64,000 nucleotides of DNA. It comes from Octopus vulgaris (taxonomy: Eukaryota). The DNA lies in the NCBI GenBank assembly GCA_951406725.2, contig OX597814.1, positions 186,124,001 to 186,188,000 of the forward strand, in the 5' to 3' direction. The position numbers and the translations under genes were made by a program. Each line of letters opens with the position of its first letter. Position 1 is the first letter of the stretch. This document shows, piece after piece, positions 1 to 64,000 of this stretch. The notes beneath the pieces were generated by a model. The model was not told where the DNA came from. It made no database searches and was given only the letters and a program-made list of their open reading frames with translations.

Positions 1-169
1 TTTCCACACTGGCATGGGTTGGATGGTTTGACAGGAGCTAGCTAAGCAGATGACAGCACCAGAATTGTGTCTGTTTTAGCACAGATTTTACAGCTGGATG
101 CCCTTCTTAACACCAACCACATACATATATATATATATATATATATATGACATCAACATCAACACCAAT

Positions 170-502
170 ATCAAAATCAAATCAAATGGAAATTGTTGTT
201 GTGAGCCGGCAGCATGTAAAAAGCACCATCCGAATGTGGCTGATGCCAGTGCCACTTTGATTGGCTTCTGTGCCGGTGGCACATAAAAGGCTCCATCCAA
301 CTGTGGTCGATGCCAGCTCCTCTGGCCCCAATGCCAGTGGCACATAGAAAGCACCTACTACACTTTCGGAGTGGTTGGTGTTAGGAAGGGCTTCCAGCTG
401 TAAAAACACTGCCAGATCAGACTGGGGCCTGGTGCAGCCTTCTGGCTTCCCAGAGCCTGGTCAAACTGTTCAACCCATAACAGCATGAAATATGGATGTT
501 AA

Positions 503-541
<39 letters not shown>

Positions 542-555
542 GTTATGATGATGAT
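170..555 (+). mobile_element. Family A: RTE-LINE 3' end (three ~63-nt modules plus core, (GAT)n tail)
   Basis: Core GGAGTGGTTGGTGTTAGGAAGGG..CCAGCTGT ending GTTAAATGATGATGAT. The same sequence directly follows an RTE ORF remnant in the copy at 19665-20472. Confidence 0.85.
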
Positions 556-740
556 ATTATAATGAAAAAGTAACATGATAAACATTTTTGTTAATATATT
601 CAATATCCTAAGTAGATTAATGTCACTACTTTAATTAATAAAAACATAATTAGTCATTTTAGCATCTACCTTCCTTACACCTGAGCCATTCTAAATTCAT
701 TAGAGTACATCAACAGGCTCATGCTATACAGAAAAAAAAA

Positions 741-802
<62 letters not shown>

Positions 803-939
803 TGTGTAGGTACGTAAATGGTATTTTAAATACATTTTAAAAGGAAAGAGAATTTATACATGTGTGCACATGAGATGAGATGAGTGCATGCTCTGGTGCC
901 AAGGAAAAAGGTAAATATGCAAAGAGTATTACATACATG

Positions 940-974
<35 letters not shown>

Positions 975-1449
975 GTCTGTGTGTGCATATAAATATGTGT
1001 AAGGTATGTAAATTCTTTCTATCTCATAGACAAACAGATTATCTTTTACCTTAGAAAAGATTAAATAAAAATAAGGGGGAAAAATAGGTAAGATTAAATA
1101 AAAATCAAATATATATATATATATATATACAAGGTAAAGTTTAGAATACTTATAAGAAACTATGAAATAATTGAGAGGTTTTCTTTAAGCTGTCTTGCCT
1201 TGAAATCAACCTGAGAGAGGAAAGGCTGCTAGCCATGTTTATTAAAAAAAAAGGGAGAAGAAAGAAAAGAAAAGGGAATTCAACCACAGCTAAAAGTTGG
1301 ATGGAAAAAAAATGAAAGAAAAGTATTACTGAAATAGAAGCCAAGCCAAAACCTACTAGAAAGACAAGTGAGGGAATTAGGAAGGAAAGATGAATGAGAA
1401 ACAGAAGATGGGGGGGCGTAGATGAAGAGAGAAAATTTGTATTTGCTCA

Positions 1450-1485
1450 TGTACATATATATACATACGCATACACACACACACA

Positions 1486-1525
<40 letters not shown>

Positions 1526-1580
1526 AAACATATACACACACAGGCTATATGTATATACACACACATTACATATATTTATA

Positions 1581-1623
<43 letters not shown>

Positions 1624-1667
1624 CATACACCCACATGCTATATGTCTATACACACACATTACATAAG

Positions 1668-1711
<44 letters not shown>

Positions 1712-1838
1712 CACACACATACATATATATATATATAGACATATGAGACAAGACATAAATAATGGTATGTACAAATTATATATATATATATGTATATATA
1801 CACACATATATATGTATATACAAACAGATATATATATG

Positions 1839-1892
<54 letters not shown>

Positions 1893-1952
1893 TAAACACA
1901 CATACATATATACATAAATACACACACACACATTATGTGTGTGTGTATATAT
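1450..1952. repeat. Compound (TA)n/(CA)n microsatellite block
   Basis: Interleaved TA and CA runs seen directly. Source of the YIYI/THTH ORFs. Confidence 0.95.
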
Positions 1953-2502
1953 AATTGATGTGTATAAATAAAAGAAGGGATAAAGATTTAGGAAAGGTAA
2001 GAAAAAATAGCTTAAGAATTGTGAAAGTGGAAGAATTATGAAAGAAGATAAAAATATTTTCAAGGTAGGAGGCAAGGAAAAATGAAAGATGAAGGTATTA
2101 GCTGAAGAGGAAAAGTTGGATTATTTGGGTGGCTGTGTTTATCTTACGCCTCTTATTTCCTCTCTTTGTATTAAGTTTCACAATATTTGAAAATGAATTA
2201 ATTCATTGTGTATCTGAAAAATTGTGTATGCTTTTCCCCCTAAATCTGAAGTTTAATGTGCACAGATTCTGCTGAAAGTCTTTTAATACTTTTTGTTCCC
2301 CGTTTGCTTTGTCAGCAGCTTGCATTGTCACATTTCATAGGTATTTCAATATACATACATACATACATACATACATACATACATACATACATACACTTAC
2401 TCATACACTTACTCATACACCAACTAAGTAGCTAACTTTATTATTAAAGTCTTATATGCACTAACACTCACACATATACATACATATTTACATACATACA
2501 TA

Positions 2503-2882
2503 CTCTTTTATTCTTTTACTCGTTTCAGTCATTTGACTGTGGCCATGTTGGAGCACCACCTTTAGTTGAACAAACTGACCCCAGGACTCATTCTTTTTAA
2601 ACCTAGTACTTATTCTATTGGTATCTTTTGCTGAACCACTAAGTTATGGGGACTTCAGCACACCAGCATCAGTTGTTGAAGCGATGGTGGCAGGACAAAC
2701 ACAGACCCACAAACATATACATATATATATATATACAATGGGCTTCTTTCAGTTTCCATCTAACAAATCTACTCACAAGGCTTTAGTGGGCCTGAGGCTA
2801 TATAGTAGAAGACACTTACCCAAGGTGACACACAGTGGGACTGAACCTGGAAGCATGTGGGTTGTAAGCAAGCTACTTACCA
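2503..2882 (-). mobile_element. Family B tRNA-derived SINE, head slightly truncated
   Basis: Matches about 15 other copies. On the minus strand: B-box GGTTCAGTCCC, CCTTGGGTAAGT, internal microsatellite and AAAAGAGT tail. Confidence 0.9.
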
Positions 2883-2883
2883 T

Positions 2884-3145
2884 ACTGAAAGAAGCCCGTC
2901 GTATATATGTGTGTGTGTGTGTGTGTTTGTGTGTCTGTGTTTCCCCCCCAACATTGCTTGACAACCGATGCTGGTGTGTTTACGTCCCTGTAACTTAGCA
3001 GTTCGGCAAAAAGAGAACGATAGAACAAGTACTAGGCTTGCAAATCAAATAAGTTCCGGTGTCGATTTGCTCGACTAAAAGGTGGTGCTCCAGCATGGCC
3101 ACAGTCAAATGACTGAAACAAGAATAAAAGAATAAAAGAATAGAA
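2884..3145 (+). mobile_element. Family B SINE 3' half, fused head-to-head with the previous copy
   Basis: Starts at ACTGAAAGAAGCCCGTCG and runs to GACTGAAACAAGAATAAAAGAAT. Confidence 0.9.
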
Positions 3146-3615
3146 AGGTTTAAGAATGCAATGTGTGTGTTTGTGTGTGTATAAACAAACACACTAAAGC
3201 ATATGACTGTAAATTCATACACACCTTTTCATTGAAACATTTAACTGAAATTATTCAACATAAGTGTTCATGCATGACTATGCATGCATCTCTCTGCATT
3301 GTAGCATAGCTTTGCTAGATTCGCTGTGTCATCTCACTCCAGTTATCGCATGTATTCCTGGATTCCTTAGTGATTCAAAGTTCTCTCTTGAGAGACATGC
3401 ACTGCCTTCTCTCCCTCTCTCCTTCCTCTCCTTGTGTGAATTATTACATCTTATCTGCATGAACTTCTTATTAATAAAAAGAGGAAATCCTTCAACTTTA
3501 TTTGGGAAACTCTTGCAAATATTGATGATCAATAACCATCAAGTATCAATTGGTTTAACAAGCTAATAGGAACTTCCTTTTATTAAAAAATAACTAATTA
3601 ATGACTAAAATTTCA

Positions 3616-4026
3616 ATACTCATTACTCATTTACTCACTTGTTTCAGTCATTTGACTGTGGCTATGCTGGAGCACCGCCTTTAGTCGACCAAATCGACCC
3701 CAGGACTTATTCTTTGTAAGCCTAGTTCTTATTCTATCAGTGTCTTTTGTCGAACTGCTAGATTACGGGGACGTAAACACACCAGCATCGGTTGTCAAGC
3801 AGTCTTTGTGGGGACAAACACAGACACACAAACATATACACACATATATATATACATATATATGACGGGCTTCTTTCAGTTTCCGTCTACCAAATCCACT
3901 CACAAGGCTTTGGTCAGCCCGAGGCTATAGTAGAAGACACTTGCCCAAGGTGGCACACAGTGGGACTGAATCTGGAACCATGTGGTTGATAAGCAAGCTA
4001 CTTACCACACAGCCACTCCTGTACCT
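3616..4026 (-). mobile_element. Family B SINE, full length
   Basis: A-box TGGCTGTGTGG and B-box-like sequence at the minus-strand 5' end; colinear with other copies. Confidence 0.9.
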
Positions 4027-4789
4027 ATACATATTATATATGAAAATATAGAGTATTCTGAAAGAGAAAACAATGACGGGTCTCTGGTGAGGACTTGAAT
4101 TGCAAATCCATCAAATATTGTATGACAATGTTCCCAAGTACATTAAACTGCACCGTCATATTTCTCTTTCTCTCTCTCCAGAATAAGCCTAAAATGTTTT
4201 ATTTGTATGAACTAACACTACCTCTCTTTTTCAGATAATTCAGAGATACTGATTACAATGTTTTAGCTGACATTTATTTATCTACACACACACACTCACA
4301 ATCACAAATATAAATTTCATTTGTTAATGTTTTGTGTCTCTTTTTCTGTACTAGCATGGGTTAGAGGAATATATTATCAATATGTTTTTACAGCCAGATG
4401 CCCTTCTTGTCACCCACCCCTGCCTGTTTTTCAAGAAAAGGATCTCTTATTGATATGTCTTTGAAGGTGAAAACCCAACAAACAATTTGTTGATAGAAGA
4501 AATGACAGCAACATCACCATTCAAAGCTCACAAGTTTCAGAGAACTGGCATGTAAAAGCACCCATTACACCCTCAGAGTTGTTGGTGTTAGGAAGGGTAT
4601 CCAGCCGTAGAAACCATGCTAAATCAGACTGGAGTCAGGTGCTGCCCCTCAGCTTACCAGCTCATGTACAACAGGTATTAAATGATGATGATGATGGTGG
4701 TGATGGTAATGATGATGATGATGATGATGATGATAACAATGTGCAAATTTAAACAAATACACAGATATTCACACAGACACAGATACATC

Positions 4790-4826
<37 letters not shown>

Positions 4827-4908
4827 GTCATCGTCGTCATCATCATCATCATTTAACTTCCATGTTCAGTTTGACAGGATTCAAGGACTGCATTGTGCTC
4901 CATTGTTG

Positions 4909-4944
<36 letters not shown>

Positions 4945-5997
4945 CATGGTCAGGTGTGTGGTGACTAAACCAGCTTCCCCACTTGAGTAGTTTACTACTC
5001 TCATAAGTAGGGTGTCTACACACCTAGCTGGACTATAAACAAGACCTAGGGAAGGATGGTATATGCTTACTGTGAGCCAATGGCCATCCAGCAATGGCAT
5101 ACCACCCCAATGTTTCTGTCACGAAAGCATTATGGGAAATGAAGTAATGCCATGGCTTTATCCAGTAGAACTCGTGCTTAATCAGGAAGACTTTTGTTGC
5201 AGTGTCATCAACGCTCTGCAAAAGTGCACAATGCATGATGACAAAGAGCATTAGCAATCTCAATATTATAAACTGAACCCATAGTAAAATTTTTCCTCTG
5301 AATAGGACACAGAATCCTGTAAATTGAATCAGAACTGATATCAAATAAATGAAGAGTTTCAATTCAAACTATTGTACACCTACATGTGTCATTTATGTTT
5401 TCAATCCTGATGTATAAAAGTAAATTATTTAGATACTACATGATAGCTTTCCTTTGATATACTACTCTAAAGTGTTTGATTTTCCTTGATTCCTAAATTA
5501 TCAATTATCTGGCTATATTTTCATAAATGTTTGCATCATTCCATAAACATAATTTAGACACCAAATATTTGTACAAAAATCCAATCACCAAAACATATTA
5601 AATTAATAGATATGATACACTCATATCTAGACATGAATGTTCTTATATATTACAGTTTATTTTTATTTTTATTTATTTATTTTTGTTAACCATGAAAAAT
5701 ATTTATCCTTTCCAAGCCTTAAATGTAATTATTCCTTTTCATGAGTACGTCAGCATGAAGTCAATATTTCGCTGGTAATAGTTTTAAGCGCTAACACTTT
5801 TCATTGTGTATGGAGGTTTAGCATTGGCCAATGTGCTCGCTGCATAATACATTGCGCCATTTATTCGTTTCCCTTTTACAAGACTGTGTCATATTGGTGT
5901 TACCAATTTTATTCTCAATAGGTTTGAAATTAACATAAGCCATTCAGCCAGTTTACAATATTATTCACTATCTTTGAAAAACTAATTTGAATCATTA

Positions 5998-6206
5998 GGG
6001 CCAGTTTCATGGCATATATATCCCCTACCTGAATGGGACACCAGTCTGTCATAAGATTAATCGTTTTTTGCCAGCTGAGTGGACTGGAGCAACATGAAAT
6101 GAAGTCTCTTGCTCAAGGACACAACATATTGCCTGGTTCAGGAATCAAAACCATTATCTTAAGATCAAGAGTCCAACACCCTAACCACTAAGCTACACGG
6201 TTCCAC
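5998..6206 (-). mobile_element. Family E tRNA-derived (CORE-like) SINE, diverged
   Basis: Colinear with 35211-35465 (GCCAGCTGAGTGGACTGGAGCAAC...CTAACCACTAAG). Confidence 0.8.
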
Positions 6207-6250
6207 TTATATTTTTGCAGGCTTAAGCTGATTTCTAATTAATAGTCAAC

Positions 6251-6656
6251 AGTAGGAGTGGCTGTGTGGTAAGTAGCTTGCTTACCAACCACATGGTTCC
6301 AGGTTCAGTCCCACTGCGTGGCACCTTGGGCAAGTGTCTTCTACTATAGCCTCGGGCCGACCAAAGCCTTGTGTGTGCATTTGGTAGACGGAAACTGAAA
6401 GAAGCCTGTCGTCTATATGTATATGTGTGTGTGTGTATGTGTGTGTCTGTGTTTGTCCCTCCCAACATTGCTTGACAACCAATGCTGGTGTGTTTACGTC
6501 CCCATAACTTAGCGGTTCAGCAAAAGAGACCAATAGAATAAGTACTAGGCTTACAAAGAATAAGTCCTGGAGTCGATTTGCTCGACTAAAGACGGTGCTC
6601 CAGCATGGCTACAGTCACATGACTGAAACAAGTAAAAGAGTAAAGAGTAAAAAGAG
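6251..6656 (+). mobile_element. Family B SINE, full length
   Basis: GGAGTGGCTGTGTGGTAAG...GGTTCAGTCCC...GAAACAAGTAAAAGAGTAAAGAG. Confidence 0.92.
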
Positions 6657-6935
6657 GGTTTAGTAAAGTTAGTGATCATATACTTAAAGGTGACACCAGT
6701 CTTAAGCTATAAGTGTGCTTATGTGTGTTTTCTGTTTGTGACAGTTTATGATTGAAATGAACACAAAATTATTAATTACTTTAAAACAATAATTAATTGG
6801 TTGAGTAGATCAAAATACTGCAGCAGTACCTTCATTCTATCAAAGTGAAATGGATAATATTAAATATTGAATGATAGATATCAGAAGAGCTTCCGCTTTT
6901 AGAAATCTAAATATATATATACACACATATATATA

Positions 6936-7352
6936 TCATCATCATCATCATCGTTTAATGTCCGCTTTCCATGCTAGCCTGGGTTGGATGATTTGACTGT
7001 GGGCTGGCGAACCAGATAGCTGCACCAGGCCCCAGTCTTGATCTGGCAGAGTTTCTACAGCTGGATGCCCTTCCTAACGCCAACCACTCCAAGAGTGTAG
7101 TGGATGCTTTTACGTGCCACCAGCACGGGGCCAGTCAGGCGGTACTAGCAACAACCTCGCTCGAATTTTTTTACACATGCCAACGGCACAGGTGCCAGTA
7201 AGGCAATGCTGGTAACGATCCCGCTTGAATGGTGCCTCCTACATGCCACCGGCACAGAAGCCAGTAAGCCGCTCTAGCAATGATCACACTCGGATGGTGC
7301 TCTTAGCACCCTACTAGCACGGGGCACAAGTGCCAGTAAGGCAAAGCTGGCA
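6936..7352 (-). mobile_element. Family A RTE 3' end (4-module variant)
   Basis: (ATC)n then GTTTAATGTCCGCTTTCCATGCTAGC; repeated TGCCACC/GGCAC modules. Confidence 0.88.
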
Positions 7353-7444
7353 ATATATATATAACAGGTACCATGGAGCACTACCAGTAAGATCTATGAG
7401 AATTTGGTTTGTGACTTAGTTTGATTTCTAGTGAACACTGTAAT

Positions 7445-7868
7445 ACTCTCTTTTACTCTTTTACTTGTTTCAGTCATTTGACTGCAGCCATGCTGGAGCA
7501 CCGCCTTTAGTTGAGCAAGTTGACCCCAGAACTTATTCTTTGTAAGCCTAGTACTTATTCTATCAGTCTCTTTTGCCGAACCACTAAGTTACGGGGATAT
7601 AAACACACCAGCATCGGTTGTCAAGCGATGTTGGGGGGGACAAACATATGCACACACACAAACATATGCACATACACACATATATATATATACACACATA
7701 TATACGACGGGCTTCTTTCAGTTTCTGTCTTCCAAATTGGCTCACAAGTCTTTGGTCGACCCGAGGCTATAATAGAAGACACTTGCCCAAGATGCCACGC
7801 AGTGGGACTGAACCCAGAACCATGTGGTTGGTAAGCAAGCTACTTACCACACAGCCACTCCTGTGCCT
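7445..7868 (-). mobile_element. Family B SINE, full length
   Basis: Colinear with 6251-6656 in the opposite orientation. Confidence 0.92.
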
Positions 7869-8086
7869 AATGTTTTCCCATCTTCTAACATTTGCGAACA
7901 ATATCTAACTGAAAAATTATCAATCTACTAGATTACAATATTTTAGAGCTGGAAAATCTTTAGCTAAGCTGATAGCAGACAAGGATATTATTTTCATGTA
8001 AAGCTTAATTGATGCATTTTTATCATGATCAAATCTTGATATGCCCAATATATAAATGTTCTAAATATATTTCATGATAATATATG

Positions 8087-8249
8087 AAATTCTGTTGTGT
8101 CTGGGGAGAGTCATTTTCTTTTTGTGCCTTACACTCACCGGTAAAATTTCCACTTATTTTATTTCTTATTTTTATTTTTCGAAAATTTTTGTTGCGTCTT
8201 GGAATCTTTTCAATAGTCTTGACTACTATTGAAAATGTTGCAAGACGCT
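8087..8249 (-). mobile_element. Family F Penelope-like terminal fragment with a short inversion, abutting a family B head (8248-8391)
   Basis: Shares TTCTGTTGTGTCTGGGGAGAGTCATTTTC...GTTGCGTCTT with the copies at 15475 and 30028. Inverted copy CTATTGAAAATGTTGCAAGACGC at 8225-8249. Confidence 0.6.
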
Positions 8250-9235
8250 TCTTTCGGTTCCCATCTACCAAATCCACTCACAAAGCTTTGGTTGATCCAA
8301 GGCTATAACAGAAGACACTTGCCCAAGGTGCCACACAGTGGGACTGAACCCAGAACCATGTGGTTCTTACCACACAGCCATTTCTGCACCTACAAAGAAT
8401 TTAGTAAATTAACTTAGTTATCATTTAGCAAGTGTTAGGAACATAATTTGTGACTAAGGTTTGGTGGAAGATTTTAATTCAAAACTTATGAAAACAAAGA
8501 CATTTGTACTCAGAGCCAGAGCTAGTTTCACCTGGGTTGGTAATGAAAGGGTTAATGAGAAATTTAGATAGCACTTTTGAATGGTCAGTTAACTGTCAGT
8601 GAATTTTGTGCAGTAGTTATTATACTGTTAATTTTATCAGATAAAGGCATTTTCATTGACTGGTTCTCATGTTCATCTATTGACCTGTAAGCTGAGTGAG
8701 AGTGTGTGCCTAAGCAAAAGTAACCAACGTTAGTCCATTCACTTGAGTTAGCTTTAACTGAATATAACAACCCTTTTCACTTACTAATGAAGAAGTAAAT
8801 AAACAAAACCCTATACATCTTGTTACCCTATCGTCTGTGGTGTTTCTGGTTCCAGCGTTCTTTATTCCCCTGCATTATGACCAAAGCTAAATATTCAGGG
8901 ATATTAATAAACTACATCAAATCATTTTCCAATATGTTTTTCATTCCAATTGTGGTTGTGGTTATTAGATTGGCCAGTTCTGATTGGATTATCTTTCATA
9001 TTAACCGCATGGCTGTTTCATTTTTTACATCTCAATGAAGGTGGGTGGTGTGAATCAACAGGAATTGAAACAATGGCTGCATTGTTGGGAAAGGCATGAT
9101 GACACTGAGTCAACTTCCTAAATAATAAAATGCTGCTTGTTGTTTGTGATAACACCAAGAGTGTTGTGACCATCATTGCAATCATCATCACCACCACCAC
9201 CATCAAAGAAATTTTCTATATATATATACATATAC

Positions 9236-9284
<49 letters not shown>

Positions 9285-11313
9285 ATACATATATATATAT
9301 AATTTAATATATATATACTGCATTTACATATATATATATTAGATATATATATATACATAATACATATCATAATATATATACAAAATTATATATATATATA
9401 TATAATAGATAGATAGACAGACAGACAGGCAGACAGACAGACATATGGTAATTACTGTAATGTTCAACTATCAGATTGTCAACAATAGAAAGTTGTAACT
9501 ATGATAAATCTAAGTAATTAAACTAAAGCTTTGCTGTTGATTCAGTCTAGAATAAATTTACACAATTCAATATCCACTCAGTAGTTTTAAAATGCTTGTA
9601 TTTATCACCTGTTGATTTCATTAATGCCAAACTTGTTTATGTTATTCATCTAAGTATAACATAACAAGTTTTGCTATCATTAGTAATATTTTGTTATAAA
9701 ACACGATGGGTTGGGTGCCATGATTGATGATACAGTAAGTATTCTGCTAATTCCACAACAGCTTCAGTTTTAATTCAAAGCCTTGGAATACTTGCAATAC
9801 AAACAGCATAGGAAAAAAAATCATGAATATCGCAAGCTCTTGTTCCACACCCTAGATTTTTATGCTCTTCATGCTAATATGAGCAACCACTGTTAATAAA
9901 AAGAAGAGGCGAGTGTTAGAACACTATAGAAATATTAGGAGTTTAGAAATGTGAAGAGGAGAGCTTCTTTAAATATTACACCAATAGTGTGTTATTGAAG
10001 AAATTTCATTTAGATTTTTACTTATTGATCTTCCCATTCATGACCAATATGATGTTCCTGGTGGTAATTATGAGAATAATACCATACAAAGATCTCCATG
10101 GATGAAAGATTAAAAACATAGTTATTTCTCATATTAAATTCAGGAGCTTATTGGCTGGGGTTCACATGTATAGAATTTACTATAGAATTTCCAAATGGAA
10201 GTCAGGAAAGTGTTTGTATTTTGTTCACTCTAGTGGTTTTAATTTGGCCTCTTTATATTTAATTTTATCTAGGTTCTGTTTAAAAGACCCTTTAATTTTA
10301 CTAAAGGTATAACCAAAACATTATACTTATATCACTTATATTATTTGTGAATAAGTTTCATCAGTAGCAATATAAATTTTCTCCCTGAACAGATGTCTTA
10401 CCAGTCACATCGGTACAGTTCCATCAGTTGTGTTTGAGCAACAGCAGGTGGGATCCTTACTCAAACATCAATCTGAGATTTTGTAATTGCACCACTGGGG
10501 AAATGATCTGGTTTTTCAATGCAAATTTTGAATCAATTGATGTTTTCAGTCAGGTTTTTAGCTTTCAAAAAAAATATATGATATATATATATATATATAT
10601 ATAGAAAGAAACCAAAAAAAAAAAAGAAACCAATGTAAATTATAAGATCATTGTTCTTTATCAACTGCACTTGTTCACTCATTTCGGGTTTTTTTTTTTC
10701 TTTAATTTAATTTCCATAATAGCGTTAATCTATTTCCATAGTTTTTATATATAATCTGATCACAGCTTGATGCAATTTTTTTTTTTTGGTATACTTGGGA
10801 ACATAAAATGTCCTTCCTGACCCTCTTAGAAGTGCTGAAAGATATTTGAATAACTATAGCTGCTTATGTTATCACAATTTAGAGAAAGTTGGTCCTTACT
10901 GTTGCATATGTAATTTCCTGTTGACTCAAAAGTCACATTGAACATATATATATATATATAATACATATGTATGTGTTTTACAGGCATTTATTTATTCATT
11001 TTTGCCTCTCAGAGTTAACAGAAGTGATGTTATATAAAACAGGCTAAATTATGTTGCAGAAATAAAATTATTTTGTTTAGCAAATAATTTAATAATAAAA
11101 TCAAATAAAATTTGATGACACAAGAAGATGTAAAACTTCAAATATTTTCTTAAATTTCATGGAAGTTCATTATAACTAAATATAGAGTAGTACAATATTA
11201 TTCAGTATCGTGTGTGTGTAAGCACAAGTACCAGACTTCAAGATAAATACTAAAATCAATATGATTAACTTCAAGGCTGCAATTTAATAAATGAAACAAA
11301 GAAAAGGATATAA

Positions 11314-11315
<2 letters not shown>

Positions 11316-11380
<65 letters not shown>

Positions 11381-11446
11381 TATATTGGTTTGATGAAACA
11401 AGCAGGAAAAATAGAACTCAAAAGATTAGTACATGTGTGTTGTATG

Positions 11447-11501
<55 letters not shown>

Positions 11502-11600
11502 GAAGACACTTGCCCAAGTTGCCATGCAGTAGAACTGAACCTGAAACTACATGGCTGGGATGTGAAATTCTGAACCATACAAACATGCCTGTACAAATGT

Positions 11601-11635
<35 letters not shown>

Positions 11636-11710
11636 TGCACACACACACATGCACACACACATGCACACACACACACACACACACACATGCACATACACAC
11701 ACACACACAC
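11316..11710. repeat. (CA)n/(TG)n/(CA)n microsatellites around a family B head fragment (11500-11590)
   Basis: Seen directly. Confidence 0.9.
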
Positions 11711-12634
11711 AAAATTTGGTAAGTGTATATAGCTTTATTTTGAAGAATCTTATTCAAGAGCCAACTTTTATGTGGCTTACTCTAGCATGGTTTAGTTGCA
11801 TGTATTAATGATTATTTATTTATCCTTATGCACAAGTTATCGGCGTGAGAATGTTTGAATACTGTCGCTTTGAGATTTGAAAATATGATACAAAATTCAA
11901 TACTGAACTTGTAATCTTCTGATTTTAACTTTGATAGATTATCAAAGTGAAAGACCAAAGGAAGTAAGATTTTATTCCATGTTGCTATTGTTTTTACTTA
12001 TGGCAGTTAATGCCTTCTAAATCACGAAGGTCACTAGTAAAATAATCAGTCTACAGCAAATTTCTTTGAGTTATATACAGCTAGTAATAAAAGGGGAAAA
12101 TGAAAACAATAAATAAGGAAGGATAAGCATGGAGATTGTTCCAAGAATTTATAGATTTTTCTCTGTTTGGTCAATAGATTTATATAAGAGTACCCAGTTG
12201 TGTGAGTAATCTGACGTTGGGAGGTCAACTTTAATCACTGGATGTCGAGAGGTTATCAGTTGTGAATAGAATTTGTTGTAGTAGGGAGCAAGATGAGAAA
12301 AGAAAGGACAGAGAAAGAGAGAGAGAGAGAGAGATAGAGAGAGAAAGGAAAGAAGGGCAGAGTGAGGGAGGAGAGAAAGACAGAGAGAAAAAGAAATAAT
12401 ACAAATGTTAAAATACCATGATGATATCCACTGAATCTGAACTGACACTGAGATGATTGTGTGAAAATTAGCAGGAGTGATAAGAATGGTTCTTCTCCAC
12501 TCCAGTGATTAACTTCAGAAATGAACAAAAATTGAAGCAAAAATTTTCTTTTTTTTTTAATTGGGAAAACAATATGAAAACTTATTATTTTTGTCATCTT
12601 ATTCCTTGACATCATAATTTTTTTCGATTGACCA

Positions 12635-13128
12635 AGGCCTTTGGAAGTTACTGCACGTGAGAAGACCCGGCAGGACAAGTGAGACCATAACCAGTGGCCT
12701 CTACCTGGGATGTAGCCAGCCCACTTATGCATACCTTTCCTTCTTGGGACACAAAACTCTGCTTGCGAAGACCTGTTGAGGCAAGTGAAATCTAAATCGC
12801 TCAAAAATCAATAGAAATTGTAGTTGTGGTACCAGTGCCAGTGGCACATAAAAGAACCGTCCGAACGTGGCCGTTGCCAGCGCCGCCCCGACTGGCCTCC
12901 ATGCCAGTGGCACATAAAAAGCACCAACCGATTGGGGCCATTACCAGTCTCGCCTGGCATGTAAAAAGCACGGAGTGGTTGGCGTTAGGAAGGGCATCCA
13001 GTTGTAGAAACACTACCAGATCAGACTGGGCCTGGTGCAGCCTCCTGGCTTCCCAGACCCTAGTCGAACCATCCAACCCATGCTAGCATGGAAAGCAGAC
13101 GTTAAACAATGATGATGATGATGATGAT
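12635..13128 (+). mobile_element. Family A RTE 3' UTR (long copy)
   Basis: GAAGACC...CAAGTGA units, GTGGCACATAAAA modules, core and (GAT)n tail. Confidence 0.88.
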
Positions 13129-13526
13129 ATCTATAATGATTAAATATTGGTTATTTTTCATATTTAGATTTTATTTGGCACTACTCCTCAAGAGTTGTCA
13201 ACCTTCTGGAGGTGTTTTTAATTTCATTTCAAATTTGCTTTTCTTCCAGTCAAGTAATCAACTCTTAATACAAGTGTTACCAATTTTGGTGACAAAAGTG
13301 TGATCTCAACTCTGGACATACTGAGCCAAAACATGTTGACCTCGACAGGATTTGAACTCAGAGCACAAAGAATCAAAACAAATACAGCAAAGCCATGTAT
13401 CTGATGCTCAAACCTGGTACATGGTACTTACTTTACTTATGCAAGCACATCACTCCCTACAAAGTATAAGCTATTAACAACTTCTGTTTGCTGTTCCAAG
13501 TCTTGTTAAGTTTGAATTATCATTGA

Positions 13527-14066
13527 CTAGCAGTATAACCCGGCTTTGCCCGGGATTAAGTTAGAATTATTAAGCTAATCAAGTTCTTTATTTCAAACCA
13601 AACTAAGTAACATCAACGTCAAATTTGGGTGAAATCCATTGAAATTGGTTTATATATATATACGTGGGCAACACATTCACATACACACACGAATGTACGT
13701 ACACCTATTGCATACATGTTCGTGTCTGTGTGTGTTGCCCGTATATCAACAAAACACTTTTTCCTCGATGGAAAAAAACAACAAAAGTCTTAACAAAAAC
13801 TTACTCGTCGCTAGAATGGGACTTAACTCCTGTTTGCAAACAATGGTGATTTCTCCGACTTGAAAATTGTTAAAAGTTTTGGTTGAAAATTAATTTTTAC
13901 TGCTATTCACCGGCGCCTCTGGGGAAAATAAGCTGACGAAAATACAGCTAGGATCATAACGAATGTCCTCCTAAAATTGGAGCGACATGTGTGCTAATTT
14001 GTGGACATGCATAAATTACATTCACGTACACACACACACACACATCCTGCCTTTTATATATACAGA
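13527..14066 (-). mobile_element. Non-autonomous Helitron, complete (~540 bp)
   Basis: Minus strand begins TCTGTATATATAAAA and ends with hairpin CCCGG-GCAAAG-CCGGG (13539-13554), then CTAG. Inserted between A and T with no TSD, matching canonical Helitron termini. Confidence 0.88.
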
Positions 14067-14091
14067 TGCTTTTGTAACTTTGCTTTCCTTC

Positions 14092-14282
14092 TAGGTAGGG
14101 GTGTTAGCCTAACATAAACCCATTTTTACCTCTGTGGAAAGGTGGTCCATCTTAGTCCGGCCTCTATCCTTTCTCTTCTCTGCCATGGAAGGTCCTTCTA
14201 GGAAATTACACTCCACTGGCATAGCTCTCAGTGTCATCGAGATACACAAGCCACCAGACCATGGCAAGAACTGGACCACACG
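14092..14282 (-). mobile_element. RTE/BovB-type 5'-UTR-derived repeat
   Basis: Minus strand CTTGCCATGGTCTGGTGGCTTGTGTATCTCGATGACACTGAGAGCTATGCC resembles RTE 5' UTRs. Homologous to 58895-59081. Confidence 0.65.
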
Positions 14283-15474
14283 GTAGTTGGTACATGGTAC
14301 TACATGACAAATCAAATCCATGTAGTGTTTGTTCATTTCCTAATCATAAAACTAAACATTTTCTAAAAGAGATGGCAGCATTCATGCTTTCTCCAGAGGA
14401 ATTAACACTGTAAATTATTTGAAATGGGGATTGCATTTCAGTTAAAACCAGATTGTTGTGACAGCTTATCAGGAGCTTGTTTACTCTACATTACAGCACT
14501 TTGGCACCTCAATATAATAATAGCCATTAATAGTAGCTCGGTTTATGACTGAACAGATTATAGGATCTGTTGCTTTCATCTTTGTATTTTGTATTGTTGT
14601 TGCTGTGGTTGTGGTTGTTATGTAGGTAATTACTTTCTTTCAATTTAATTTTATCTATAATTGTATGTATGTGGGAGTGTTTACGTGTGTATATGTGTGT
14701 GTGCATGAGTGCAGGTGCTTATATGCGTATGCACCCATCCACTATTCCTTTCAACATCTACTATTCTCTGTTGTCGTCTCCCCTACTTAGTTCCATATCC
14801 ACTTAACCGTGTCTTTTAATCAATATACTAAAATGCAGTTATTTGTGAATAATGTCTGCTGATCACTTTCATGCAGCAGCTTTGCAGACATTTAATGTTA
14901 GATATACAACTGAACTAAAGAAATCATTTCCTTTATTTGCAACATATTTTATCACCAATGGAATTCAATTTGTTCAGATTTATTCAAATTAACCACAATC
15001 CAATACAGTAGCATATTTCAAAGATTGCAGAATAATGCTACCTAGATGTTGAGTTAATTCCAGGTCACTCACATGTTCATTATAATAATACTCACACACA
15101 TATATAAGGTAAATATACCTGCATATCTATATTCATATAATAAATATATATGGTATTTAACAACACATACACACACACATATATATATATTCTTTTATTC
15201 TTTTACTTGTTTTAGTTAAAATATTGCCATGCAAGGATACCATTTTGGAGGATTTATTCAAACAAATAGACCCCAGTATATTAAGTAGAAATGGATACAC
15301 TAGCTGTGCAACGCTTTATATTTTTCTGCATTCTGTGTATACTTATAAATAGAATAGTTGATATACACGTGTGGGGGAGGATGTGTGTGTGTGTGTGATT
15401 AGTCATCTAGGTTAGTATTGTATAGAAATTTGCATAGAACTATCTAAGAAATACATTTCAACAAGCTTTTTGTA

Positions 15475-15672
15475 CTTTCGTTTTTGGATTTGGTTTGCAA
15501 ATTCTTTATATGAGTTCGTGTGTTGAAGCATATTCTGTTGTGTCTGGGGAGAGTCATTTTCTTTTTGTACCTAATAATGTAACACACTCACCGGTAAAAT
15601 TTCCACTTATTTTTTATTTTTATTTTTCTAAAATTTTCGTTGCGTCTTGCAACCTTTCCAATAGTCTTGACT
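15475..15672 (-). mobile_element. Family F Penelope-like terminal repeat
   Basis: Uninverted copy of the sequence at 8087 and 30028. Hammerhead-like motif at 15628-15664 on the minus strand. Confidence 0.65.
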
Positions 15673-16086
15673 CATTTTTTAATTTAGTTTAAATTTATCT
15701 GGCATTTTCTAATACACACTATATTGTACATAAGCATTTGTTCTTTGATCAAGCTACTAAGAATATACACACATATATGGGCACTGGCATGGCTATATGG
15801 TTAAATCCACACATAAGTCTTTGATTAGACTGGGGCTATAGTTAGAAGACACTTACCCAAGTTGCCACACAGTGGAGCTGAACCCAGAATCATGTGGTAG
15901 GGAAGCAAACTTCTTACCATATAACCACGTCTGCACCTATAAAAGAGAATTGGGTATAATATTATATAAAAAAAAATATTTCCTGTATTCAACAAAAGAT
16001 CTATTTTCATTGCCGGCCAAATCCTGGTGTGGTAGCATTCAGTAACTATCGCTTCCTCACACTTGACAATAAATTTTGCATCATAG

Positions 16087-16297
16087 TACTGTAATCCCTC
16101 GCCTATCACTGTTTATTATATAAGCTTATGTCGATTCCTCTATGGTGTTGTTTTGCGATTATGATAAAACAAATATATACAAATTATGAAAATAATTTTT
16201 AAAATATACAGTACAGTATTGTTTCTACTTTGCAGATTTTCACCTATCACAGAGGGTTTTGGAACGTAACACCTGTGATAGTTGAGGGATTACTGTA
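16087..16297. mobile_element. Tigger/pogo-type MITE
   Basis: TIRs TACTGTAATCCCTCGCCTATCAC and GTGATAGTTGAGGGATTACTGTA (20/23 match) with flanking TA. Subterminal GGAACGTAAC is typical of Tigger. Confidence 0.75.
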
Positions 16298-16448
16298 ATA
16301 TTCTTATATAAAAACATAACTATTTATGGATACAGTTATTGTTTCCACAACAATATGATACTGGAATCTTTTTAATATTAGAAACATTGAACAATATCAT
16401 GATCAGTATTCTGAAAATATTCTCCTGAAATGATAAATTTTGTAGGTC

Positions 16449-16484
<36 letters not shown>

Positions 16485-16495
16485 CATTATTATTA

Positions 16496-16526
<31 letters not shown>

Positions 16527-16549
16527 TTTATTTTTTTGAACTCAGAGCA

Positions 16550-16890
16550 TAAAGTTCTGAGTTCAAATTCTGCCAAGGTTGACTTTGCTTTTCATCCTGT
16601 TGGAGTGGATAAAATAGGTACCAGTTAAGCACTGGGGTCGATATAATCGACTAGTCCCTTCCCACAAAATTTTAGGTCTTGTGCTTTTAGTAGAAGGGAT
16701 CATGATTATTGCTATTATTATTATTATTATTATTATTATTGATTTCAAATTTTGGCTTAATTCAAATTCTACTGAGATCAATTTTCCTTTTCATCGTTCT
16801 AGAGTCAATAAAATAAGTACCAGTTGCTCACTGGGGTCAATATAATTGACTAACCCCTTCTCCCCAACAATTTTAGGCTTTGTGCATAAA
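16550..16890 (+). mobile_element. Two 5'-truncated family C (Meta-core-like) SINE copies with (ATT)n tails
   Basis: GAGTTCAAATTC..AAGGTTGACTTTGCTTTTCATCC..AAAATAGGTACCAGTT core. Confidence 0.75.
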
Positions 16891-17624
16891 TTATTATTAA
16901 ATTGAGCACTAACTTTCATTAAAGCAGCTTTGTGTGTGTGTCTGTAGATCCAACAGGATTGGATATCTAATTTTTATAAGGTGGAGGGTTGGAAACTATT
17001 CTGCTTTAGCCATGTACTATGCAAATACATTTGAAGGATATTTCAACATTAAATATAGAAATACATTTCTAAACTTATCTAAGTAAAAATATTTTCTCAT
17101 TTGGATAATGTGAAATATCTAATGTCCTCAATAGCAATAATCATTAAATTCCTCTTTCTAGAAAACAAATATAGGCCTCATAATAATGCAATAAGAATAT
17201 AAATAACCACCAATATTGTTATTTACAATAAGATTCTTATTCAATTCCACAGAAGACACGTAAGCAACTTCCACTCTTCACATAGAAACACATCTATTCT
17301 GAAGATGGTTATTTACAGATTATTATAAAGGAAGCAATTTTTATTGTGTTTTAGAGGACACTAACACCGACAAAGCATAGTATGTTTGGTTGTACTAAAA
17401 CATAGCCAATTGTTTTGAAGTAGGCTACTTCTGCCCAACAATAATTACACATCAGCTCAGGTATTAACCCTACGCACACGTACAATGTTATCTATATGTT
17501 CATATGTTTTAACACAGATTGTGTTTATAATGCAGAACTTAATATATTCCTGCTAGTCAACTTCAATACAGCAGAGGAGAAATAATCAAGTTTTCATAAC
17601 AACAATAAGAAACAGAAGAAGAAT

Positions 17625-18222
17625 GGTTTCAAATTTTAGCACATGGCCAGCAATTTCAGGAGTAGGTACAAAGTCGATTACATTGACTCCAAAAGTATGA
17701 AAAGTAAAGCCAATCCCAGTGGCATTTGGAATCAGAACATAAAGACAAAAGAAACACCACTAAGAATTTTTCCTGGTACTGTAACAAGTCTTATTTCTTT
17801 ACTGCCCACAAAGGGTTACACACAGAGGGGACAAACAAGGACAGACAAACGGATTAAGTCAATTATATCGACTCCAGTGCATAACTGGTACTTAATTTAT
17901 CGACCCCGAAAGGATGATAGGCAAAGTTGACCTTGGTAGAATTTGAACTCAGAACGTAAAGACAGACGAAATACCTATTTCTTTACTACCTACAAGGGGC
18001 TAAACACTGAGAGAACAAACAAGGACAGACAAATGGATTAAGTCGATTATATCGACCCCAGTGCGTAACTGGTACTTAATTTATCAACCCCGAAAGGATG
18101 ATAGGCAAAGTTGACCTTGGTGGAATTTGAACTCAGAACGTAAAGACAGACAAAATGCCGGTAAGCATTTCGCCTGGTGTGCTAATGTTTCTGCCAGCTC
18201 GCCGACTGCCAGCTCAACACCT
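17625..18222 (-). mobile_element. Nested/tandem trio of family C SINEs
   Basis: Two young bodies (17790-17975 and 17976-18205) inside an older short variant. Confidence 0.85.
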
Positions 18223-18241
18223 TCATATAATAATAATAATA

Positions 18242-18645
18242 ATAATTGACCCATCATGCCCATTTGATTCCAGGATTGTAAAGAAAGAGGAAGAAAAACA
18301 AAAAAAAATACAATTCCTTAAAATTTGAAATAGGAAGAATTCAGAGAATTTGAAATAGGAGGAATCTGGAGAACAGTAAAAGTTGTGCCTATAATAACTG
18401 GTGCATTGGAAACAGAAAGCCAAGATATAGACAAATGGCTGAAGGAGATTGAAATAGAATGCCCGGTAGAACTCCCACAGAAGGTTTGTCTCTTAGGGAC
18501 AGCAAGGATTATCAGGAGGGTTCTAAGTACTTGAAAGACTGCTGAAAACTAGGGGATACCTAAGGTTACAGTAATAACCCGCTACCCACATAAATCCTTC
18601 CAGGAATAAGACTGAACCTGAGCCAAACCAAAATAATAATAATAA
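18242..18645 (+). mobile_element. 5'-truncated Dong/R4-type LINE: C-terminal restriction-like endonuclease remnant plus 3' UTR
   Basis: With two frameshifts it translates as IIDPSCPFDSRIVKKEEEK..KY..L..EI..IWRTVKVVPIITGALET...QKVCLLGTARIIRRVLST* (stop 18532-18534). Flanked by (TAA)n on both sides. Confidence 0.85.
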
Positions 18646-18862
18646 TTCTTTCTACTATAAGTTTAAGGCCTAGAATTTTGGGGCTGGGGGCTGGTCAATT
18701 ACATCAACTCCAATATTCAACTGGTACTTATTTTATTAACTCCAAAGAGGATGCAAGGCAAAATCAACCCAAACAGTATTTGAACTCAGAACGTAAAGAC
18801 AGAAGAAATGCCACTAAGCATTTTGTCCAGTATTGCTAACAATTCTTCCTGCTCACTGCCTT
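18646..18862 (-). mobile_element. Family C SINE, older short variant
   Basis: Core ACTGGTACTTATTTT..AAGGCAAAATCAACC..TTTGAACTCAGAACG. Confidence 0.75.
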
Positions 18863-19038
18863 CGTATAATAAGAACAATAATAGCAACAATAACAACAAC
18901 AACAACAAAAACAATAATGATAACAAAGAACCACTGAAACATTTGAAGAAATATCTAGAAAATGTTGAAGACTCATTGAAAGTATTTGGTTTGGAGACAT
19001 TAATTACATTTAATACATACACATATATATAAATATAC

Positions 19039-19105
<67 letters not shown>

Positions 19106-19599
19106 CATACACATGCACATATATTCATATGTTAGTACACACACAAGCCCACACATATGAAATATACTTTTGGAACATTAACTATCTAATTATGAGGAAT
19201 CAAAATAGCTAAGTATAATTATTGGTTTGAACTCTTTCAAAGCACTTGAATTGGTATTCCCTAATTGGTGCTATAGTATATCAGTGGGCAAACCAAAGAA
19301 TTCTTTCAGCTTCAATTTGCCTCACTACAGTTATGTCTAAAGAAATTGACTACTTTATAAATACAGCACAGATTACACTGCTTCATTGACAAATTGTTTG
19401 CTAGTTCACTACACTGTTTAGCTGGGCCTTATTTGCATACAGTTGTTTACCAAGCCATACAGTTGCTGAAACTGTTAGAGTTGATAGAAAAATTATCTTT
19501 TAATCACATGTTTCAGTCTTAAGGAAGGATACTTTGGAAGATGTAGTTCCTGGTATACAAGAGTCTGATCATAGCTGGAATGACTTTGGTCATGTCTGC

Positions 19600-20636
19600 T
19601 TAACCCCTTCAGATTCAAATTATTCTGTCAAGTGTAAAGCTTATTTATTCACATTATTTTGGATTATCATCATCATCATCATCATCGTTTAACATCCGTT
19701 TTCCATGCCAGCATGGCTTGGACGGTTTGACTGGGGTCTGGGAAGCCAGGAGGCTACACCAGGCTCCAGTCTGATCTGGCAGTGTTTCTACAGCTGGATG
19801 CCCTTCCTAATGCCAACCACTCCGTGAGTGTAGAGGGTACTTTTTACGTGCCACCGGCACAGGGGCCAGAGGAGGCTGGCAATGGCCACGATCAGTTGGT
19901 GCTTTTTATGTACCACCAGCACAGAAGCCAGTCAAGGTGGTGCTCGCATCAGCCACGTTCGGATCGTGCTCTTTACGTGCCACCAGCATGGGTATCACAG
20001 CTACAATTTCCACTTGATTTTTATTTTGATGTTGATGTACTTGACTCAATAGGTTTCCTCAAGCACATCAGGTTGCCCTACGAGCCAAGGTAAGCACAGC
20101 AGGCCGTCCTGCAATTCAAGGTACTTTGGATGGGCTGGGGCTGCTGTGTGAAACTGGTGCAGGAAACAGCAATGAACTCACATCATTTGTCAGGTCTCAG
20201 CATATCTCCAGAGATCTCAGTCTTTCGTCATTGCCTCTGTGAGGCCCAACGTTCGAAGGTCATGCTTGACCACCTCATCCCATGTCTTCCTGGGTCTACC
20301 TCTACCCTGGATTCCTTCAGCTGTTTGGGAGTGGCACTTGTTCACACATCTCTCCTCATCTATCCGTAGTACATGACAATACCAGCGTAAATGTCTCTCT
20401 TGCACACCACATCCGATGCTTCTTATGTCCAGCATTTCTCTCAGGGCACTTACACTCTGTTGTGTGTGCACACTGAATTGGGTATTATCTCATAGCTTTG
20501 AGATTTCAATGGTGTGATTGTTTATTTTTAGAATGGCATTGTAGGGTAGGTGTGAGAGGCCAGATATGGCCAGTTTAAACATAAAACCAGTAGAATGTTC
20601 AGGCCAGATACAACTTGTTTATATGCTAAAAGCTAA
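19600..20636. mobile_element. Family G piggyBac-type (TTAA) MITE interrupted by an RTE insertion
   Basis: TTAACCCCTT start and ATGCTAAAAGCTAA end. The two halves match the intact copy at 54929-55157. Confidence 0.7.
19665..20472 (-). mobile_element. 5'-truncated RTE LINE (ORF C-terminus plus family A 3' UTR)
   Basis: ORF 20217-20471 reads LRWYCHVLRIDEER..GRGRPRKTWDEVVKHDL, the RTE C-terminal signature. It is followed by family A sequence and (GAT)n. Confidence 0.92.
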
Positions 20637-21139
20637 TCAGGGATGACCTGTAGCCAAGCAACAACTATTTACATACATGTGCATGTGTGTCTATATCATC
20701 ATGAGGATTCTCTGACCACAGTAAAAACTATATCAGTGATTCTCTAAATACATATACTTCTACTGAAAATTGGTGATTACTGTCTGTGCATTAGTCTCTT
20801 TGTATTAAATCATCTACAAGCTTCATGATGAATGATCATACTTAATATTGGGTGACAGCCAACACAACAAAATAAAAGATAATTTGAGAGTATGGACTAG
20901 AAAGACTGTCTAATCTTTAGATTGAATGTCTAAACTGTGAAGATATATTATTCATATTTCAAGATAGCATTAATCTTCAGTTATCTGTTTAAATAGAGCT
21001 ATGGATGAAGACATGGGAAGAATTTTAAGTAAAACATGATTAGGAGTATTATTGTTTTGATACATTCCTATACAAATTCATGAATAACCATCTGCTATTT
21101 GATAGGATATACCATCATCATTGCTTTAATTTTTTTTTT

Positions 21140-21327
21140 AACTTGTTTCAGTCATTTGACTGTGGCCATGCTGGAGCACTGCCTTTAGTCGAGCAAGTCA
21201 ACCCCAGGACTTATTCTTCGTAAGCCTAGTACTTATTCTATCGGTCTTTTTTGCCAAACCGCTAAGTTACGGGGACGTAAACACACCACCATCGGTTGTC
21301 AAGCGATGTTAGAGGGACAAACTCACA

Positions 21328-21371
<44 letters not shown>

Positions 21372-21533
21372 ACAGAATTCTTTCAGTTTCCATCTATCAA
21401 ATCCACTCACAAGGCTTTGGTCGGCCTAAGGCTACAGTAGAAGACACTTGCCCAAGGTGCCATGCAGTGGGAATGAACCCGGAACCATGTGGTCGGTAAA
21501 CAAGCTACTGACCACACAGCCACTCCCGCACCT
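21140..21533 (-). mobile_element. Family B SINE, full length
   Basis: Colinear with other copies; expanded internal (TA)n. Confidence 0.9.
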
Positions 21534-21807
21534 ATAATGTTCACTTTTTCATGCTCATATGGGTTGGATAGAATTTGTTGAGCAGGATTTTTTACAGATG
21601 GATGCTGTTCCTATCAACCCTCACCTGTTTGCAAGTAAGGTAACATTTCTGGTCATATATTCCTATGACCAGACATTATTTCCATGGAAGATTGGAAATG
21701 AAGGGGACATCACTTGCATGACAGAGGGCACAACAGAGAACCCCCATTTTACAGCTATCACATGAAGTCAAGGAAAGGAGACGGTAACATGTACATATAC
21801 ATACATG

Positions 21808-22478
21808 ATGGCTGCCCCCTCGTTATCGAGTATGGCCATTGCACAAGGCTTAACTGTTATTGGTGCTGTGATCGAATGTGAATTTTATTTGCTTTTTAAG
21901 GCTACAGTCAGTCATTCAGTTGAGACTCACAGCACCATCAACAATCATGAACAATGTTGTTATCGTGCAATGCCTGTGCAAGATTTTTTTTTTAAGTGAG
22001 GAAAGGCTGTGCACTGAGTCAATCCCACTCACTAAGCAACAGCAGCCATAATCCGAAAAGAAGAACAAGTCAACATCATCGGTAACCACTGAGCCGCAGG
22101 TTTCATGTCGGAGTTATCCCAGTTACCTGAGTTACCTTCTCCTAGAAGGATGCCCTAACAAGAGCTAGGAGTCCTTCACTTCCAATGGTTTAACCGCGCG
22201 ATCAGGTATTCAGTCCGATTATTTCCATGTCCCCACGCATGATACAGCCTTAAGCCTTAAGAAAAAAAATAATTACACATTTATTGGGTGACCATTGACT
22301 CCCAAGAGTTCCTCCGCCCTTTGACAGGTTTTGTTTTTCATCCCACAGGGTGTCCGATAAACATCCTCCTCACCAAGCAAGCTTGGTGGGTTTGCCGGTT
22401 TAGTCGCCGACGGCCCGACCATGCAACAGGTTGTACTGGGTTACATGTTACCAGTAGCACTCGAAAGTGATCTGATAC
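21808..22478 (-). mobile_element. CpG-rich interspersed element, probably a non-autonomous RTE derivative
   Basis: GC/CpG-rich island between TACA-rich flanks. Its minus-strand CATGGTCGGGCCGTCGGCGACTAAACCGGC has a diverged match at 4945-4974 (+). Confidence 0.45.
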
Positions 22479-23659
22479 ATACGTACATACACACACACAC
22501 ACACGCACACACACATACACACACATACATACATAGTCTTCTTTCTGTTTCCATCTTCCATCTACCAAATCCTCTCATATGTCTTTGGTCAGCCTGGAGC
22601 TACAGCAGTAGACGCTTGACTAAAATGTCATGCTGTGAGATTGAACCCAGGACCATGTGGTTGGGAAGTAAACTTTTTTACCACACAACCAGCACCTTTG
22701 CCTAGCCTCGTCAGTACCTCAGGTACATAGTCTCAAATACTTGGATCATAAGGCAGTGATATATAAGTTTAATTTTGCCTCTCTACATACAAGAACTCTA
22801 CAGTATTCTTGAAAATCATTACTGAACATTCTTCATTAACTAAAGTTGAGAACTAAATCAAGGATAGAAAGCACATCGTTCCATCTAATTGAAAATAATT
22901 CCTTAAAAAGGAAAAAAATGTGAGATCTCATTTCCTCTTTCCTAATATAAATTTTATAGTGATGGATTATCCCGTTCAAAATCTCATTAAAACTTGGACT
23001 TATTTGAAATAATGTTGCAATTAGTGAAACCTCTGAGGTGTTAACTTCAAAGCAGTTGAGCACCTGACTAAAACTAACTCTGGAAATTCTTTACGAAGAT
23101 TCATTTGTATTATGACCTTTGTCTTCATATAGTCACTCTTAGCTCATCCTTTCTAAAATAAGTATATTTTTAAAAATTTTATACGAAAAAAAATTGAGCT
23201 GAAAGAAATAACTAAAAGAAACCAAAGCCATGGACTTAGGAAAATCAAGTACATCCGTACCGAATGATGGACGCAAAAAATTCTTAATGAATTGAAATTT
23301 CACTCTTTGTTGAAAAAAAAAATAAATAAAAACTCTGTGGCATTTATTAGATTCACAATGAAAAATGTTGATAATTTCAATAGATTAAGATTTAATTTTA
23401 AAAAATTGGGCTTAAGCTGAAGCTTAAGGGGAAAAAATCTGATCTTTGATCGCAGTAGTGACAGTAATGGACATGTTAATTAAATTTTTTTCCCCCGCTT
23501 TTATGTGTTTCAGTCTGCGGCCAATTTACTGAAATTATCTCCCCCTTTCTTTCTGATTCACAGATGAATGCTACTACATTTGCGTTGTCTCTCTCCCATT
23601 ATGAGGAAAATTTCAAAGCCTACAGAGTACGTTCATAGATTAAATTAAGTAATTTCTCC

Positions 23660-23992
23660 TTAATCCTTTTAGCTTTCAGATTTCTTTGTCAAATGTAATG
23701 CTTATTTATTCACATTGTTTTGAAGTAATTATGCATTATCTTGTAGCGTTGAAATTTCAATTATAGGATTGTTTACTTTTAGAATGACATTGTAAGGTAT
23801 GTATGGGAGACTGTCTTTGGCCAGTTTGGAGTGGCTGTGTGGTAAGTCGCTAGCTTACAAACCATATGATTCCGGGTTCGGTCCTACTGCATAGCACCTT
23901 GGGCAAGTGTCTTCTACTATAGCTTTGGGTCAACCAAAGCCTTGTGAGTGGATTTAGTAGACAGAAATTGAAAGAAGCCCGTCGTATATATG

Positions 23993-24055
<63 letters not shown>

Positions 24056-24320
24056 TTGTGTGTCTGTGTTTGTACCACCCCAACATCGCTTGAAAACCAA
24101 TGCTGATGTGTTTACGTACCCCGTAACTTAGCAGTTCGGCAAAAGAGACCAATAGAATAAGTGCTAGGCTTACAAAGTCCTGAGGTCTATTTGCTCGACT
24201 AAAGGCGGTGCTCCAGCATGGCCACAGTAAAATGACTGAAATAAGTAAAAGTAAATATATTCTTTTTAAAAAAAAAAGTATTTTGGCTGGACATAGCCAG
24301 TTTAAATGCTAAAAGGTTAA
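23660..24320. mobile_element. Family G TTAA MITE interrupted by a family B SINE
   Basis: TTAATCCTTTTAGC ... GCTAAAAGGTTAA termini. Confidence 0.8.
23828..24253 (+). mobile_element. Family B SINE nested in the MITE
   Basis: GGAGTGGCTGTGTGGTAAG..GGTTCGGTCC..GAAATAAGTAAAAG. Confidence 0.9.
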
Positions 24321-24672
24321 TTTAAATTTATTTTTATTATCATGTAAATTACTGCTTGTCAAAAGTTATTAATAACCATTTTTCTATGTCAAAAACTGTG
24401 TTTATTGATCAAGCAGATAAATGTTGGTTACGCTTCACTGATAAGGTCTAATATCTGTTCCAGTCATTGTCTTAACTAACAAAGATCAGATTTTCCTTTA
24501 AGAATAAGCCGGTGTATTTGGATGATTGAGAAGCTTTCTTCATAACCATGTGGTCTCAGATTCTGTCCCACTGCATGGCACCTTGGACAAATGTCTTCTA
24601 CTGTAGCCCTGGGCCAACCAAAGCCTTGTGAAGGGATTTGATAGGTGGAAACTGAAAGCGCCCATTGTATGT

Positions 24673-24716
<44 letters not shown>

Positions 24717-25310
24717 AGTATAAGAATGTGCATTGTCTGTTTAATTGAAAAATCCTATCTGTGGCTGAAGATTGCTCGACATTTTAAAATTGATATAATA
24801 CTTACAGTGTTTAATAAAATAAAGTAGCATGAAACAACTGTACAACTCTACCTTGGATATCCTTACTGCTTATTTTGATTATAATCACCCCATTTGATTT
24901 ATATGGATAATACCATACAAAATTCTGGTGCCTTTAACTGAAGTACCATATTCATCTGAATCTAAATTTTGCTAAACTTATATATATATATAGATGTCTA
25001 TGTTTATGTATGTGTTTGTATGTACCTGTGTCTAGACGTCATGTGATTGCTGTGAATGAGCATCATCCTCATCCAAGTGATATTGTTTGTCTCCAGTCAT
25101 CTGTGAAAAATGTATTTAGCAATGGGGACAATATTACCTTGCTTAGAAATAGATAATGGTTGGCAACAGGAAGGGCATCCACCTGTAGAAAATCTGCCTC
25201 AACAAATTCTGTCTAACCCATACAAGCAGGGAAAAGTTGGCCATTGAATAATGTTGAAAAATAATAATGAATGAGAATTTATAAAACATTATTAATTATT
25301 ATCTTATTGT

Positions 25311-25430
25311 GAAGGCACATGGCCTAGTGGTTAGGGTGTTACACTCAGGATTGCCAGATCTTGGTTCGATTCCCAGATCAGGCAGTGTGTTGTGTTCTTG
25401 AGCTAAACACTTCATTTTACATTGCTCTCG
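25311..25430 (+). mobile_element. Family E SINE head, fused to unrelated downstream sequence
   Basis: TGGCCTAGTGG A-box, GGTTCGATTCC B-box, then GTGTTCTTGAGCTAAACACTTCATTTT. Confidence 0.8.
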
Positions 25431-26732
25431 TGCTGTGTGAGGACCGGCATACCAAAAACAAACCCGTTTCCTGTGCATGTCAAAAAAGGTGAGTAAATGA
25501 AGTCGAGGCAAGATTTGCACTCTGACCTTGTGAAACCCTCACCAGTAATAACTAACCAAACAGACCCATGAGTTAGCGGGTCATCACTTGAGTGGAACAA
25601 AGCTGTTATCTACCAGGAGTAAAGAATTTCAAACAAATGGTGGATGCAGTAAAGCGTTCTTACAGCGCATGCCCCCATACTTCTAGTACTTATTGAAATT
25701 ATCTTCCTTTTTCTTTATAAGTGAACAATGAATGAATGCCACAAGATCTGGCCAGTTTGAGCATAAAGTAGGTAGAATATTTGAGCCAGAAATGGCTGGC
25801 TTAAATTCTAAAGGGCTAAGTAACTACTTAGAGGATTCCTTGATAGGTCATAAGCTATTGACCTTCTAACATCAATGATGATCAACATTCCAGCTATAAA
25901 TATTCCATATTTTATTTAAACAGTGTACTGAAACTACATTATTGACTGTATCCAGAATTTTTGAGAGACAATAGTATGTGATTTCGGAGTGATTTGACTG
26001 TTATTTCTAGCAGTTTGTGGCAACAATACAGAGGTTCCTTCTTTTAGCTTGAATGGTAGCTTGAAACCAGAGTTGTATACTGAGGGTGTGTCACTGAAAC
26101 ACACATTGACACTATTTCTATCTGCTTTATTTTTGGTTGGGCAAAATTTCAAGATTCTCTGTTTTGAGAAGTGTGTTGAACATTATTAACAAAAACAGGT
26201 AAATGTATATAAGCTGTATAATATAATCACATAAAGAAACAGATATAAACACATGTATATAAGTGAAACCTTGTATAAAGTATTAAGTTAGTGCAGATGG
26301 TATGAAAATCAAAATTAGATAATAATTATGTTCTGAAGAAAAGACAATGTTAGGTAGGAAATTAGTATTATTTTTAATTATTCTAGTTAAAACAACAGAC
26401 AACTCTGGATATATTTCAGTCTTATTAGACCTCCGTGGAATGTAAAATCTACTCTCAATATCATCATCATCATCATCATCATTTTAGCATCCACTTTTCC
26501 ATGCTTGTATGGGTTGGAATGAAGTTTATTGAAGCAGAAGCTCTTCCTGTTGCGAAACCGCAACTGTTTCTGAGCAAAGTAATATTTTCTCATGGCCCAG
26601 ACATGTTTTTTTAGGAAAATACTGGAAAGGAATCCTTGTCATTTACAACAATTATGCAATGAAAAGACAAAGAGACACAAGCATACTTCACACTTACAAG
26701 TGCACACGCGCGCGCGCACACACACACACACA

Positions 26733-27200
26733 CTCTATATTCTTTTATTCTTTTGCTTGTTTCAGTCATTTGACTGTGGCCAAGCTGAAGCAAGATTCTT
26801 TTAGTCAAAGAAATCAACCCCAGGACTTATTCTTCATAAACCTAGTACTTATTCTATCAGTACCTTTTGCTGAACTGCTAGGTTACAGGGATGTAAACAC
26901 AACATCAGCTGTCAAGTGATGGGGAGGGAGCAAAAGACACAAAGATACACACGCACATACATAAATAGACACATGTATATATATATATAAATACATATAT
27001 ATATATATAGAGAGAGAGAGATGTATATATATAAACGACAGGCCTCTTTCAGTTTCTGTCTACCAGATCCACTCACAAGGCTTTGGTCAGCCCGAGGCTA
27101 TTGTAGGAGACACTTGCCCAAAGTGCCTCACAGTGGGACTGAACATGGAACCATGTGGTTGGGAGCCATGTTTCTTACCACACAGCCACCCCTGCACCTA
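26733..27200 (-). mobile_element. Family B SINE, diverged
   Basis: Colinear with other copies. Confidence 0.85.
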
Positions 27201-28904
27201 TATACAATGGGCTTCCATCTATAACTCCACTCAAATGTCAAGGCCCCTTAACAGTATTATAGATCCCTAAACAAATCAATACCCTGAGCCCTATTGTATT
27301 TATTTATTGACAGCAAGCCACAGCATGCTAAAATCAAAATTAGGTCCCTAGAGCTGTGTGGTCCCTGAGCAAATATTCAGTGTGCCCATGCATTGAGATG
27401 GCACTGTATAAGGCTTTGGTCAGCCCGAGTATATAACAGAAGCCAGTTGCCCAAGTTTGCCCAAGGTGTCACATACTGATCTATGAAGTTTGCTGGTGAA
27501 ATTTTTTTACCACACAGCCATGCCTGTACCTCTAACTGTGTCAAATATGCCTGGTTTTAAAAGTACTTAGATGTGAATAACTAGTTGAGGAAGACAGTTT
27601 CAATAGAGATAAATACCTGCAAAGAGTTTTCATGAATAGGTTTTTTTTGCAGATTATAGCAGTCTTGTAGAAGATTTTGAATATACAGATTTGTAACAAA
27701 AACAAAAGGCCTTAGAATAGTTATGGCTTCACTAACTTACATTTGAGATTAGTCAATGAGGAGGAAAGAGAGTTTATATCAAAAATGATGAATATTATAT
27801 CAAAATATGATGAGACAGATGCATTAAATATTTTACTTTTTAGTATACACTACTCATGAACAAGAAAAAAAATTATCTGTATCTTCAAGTTTTGATGATT
27901 TGTGTTAAAAAGAAAGCTAGGTGCTATTTTCTTGACAAACAAACATTTTTAAGCTCTGATATATCTATATAAAAAAAAAGCATATATATATATAAAATGC
28001 TGGACTCTGAAGTCACACTAGTGCTTTTCATATTAAGCAGCATACAAACTGTAACTGTGTTAGTGATATCATTAATGATTATAGCAGCAGCAGAAGCTGT
28101 CGGGTTTTAATATGACTATGTTTGAAGATCAATAAAGAGTTGGAAACACTAAGAGCCTGTTGATTGTGATAAATCTACATGTAGCTGTAGCATATATAAT
28201 TCCTTTCCTATTAAGTTTGAACTAATTCCTAGCATCTCTTCAATAGAGAACAGCACACATTGATAAAAGGTGAAACTAAATAGGCTTAGTTCTTCCACAA
28301 AATATTCACAGAATATACGTCTATTAGCTCTTGTGAGTTAAAATACATGATGTGTGGATATCTGTGTATTTTTATTTTATGTTTGTTTATGCACATATGT
28401 AATAATGCATAGATGCGAATATGCTTATCATCCTCTCTGCGTGTCTGCGTGAGTGTGCAGGTGCACATTTCCATGCATATTTTAATGATCAAATCTGTCC
28501 GCATATGTATTTCACTTTGCGTTGGCCAGAGGTATTCCCTTTCATACCTACTGTTCACTGACTGAACTTTCCAGGTTTGAATCAGAAATTTGATCAGTCA
28601 CACAAAACCACCTGTTAGTTATTATTTCATTATTGTATACGTGTAAGAAAAAAAAAAGATGTATTACATGAGTGTAGGTATACAATTGCATTAATAATAA
28701 GCATAAATGGAATCTAACACTTGAAATTAAATCCAAGAAACTACATGCTTCCAGGATTTTAATCACAGTAACAAAAAAAATGTGGGGGAGGCAGATGAGA
28801 AACTACAGATGCTGATATCACAAATCAGAAAAAAATATCTTTTCCAATTCAGACAATACATTAAAATATTAAATACCTTCATGGTATTTGTGCTTAATCT
28901 AAGT

Positions 28905-29490
28905 GAGGGTGTGTGGATTAGTGGTGAGGGCAATTGGTTCATGATCGGAAGGTCATGAGTTCCATTCTCAGCAGCATGGTGTGTCCTTGAGCAAGACACT
29001 TTATTTCATGCTGTTCCAGTCCAATGAACTGGCAAAAATGAATAGTACCTGGCCAGCCTTGTCATAGTATGAGTCATGCTGAATCTCCCTGAGAACTACA
29101 TTAAAGATACATGTGTCTATGGAGTGCTGAGGTACGTGTCTATGGTGGCGAACTGGCAGAAACGTTAGCACGCTGGGTGAAATGCTTAGCGGTATTTCGT
29201 CTGCCGCTACGTTCTGAGTTCAAATTCCGCCGAGGTCGACTTTGCCTTTCATCCTTTCAGGGTCGATTAAATAAGTACCAGTTACGTTCTGGGGTCGATA
29301 AAATCGACTTAATCCGTTTGTCTGTCCTTGTTTGTCCTCTCTGTGTTTAGCCCCTTGTGGGTAGTAAAGAAATAGATACATGTGTCTATGGAGTGCTGAG
29401 CCACTTGCACATTAGTTTCACAAGCAGGTTGCTCCATTGATCAGATCAATTGGAACTCTCATTGTCATAACCGACAGAGAGCCAGTTAAT
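28905..29490 (+). mobile_element. Old CORE-like SINE (family E-related head) split by a family C insertion
   Basis: TGGATTAGTGG..GAGTTCCATTC..GTGTCCTTGAGCAAGACACTT head; the sequence resumes after 29400. Confidence 0.65.
29144..29373 (+). mobile_element. Family C SINE, young, 27-bp TSD
   Basis: Full body ending AAAGAAAT. AGATACATGTGTCTATGGAGTGCTGAG occurs at 29105-29131 and 29374-29400. Confidence 0.92.
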
Positions 29491-30027
29491 AAAGTATGTT
29501 GGTCATAACTCAAACTTTATTTACATTTTCAGGTGGCAAAATAGCAGAATTGTTAATTGTTAATATCATAAAAATTTATGAACTTCAAAAGAACATGAAG
29601 CAATTCTGTTCTTTTAACACTAGAATTCAGAGCAGAAAATCTATAATTAACATCATGTAAATATTGGGTTGAAAAACCCTTTGATTTGAAAAAGTGTAAG
29701 GCTTCCTAGAACACCTGTCCTGTTTACAGGTGATGTAGTTTTTTGCCCCACATGCAGAGCCTTTGACTTTTTGTATTTGAAAGGTTTTCTAATCCAATAT
29801 TTACAAACTACTATTTATAGCTTTATCTTCTTTGAGATCTACAGTTTCCTCTCAAAAAGAAAAATTATTTCATGTTCAGTAGAATGCCTGTGGTATTTGT
29901 TCTGAGTCTCTATACTCTGAGTGGAAATCTCACCAAAATCAGCATTCTCTTCGTCCTTTCGAGACTTCCAGAGTGGTGGATTAACAGAAATGTAAAAAAA
30001 GGTTAGGCAAGATGCTTTACAGTAATT

Positions 30028-30274
30028 TTCGATTTTTGATTTGGTTTGCAAGATTCTTTATATTAGTTCATGTGTTGAAGCATATTCTGTTGTGTCTGGG
30101 GAGAGTCATTTTCTTTTTGTGCCTTATAATGTAAGTCAAGACTGTTGAAAAGGTTGCAAGACGCAACGAAAATTTTAGGAAAATAAAAAATAAGAAATAA
30201 GTGGAAATTTTACCATTGAGTGTGTTACATTATAAGGCACAAAAAGAAAATGACTCTCTCCAGACACAACAGAA
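30028..30274. mobile_element. Family F Penelope-like insertion with internal inversion and 12-bp TSD
   Basis: Inverted arms 30085-30134 and 30226-30275. TTTACAGTAATT occurs at 30016-30027 and 30275-30286. Confidence 0.7.
30142..30178 (+). ncRNA. Candidate minimal hammerhead ribozyme (U3-A8 variant)
   Basis: CTG-TTGAAAA-G-GTTGC/AAGAC/GCAAC-GAA-AATT-T-TAG gives a 3-bp stem I, a 5-bp stem II and a palindromic minimal stem III. Confidence 0.5.
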
Positions 30275-30471
30275 TTTACAGTAATTGTTCTAGCTCTTTA
30301 CATTCTGATAACATCTGCAATGGTACTAGTGCCAAGCTGTGTCAGCCCCAAGGTGACAACCTTTACCTTGGATGATATTGGCAGCTCAGATGAGCAACTC
30401 CTAGTCTTCCTTAAAAAGGTGTGCACATGTTTGTGTGTGATCAACCTTGGCTGTTTATTTTAAGTTGAGAT

Positions 30472-31068
30472 AAAAAGGGCCTCTCTCTCAGAGTGAAAAG
30501 CAGACTGTATAATACCTGTGTGCTACATGGTAGTGACGCATGGGCTGTGACTGTTGAGGACATGCATAGGCTTGTAAGAAATGAAGCTAATATGTTCTGT
30601 TAGATGTGTAATATCTGTGTGCATGCACAACAGAGTATAAGCACCCTGAAAGAAAACTTGGACAAAAAATGCATGAGATGTGGTGTGCAAGAGAGATGAC
30701 TGTATTGGTATGGTCATGTGATGTGTATGGATGAGGATAGCTGTGTGAAGAAGTGTCACACTCTAACAGTGGAGGGAACTTGTGGAAGAGGCAGACCCAG
30801 TAAGACATAGGATGAGATGGTGAAGCATGATCTTCGAATGTTGGGCCTCACAGAGATAATGATAAGCAACCGAGACCTTTGGAGATATGCTGTGCTTGAG
30901 AAGACCTGTCAAGCCAAGTGAGATCGTAGTCATGGCCATTGCTATAATTGACCCGTTAAACACACCCCTCAATCGTTGGGCGATATGCTGTGCTTGTAAA
31001 GACCTGTCGGACTAAGTGAAATCATAGGCATGGCCAATGCCAGTGCCATCTTACTGGCACATAAAAAG
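30472..31068 (+). mobile_element. Decayed RTE LINE ORF C-terminus plus start of family A 3' UTR
   Basis: KGLSLRVKSRLYNTCVLHGSDAW...LYWYGHVMCMDEDS..GRGRPSKT*DEMVKHDL..RDLWRYAVLEK with in-frame stops. Same family as 20217-20471. Confidence 0.9.
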
Positions 31069-31071
31069 CAT

Positions 31072-31240
31072 TTTTTTCTCTCCTTGTTTTTTCTGTGTAC
31101 CTTTCTGTAGAAGAGCGTAGGCTCAAAACGTAAAAGACTTTTTCTATTCCTGAGCGCTATACTAATACATCTGTTTGTTTTGTACACCACATGTCTTTGT
31201 CTTTTGTTTATTTTCATAAACTTTCCCTTTATATATATAT
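31072..31240 (+). mobile_element. Second Penelope-like terminal fragment, ending in (TA)n
   Basis: Decayed hammerhead-like motif CTTT-CTGTAGAA-GAGC/GTAG/GCTC-AAA-ACGT-A-AAAG at 31101-31136. Confidence 0.5.
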
Positions 31241-33279
31241 ATAGATATGTATGTATATACACACAAACACACACACACAGACATACCTCAACTTATGTAG
31301 GTAATTGGTTTCAAGACATGAAATTTAACTCAAAAACAATGTATCATGAAAAAACATTGTCAAAACTTTAATTAGATTATATCTGTTTTAATAAATGGTT
31401 TGTAAATATTTTCACATGTATTTTTTATTTGATTTTCTACTTTAATATATTCGCTAAGATTAACATAAATTTGAGTAAATAAACTAAATTTGAGATTTAT
31501 TTTTACCCTTAATTTCTTTAAAAACAAAAAAGATAAATTTGAAAAAAGATATAATTCAAGACAAAGATGAGGTAAGCTTGTAGTTGATAGACAGGGACCA
31601 AGTCTCAATAAGGTAGCTAATTATCATTTTTGGACATATTCTGAAAGGAAAATCTTTTTAGTAAACATTCCAGGTTTTTTACTTCCTCTGAGTTGCAAAT
31701 TTTGGAGCTGAACGCATTGACTTACATTTTAGTTCTTGATATAACATAAAATTATTTAATTTATTTACTCCATCACAGATCCAAAAATTGAAAAATATTC
31801 AAGGAAGAGATTAGCTTCTGTGATAAAAATTGGATGAAATATAATTAGATTTTTTTTTAATAAAACATCAAAGAGAAGATTTATATAATTATAGAAAATT
31901 GAGTAAGGGAAAAAAATATTGCTTTCTTATCACTCAAATTTACCTTCACAAGAAAATAATTTTGGAACCAGCTATTTTTCAATACACATCTGATTATCAA
32001 TTGATAAGTTTTTCTCTTCTATTTTTTTTTCTATACCTTCTTATAGTATCCAATTAAATATATTGTGAAGCAAAGTGTCCCTAAACAAGCTCTATGAATA
32101 GAATTAATGTGTCAGTCTACTTACTAGAGAAAGGAAGTACTATTAAAATGTAAGAATGCAATCTAAATATTTGCACTAATTTTTTTTTCTATATACACAC
32201 ACCCTGTATTTTTGGCAGACAGAATCCTTTAAAATTTTTTCTTAAACTATCACCACAGTCTATGAAACAGTTTGATACAGTTTAATATAACTTAAAATTA
32301 AGAAAAACATTTCTTTCCAAACACTATTTTTATATTGGCAACATTTTCTTATTGTACCTGTCTAAACTATATCCTGACCTTATTAAATATTAGCTTCTTG
32401 CTACGATTTAAAAAAATATATGAAAGCTGCATTCCAACAAAGAGATAATTTTTTTTTTTTAAGATGCTAATACTTTTAAAGGTATTATAGATTTTATTCT
32501 TAATAACTGCAGTTTCAGAATGCAGTGCTATTATTTCCTTAGAATATGGTAAAACTCATAAGTTGTGCATTGCTCATTTAGAAATGTTGTTTAAAGATTA
32601 CTGAATCTACTAGCATGCATCACAATATACTTAAAGTTTCTGTTATTGAATTGCTCTTCTGCAGTGAAAAGAAGATAAGGTGCAGGTATTTTTCATGTGA
32701 ATGCAGTGATTTTTAAAGAGATGAAGACAATACTACAACCTTCTGCCATTAGCAATAAAAGATCAATATATCCAGAGAAATTTCTTGTTTATGAGAATCT
32801 GTCTGCCATCTATTAAACAAGTCTCTTTTACACTAAGTGACTGATGCATTTTTAAAAACATAAAATTGCTGCAGAGAATTTATAAAAGGGGCAGGTGGGG
32901 AAGATCTTTAAAAAATATTAAATAAGTTGAGGAAAAAGGAATAATTGTTCTAAAGATCTGTGATTTTTTTTTTCCTTTATGCTGTATTTCAATTTCCATC
33001 TCCATTGATTTTATAGCAGGAATGGTTAATGTTTGTAACTAACCATAAGCATTTCTATTGTCTTTGATTTGGTTCTCTAAGTTAATTTAGTGTCAATAAA
33101 AGGAACAGAATTATTTGACTAGTTTTGCTTGTGTGTTATAGCTTCAGGTCAGCTCTGATGAAGCAATCAAGCAGATGTATGGCACATAGGTATTGCCAGC
33201 TGATTGATTTGATTGAATAGACAGCTCTATTTTAATGCCATACTTTCACCTGGCTGAGGACCATACTACACACTAATAT

Positions 33280-33680
33280 ACTCTTTCTCTCTTTTACTCT
33301 TTTACTTGTTTCAGTCATTTGACTGCGGTCATGCTGGAGCACCGCCTTTAGTCGAGCAAATCGACACCAGGACATATTCTTTGGAAGCCTAGTACTTATT
33401 CTATCAGTCTTTTTTGCCAAATTGCTAAGTTACAGGGACGTAGATACACCACCATCAGTTGTCAAGCGATGTTGGGGGCACAAACACAGACACACAAACA
33501 CACACACATACATATATATATATACATATACACGATGGGCTTCTTTCAGTTTTCATCTACCAAATCCACTCACAAGGCTTTGGTCGGCCCAAGGCTATAG
33601 CAGAAGACACTTGCCCAAGGTGCCACGCAGTGGGAATGAACCTCGAACCATGTGGTTGGTAAGCAAGCTACTTACCACAC
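33280..33680 (-). mobile_element. Family B SINE
   Basis: Colinear with other copies. Confidence 0.9.
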
Positions 33681-34129
33681 ATGGTACGGTATGACAGACA
33701 GTCTGGGAATGTTGTACTCTCTCCACTATCAGGTACACACCTGCATGTCTATTGTTGTTGCATCCCAGTGTCTGCCCTAATTGTGCAAATCTATTATCAA
33801 AGACAATCCAGTTATGATCCTCCCATCTGTTTTGTATATCATGGATTACATTGTACAATGTATCTTTCCATTATTTTTAATAATGATAATGAGGGCATTT
33901 GAAAAAAATCTAGCTGCTATTTCTAGCAAGTGAAGTGATTGCAAAGTGGTTACTTTGCTTCATCTGAAAGTTTAGGTTCTGGTAGTTGCCATGCTGGAGC
34001 AATTCTAAACATAACTGAAAATGCTATTATTAGTCTTGTGCTTCATAGAACATTGCTTAGACCTAATGAGGTTACTCTTTTACATATTTTGTAATTGTCA
34101 GCTAGATTGTGTGTGTGTGAGTGAGAGAA

Positions 34130-34167
<38 letters not shown>

Positions 34168-34449
34168 TTATCAGGATACTGTCATAGTGTTCTGAAGTTT
34201 TATAGATGTGTCTGTTTGTTTGGAGATTATGGAGATTGTTTGTACATATAGTGGCAGGAACTATGAGGTTTATAGCTTTAATAACAAACTTATTCCATTT
34301 GCAAGTCCAGGTGGTCTCTTATCTATTTATTTATTTATTCATTTACTTATTTATTTGTTTGTTTCAATTTGCAGTTACTCTGTCAGAGTACAACCTGGTA
34401 TTTCAAAAGTACACTATTTTATATTCCTTAAAGTTTATGAGCACCAACC

Positions 34450-34678
34450 GATCATGGCCATTTGCTAGCCTCCTCCTCTAATCCCTGTGCTGGTGGCGCG
34501 TAAAAAGCGCCCACTACATTCACGGAGTGTTTGGTGTTAGGAAGGGCATCCAGCTGTAGAAACACTGCCAGATCGGACTGGAACCTGGTGCAGCCTCCTG
34601 GATCCCCAGACCCTGGTCGAACCATCCAACCCACGCTAGCATGAAAAACAGACATTAAACGATGATGATGATGATGAT
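34450..34678 (+). mobile_element. Family A RTE 3' end, short
   Basis: One module, core and (GAT)n. Confidence 0.85.
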
Positions 34679-34906
34679 TGAGAGCCCAGGCATAATACTT
34701 GATAGATTAGATTCTTTGCTTGTACATCGATGTTACTGTTTTCTTTCTGGCATGACAGTGCATCCTTTTACTTTCTTCATTGTTTTCTACATATTCTGTA
34801 AATGTTGTAGATGTGTTGTGGTCTATAATTCCTAGTATATTTTTGTCCTTTGTGCATTTTGTTGGGTGCAATGGTTGAATGCAATTGATGTTCTTTGCTG
34901 TCACTA

Positions 34907-35210
34907 TTGTTTGTTCCTTCTTGAGCTACACCTGGCTCATAAGGGCCGGTTTCCCAGTTTCCTTGGCGTATAGGTTTCCCACCTGGGCGGGACGCTGGTC
35001 CATCGCAGGTGAGCTGCAAGATGCAGGAGGAAAGAGTGACAGAAAGTTGTGGTGAAAAAGTCAGCAGAAATTCGCCATTACCTTCTGCCGGAGCCGCGTG
35101 GAGCTTAGGTGTTTCGCTCATAAACACACACATCGCCCGACCTGAGATTCGAACCCGCAATCCCTCGACCGCGAGTCCGCTGCTCTAACCACTAGGCCAT
35201 GTGCCTCCAC
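34907..35210 (-). mobile_element. Family D tRNA(Arg-like)-derived SINE
   Basis: Minus strand TGGCCTAGTGG A-box and GGTTCGAATC B-box, ending GAAGGAACAAACAA. Second copy at 37223-37520. Confidence 0.9.
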
Positions 35211-35465
35211 AAAATAAATGCACCCTTTTTAAGCCTAGCCAGGCTCATGGGCCCAGTTTCCCAGTTTCTATGGCGTATGTGTTCCCCAGCTGGACGGGAC
35301 GCCAGTCCATCGCAGCATTACTCATTTTTGCCAGCTGAGTGGACTGGAGCAACGTAAAATGAAGTGTTTTGCTCAAGAACACAATGCGTCGCCCGGTCCA
35401 GGAATCGAAACCACAATCTTACGATCATAGTGCTGACATCCTAACCACTAAGCCACACGCCTCCA
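35211..35465 (-). mobile_element. Family E tRNA-derived CORE-like SINE
   Basis: TGGCTTAGTGG and GTTTCGATTCC boxes, then GTGTTCTTGAGCAAAACACTT..CCAGTCCACTCAGCTG. Confidence 0.88.
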
Positions 35466-36168
35466 CTCTGCTGTCACTAGTAGGAAAGGAAATGGAGGAA
35501 ATTGTGTAGCTGTGCTTGATAGCTGGCCATTAGATATGTACTAGATGTATGAGATCTGCTTTCTAGACCCTTTTTTCCCTTGATTCTAAGGTACAAAGTT
35601 CCTGGTTTAAATGTATCAAAATTAAAATTTCATGTAGATATATGTTACAAACATTAGTTTAATAATGACAAAATTATTTTGCTCTTTCTTCAATATTTTT
35701 GAAATTAATTAAAATACAAAGAGTGTATTTGAACAGAAATATAGTAACAAAAAGGGTCAAGGGATGTGGAAAGATGGTGTGAATATAGATTAAGGTGAGT
35801 GGGTGAGAGGACAGAACTTTGTGGTACTCCATAAAGAAAAATACAAAATTTTAAATTTGTTGTTGTATACTACATAGATTTGGTAACCAGACTAGTTTGT
35901 TAGCAAATGTTTTGTATGGTTTCTGTAGAAGGTATTGAATATTTTCTGTATAAATGGATAGGAGAGAATAGAGTTGAAAGCTTTGTTGATATCAATGAAA
36001 TAAGCAGAGAGGTGGAAGCCATCATGTATTTTTTATTTTTACTGTAAGTTATGTGAAATGTGTGGTGATTGGGTAGTGCGGTCAAACTCTATGATTTGAT
36101 TTGATGAGAAATTGAAAAGTGTGTGGGTTGGTGGTGACAACAATAGTCTTTCTAAAATGTTTAAGAGT

Positions 36169-36342
36169 AGGCGCAGGAGTGGCTGTGTGGTAAGTAGCTT
36201 GCTTACAAACCACATGGTTCCGGGTTCAGTCCCACTGTGTGGCACCTTGGGCAAGTATCTTCTACTATAGCCTCGGGCCGACCAAAGCCTTGTGAGTGGA
36301 TTTGGTAGACGGAAACTGAAAGAAGCCCGTCATATATATATA

Positions 36343-36378
<36 letters not shown>

Positions 36379-36565
36379 TCCCTCCAGCATCGCTTGACAA
36401 CTGATGCTGGTGTATTTACATCCCTGTAACTTAGCGGTTCAGCAAAAGAGACCAATAGAATAAGTATTAGGCTTACAAAGAATAAGTCCTAGGATCAATT
36501 TTCTCGACTAAAGGCAGTGCTCCAGCATGGTCACAGTCAAATGACTGAAACAAGTAAAGAGTAGG
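36169..36565 (+). mobile_element. Family B SINE, full length
   Basis: AGGCGCAGGAGTGGCTGTGTGG start; AAGTAAAGAGT tail. Confidence 0.92.
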
Positions 36566-37222
36566 AATAGGAGAGTATTGAATCTCAGTGGTGTTGCTTT
36601 GCTTGGATTTTAGGTTAAAAGAATAATTCATGTTTCTCAATATTTCTAGATTTGGCATTGCCTGTATGAGTAGTTGTAGAGAATGTCTTGGATAAATACC
36701 AAAGGCAGCATTGATATGATTGCAGTGTTCCCTCTAAGCTGTGCACTGGAGTGTATAACATGCATTTCACATCAAAGAAAGCAACAAAAAAAATGTGGAC
36801 ACAAGGTATTCAAAATTAAATCAAATTTTTTTTTTTTGAACTTTAAAAATTTCTGCAATAGTTATTTGCACAGATGTACACATACTTTGCAAAGAAAGAC
36901 AAAATTTGTATACAATGCAAATTTCTGCTCATCCACACAGTAGAAAATTGGAGAGAACATTGTATAAGCATACCACTTGACCACTTGGTATTATTGAATA
37001 ATCCTTTCTATTATAAGCACAAGGTCTGAAATTTTGAGGAAGGAACTTGCTGGTTATATCAACCCCATTACTTGACTAGTACTTATTTCATTGACTCCCA
37101 AAAGGATGAAAGGCAAAGTTGACCTAAACAGAATTTGAACTCAGAACAAAAGAGAGAAGAAATGTCACAAAGCGTTTTTGTCTGGCATACTAACAATTCA
37201 GCCAGCTCAACACCTCAGTATT

Positions 37223-37520
37223 GTTTGTTCCTTCTCGAACCATGCCTGGTTCATAGGGCCAGTTTCCTAGTTTCCTTGGCATATAGGTTCCCCACCTGGA
37301 CGGGATGCCGATCCGTTGCAGGTGAGCTGCAAGATGCAGGAGGAAAGAGTGAGAGAAAGTTGTGGCAAAAGAGTCAGCAAAATTTCACCATTACCTTCTG
37401 CCAGAGCCGCATGGAGCTTTGGTGTTTCACTCATAAACACACACATCGCCCAGTCTGAGATTCAAACTCACGATCTCTCGACTGCGAGTTCGCTGCTCTA
37501 GCCACTAGGCCATGTGCCTC
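37223..37520 (-). mobile_element. Family D SINE with 12-bp TSD, adjacent to an old family C copy (37000-37210)
   Basis: CACCTCAGTATT at 37211-37222 and 37521-37532. Confidence 0.9.
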
Positions 37521-38179
37521 CACCTCAGTATTACTGAATAATAATTGTACAAATATGTTATTTCATGTCATAGGTTAACCAAGATGCTCGTACAGTCAAC
37601 TTCCTTGATAACAGCAACTTCTGAGATATGAAATACTGTTATAGTCAATTCTCTGTTGTTTTGAAAGTATTATTAAAGCATTTATTACATTAAACATTTA
37701 TTATATTAAACACTGTAAATAAGGGATAAAGATACTTGGATTCTTGTTATTTTGATTACCAGTATTTTGGGAGTTTAACTGTAGGGTAATATGATTTTAA
37801 TGTTCAATTGAAAATAATGATTTTAAAGTGTTTATAATTTAAAGGCATTTATCATCTTAAAAGTGGGTACAGCAAATAAAAGATAGAGAGGCAGTATAAT
37901 AAATACCGCTTTGTTCGCTACTAAATGCTATAGTCAGTAATTGGGTGGGAGGACTTTGCAAAATAAAAATAGCATCTTTAAAATTGCAGAAGCAGATGTA
38001 AACAAACCAACACATTGTTAGCAAGTATGTCTTTACTTCCTTTTACTGCTATCTTTTACTTGTTTCAGTCACTGAACTGTGGCCAGGCTGGGGCACTAGC
38101 TCAAAGAGTTTTAGTCAAACAGATAATTTCCAGTGTTTATCATTTTAATAATAATTATAATAATAATAATAATAATAAT

Positions 38180-38878
38180 AATCCTTTCTACTATAGAAAC
38201 ATGGCCAGCAATTTCAGGGACGGTTGTAAGTTGATTACATTAACCCCAGTGCTCAACTGGTACTTATTTTATTGACCCCCGAAAGGATGACAGTCAAAGT
38301 TGAACTCAGCAGACTTCAAGCTCAGAACAAAAAAACAAAATGCCTTGTCTTTATGTCTATAAAGACAAAGTAACAATGATAATAATAATAATCCTTTCTA
38401 CTAAAGGTACAAAGGCTGAAAATTGGTGGGAGGGGGTCTAATCAATTACATCAACCCCAATGTTTCATTGGTAGTTAGTTTATCAATCCCAAAAGGATGA
38501 AAGGCAAAGTCGACCTCGGTGGAGTTTGAACTCAGAACATAACAACAGTCGAAATACTGCTAAGCATTTCATCCAGCATGCTAACAATTTTGCCAGTTCA
38601 CTACCTCAATAACAACAATAATAATGATAATAATAATAATAATTTTATTTCTTTATTGCCCACAAGGGGCTAAATGTAGAGGGGACGAACAAGGACAGAC
38701 AAAGGGATTAAGTCGATTACATCGACCCCAGTGCGTAACTGGTACTTAATATATCGACCCCGAAAGGATGAAAGGCAAAGTCGACTTCGGTGGAATTTGA
38801 ACTCAGAACATAACGACAGACGAAATACAGCTAGGTATTTCGCCAGGCGTGCTAACGTTTCTGCCAGCTCGCCGCCTT
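38180..38878 (-). mobile_element. Cluster of three family C SINEs separated by (AAT)n
   Basis: Cores at about 38180-38330, 38390-38605 and 38645-38878 (young), followed by (AAT)n to 38968. Confidence 0.85.
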
Positions 38879-38880
38879 AT

Positions 38881-38948
<68 letters not shown>

Positions 38949-40038
38949 TAATAATAATATTAATAATGGTAGGCGGCTTACACATAAAAAAATATGAATA
39001 TGCAAAATCAGAACTATCTTTCATAGCTACAGGTTATATTTAGGTAGGGGTTTATGTTAAGGGAAGAATTGTGTGATTAAAAGATACCTGTTGTGTTGGT
39101 GACTTGTCTGTGAGATGCAAAATTTGCTTTTAAAATAATCTTGATGACATCATTTTAACAAATTCAATATCTCCATCCGCACCTTGTGTCTGCCTGACTA
39201 TTAATTTCTACATGTTGTTATTGGAAATAGTTTCGTTTGGAAATTGATAACATTTGCAAATATAGCTATGGAATAAATATTTCCAGTAAAAAAAATTATT
39301 ATAAATAAAGAAAAAACATTGCTTCCACCTGAATGATTACAGCAGGTGGGAGACTGTAGGAGGTTTCCTTTCATAAAAAAACAAAATCCTCTCAAACATT
39401 TCCTACAAGTTTAAAGCAACCCTTTTTATTTACTGAAACATGAAACCTTAACATTTTGCTGTGAAATATGATCCTTCTTGAGTTCAACAATATTGATATG
39501 ATACATTTTCTGACTCATAATATCTGTGAACACCTATTGACTCTTGACACGCTCACTTTCTATTTTAGTAAAGTCTAGCACACTGCTATTGATGACACTT
39601 ACACTTCATAGCAACATACAGTGATATGCCAGCATTCCATTTAATTTACTTGCTAGAGTATCCAATATACAACCTGGCTTGATTAGCATTTGCTCACCAG
39701 ACAAGTTTATTTTGTTCGCGTTGCTTATTAATTATCAAGTAACTTTAAACTGATTGGTTCATAAACTGATGTAGAGAAAATTAAAGCAAAAAAGTGGTAC
39801 GCCAAATATTTTGATGTTCTTGAACACTTTTTTTTTTAATGTCTTCTAAGAATGAAGGAGTTTGAAAAGATGTGAGATGTAGTGTTATAAATACCAGACA
39901 GCAGGTAAATTTTTGGCAAATAATTGTATCAAAGCAACTTTGATTTTTAGTGTTTCAAAAGTAGTGTTGCAACTATCATGAGGGCAAAATTAGATAGACA
40001 ATGGTAAATTGGTAGAATCATAAGAACATTGAACAAAA

Positions 40039-40636
40039 TCATCATCATCATCATCATCATTGTTTAACGTCTGCTTTCCATGCTAGCATGGGTTGGACGA
40101 TTTGACTGAGGACTGGCAAACCAGATGGCTGCACCAGGCTCCAATTTTGATCTGGCAGAGTTTCTACAGCTGGATGCCCTTCCTAACACCAACCACTCCA
40201 AGAGTGTAGTGGGTGCTTTTACATGCTGCCAGCACAAGGGCCAATCAGGCGGTACTGGCAACAGCCATGCTCAAATGGTGTTTTTTACATGCCACCTGCA
40301 CAGAAGCTAGTCCAGCGGCACTGGCAACGACCTCGGTTGAATGCTTTTTCACATGCCACCGGAACAAGTGCCAGTAAGGTGACGCTGGTAACGATCACTC
40401 TCAAATGGTGCTTTTTATGTGCCACTGGCACGGGAGCCAGTTAGCTGCTCTGGCAACAATCACACTCAGATGGTGCTCTTAGCGCTCCACTAGCATGGAT
40501 GCCAGTCATTGAATTTTGATTTCGATTTCACTTGCCTCAACAGGTCTTCACAAGCAGAGTTTAGTGTCCAATGAAGGAAAGGTACACGTAAGTGGGCTAG
40601 TTACACACCTGGCATAGGCCACGAGGTTATGGTCTC
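40039..40636 (-). mobile_element. Family A RTE 3' UTR (4-module variant)
   Basis: (ATC)n, core, modules and GAAGACC/CAAGTGA unit. Confidence 0.88.
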
Positions 40637-41196
40637 AGCAATATTTGTCCCAGTTCTTTACATTCTGTATTCAAATCCTCCTGAGGCTAAATTTGCTTTT
40701 CAATTCCTCCAAGCTCAGAAAAATTAAGTTCCAGACAAATGTGGAGTCAATTAACTCCCTCATATCTGAATTACAAACCTTGGCAAAATTATGTCATTTA
40801 TTTCTTTATGTGCTCGAACCGATCAAGCTGAGACACTGCCAGCAGGGAAAATAACTCCGGTCTCCTGCATGACAGGTGGGCATACTCACCACTATGTTGC
40901 CAAGGACCAATAAAATATTTGAAGATAAAGTTATAATCTAGAGATGTTTTCAGTTATTGCTTTATTGTATACAACCAGAAATCTTCAAATTCTACAGGTT
41001 TCAAGGCACCAACTTGAAGTAATAATAAAATGTTTGAAAGCAATTATCATCATATATTGAGAAATATCAAATATTAACTTTTTCTTGAACACGTCTATAT
41101 CTGGAGATGCCGATTTAATTATTATCTACATCACCAGATTATGCTGAGGCTATTTACACATGTCTGCCAAATGAAAGAAGTACATATATATATATA

Positions 41197-41548
41197 CTCT
41201 TTTACTCTTTTACTTGTTTCAGTCATTTGACTGTGGCCATGCTGGAGCACCACCTTTAGTTGAAGAAATCGACCCCAGGACTTATTCTTTGTATGCCTAG
41301 TACTTATTCCATCGGTCCCTTTTGCCAGACTGCTAAGTTACGGGGACGTAAACACAGATACACAAACGCACACACATATATATATGACAGACTTCTTTCA
41401 GTTTCCATCTACAAAATCCACTCACAAGGCTTTGGTCAGCTCGAGGCTGTAGTAGAAGACACTTGCCCAAGGTGCCATGCAGTGGGACTTCACCCAGAAC
41501 CATGTGGTTGGTAAGCAAGCTACTTACCACACAGCCACTCCTGCACCT
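41197..41548 (-). mobile_element. Family B SINE with internal deletion
   Basis: GTAAACAC is joined directly to AGATACAC. Confidence 0.88.
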
Positions 41549-41815
41549 ATATATATATATATATAATCAAAACCTCAGCATTTACTTACAGATGTTTATA
41601 CTAAATTATATTGACATGAGTGCAGCAAAAGCTCATAAAACTAAGAATGAAGAAAATGAGTAAAAGTCAATATCAAATTGAAATTGCTGCCCTGGTCTTG
41701 TATAGATTATAAACCATTTAGCATTTACACTTGCCATGTCCAACCCAAATATTCTACCTGCTTTATGTTCAAATTAACCAGATCCAGACTCTCACACCTA
41801 CCCTACAATAACAAT

Positions 41816-42301
41816 ATCATCATCATCATCATTGAATGTCCGCTTTCCATGCTCGCATGGGTTGGACGATTTGACTGAGGACTGGTGAACCAGATGGCTG
41901 CACCAGGCTCCAATCTGATCTGGCAGACTTTCTACAGCTGGATGCTCTTCCTAACACCAACCACTCCAAGAGTGTAGTAGGTGCTTTTACATGCCACCTG
42001 CACGAGGGCCAGTCAGGTAGTACTGGCAACAGCCATGCTCAAATGGTACTTTTTATGTGCCACCTGCACTGGAGCCAGTCTAGAGGCACTGGCAACGACC
42101 TCACTCAAATGTTTTTTCATGTGCCACCAGCACAAGTGCCAGTAAGGAAATGCAGGTAACAATCACACTCGAATGGTACTTTTTACATGCCACCGACACG
42201 GAGGCTATTTTGTTGCTCTGGCAACGATCACGCTCATATGGTACTCATAGCGCTCCACTAGCACAGATGCCAGTCATCGAATTTGATTTCGATTTCGATT
42301 T
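41816..42301 (-). mobile_element. Family A RTE 3' end nested in a family G MITE (41710-42422)
   Basis: MITE halves flank the insertion. Confidence 0.85.
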
Positions 42302-42834
42302 CTTAAAATAAACAATGACATCATTGAAATCTTCTAGCTACAAAATAATGTATGGTTAATTCAAAATAATGCAAATAAATAAGCATTATATTTGATAGAG
42401 TAATCTGAATGCTAAGGCGTTCAGGATGACAAATTTCAGATAAGCAAAGTTCTGTAAGTGTCTCTTGGTTTACAATATGTGAAAGATGCCAGAAGTTGGA
42501 GGAGATTGAGCCATAGATATAATTAATCCACTTGAAACACTGATGAAGAATAATTTAAAGTACCTCATAATCACTTCTTAAGGAAACTATAGTTTCTCTT
42601 CATTTATATGCACCTGGTTCTATTGTAAAAATCTGCTTTGAAGAGATGTTGGTATTTAGAATTATGTTCGTTTTATAAATATCTTTACAATGTGATGTGT
42701 GGTAGTTAATTATCAACATACATGAACATAAAGTTTTCTTGAATCTTAATCTCAACTTTTGTGTTTCAATTTGTATGTTCATATAATCAGCATGATCTGT
42801 GACTATAAGCAGTGTTTTATTCCTCAATATATTT

Positions 42835-43250
42835 AGGCGCAGGAGTGGCTGTGTGGTAAGTAGCTGGCTTACCAACCACATGCTTCCGGGTTCAGTCCCA
42901 CTGCATGGCATCTTGGGCAAGTGTCTTCTACTATAGCCTCGGGCCGACCAAAGCCTTGTCAGTGGATTTGGTAGACAGAAACTGAAAGAAGCCCGTCGTA
43001 CATATGTATATATATATGTATGTGTGTGTATATGTTTGTGTGTCTGTGTTTGTCCCTCCAACATCGCTTGACAACCGATGCTGGTGTGTTCACGTCCCCG
43101 TAACTAGTGGTTCGGCAAAAGAGACTGATAGAATAAGTCCTAGGCTTACAAAGAATAAGTCCTGGGGTTGATTTGCTCGACTAAAGGCAGTGCTCCAGCA
43201 TGGCCGCAGTCAAATGACTGAAACAAGTAAAAAAGAAAAAAAGAGAAAAA
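42835..43250 (+). mobile_element. Family B SINE, full length
   Basis: AGGCGCAGGAGTGGCTG start; A-rich tail. Confidence 0.92.
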
Positions 43251-43689
43251 GATATTCATTGTCAGAGAATGGATTTGAAAATGGAGATTTAATTTGTAAA
43301 TGAAGGGAATTAATGTCAATACACTGGTAGAATATTGTGGAACATTAATACTTCTTGCTTATGAATAAATATTCTCTTTTCAAATACAGTCTCACACTGG
43401 TTCTGAAGCAATCAAACATTTTGTGAACAAAAACACTAACAGATGCGGCTAAAAACAGTATGGAAAATTTTTATTGTCATAACTGAGCTCTGAAATTTAA
43501 ATTTCTATTCAAAGCAGTTATATTTAAATCTACTGCGTTACTTATTTAGTATTTTACACCATCCAGTCTACATCTGTGAGTGTAGTGGAAACTGATTTTC
43601 TGCAATACATGTTTGTTTAATTCTTTAGCATTTAGATTACTCTGTCAAATGTAATGTAAAGCTCCAACATCTGGTAACTGACTTAGTAA

Positions 43690-43867
43690 ACACCCACAAG
43701 ATTATCTACCATCTTCCAACAACAACCTTGGGCACCTTTTTGAATTCCATATGTTTAACACTCATGCACATGCTTACAAAATCAAATGCTGAAGTATGGA
43801 ATAAACTGCCTGCATCAGTTATTAGCTGTCAACACACTACATCCGTCAAAAATTTCATGCTTCCTGA
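43690..43867 (+). mobile_element. CR1/L2-type LINE ORF2 C-terminal remnant
   Basis: EVWNKLPASVISCQHTTSVKNF matches the WN.LP...K terminal motif. Interrupted by family A. Confidence 0.6.
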
Positions 43868-44224
43868 TCAAAAATCAATGGAAATTGCAGTTGTGATACC
43901 AGTGCCGGTGGCATGTAAAAGAACCATCCAAACGTGGCCGTTGCCAGTGCCACCTCGACTGACCTCTGTGCCAGTGGCACATAAAAAGCACCAACTGATC
44001 GTGGCTGTTGCCAGCCTCACCTGGCACCTGTGCCGGTGGCATGTAAAAAGCACCCTCTACACTCATGGAGTAGTTGGCGTTAGGAAGGGCATCCAGCTGT
44101 AGAAACACTACCAGATCAGACTGGGCCTGGTGCAGCCTCTTGGCTTCCCAGACCCCAGTTGAACCATCCAACCCATGCTAGCATGGAAAGTGGACGTTAA
44201 ACAATGATAATGATGATGATGATG
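43868..44224 (+). mobile_element. Family A RTE 3' end (3-module variant)
   Basis: Three GTGCCRGTGGCAYRTAAAA modules, core and (GAT)n. Confidence 0.88.
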
Positions 44225-45254
44225 AGTACACCTGAGGCCCCTTCACCCCCATCTCTTTTTTAAGACCTTTTCACTGTTCACTTCTTGTGCATATTCTATG
44301 AACTGTTTATATAGTTTTGGTCACTTTTTCTAATGAGTTGTAGTGCACCTGAATACTGTATACAATAAGTTCTTTATCATAATGTATTATTTTTATTACC
44401 CTGAATGCGTAAGCAAAAGAAGGGTATCGTAATTAATCATTTTTATCTGTTTGTTTGGGTTTTCACAAAACTACTGGAAAACAGCTGAACAAATTTTCAC
44501 CACATTTGGCAGAAATACTCATTTAGGTGAGTCATTCAAAATGATGAACATTTGGTTAGATTCCCCAATAAGCAAGTGGTCATATTATTCTGTTCTCTTT
44601 CTTTATCATATGAATCGACCCTCATCTGCGTGTGTATAGATCATGGTGTACCTATGCGCATAGACACATGTGATTGTGTGTGTATGCATGCATGTGTGAG
44701 TGTATAGTGATAGATTCGAGGGTTTCATTTATTTAAGAGTTGATTTCTTAATTTCACCAGAATATAAATATCTACAATGGTGATGCTTAAAAATAATTAA
44801 TTCAGTTCAATTAAAAAGCATGGGTAAGCAACACATTGTAAGCCATGCTATAATTTGCTATAATTATGCCTTTTTTTTTATTCACATTGTTTCAAATTAA
44901 TCATGCATTATCTCATAATTGCATATTTCTAGAATGACACTGTAGGATAAGTGTGAGAGGTTGGATCCAGTTGGTTTGAACAGGTACAATATTTGATCCA
45001 GAAATGGAGATAGAAAGCTAAAGGATTTCAATTATGATAGTTTTTAATGTAATGTGATTTTTAGGTCAGGCAGATTTAAATAAAGAATCTGCCTATGCTA
45101 TAGGTTCTTTGAGTCCCAAGCCATCATCAAGGGTCTGTTGCCCTATTTATTAGTCTGGGGCATGGCATTAAACTACATCCAATAGTGAAACCCTGATTCA
45201 AGAATTCTAGGGTTCTGAGGAGTTTCTTGCAATACATACCAATACATACATCTG

Positions 45255-45383
45255 AAGCAAACTTTTTTCAGGGACCCTTAAAATACTATTGTGGATCCCC
45301 CAATTTACTCATTTGGTGCATGGGCCCCCAAAAATCTTATATGGACCCTCAGGGGCCATATGGACCCCAAGTGAGAACCACTG
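45255..45383. mobile_element. hAT/Charlie-type MITE end fragment
   Basis: Ends GAGAACCACTG (reverse complement CAGTGGTTCTC) with GGACCCC subterminal repeats. The other TIR was not found. Confidence 0.45.
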
Positions 45384-46988
45384 AGATAGAAGATGGACTT
45401 GACTCAACTAGAATAAAAAAATAGATTTTACTCATTGAGAAGAATTTAAGAGTACATGTAGATATTGTGTTTTTATTCAGATAGGTGGGTGTATAGTTGT
45501 GGGGTACTGCTTTCCAAACCAGGATCTGTAAATTATTGTCTTTACAAGTAAATGCTTCTGCTTTTTCTTAGCATGACAACACCTTCAGATACTAGAATCT
45601 CAGAACTATTTAAAGAAAGAAACCAAACATTCAATTGTAAAATGAAAAGCAAATTATTTATGTTACACTACTTGGCACTAACATGAATTTGATATATTCT
45701 GTTTAGTTTGATTTATTTTCATTTATTTAGCCTTTCAATGGTCTATTATAAAAAAGAAAATCATTTGTGATTTACAGAATTTTTAATGTTATTTTATATA
45801 TTTTGTTGTCAGTAAATAAAAAAAAATCTATAATATACCTCTTTAAATGTAATTATACTCAAGATATCATCTTGCATTCCAGTTATTTCATATTCTGTAA
45901 ACTTAGAAAGATGGTAAACAGTCTTTCAAGGAAACTTAAATATTCTATATTTGTTCTAATTACATCAGTCTATTGAACTTAAAGATTGTTTACTTATTCA
46001 TTTCATATAATTCCCTTTTTTCCCCCTTCAATTTATTTTTTTATTATTTATTTGCCATTATTTTATAAAATTATGCCTGGCTATTGATTCTCTAGTGTAA
46101 TCTAAAATTTATTGATATTGTCAACCCATTAAGACTACACTATAGAAATTGTGACATTCTTTTATTTAAAAATTTCTTTCTTCTTTTCCCTTATACATTA
46201 AAGCTATAATTTCCAATTTGAAAGAATATAATTGAAAATTTTCCCTTCCCTACCAAAAGAAAAAAAAAAAAAATTCAATCTCATTAATAATGATAAATGT
46301 TAGCACAGGAAGGTCTATCTATATATAAAAAAATAAAGTACATATTTAAACAGAAAACTATCTGAATTTATTAACTCTGTTAATGGAACTAGTACTCTAC
46401 AGAGTGGTGAGTGCCATAGACAAGGGATTGAGAGATGAGCATCCTATCCTATGAGTGGCATCAGTAATACATGTTTAGCTCATTCTTAAACCATTTCAGT
46501 TTATTTATGGCTCTGTAGCCAACAGCCAAGGTGAAAATGGATTACACTAGGCTAACTTACCCTTTGGTTGTCACAAGAATTTTTATACACCATGTTCGAT
46601 AATAATGGTGACCTTATGTGTATTCAAAGACACATCCTCATTATCATTGTAACATCCACTTTTCAATGCTTGCAAGGGTCATATGGAGTTTATTGAGCCA
46701 GATACCCTTCCTGTTGCCAACCCTTACCTGCTTCCAAACAAGGTAACATATCTCCCTGATCAGACAGAAATGAATGATACTGCTTGTATGACATATGAAA
46801 CATTTTCTCCTTCTCACAACACTTTATCCATTAAAAAAATATTTTTTAAATTATTGTTGCTAATAAAGACCTTACAACTAGTATTCATGAATTCCAGTGT
46901 TTAAGTTCATATATGAACGTTAAGTATATATGAAGTGGACGTTAAACAATGATGATGATGATGATGATAAATCATGTATTGAATCCTT

Positions 46989-47207
46989 TTAACCATTTTA
47001 GCACTTAAACTAGTCATATCCAGCCCAAACATTCAGTCTTATGTTAAAACTAGCCAGATCTGACCTCTCGCACCTACCCTACAATGTATATCTAAAACTA
47101 AGCATCATGAAAATGACTTAACTACAAGATAATGCACGATCAATTCAATATAATGTGGATAAATAATTATTACATTTGATAGAGTAATCTGAATGCTCAT
47201 GGGTCAA
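46989..47207. mobile_element. Family G TTAA MITE (reverse orientation)
   Basis: Matches other G copies. Confidence 0.7.
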
Positions 47208-47399
47208 ATCGTAGTCATCTTGAATTTCTTTGAGAACTAGAAGTAATATATAAAAAGTCATTCACATTCCTTCTCTATTTTCTGGCCCACACCCACGTTC
47301 TATCCACACTCTGCCTTTTCTAACACTGCTGCAATGACCTCTGCTCATCAGAGCCGAATAACCTCATGTCTCTCCTTTTCTCACCTCTCCCCACGTCCA

Positions 47400-47560
47400 T
47401 ATTGTGTCTACACAACATGGCCCACCCTGGCCCCGAAACACCTACTTTTTCCAATGCTTCCCTAGAATGTTATCTCTCTGGAATTCTCACCTTGCAAGTT
47501 TTTTGGGGTTTTTTTTCTATAGTTGTCAACTCACAACACTTCAAACAATGTTAACAGCCT
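47400..47560 (+). mobile_element. Possible CR1-type ORF2 C-terminal remnant
   Basis: YFFQCFPRMLSLWNS..QHFKQ across a frameshift. Confidence 0.4.
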
Positions 47561-47619
47561 CATTCAATCTCACTAATCTCTGACTGCCCAAGAAGGCCAT
47601 AGACACTAACACTTTTTCT

Positions 47620-47835
47620 GCAATCATCATCATCAACATTATTTAATGTCAGTTTTCCATGCCGGCATGGGTTGGATGTTTTGATGGGCTGGCAAGGCCA
47701 GGGGCTGCACCAGGTTCCATTGTCTACTTTGGCTTGGTTTCTACAGCTGGATGCCTTTCTTAATGCCAACCACTTTACAGAGTGTACTGGGTGCTTTATA
47801 TGTGGCACCAGCACCTGTGCGTTTTACATGGTACC
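47620..47835 (-). mobile_element. Family A-related 3' end, diverged
   Basis: TTTTCCATGCCGGCATGGGTTGGATG..CTACAGCTGGATGCC. Confidence 0.75.
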
Positions 47836-49204
47836 ATCACCAGTATGTTTTAAAAGAAAGGGTTCCCATTTGAAGCCATCTAACACATACATCACCAATA
47901 TTCAAGCCATAATGTGGTCAGTGAATCTGCTAAAAATATCAGCTAAATCTCCTTCAAATACAACTTACTATCTTAAAAAATGGAAGGACACATTGGGTAA
48001 TGTTGTCTTAAATATCCCTAAAAAAATGAGTTAGCAATGATTGGAACACTTTTGATCATAGAACTGCTCAGTTAGAGCTGACCTGGGTTTAAATAATATC
48101 ACTGCCACAAATGTTCCTGAGAAAGGGATCACCATCACACAACTTCACACTGCCCCCTCAACAAATCTGAAATATGCATGCAATGGGTGCAGTAATGGTC
48201 AGGAATGACTATATGATTGCACCTAGAAAGTTCACTTCCAAGGTACAAGTCCAGGTAAGGTTGTTTATGAAAGACCAGCAGTTGACCATGCATACAAGCC
48301 TCCCCAAGCCATTGATGTTATCCAAGGGAAAAGTGAAGGACAATATAGCTTGGTACCAGTGACATCACAACTCATTTCTACAGATGAGTAAATTGGAGCA
48401 ACATGAAATAAAGTGTCTTGCTCAAAAAAATAACACACAGCCCTGTCCAGGAATTGAACTCTCAACCTCTTGCTCATAAGCTCAATGCCCTTACCACTGA
48501 GCCAAACATCACTCAATAAATTGCTGCAGGTTAAGGCAGTGGGCTGGCAGAATCGTTAGCACACTAGACAAAATGTTTAGTAGCATTTTGTCTGTCTTTA
48601 CATTCTGAATTCATCCATTCAGGGTCAATAAAATAAGAACCAGTCAAACACTGAGTATGACATGTAATCGACTTACCTATCTCCTTTAAAATTGCTGGCC
48701 TTGTGCCAAAATTTGAAACCAGTACATGGATCCTAGTTTAGTACCTGTGTATTGCACTTCCTTTAAGTGTCTTTGACATCACTTTTTGAGTGGAGTTTAG
48801 TAGAGAGGGGACTATCCTATATATATATATCACATAAAAGCACTCAGTCCACTGTGGTGTCAGGAAGGGCATCCAATTGAAAATACCACACCAAAACAGA
48901 CACAGAAGTCTGGTGCAGGCTTCTGCCTGGCCAGAAGGCAGACATTAAACAATGATGATGATGATGATGATGATGATGATCATGATGATCATGATGTGTG
49001 TGTTTATGCTTACAGTCATCGAAAAAAGCTAGTGATTTTTGTATTGCTTTATGTCCAGAAACGTAGCAGTTCAGCAAATAGAGATTGATAAACTAAGGAC
49101 TAGACTGAAATAACTACTGGGATTGAGATGACTGAAAGCAGTGCCCCAGTATGGCCACAGTGGAATAACTGAAACCAGTAAAAAAAAAAAAACAAATGTA
49201 GTTT

Positions 49205-49375
49205 GGCGCAGGAGTGGCTGTGTGGTATGTAGCTTGCTTACCAACCACATGGTTTCGGGTTCAGTCCCACTGCGTGGTATCTTGGGCAAGTGTCTTTTGC
49301 TATAGCCTCGGGCCGGCCAATGCCTTGTGAGTGGATTTGGTAGACGGAAACTGAAAGAAGCCTGTCGTATATATG

Positions 49376-49422
<47 letters not shown>

Positions 49423-49657
49423 GTATGTGTATGTATATGTTTGTGTCTCTGTGTTTGTCCCCCTAGTATTGCTTGACAACCGATGCTGGTGTGTTTACGT
49501 CCCCGTCACTTAGCGGTTTGGCAAAAGAGACCGATAGAATAAGTACTGGGCTTACAAAGAATAAGTTCCGGGGTCGATTTGCTCAACTAAAGGCTGTGCT
49601 CCAGCATGGCCACAGTCAAATGACTGAAACAAGTAAAAGAGTAAAAGAGTAAAGAGT
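49205..49657 (+). mobile_element. Family B SINE, full length
   Basis: GGCGCAGGAGTGGCTG start, long internal (TA)/(TATG), and (GTAAAAGA)n tail. Confidence 0.92.
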
Positions 49658-51034
49658 AGAATTAATTCCTCTTATGGCTCTTTCATATATTTAGTTGAGA
49701 TTAATTATACCACATCTACATTAAGTGTTCGTGTACAAATGTTAAAGATCATTTCTTTCTTTATTTCTGTCTGTCTTTTTTGTTTCTCTCTTTATTTTGT
49801 GTTTCATTAGACGCTTTGAAATTCCTTTCCTTTATAGCAGCATGAACAAGTTGAAAACATTTTCTAAGGCTTTTTAACTGCAACGTTTTACCAAGAAATC
49901 AACTTCTTTCAAACGATAGAGGTTACAAATTGTATATCAAAGTTAATTTCAACTGAATGTAACATATGAACAAAAATACTTAGAAATATTTTCAGAAACG
50001 TTCATTCATTAGAGAGGCTTAATTGTGAATTTCAAATACTAGTTTTCTTTTGAGCACATCTATTCAATCCTAAACTCAAAATGTTCAACAGTAATAGGCT
50101 GTTGTTGTAGTTGTCATTTTTGTTGTTGTTGGTGATGTTGTTGTTGCTGTCAGTGTTGTTGTTGTCAGATGGTTTGTTTGTCTGGGGAAGGGGGTGGATA
50201 TTTTTTATGTAATTTTTTTTTTTTTTTTTTTTTACATTTTTTACCTCTTACATATACTTGAAGCAAGGTATTTAACTTAACATGCAATATTCTGAATAGA
50301 TTTATTTACAGCAATATGTTAAAATACTTTAGTTAATTTTCAATTTAAAACCATTTACCAAATTTATTTCAGGAGCTGATCAATAAAATAGTCAATTACT
50401 TTACAGATGAGGTAAAATAAACTTCAGCATACGCTGCCCCCTCCTCCACTTTCTTATCATCACCACTATTATTATTATCATTATCATCATTCTATTCCCT
50501 TCTGTTTGTTTTGCTATGCTTTGCGGTAGCATTCCACCTCAGCCCACCCACCAGTATTAATTGACAGTATGTGTTTTGTTTTATTAGTCTAAGGCAGAGC
50601 AGCATAAATAGTCTTTTCAAGCCTCACTTGACTGAAAGATTGAGTAAATGTGTATGATTAATATGGTTTATGTTCAATTTGAACTCTTGTATAATATGTT
50701 GAATGCAGGCTAACGTGTTTAATGAAGCCAAAACAGAATTTTTAATTAATTGAAAATAAATATCAACATTGTCATCATTATGATCGTTTTAATATCCACT
50801 CTTCCATGCTTGTGTGGGTCGTTGTAAAGAAAAAAACATTTGTGTTAATGAGGTTTCTTGTCAGAAAGAGCAAGGGAGAGAACTCAAATTCAAATTAAAT
50901 GGCAGTTTAAAAGTAAGACTTAAGAAAGGAGATACATGTGTAATCAATGTTTTGCTGATAAATGTTCTCAATGAAAATGCCTAAATCTAATTACAATATT
51001 CAGTGTGAGTAGTTACTTGTATAAGCAGATTAAT

Positions 51035-51432
51035 GGCACTTGTGCATGTGCTAGTAGGGTGCCAGGAGCACCATCCGAGCGTGATCGTTGCCAGAGCAGC
51101 CAACTGGCTTCCGTACCCGTGGCACATAAAAGAGCACCATTCGAGCGTGATCGTTACCAACGTTGCTCCACTGGCACCTGTGCCGGTGGCACGTGTAAAA
51201 ATTCGAGCGAGGTCATTGCCAGTATCGCCTGACTGGACCCCGTGCCGGTGGCATGCAAAAAGCACCCACTACACTTTCGGAGTGGTTGGCGTTAGGAAGG
51301 GCATCCAGCTGTAGAAACTCTACCAGATCAAGATTGGAGCCTGGTGCAGCCATCTGGTTCACCAGTCCTCAGTCAAAATCGTCCAACCCATGCTAGCATG
51401 GAAAGCGGACTTTAAACGACGATGATGATGAT
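51035..51432 (+). mobile_element. Family A RTE 3' end (4-module variant, CpG-rich)
   Basis: Modules, core and (GAT)n. Confidence 0.9.
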
Positions 51433-52031
51433 GGATATTCATATAGCTCAACTTAAATTCCACTTATATAAAATTGTTCCATTAACCTTTTGCCTGTCCA
51501 AAACATTTCCATAAGTTTGTCCAAAATGTCCATACTTGTTTCCAAACTTTTAGTTAACCTGTGTTTCATACATTCTGAGTAATATAAAGCTTTCTTTTCA
51601 TATGTCTCAATTTTCACTATGGTGGTTGAAAGAAAAAAAAATTGGGAAAGTGTATCATATATAATGCATTAATGCCAAAGAAATATGTTCTGATCAACTT
51701 ATATGATTCACAGGACAGGAAAAAGGTCAACACATACAGGCTCTTAGTTTCTGTGCATCAAAAGTAAGAAACAAGTGGGGTGAAGATTTGGTAAAAGAAA
51801 ATATAATCTTCACAGCAAAATCACAAAGACTACAGGAATTCACTTATGTCATGTAGCATTTCATTTTAAGAAAACACACACATACACATTCTCTCTCTCT
51901 CTCTCTCTCTCGATATATATATTTATTTATTTATTTATATAAATAAGGATAAGATCGTTAATTTAAATATTGATCTTATCAAGTGGCCAGCATGGGAATA
52001 AAAACCTTCAAAGATAATTATTATTAAAATC

Positions 52032-52208
52032 ATAATTTAGGGTATCTAAGAGATACCTCCACTCTGGAAATAGCAGCCAAAACTTGACTAAAACCACATT
52101 AAATGTTCATACAGCACCTGGTTCTGTATGAACATTTAATGTTGTTTTAGAGTCAAGTTTTGACTGCTATTTCCAGTTTGGAATTATCTCTTAGATACCC
52201 TAAATTAT
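52032..52208. repeat. Near-perfect ~84-bp-arm palindrome abutting (TA)n
   Basis: Arms 52032-52114 and 52124-52208 with a 9-nt centre. Confidence 0.92.
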
Positions 52209-52214
52209 AATTTA

Positions 52215-52264
<50 letters not shown>

Positions 52265-52979
52265 GTGTGTGTGTGTGTGCGTGTATGTCTTTTTATTTCT
52301 ATCTCTCAGAAATTCAGCTTTAAAACATTGATCATTATTTTCATATGGTCTGGTACTTATAAAATGGTGTCTTCTTAAGACTAATATTTTAAATTTTCTA
52401 TCATCAAGTGTTATACGGCCCAGTGATTGCCTTTATTAAAAGACATTTACTCCAATCATTCAAGAGAAGAGTTTAGCTATACAAAGCATGTACTCATCAA
52501 ACAAACATATTGAGTTTAAGGCAGCTATAAAAAAATCAATAGGAACCAGTAAAATATATCAATTACTAAATGTTTGTGAACGTATTTCTCCACCTCAGAC
52601 TTCAAGCAGGTGAATAAGAACATTTGAAATGAAACATTTATACAATTTGGGGTCGGGTGGGGGATTTGTAATGTAAGTTTTCACAAAAAATGGCAAAAAG
52701 TCTATCCATTTTCAAGCTCTGTCTTGCACTGTTCAAAAATTGTTTTGACTTAGAAGTGCTAAATTGCCCCGAGGTTACAGAGAATTTGATTCTCTTGGAA
52801 TAAATGTAAATGGTTTGGTCATGCAAATCTTTTACTGCAAGTTATTGTCATTTAACTCCTGTACAGTCCAGATTAAATAGGCCTTTAATTACAGGTATTC
52901 CTAAAATGGCTATTCCATCATTTTAGGAGTATGTAGAATGTTTCTTTTTGTTTTCTTATATAAGATAGTAGAGTTACTA

Positions 52980-53216
52980 AGGCGGTTAGCTGGAAGAAAT
53001 GTTAGCACGCTGGGCGAAATGCTTAGAGGTATTTTGTCTGCCGCTACGTTCTGAGTTCAAATTCCGCCAAGATCGACTTTGCCTTTCATCCTTTTGGAGT
53101 TGATCGAACAAGTACCAGTTACGCACTGGGGTCAATATAATCGACTTAATCCGCTTGTCTATGCTTAATTCGCTTGTCACACACTCGGTGTGTAGCTCCT
53201 TGTGGGCAGTAAAGAA
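52980..53216 (+). mobile_element. Family C SINE with 15-bp TSD
   Basis: ATAAGATAGTAGAGT at 52960-52974 and 53217-53231. Confidence 0.9.
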
Positions 53217-53555
53217 ATAAGATAGTAGAGTGACATGAGGGAAATTTGGTTGCTATTTCTAGCATAGAGACTCTCCAAGTAAAATAATAAAGTTGATGCT
53301 TAGTGGTGTACTTTCTTCAGCTTTAAGTATTTTGGCTGCACTTTAACATTGTCTCATATGCTCATTATCATTATGTTGACTAATCAACCTATTCAAGCAT
53401 TAGTCATTAAACCATTCAGAAGCAATGTTACAATGGTGTTAGTCAAGTTTAGTACCCAAATTATGGAAATAAGCAAAATTAACATTAGATATATAGCTAT
53501 ACACAGTCCCTGCTCTGTTGTGTACTTAGAGTTTCATGTCTCAATATTCTTCATT

Positions 53556-53682
53556 GACATATAAGTTTAATGGTCCAAAAGCCTGGAGATTGCCTGGAGA
53601 TTGCCTGGACATATAAGTTTAATGGAGATTGCCTGGACATATAAGTTTAATGGTCCAAAAGCCTGGAGATTGCCTGGAGATT
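53556..53682. repeat. Complex local microduplication
   Basis: Shuffled copies of GACATATAAGTTTAATGG(TCCAAAA) and GCCTGGAGATT. Confidence 0.9.
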
Positions 53683-53960
53683 CCATCAGTTACACTTTTC
53701 GCTAATTTGAAACATAAAAGCTTTTGCTTCACTTAATTAAAGGTAGTCTGTAGATAAATTCTTAAGACAGGAAAAGTAAACTACTTAAAGAAAACATCAT
53801 AGACCCAAGAAACTCACCATTGAGGGTTCAGGCCACAGTCACTAAACTGAAGATCAAAAACTATGCCATGTCGATTTCACCACCATCAACGCTTATACAC
53901 TACTTTATACTTTTTTCCAGCACTTGTACTTAATAACAAGTTAATATTATATCTTGACAT

Positions 53961-54350
53961 AAGGTGGCAAGCTCGCAGAACCATTAGCACACCAGGCAAA
54001 ATGCTTAGTGGTATTTCGTCCATCGAGCTGGCAGAAATGCTTTGCGGTATTTCGTCTGCTGTTACGTTCTGAGTTCAAATTCCGCCGAGGTCGACTTTGC
54101 CTTTCATACTTTCAGGGTCGATAAATTAAGTACCAGTTATGCACTGGGGTTAATATAATCGACTTAATCCATTTGTCTGTCCTTGTTTGTCCGCTCTGTG
54201 TTTAGCCCCTTGTGGGTAGTAAAGAAATAGGTATTTCGTCCATCTTAACATTCTGGGTTTAAATTCCACTATGGTCATCTTTGTCTTTCATCCTTTTGGG
54301 GTTGATAAAATAACTACCAGGTGAACTCTGGCATTGATGTAATCAACTTA
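53961..54350 (+). mobile_element. Young family C SINE (54025-54229) nested in an older family C copy
   Basis: TSD GGTATTTCGTCCATC at 54010-54024 and 54230-54244. Confidence 0.88.
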
Positions 54351-54449
54351 CCTATGCCAAAGCAGACATTGGAGCATGATGCAGTCCTTGAACGCATTGG
54401 ATCCTATCAAACCATTCAACCCATGCCAGAATGAAATACTGACATTAAA

Positions 54450-54675
54450 AGGCGGTGAGCTGTCAGAAACGTTGGCACGCCGGGCGAAATGCTTAGCAGT
54501 ATTTCATCTGCCGTTATGTTCTGAGTTCAAATTCCACCGAGGTCGACTTTGCCTTTCATCCTTTCAATAAATTAAGTACCAGTTACGCACTGGGGTCGAT
54601 GTAATCGACTTAATACCTTTATCTGTCCTTGTTTGTCCTCTCTGTGTTTAGTCCCTTGTGGGCAATAAAGAAATA
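54450..54675 (+). mobile_element. Family C SINE with 17-bp TSD
   Basis: GAAATACTGACATTAAA at 54433-54449 and 54676-54692. Confidence 0.92.
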
Positions 54676-54928
54676 GAAATACTGACATTAAATGATAATG
54701 AATAATCTTAAATCTTTGTATTCTTATTTAGATATGAATGTAGTAAGTCTATTGGCAATGATAGAATAACCCTAAACATATTTTTGTCGTGTGTCAAAGC
54801 TCTCAACATAATACTTTCTAGGGAAAAAAATACATTATTGCTAAAACAAATATCAATTTCCTTAATTATTGTATTAAGGGCCACAAAATAACACCTGGCC
54901 CTGCTCGGCAGTTTCTACTTAAACATCT

Positions 54929-55157
54929 TTAATCTTTTAGCATTCTGATAACTTTGTCTATTATAATGCTTATTGATTCACATTGTTTTGAATTAATCAT
55001 GCATTATCTCATAGCTTCAAGATTTTGATGATGATGATTATATACTTTTAGAATAATACTGTAGGTTAAATGTTCAAAGCCGGATTTGGTCACTTCGAAA
55101 TTAAAACAGGCAGCATATCTGAGCCCAATATGGCTAATTTAAATGCTAAAAGGTTAG
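54929..55157. mobile_element. Family G piggyBac-type MITE, uninterrupted (~230 bp)
   Basis: TTAATCTTTTAGCATT and AATGCTAAAAGGTTAG termini. Confidence 0.78.
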
Positions 55158-57866
55158 ATACCTAATTCTAAACAACAACTTGAAAAGATCATGCATTTGC
55201 AAGCAAATGGCACATTTTTCAGATAAAGACCCTTAATAATGCATCAAAAAGGTGTTACTGTTTTCAAAAAAGATTTAAATCATTATAGAAAATTCTTGTC
55301 CCTACCCTATTGACAACTCTATTCCATTTGCAGTGGAGACCAACTTGTTGGATACTATTCTATCTGCAACATATACATGGATGGTATTCTGTTGCTGTCT
55401 CTCAAACCCTTTCCAAAAGTAGACTGTTGTATCCTTCTATTAAGAAAAGCAGCTGCCACAGTTGTTAGATGTTTAGGCAAATGACAATGCTACCTCATAA
55501 TGAGATACTTTACCCCCATTACAGGACAACAAAGCATCCAATTTATGCTGGTTAAATCTCGTAAATGCAAAGAAAGAATGACAAAATATTATGCTGGAGG
55601 GTTCAAATTCCATTATGCAATTTTAGCATTTTCTATAGATGTGGAAAAGAGAATGTGTGCACTGATTTCTTGTCCTGAATTTGTTCTGTTCAATCAGATT
55701 ATAGATTTCTTCAATAGTTCATTATGATTTGTGTCACCCAGTTGTGACATTGCATAAAAGAAAAAGATTTTCCATCTACTAAAAATATTTGCAAAATATG
55801 TTATGTTGTGAGCGCCAAATATGCACTGACCTAAAACTTAAATTTTAAAGTCCTTATGGAACAACACCTAATAAAAGCTATTCAGATGAAGGAGGAATAT
55901 ATATTGCATTCAGTTAGTGGTGGTGGTGGTGGTGGTGGTGGTGGTGGTGGAGGGGTAATATTCAAATATTTATCTTTTAGTAATGGTTCATGAATATTCA
56001 CATTACAGTTTTCTTACTACTTGTTCTGATTACATCTCTTAAACTGTTTTTCAGGGTCTCAAAAAGCATTTTCTCTGGTTGGAACTTTCAACACTAACAA
56101 CAGTGATAGAAAATCTCATGACTATGGAAGCAAATAAGAACTACATAGAGTATCGATGTGCTGACACTATGAGGGATCATAATAGAGGGTGTGACCAAGT
56201 TGGGTAAATTCAAGAAAGCTCAACTGTATATGAGATACTGTTTCACCTTGTGATTTCTCAGTGTCTGACATTTACAAGCGAAAGAGTTAATCTTATGGAA
56301 ACAGACTTATCAATTGCTGACTCAATTCTAGATCCTAATAACATTTCCAGCTCTCATTCTTTATGCCACAGCACTACCATTATTTCTCAAGAGGGAGTGA
56401 ATAACAGTAATACGGAGATTATTTCAAAGAGAGCTATAAAAGCACTTGAAAGAACTACTTTATGACTTTATTACTGTGTTAAATTATATAAACATAAAAT
56501 CTAATTCCACATTAGAGTTATGCTTATTGCTGTTAACTCTTGCTAATTTTACGTTCTCAGAGTTCATTGCTTTTTTTCTTTTTTCTTTTTCTTAAAGGTG
56601 GAGGGAATGTTGCGATTCTACATTTCCTCAATAATTTATGTATCATGTGGTAGGTGAGCTCTCTTCCAAAAGTAAGCCAGATGGTGTGTTGCAGCATTGT
56701 TCCTTGAATAAAGTCTTCAATATATAGATCTATCTTGTTACTTCTTAAGAGAATTTATAATAAAAGTAATTTTATATTCTAAACTTCAAATTAAATATAT
56801 AAGAAATGTGTAAAACATTATCAAATAGTGTTTCGAGGAGAAATTGTCTTGTTCTTGAGAGAAAAAGAGATATTTTCATCTAAAATTAATCAATAATTTT
56901 TGTGAATATTTACTCCAACAAATAGTTTAATATTATATTAGATATTTACTAACAATTAACTTTTTCAAATAAACATTTCCTCAATACTCTTGCAATGAAT
57001 GCTAACAACTACCATTGAATACTCCTGTTATCACTGAGTTAAAATGAAAGAAGTTATGAGGAAAATACATTAAATGAAGAGATTCATACTTGACAATTTT
57101 TCTGGTTCTTGGGCTGACAATGAAGCCTCCTGTGTTACCAGCTAAATGTGGTTAATGGAACCCTTGACAACTTTTAGTCACAATGTTTTCTTCAAGCAAA
57201 GGCACTGATGGAAATTTTACAAGGCAGAAAGAGATTAATTTCAGGCCCTTTCTGAGAAGTGGGTGGGGCTTGCTCCCAGTCAGAAAATCACAAAGTACCT
57301 TCTTAGATTTCCAGGCCCCTCCTTGGATCTTAAAGTCCTGGATAGCTGTACTAGCTGCCCTGACTTCAAATTCTGACTGGGAAAATAGCAAAGATTATAG
57401 ACGATGCTGAAACAAATTAATAGATGTTATCACCAAAAACATAACCCAAATGAATTGAAATATTCTGTTTCCAACACTGTTCAGTGTTAATTAAATAATA
57501 AATACCAGATGGATCGCACTAACATTTAACTCTTTTGTCTCTACCATTGAGTTATTATCAGTTGACAGAAACAATTAATTCATGCTTGTGTATCATTATT
57601 GAAATAGTCATTACTGAAATAATGGGTTCTTCCAAAAATATTTAGTTGGGAATTACTAGAGTAGATTGGTGGTTTTCACAGCCATGTTTTATTCAAACAC
57701 CTCAATAACAAAAGGTTGATAGTTCCTGCTGGCATACAGTATCAACAAGGGCTGAAACTTCAGACTTATTATCATGTTATTACATCTCCAATTGGCTTTT
57801 TTATGATGATAAATATTCCACATAAATATTGTTCTGAACTTGTTGCTAGTATTACTTACTTATGTA

Positions 57867-58742
57867 AGACAGCAAGCTGACAGAATCATTAGCATATCTG
57901 ATAAAATTCTTAGTGGTATTTCAAATGCTTAGTGGTATTTCAAGGCAGCAAGCTGGCAGAAACGTTAGCACACCGGGCGAAATACCTAGCGATATTTCGT
58001 CTGCCGCTATGTTCAGAGTTCAAATTCCACCGAGGTCGACTTTGCCTTTCATCCTTTTGGGGTCAATTAAATAAGTACCAGTTATGCACTGGGGTCGATA
58101 TAATCGACTTAATCCATTTGTCTGTCCTTGTTTGTCCTCTCTGTGTTTAGCCCCTTGTGGGTAGTAAAGAAATAGGTATTTCATCTGGTTTTATGCTCCA
58201 AGTTCAAATTCCACTGAGGTTGACTTTGCCTTTCATCCTTTTGAGGTTGATGAAATAAGTACCAGTTGAAAACTGGGGTCGATGTAATGGACTTTACACT
58301 GGCCCCAAACTTACCAGCCTTGTTCCCAAATCTAAAACCAATATTTCTTACTTAAGTAGGGCAGTGAGCTTGCAAAATCATTATCACACTGGGCAAAAAG
58401 CTTAGTAGAATTTCATCTAGCTTTACGGTCTGAGTTCAAATTTCACCAAGGTCAACTTTGCCTTACATGAAACCAACTGAAATGAGTCTGTAATACTGTA
58501 TTGCATTGATACTAATACATCCACTCTTTAAGGCAGTGAGCTGATAGAATTGTTAGCATGCCAGGTGAAATACTTAGAGGCATTTCACCCATTTTCATGC
58601 TCTGAGTTCAAATTCCACCAAAGTCAGCTCTGCCTTTCAGCCTTTCAGGGTTGATAAACTAAGTACCAGTTGAACATTAGGGAAGATGTAATCAACTTAA
58701 CCCATCCCTGAAATTGCTGGTCTTGTGCCAAAATTTGAAACA
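57867..58742 (+). mobile_element. Family C SINE cluster including a nested young copy (57944-58174)
   Basis: GGTATTTCA flanks the nested copy. Further copies at about 58358-58465 and 58530-58742. Confidence 0.85.
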
Positions 58743-58749
58743 CATATTA

Positions 58750-59081
58750 CTTAAGTCCATTCTTATAGAGCATAGGTCATGGACAACCTACATCCACTGT
58801 TCTTGACCCTAGGTTGTCTTTTCTGTTTCCCCGAGGGAAGGCCATCTTCTCACAGGTCTTGTTTGGTTCAAATTGTCATTGATACTTTTATAACTTAGCT
58901 GGGGATGTTGGTTCTATGCATATCCATTTTTACCTCAGGGTAGCAATAGTCCATATTACTCTGGCCTCTATCCTTTGACCTGCCTAGCATAGGAGGACCT
59001 ACCAGGATCTTGTCTCCTGCTGGAATAGCTCTTAATGTTACTGAAGCACACAAGCTATCACACCACAACAAGGACTGGACT
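58750..59081 (-). mobile_element. Bipartite non-autonomous RTE derivative (5' UTR joined to 3' tail)
   Basis: Minus 5' CCTTGTTGTGGTGTGATAGCTTGTGTGCTTCAGTAACATTAAGAGCTAT; minus 3' ATGACCTATGCTC..GGACTTAAGT. No ORF. Confidence 0.6.
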
Positions 59082-59330
59082 TTGTGGTGAACTAATATTA
59101 TTGTTATATATGGACTTCATTTTGCAAGATATAAAGTCCAGTTCTTGCAGCTGAAGGCAAGAGGATATAGCCACTCAAATGAACAGTGAATAAATGAAAG
59201 ATAAGGCTAGTCCTGGAAAGTTTTGAACTTTCTATGTGGAAATGCAAAACAATATCCTAGCAGTTCTTTCACTTAATTCTCTGCCATTTCTCTATAATTG
59301 GATATTTAATACATTCTTAGCTATCTTCTT

Positions 59331-59548
59331 AAGGTGGCGAGCTGGCAGAATCGTTAGCATGCCAGGCGAAATGCTTAGCAGTGTTTCATCTGTCTTTACG
59401 TTCTGAGTTCAAATTCCGTTAAGGTCGATTTTGCCTTTCATCTTTTTGGGGTCGATAAATTAAGTACCAGTTGTGTACTGGAGTCAACCTAATTGACTGA
59501 ACCCCTCCCCCCAAAAAAATTTCAGGCCTTGTGCCTAGTGTAGAAAAG
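59331..59548 (+). mobile_element. Family C short-variant SINE with diverged 23-bp TSD
   Basis: AATACATTCTTAGCTATCTTCTT (59308-59330) versus AATACACTCATAGTTATCTTCTT (59549-59571). Confidence 0.88.
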
Positions 59549-60414
59549 AATACACTCATAGTTATCTTCTTTTAATCATGATAAGAATTTCCGTTACATA
59601 GATACAAGGCATATGGTAATTATTCAAATATTCTTTCACTACTACCATGCAATAAATGCTACATTCATGGTTTATAGAGTTTTCTAAATATTTTCATTCC
59701 TGCATTTTTAAAATAAATTAGCAGAACACAATTATTTTTCTCTAATATTTCACATGATAGAAATTAAGAGAAAGAATGAAATATATGAAAACTGAAGCAT
59801 CCTAAAAGAGGGCGTGAGAAACAATGGGTGGAATATTTGGTGGAAATAAAGGGTGTAAAATTAAGATAGAACAGATAGATGACAAGATGAATAATCAGGA
59901 AGAGAAGAGTGAAAACTAAGGTAAAACAGAAAACAGGTTAGTGGAGGAAGGCAAGAAAAACATTGTGTTAAAGAAATATGAAGACAAACTTGCATGAATT
60001 ATTCAGTTATATTTCTGCTAAAGATTATTCTCTTTCTTCTGTACTCTTCTGTCTTCTTTTTTTTCTTTTTTTATATTTCAATAGTTTTCAGAAATGGCCA
60101 TTAAATCAATAATTTGTTGCACTTAATTTGAAGCAACCTTTCAAAAAGGTATTTGTTTTGTATTAATATGCATTTCCAAACAAGCAAACTATTATGCATT
60201 TGCAAACCATAATAAATTTAGCAATCATTTTGCACTTTCAATATTTTCCTTGTCTTATTGATCGGCGATACTTTTAGATAAGATAAATACCATCAAAGAC
60301 AAGCGCGAAAGACAAGGGGAGCTGTTTTATGGGCAAAATATTACAATAAATAAAATTGATTGCTTCTTTGATGATGTAAGAAAAAAAAATTAAGATGATC
60401 CAACAATTCCTACA

Positions 60415-60790
60415 GATAAGAAGTTTGATTCCCAACCATTTGGTCTTGGGTTCAATCCCATTGCACAGCACCTTGGTCAAGTATCTTCTACTATAGCCTT
60501 GGACCAACCAAAGCCTTGTGAGTGAATTTGGTAGACTGAAACTGAAAGGAGACCATCGTACATATATGTATATATGTGTATCTGTGTGTCTTGGTGTTTG
60601 GCCACCACCACCACATGATAGCCAGTGTTGGTTTGTTTATATCCCTGTAACATAGTGCTTTGGCAAAAGAGACCAATAGAATAAATACTAGGATTAGAAA
60701 GGAAAAGAGATACTGGGGTTAATTTCTTTGATTAAACCTTCAAGGCAGTAACCCAGCATGGCCACATCCAGTGACTGAAACAAAATAAAA
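60415..60790 (+). mobile_element. Family B SINE, diverged
   Basis: Colinear with other copies. Confidence 0.85.
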
Positions 60791-60859
60791 AATATCAATG
60801 GATTTTTCCATAGTCCATATCTATGCATAGATAGATAGATACACGTACATAAAGATATA

Positions 60860-60980
60860 TATATATGTATATCATATGTGCATATATATATATATATCAT
60901 ATGTGCATATATATATATATATATCATATGTGCATATATATATATATATATCATATGTGCATATATATATATATATATAT
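60860..60980. repeat. Minisatellite (TA)n-TCATATGTGC x4
   Basis: Seen directly. Confidence 0.9.
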
Positions 60981-61086
60981 ATATTGTATAGAGGGCATTA
61001 TTACACATAAATGCCTCACACTAGGAGGGACAAAGTCATTACTAGTGTGAGGCATTTATGTGTAATAATGCCCTCTATACAATATA
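60980..61086. repeat. Perfect 45-bp inverted repeat with 17-nt spacer
   Basis: Arms 60980-61024 and 61042-61086. Confidence 0.95.
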
Positions 61087-61225
61087 GATATAATTAATTT
61101 GTTCAAAAGAAAAAAATTATTTTCGGATTCTTTTCTTTTATGAGGTTTTCACGCTAGCTACCCGATAATTTCTTGTTAAGATCCCTTATTAAGAGATTAT
61201 CCTTAATTGTTAAACTTATATATAT

Positions 61226-61459
61226 ATCATCATCATCATCGTTTAACGTCCGTTTTCTGCGCTAGCACGGGTTGGACGGTTTGACCGGGGTCTGGGAAGC
61301 CAGAGGCCTCTCCAGGCTCCAGTCTGATCTGGCAGAGTTTCTACGGCTGGATGCCCTTCCTAACGCCAACCACTCCGCGAGTGGATTGGGTGCTTTTTAC
61401 GTGCCACCTGCACAGGGGCCGGGGGGTTCGGCATCGGTCACGATCGGTTCGAGCTTTTT
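61226..61459 (-). mobile_element. Family A RTE 3' end, CpG-rich variant
   Basis: (ATC)n GTTTAACGTCCG, core and about 1.5 modules. Homology stops at GCTTTTT (61459). Confidence 0.9.
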
Positions 61460-61856
61460 CTAGAGTTGAGTTGGGGGGGGTCTAGCTGAGAAAGGTTCCA
61501 CCAGTGGAAAGAGAGGGAGAGATAGAGGGGGGTGCAGGTAATAAAGGGAAGCACCAGTGGGGAAGGTTGGGTAAGGAGGAACGATGACAAGGAAAGGGTT
61601 GGTGCAGAAGAAATAAAAACGTAGGATATCACGAGACAGGGAGGGGGACTGGAAGGAGATGGTCGGATTGAGGCAGTGCCAGATTCTAAACAGGAGGTAA
61701 CATAAGATCAGTGGGGCAGTTAATGAGCTGCGGTACTAGCAGCTTGACTTGGTGGGGGGAAGGGGTAGTACACAGTGAAAGCATATGTGAAGGAGGGGTA
61801 GGAGGGAGAGACACACGTGGGGGAGGAGGAGGGAGGAGGGCATATCCGGTGTAGAT

Positions 61857-61988
61857 GGTGAGAAGTGTTCACCGGTATTGGTGGTGGGGGTGAGAAGTGT
61901 TCACCGGCATTGGTGGTGGGGGTGAGAAGTGTTCACCGGTATTGGTGGTGGAGGTGAGAAGTGTTCACCGGTATTGGTGGTGGGGGTG
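61857..61988. repeat. 32-bp G-rich VNTR, 4 copies
   Basis: GGTGAGAAGTGTTCACCGGTATTGGTGGTGGG at 61857, 61889, 61921 and 61953. Confidence 0.97.
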
Positions 61989-62006
61989 GAAGGGCGGAGG
62001 CACCGC

Positions 62007-64000
62007 CGAATGGCGGAAAAGATGGAAATTAAGGATTGAAGGATTAAAGGGTTAAATTTCGTAGAGAAAAGATAGGAAAAACGAAGCAGTTATTGTACGA
62101 GTACAGACGTTTAACAATAGTAACGAATGAGGTACGAAAGATAATGGGATAAAATGTTTTTGCAACTTGCTGCGAATATGAAAGCCGGAAGCCGCTGTTG
62201 GAGAAGAAAGGAAGTCTAAAAATTGGGAACCGTAAATCGTAATGGCGACTAAGAAGAAGAAGAAGAAGAAGAAGACGAATGGCGGAAAAGATGGAAATTA
62301 AGGATTGAAGGATTAAAGGGTTAAATTTCGTAGAGAAAAGATAGGAAAAACGAAGCAGTTATTGTACGAGTACAGACGTTTAACAATAGTAACGAATGAG
62401 GTACGAAAGATAATGGGATAAAATGTTTTTGCAACTTGCTGCGAATATGAAAGCCGGAAGCCGCTGTTGAAGAAAGGAAGTCTAAAAATTGGGAACCGTA
62501 AATCGTAATGGCGACTAAGAAGAAGAAGAAAAGAAGAAGACGAATGGCGGAAAAAGATGGAAATTAAGGATTGAAGGATTAAAGGGTTAAATTTCGTAGA
62601 GAAAGATAGAGAGAAAAAGAAGCAGTTATTGTACGAGTACAGACGTTTAACAATAGTAACGAATGAGGTACGAAAGATAATGGGATAAAATGTTTTTGCA
62701 ACTTGCTGCGAATATGAAAAGCCGGAAGCCGCTGTTGGAGAAGAAAGGAAGTCTAAAAATTGGGAACCGTAAATCGTAATGGCGACTAAGAAGAAGAAGA
62801 AAAGAAGAAGACGAATGGCGGAAAAAGATGGAAATTAAGGATTGAAGGATTAAAGGGTTAAATTTCGTAGAGAAAAGATAGGAAAAACGAAGCAGTTATT
62901 GTACGAGTACAGACGTTTAACAATAGTAACGAATGAGGTACGAAAGATAATGGGATAAAATGTTTTTGCAACTTGCTGCGAATATGAAAGCCGGAAGCCG
63001 CTGTTGGAGAAGAAAGGAAGTCTAAAAATTGGGAACCGTAAATCGTAATGGCGACTAAGAAGAAGAAGAAGAAGAAGAAGACGAATGGCGGAAAAGATGG
63101 AAATTAAGGATTGAAGGATTAAAGGGTTAAATTTCGTAGAGAAAAGATAGGAAAAACGAAGCAGTTATTGTACGAGTACAGACGTTTAACAATAGTAACG
63201 AATGAGGTACGAAAGATAATGGGATAAAATGTTTTTGCAACTTGCTGCGAATATGAAAGCCGGAAGCCGCTGTTGAAGAAAGGAAGTCTAAAAATTGGGA
63301 ACCGTAAATCGTAATGGCGACTAAGAAGAAGAAGAAAAGAAGAAGACGAATGGCGGAAAAGATGGAAATTAAGGATTGAAGGATTAAAGGGTTAAATTTC
63401 GTAGAGAAAAGATAGGAAAAACGAAGCAGTTATTGTACGAGTACAGACGTTTAACAATAGTAACGAATGAGGTACGAAAGATAATGGGATAAAATGTTTT
63501 TGCAACTTGCTGCGAATATGAAAGCCGGAAGCCGCTGTTGGAGAAGAAAGGAAGTCTAAAAATTGGGAACCGTAAATCGTAATGGCGACTAAGAAGAAGA
63601 AGAAGAAGAAGAAGAGCGAATGGCGGAAAAATGGAAATTAAGGATTGAAGGATTAAAGGGTTAAATTTCGTAGAGAAAAGATAGGAAAAACGAAGCAGTT
63701 ATTGTACGAGTACAGACGTTTAACAATAGTAACGAATGAGGTACGAAAGATAATGGGATAAAATGTTTTTGCAACTTGCTGCGAATATGAAAGCCGGAAG
63801 CCGCTGTTGGAGAAGAAAGGAAGTCTAAAAATTGGGAACCGTAAATCGTAATGGCGACTAAGAAGAAGAAGAAGAAGAAAGAAGAAGACGAATGGCGGAA
63901 AAGATGGAAAGGATTAAAGGATTAAAGGGTTAAATTTCGTAGAGAAAAGATAGGAAAAACGAAGCAGTTATTGTACGAGTACAGACGTTTAACAATAGTA
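62007..64000. repeat. ~270-bp tandem array (7 full units plus a partial one, open at the window end)
   Basis: Units start CGAATGGCGG at 62007, 62276, 62541, 62812, 63082, 63347, 63617 and 63889. Each ends in (AAG)n and they are nearly identical. Confidence 0.98.

Follow-up and report, generated by a model that had tools for sequence, protein, structure and literature searches.

A monomer array, VNTR and tether joined to an RTE-type 3' end in Octopus vulgaris: a candidate non-autonomous, RTE-mobilised composite

Can a tandem array of satellite-like monomers travel as the front part of a retroelement that is inserted by the enzyme of another? The question is raised by one end of a 64-kb stretch of Octopus vulgaris DNA (hereafter the window; contig OX597814.1, positions 186,124,001 to 186,188,000 of the forward strand), in which a monomer array, a GC linker, a VNTR and a tether lead, on the minus strand, into the 3' end of an RTE-type LINE. 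We give a probability of roughly 0.55 to the reading of this block as a bipartite, non-autonomous LINE that is mobilised by RTE and whose monomer front resembles that of mouse L1. A first-pass annotation of the locus had proposed an RTE-mobilised, non-autonomous composite comparable to primate SVA; a repeated junction, an RTE 3'UTR end and the lack of coding capacity favour the first part of that proposal, while the likeness to SVA holds for layout only. The features to which the argument refers are as follows, with the evidence on which each is based.

61226-64000, minus strand: whole block, comprising (GAT)n tail, RTE end, tether, VNTR, linker and monomers; the array reaches the window end
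61226-61240, minus strand: (GAT)n tail, the 3' end of the element (sequence; equal tail on other family A copies)
61226-61459, minus strand: family A end, the final 234 bp of the 3'UTR of an RTE-type LINE, a distinct CpG-intact subtype (alignment with other copies)
61458-61459, minus strand: 2-nt overlap between RTE end and tether family, the crossover (contigs of runs X1 and X3)
61460-61856, minus strand: tether, 397 bp, pyrimidine-rich, multi-copy in two organisms (composition; public-run contigs)
61857-61992, minus strand: VNTR, 4.3 x 32 bp (tandem repeat detection, TRF)
61993-62006, minus strand: GC linker, 14 nt (TRF boundaries; sequence)
62007-64000, minus strand: tandem array of 7.4 monomers of 265-272 bp (269-bp unit), 97% matches, cut by the window end (TRF; alignment)
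61035-61219, no strand assigned: a multi-copy repeat in its own right, broken off at the tail (the target), outside the element (contig depth and continuation)
19672-20489, minus strand: 5'-truncated RTE reference copy, running from family A into a reverse-transcriptase C-terminus (frame; protein search)

Layout, composition and coding capacity

Most of the architecture originally described for this locus is recovered. The monomers, said to be near-identical, about 270 bp long and at least seven in number, form the homogenised head-to-tail array by which a satellite is recognised; the four 32-bp repeats correspond to the VNTR, the tether of about 400 bp to the 397 bp listed above, and the (TA)n reported beside the (GAT)n tail to a 6-nt (AT) run at 61220-61225 that directly adjoins it. 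The linker comes to the 18 nt once claimed for it if counted from 61989, but is shorter by TRF boundaries. The block had also been called far richer in both GC and CpG than the rest of the window, which is true of CpG (observed/expected 1.37 in the block and 1.97 in the monomers, against 0.35 in the remainder), but as regards GC does not extend to the monomers (37.1%, against 35.7% in the rest); GC values of 53-58% are found solely in the A end, the tether (53%) and the VNTR (57%).

The reported lack of a substantial ORF is upheld for the part inside the window, as the longest stop-to-stop frame (173 aa) lies in the pyrimidine-rich monomers, no Pfam match reaches the cut-off, and the tether has stops in all three frames; the two of these frames that were searched for protein relatives gave no match, which is weak evidence. 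Rfam yielded no match at gathering score in 60900-62900, and its 42 matches at E <= 10, all below that score, are mostly hairpins in the TA-rich flank and include no ribozyme family. The hammerhead motif CTGANGA is absent from both strands of the block. ARAGORN predicted no tRNA gene in 60000-64000, and no B-box pattern occurs in the block, whose true 5' end lies beyond the window. Folding z-scores were -0.61 for the monomer and -1.42 for the A end, and metagenome scans with a tether pattern and with a monomer pattern returned zero loci each.

Family A and its junction with the tether

The window holds 13 copies of family A, namely the candidate's and 12 others at E <= 2e-12. One of these, the reference copy at 19672-20489, contains a frame at 20217-20489 for which protein comparison gave 1645 relatives (E <= 0.001), RVT_1 being present in four of the six matches scanned. 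Because this copy runs from family A into such a reverse-transcriptase (RT) frame, family A is, judged from its sequence, the 3'UTR of an RT-encoding LINE, which we place in the RTE clade by a C-terminal motif and not by a tree. Comparison of the RT fragment with longer proteins produced no match, and its ESM Atlas match (0.94), with recognition below threshold, is weak. In two close relatives of the fragment, P0003 and P0032, the RT domain is separated from the C-terminus by a PHD finger. A second relic of the same C-terminus, 77% identical to 20198-20476 and followed by a truncated 3'UTR, is found at 30614-30920 on the plus strand. The family A 3'UTR contains tandem sub-repeats of 65-67 bp in variable number (40370-40506, 41985-42194 and 43898-44054), and at least two subfamilies occur within the window; the candidate's A end terminates at 61459, inside the first ~65-bp sub-repeat.

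The candidate's A end is 78-86% identical to nine other copies, and contains 18 CpG where these have 2-11. It differs from the majority of its five nearest copies at 27 of 231 positions, and that a now-active RTE recognises an end standing 12% off the nearby RTE majority is assumed. GC-biased conversion was considered as the source of this divergence and dropped as unneeded, because many of the 13 AT>GC differences restore CpG, which fits a young copy set against decayed ones.

Public sequencing runs bear on the junction itself. Twenty of the 24 runs listed, from nine studies and two organisms (A and B), contain 0.46 or more of the sequence words in 61226-62280, and four runs (X1, X2, X3 and X19, the last from organism B), contigs throughout, were compared with 60986-62290 at 95% likeness. 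Two outcomes had been named in advance as fatal to the composite, a tether/A junction that is unique and a mis-join at 61459; neither occurred. Among the pieces listed, the junction is bridged in two of the four runs, which are two samples from two studies: X3 record 28 spans it with 31 nt on the short side at a depth of 16.5, and X2 record 18 with 30 nt, one under the bridging rule, at a depth of 324. It is not among the 32 pieces listed for X1 or X19. The X2 value is 11-22 times that of seven single contigs used as single-copy proxies (14.5-29.3), an order of magnitude that refers to depth and not to copy number. In the main tether contigs, depth is 205-376 in X2, 815-1872 in X1 (three records), 356-566 in X19 (three records) and 16.5-29 in X3; the comparison is restricted to single contigs, as summed bin depths are inflated by overlapping contigs, and so gives no copy numbers. 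The tether continues 29 nt into the VNTR in X2 record 22 and X3 record 30, and a VNTR unit 2 nt longer is also present in X2 and X19. Differences between the window and the listed contigs, at 61428 and 61526, amount to about 0.5% over the A end and tether, so that the copies must be very alike. Joined A end and tether are a multi-copy unit, and one shared other flank, that is, a cluster, fits the depth data equally well as many flanks.

The first-pass annotation had missed that the tether, present once in the window, is part of a more abundant family in which no RTE end stands at this point. A deeper, diverged relative replaces 61481-61552 (with 35 other letters in X19) and diverges behind 61586, and the two types are separated by this 72-versus-35-nt block and further changes. 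Its depth is 154 in X3, where it also has other letters before 61458, and 1168 in X19. This tether-related family, which occurs in both organisms and may be the autonomous partner, exceeds the candidate type in depth by a factor of about 2 in X19 and of 5-9 in X3. From a 23-nt side and bin arithmetic (65.42 vs 65.4), we infer that the X3 features of the relative belong to one contig. Ten letters of its continuation before 61458 are visible, and a 13-nt motif for this continuation matches the window five times with 4.1 expected, which is chance level. X1 record 2 and X3 record 27 follow the candidate's A end to 61458 and then proceed in other letters, presumably the rest of the RTE 3'UTR. It is likely that both parents are thus in view, in the form of RTE ends that leave at 61458 and of the tether relative, with a 2-nt overlap between them. 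Linker, VNTR and tether together measure 547 bp, against a 5'UTR of about 600 nt given for an O. vulgaris RTE in the available part of PMC9115989; none of six window motifs was found in four of the eight supplements of that paper. X19 also has a joint (depth 193) that links 62085 with 61507; we discounted it, since purine-rich sequence probably matched there by chance.

The insertion site and the monomer array

On the tail side, the flank repeat at 61057-61219 has a depth of 652 in X2 (record 17) and 33.8 in X3; X3 record 25 carries on beyond 61219 for 98 letters of other sequence, and a loose end lies behind the same position in X19. Here, then, the tail end cuts into another repeat, which is what target-primed reverse transcription would produce. 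Since the flank contig and the tether are of similar depth in X3, and the former runs past 61219 elsewhere, amplification did not involve the unit and this flank jointly. Beyond the VNTR stand monomers and not the resumed flank repeat, which argues that the monomers arrived with the insertion. Target site duplications (TSDs) span 7-15 bp according to the available part of PMC6007223; no TSD-like match occurs inside 61460-64000, the far end of the block lying past the window, and the identical search was blank for nine of ten old copies. Further out, at 60974-61092 and beside a (TA)n run, lies a palindrome with 58-bp arms (93% complementary) and a 3-nt loop. Its right arm and 61093-61219 are multi-copy, with the other copies diverging behind 61044 in X2 and X19, and it possibly represents the collapsed ends of a TIR element.

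Head-to-tail monomer joins are found in X1, X3 and X19, and the monomers are tandem in both organisms sampled. The single-contig depth of monomers relative to tether is 38-58 in X2, 8-14 in X3 and 3-5 in X19; most organism A monomers may sit in arrays unconnected with the RTE-tailed unit, and part of the monomer depth may belong to the deeper tether relative or to free arrays. All window monomers have C at position 62098. This letter accounts for about 1% of the depth summed over X1, and the contigs listed for X2, X3 and X19 have T there, a pattern of local expansion or homogenisation, or else of individual difference. Within the array, homopolymer runs show small indels, a hint of errors in a long-read consensus. 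The monomer contigs of X3 and X19 continue into (AAG)n, and in two contigs of X1 a monomer breaks off at 62112 and unrelated sequence follows, as it would where another array ends or where an array has received an insertion. Run X3 was guessed to be RNA; as its part-to-part depths resemble those of the DNA runs, it was set aside as evidence of transcription. The linker/monomer join, which a 5-bp GC stem straddles at 62003-62016, is known from this assembly alone: it is bridged by no listed piece, and by bin arithmetic depth over 61998-62006 is nil in X3 and little in X19; as contigs are apt to drop rare branches and the records are filtered, this gap speaks neither for nor against the join.

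Each full monomer carries two CGCCAT motifs (YY1-like), one CCGGAAG (Ets-like) and one (TTC)n run. Among 2000 shuffles, two CGCCAT arose in 0.4%, CCGGAAG in 1.8% and both in none (0/2000), figures that apply to short motifs picked post hoc; the other 61 kb of the window contain three CGCCAT and one CCGGAAG. Eight letters of the monomer are those of the YY1 motif by which mouse L1 Tf monomers are driven, in the same orientation, with the flank differing after the eighth (PMC11602158, as far as available).

Competing readings and comparison with known systems

Under the RTE-mobilised reading, Pol II would start in the monomers, which by analogy with mouse L1 would serve as tandem internal promoter units, and would read VNTR and tether through to the (GAT)n tail; an RTE protein supplied in trans would then bind the RTE-derived end and insert the copy, and the monomer array might afterwards change length in place through local expansion or homogenisation. 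The element would have originated in a join at the 2-nt overlap. That join may reflect an internal deletion of one RTE, whose 5'UTR consisted of monomers, VNTR and tether, or the capture of a tail by another element, and the two routes are about equally open. A bolder version, which we put forward only tentatively, holds that an RTE-mobilised element independently evolved YY1/Ets promoter monomers like those of mouse L1, and that its insertions seed CpG-island-like arrays which expand and homogenise into locus-specific satellites; on this version the element would act as a self-promoting satellite seeder driven by RTE.

Much of the same evidence can be read without an RNA step. An RTE fragment might have inserted in one unit of a tandem cluster (a macrosatellite, or a spacer of rDNA, histone or snRNA type) and spread by unequal exchange, in which case the locus would be an array edge or orphon. 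Copies that are near-identical mutually and yet 12% off nearby RTE copies are as expected under concerted evolution; the intact CpG and the tandem monomers of both organisms are in keeping with a cluster, and the depth of the deeper tether relative fits a repeated gene spacer. However, the unit stops exactly at its tail inside a repeat of another kind, and nothing left over from the tether family follows. The two tether types are set apart by their exchanged block and more, unlike a homogenised array, and no Rfam family was matched at gathering score in the region searched. We regard the cluster as unlikely, though as the strongest of the rivals to mobilisation by RTE.

Less probable again, in our view, is a mobile core confined to VNTR, tether and RTE end (~770 bp), next to which the 270-bp array would be an independent satellite placed there by insertion, rearrangement or an assembly join. 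Such a division is favoured by the depth of the monomers, which in organism A greatly exceeds that of the tether, by a ratio that varies about tenfold across runs, by a GC content of 37% in the monomers against 53% in the tether, and by the homopolymer indels of the array. Against it, a plain insertion predicts the rest of the flank repeat next, where monomers stand instead; the join coincides with a boundary in the monomer's own phase and lies in a GC stem formed with the linker (a post hoc observation); and VNTR and tether would be left without a tRNA head or B box as promoter. With 13 family A copies per 64 kb, chance neighbours are common, and the junction could in principle be a one-off, be it a mis-join at 61459 or a 5'-truncated RTE that happened to insert where satellite or unique DNA begins; its bridging at multi-copy depth in two studies makes this highly improbable.

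If dispersal together with the monomers is true, the block offers a traceable case in which a LINE enzyme gives rise to a satellite and spreads it, and shows that LINE promoters made of tandem monomers arose a second time, outside rodents. Unmethylated promoter-like arrays would also be placed at new loci of a CpG-depleted genome. With near-identical copies numbering only in the tens, one could directly type array lengths and insertions that are polymorphic. Should the 5' parent turn out to be the RTE's own 5'UTR, the element would count as an ordinary bipartite RTE, and the monomer promoter alone would be new.

Among known systems, SVA elements end in poly(A), depend on L1 and include an Alu-like part and SINE-R. 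The block shares with primate SVA and LAVA a non-autonomous composite build with a GC-rich VNTR, a likeness of layout only; its own VNTR has 4.3 units, Alu-like part and SINE-R are missing, and a (GAT)n tail behind an RTE-type 3'UTR, instead of poly(A), rules out membership of the SVA family. Retrozymes carry a hammerhead ribozyme within tandem monomers, and were likewise rejected as a class, there being no hammerhead motif in the block and no ribozyme family among the Rfam matches, and the monomer having a folding z-score of -0.61.

The nearest class is provided by the bipartite non-autonomous LINEs, for which RTE is one of four source clades (Kojima, PMC5786205, available part). Like Bov-A, RTESINE1/2, WALLSI3 and MAR4_MD, the bipartite RTE LINEs described there, the block lacks an ORF, ends in the extreme RTE 3' end with a microsatellite tail, and has its 5' part joined directly to this end; Pol II transcription and mobilisation in trans would be expected for both. 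The named elements, by contrast, are short, and the available part of that paper makes no mention of tandem monomers or a VNTR. We conclude that the block would work like a bipartite non-autonomous RTE more nearly than like SVA and may belong to that class, with a 5' part that may or may not come from the same RTE. With the 5'UTR of mouse L1 (Tf, A and Gf; PMC11602158, available part) it has in common tandem CpG-rich monomers followed by a non-monomeric tether. In mouse, however, the monomers average 2.3-3.7 per locus and lead into ORF1 and ORF2 of an autonomous L1 (same source), whereas here at least 7.4 of them lead, via a VNTR, into an RTE tail; we point to a likeness of layout and do not claim homology.

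Dispersal of tandem repeats by transposable elements is itself on record. In the cases treated in PMC6947457 (available part), as would hold here, a tandem unit in or beside an element was moved and then locally amplified, although those cases concern L1 transduction of flanks or repeats internal to the element, and RTE is absent from the main text. Our literature search found no paper on an element of the present kind, and the unit may already be contained in an automated repeat library for O. vulgaris, deposited at Zenodo and cited in the available part of PMC13282606. Within the same animal group, Ceph-SINEs, the tRNA-headed SINEs of cephalopods with RTE parts (PMC5786205, available part), resemble the block in being non-autonomous and RTE-derived. 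A SINE with a tRNA, 5S or 7SL head was nevertheless rejected as a class for the block, in which neither a tRNA head, nor a B box, nor an Rfam match at gathering score was found over the region searched. Elsewhere in the window, at 17792-18156, a common SINE-like repeat is present as two tandem copies of 184 bp.
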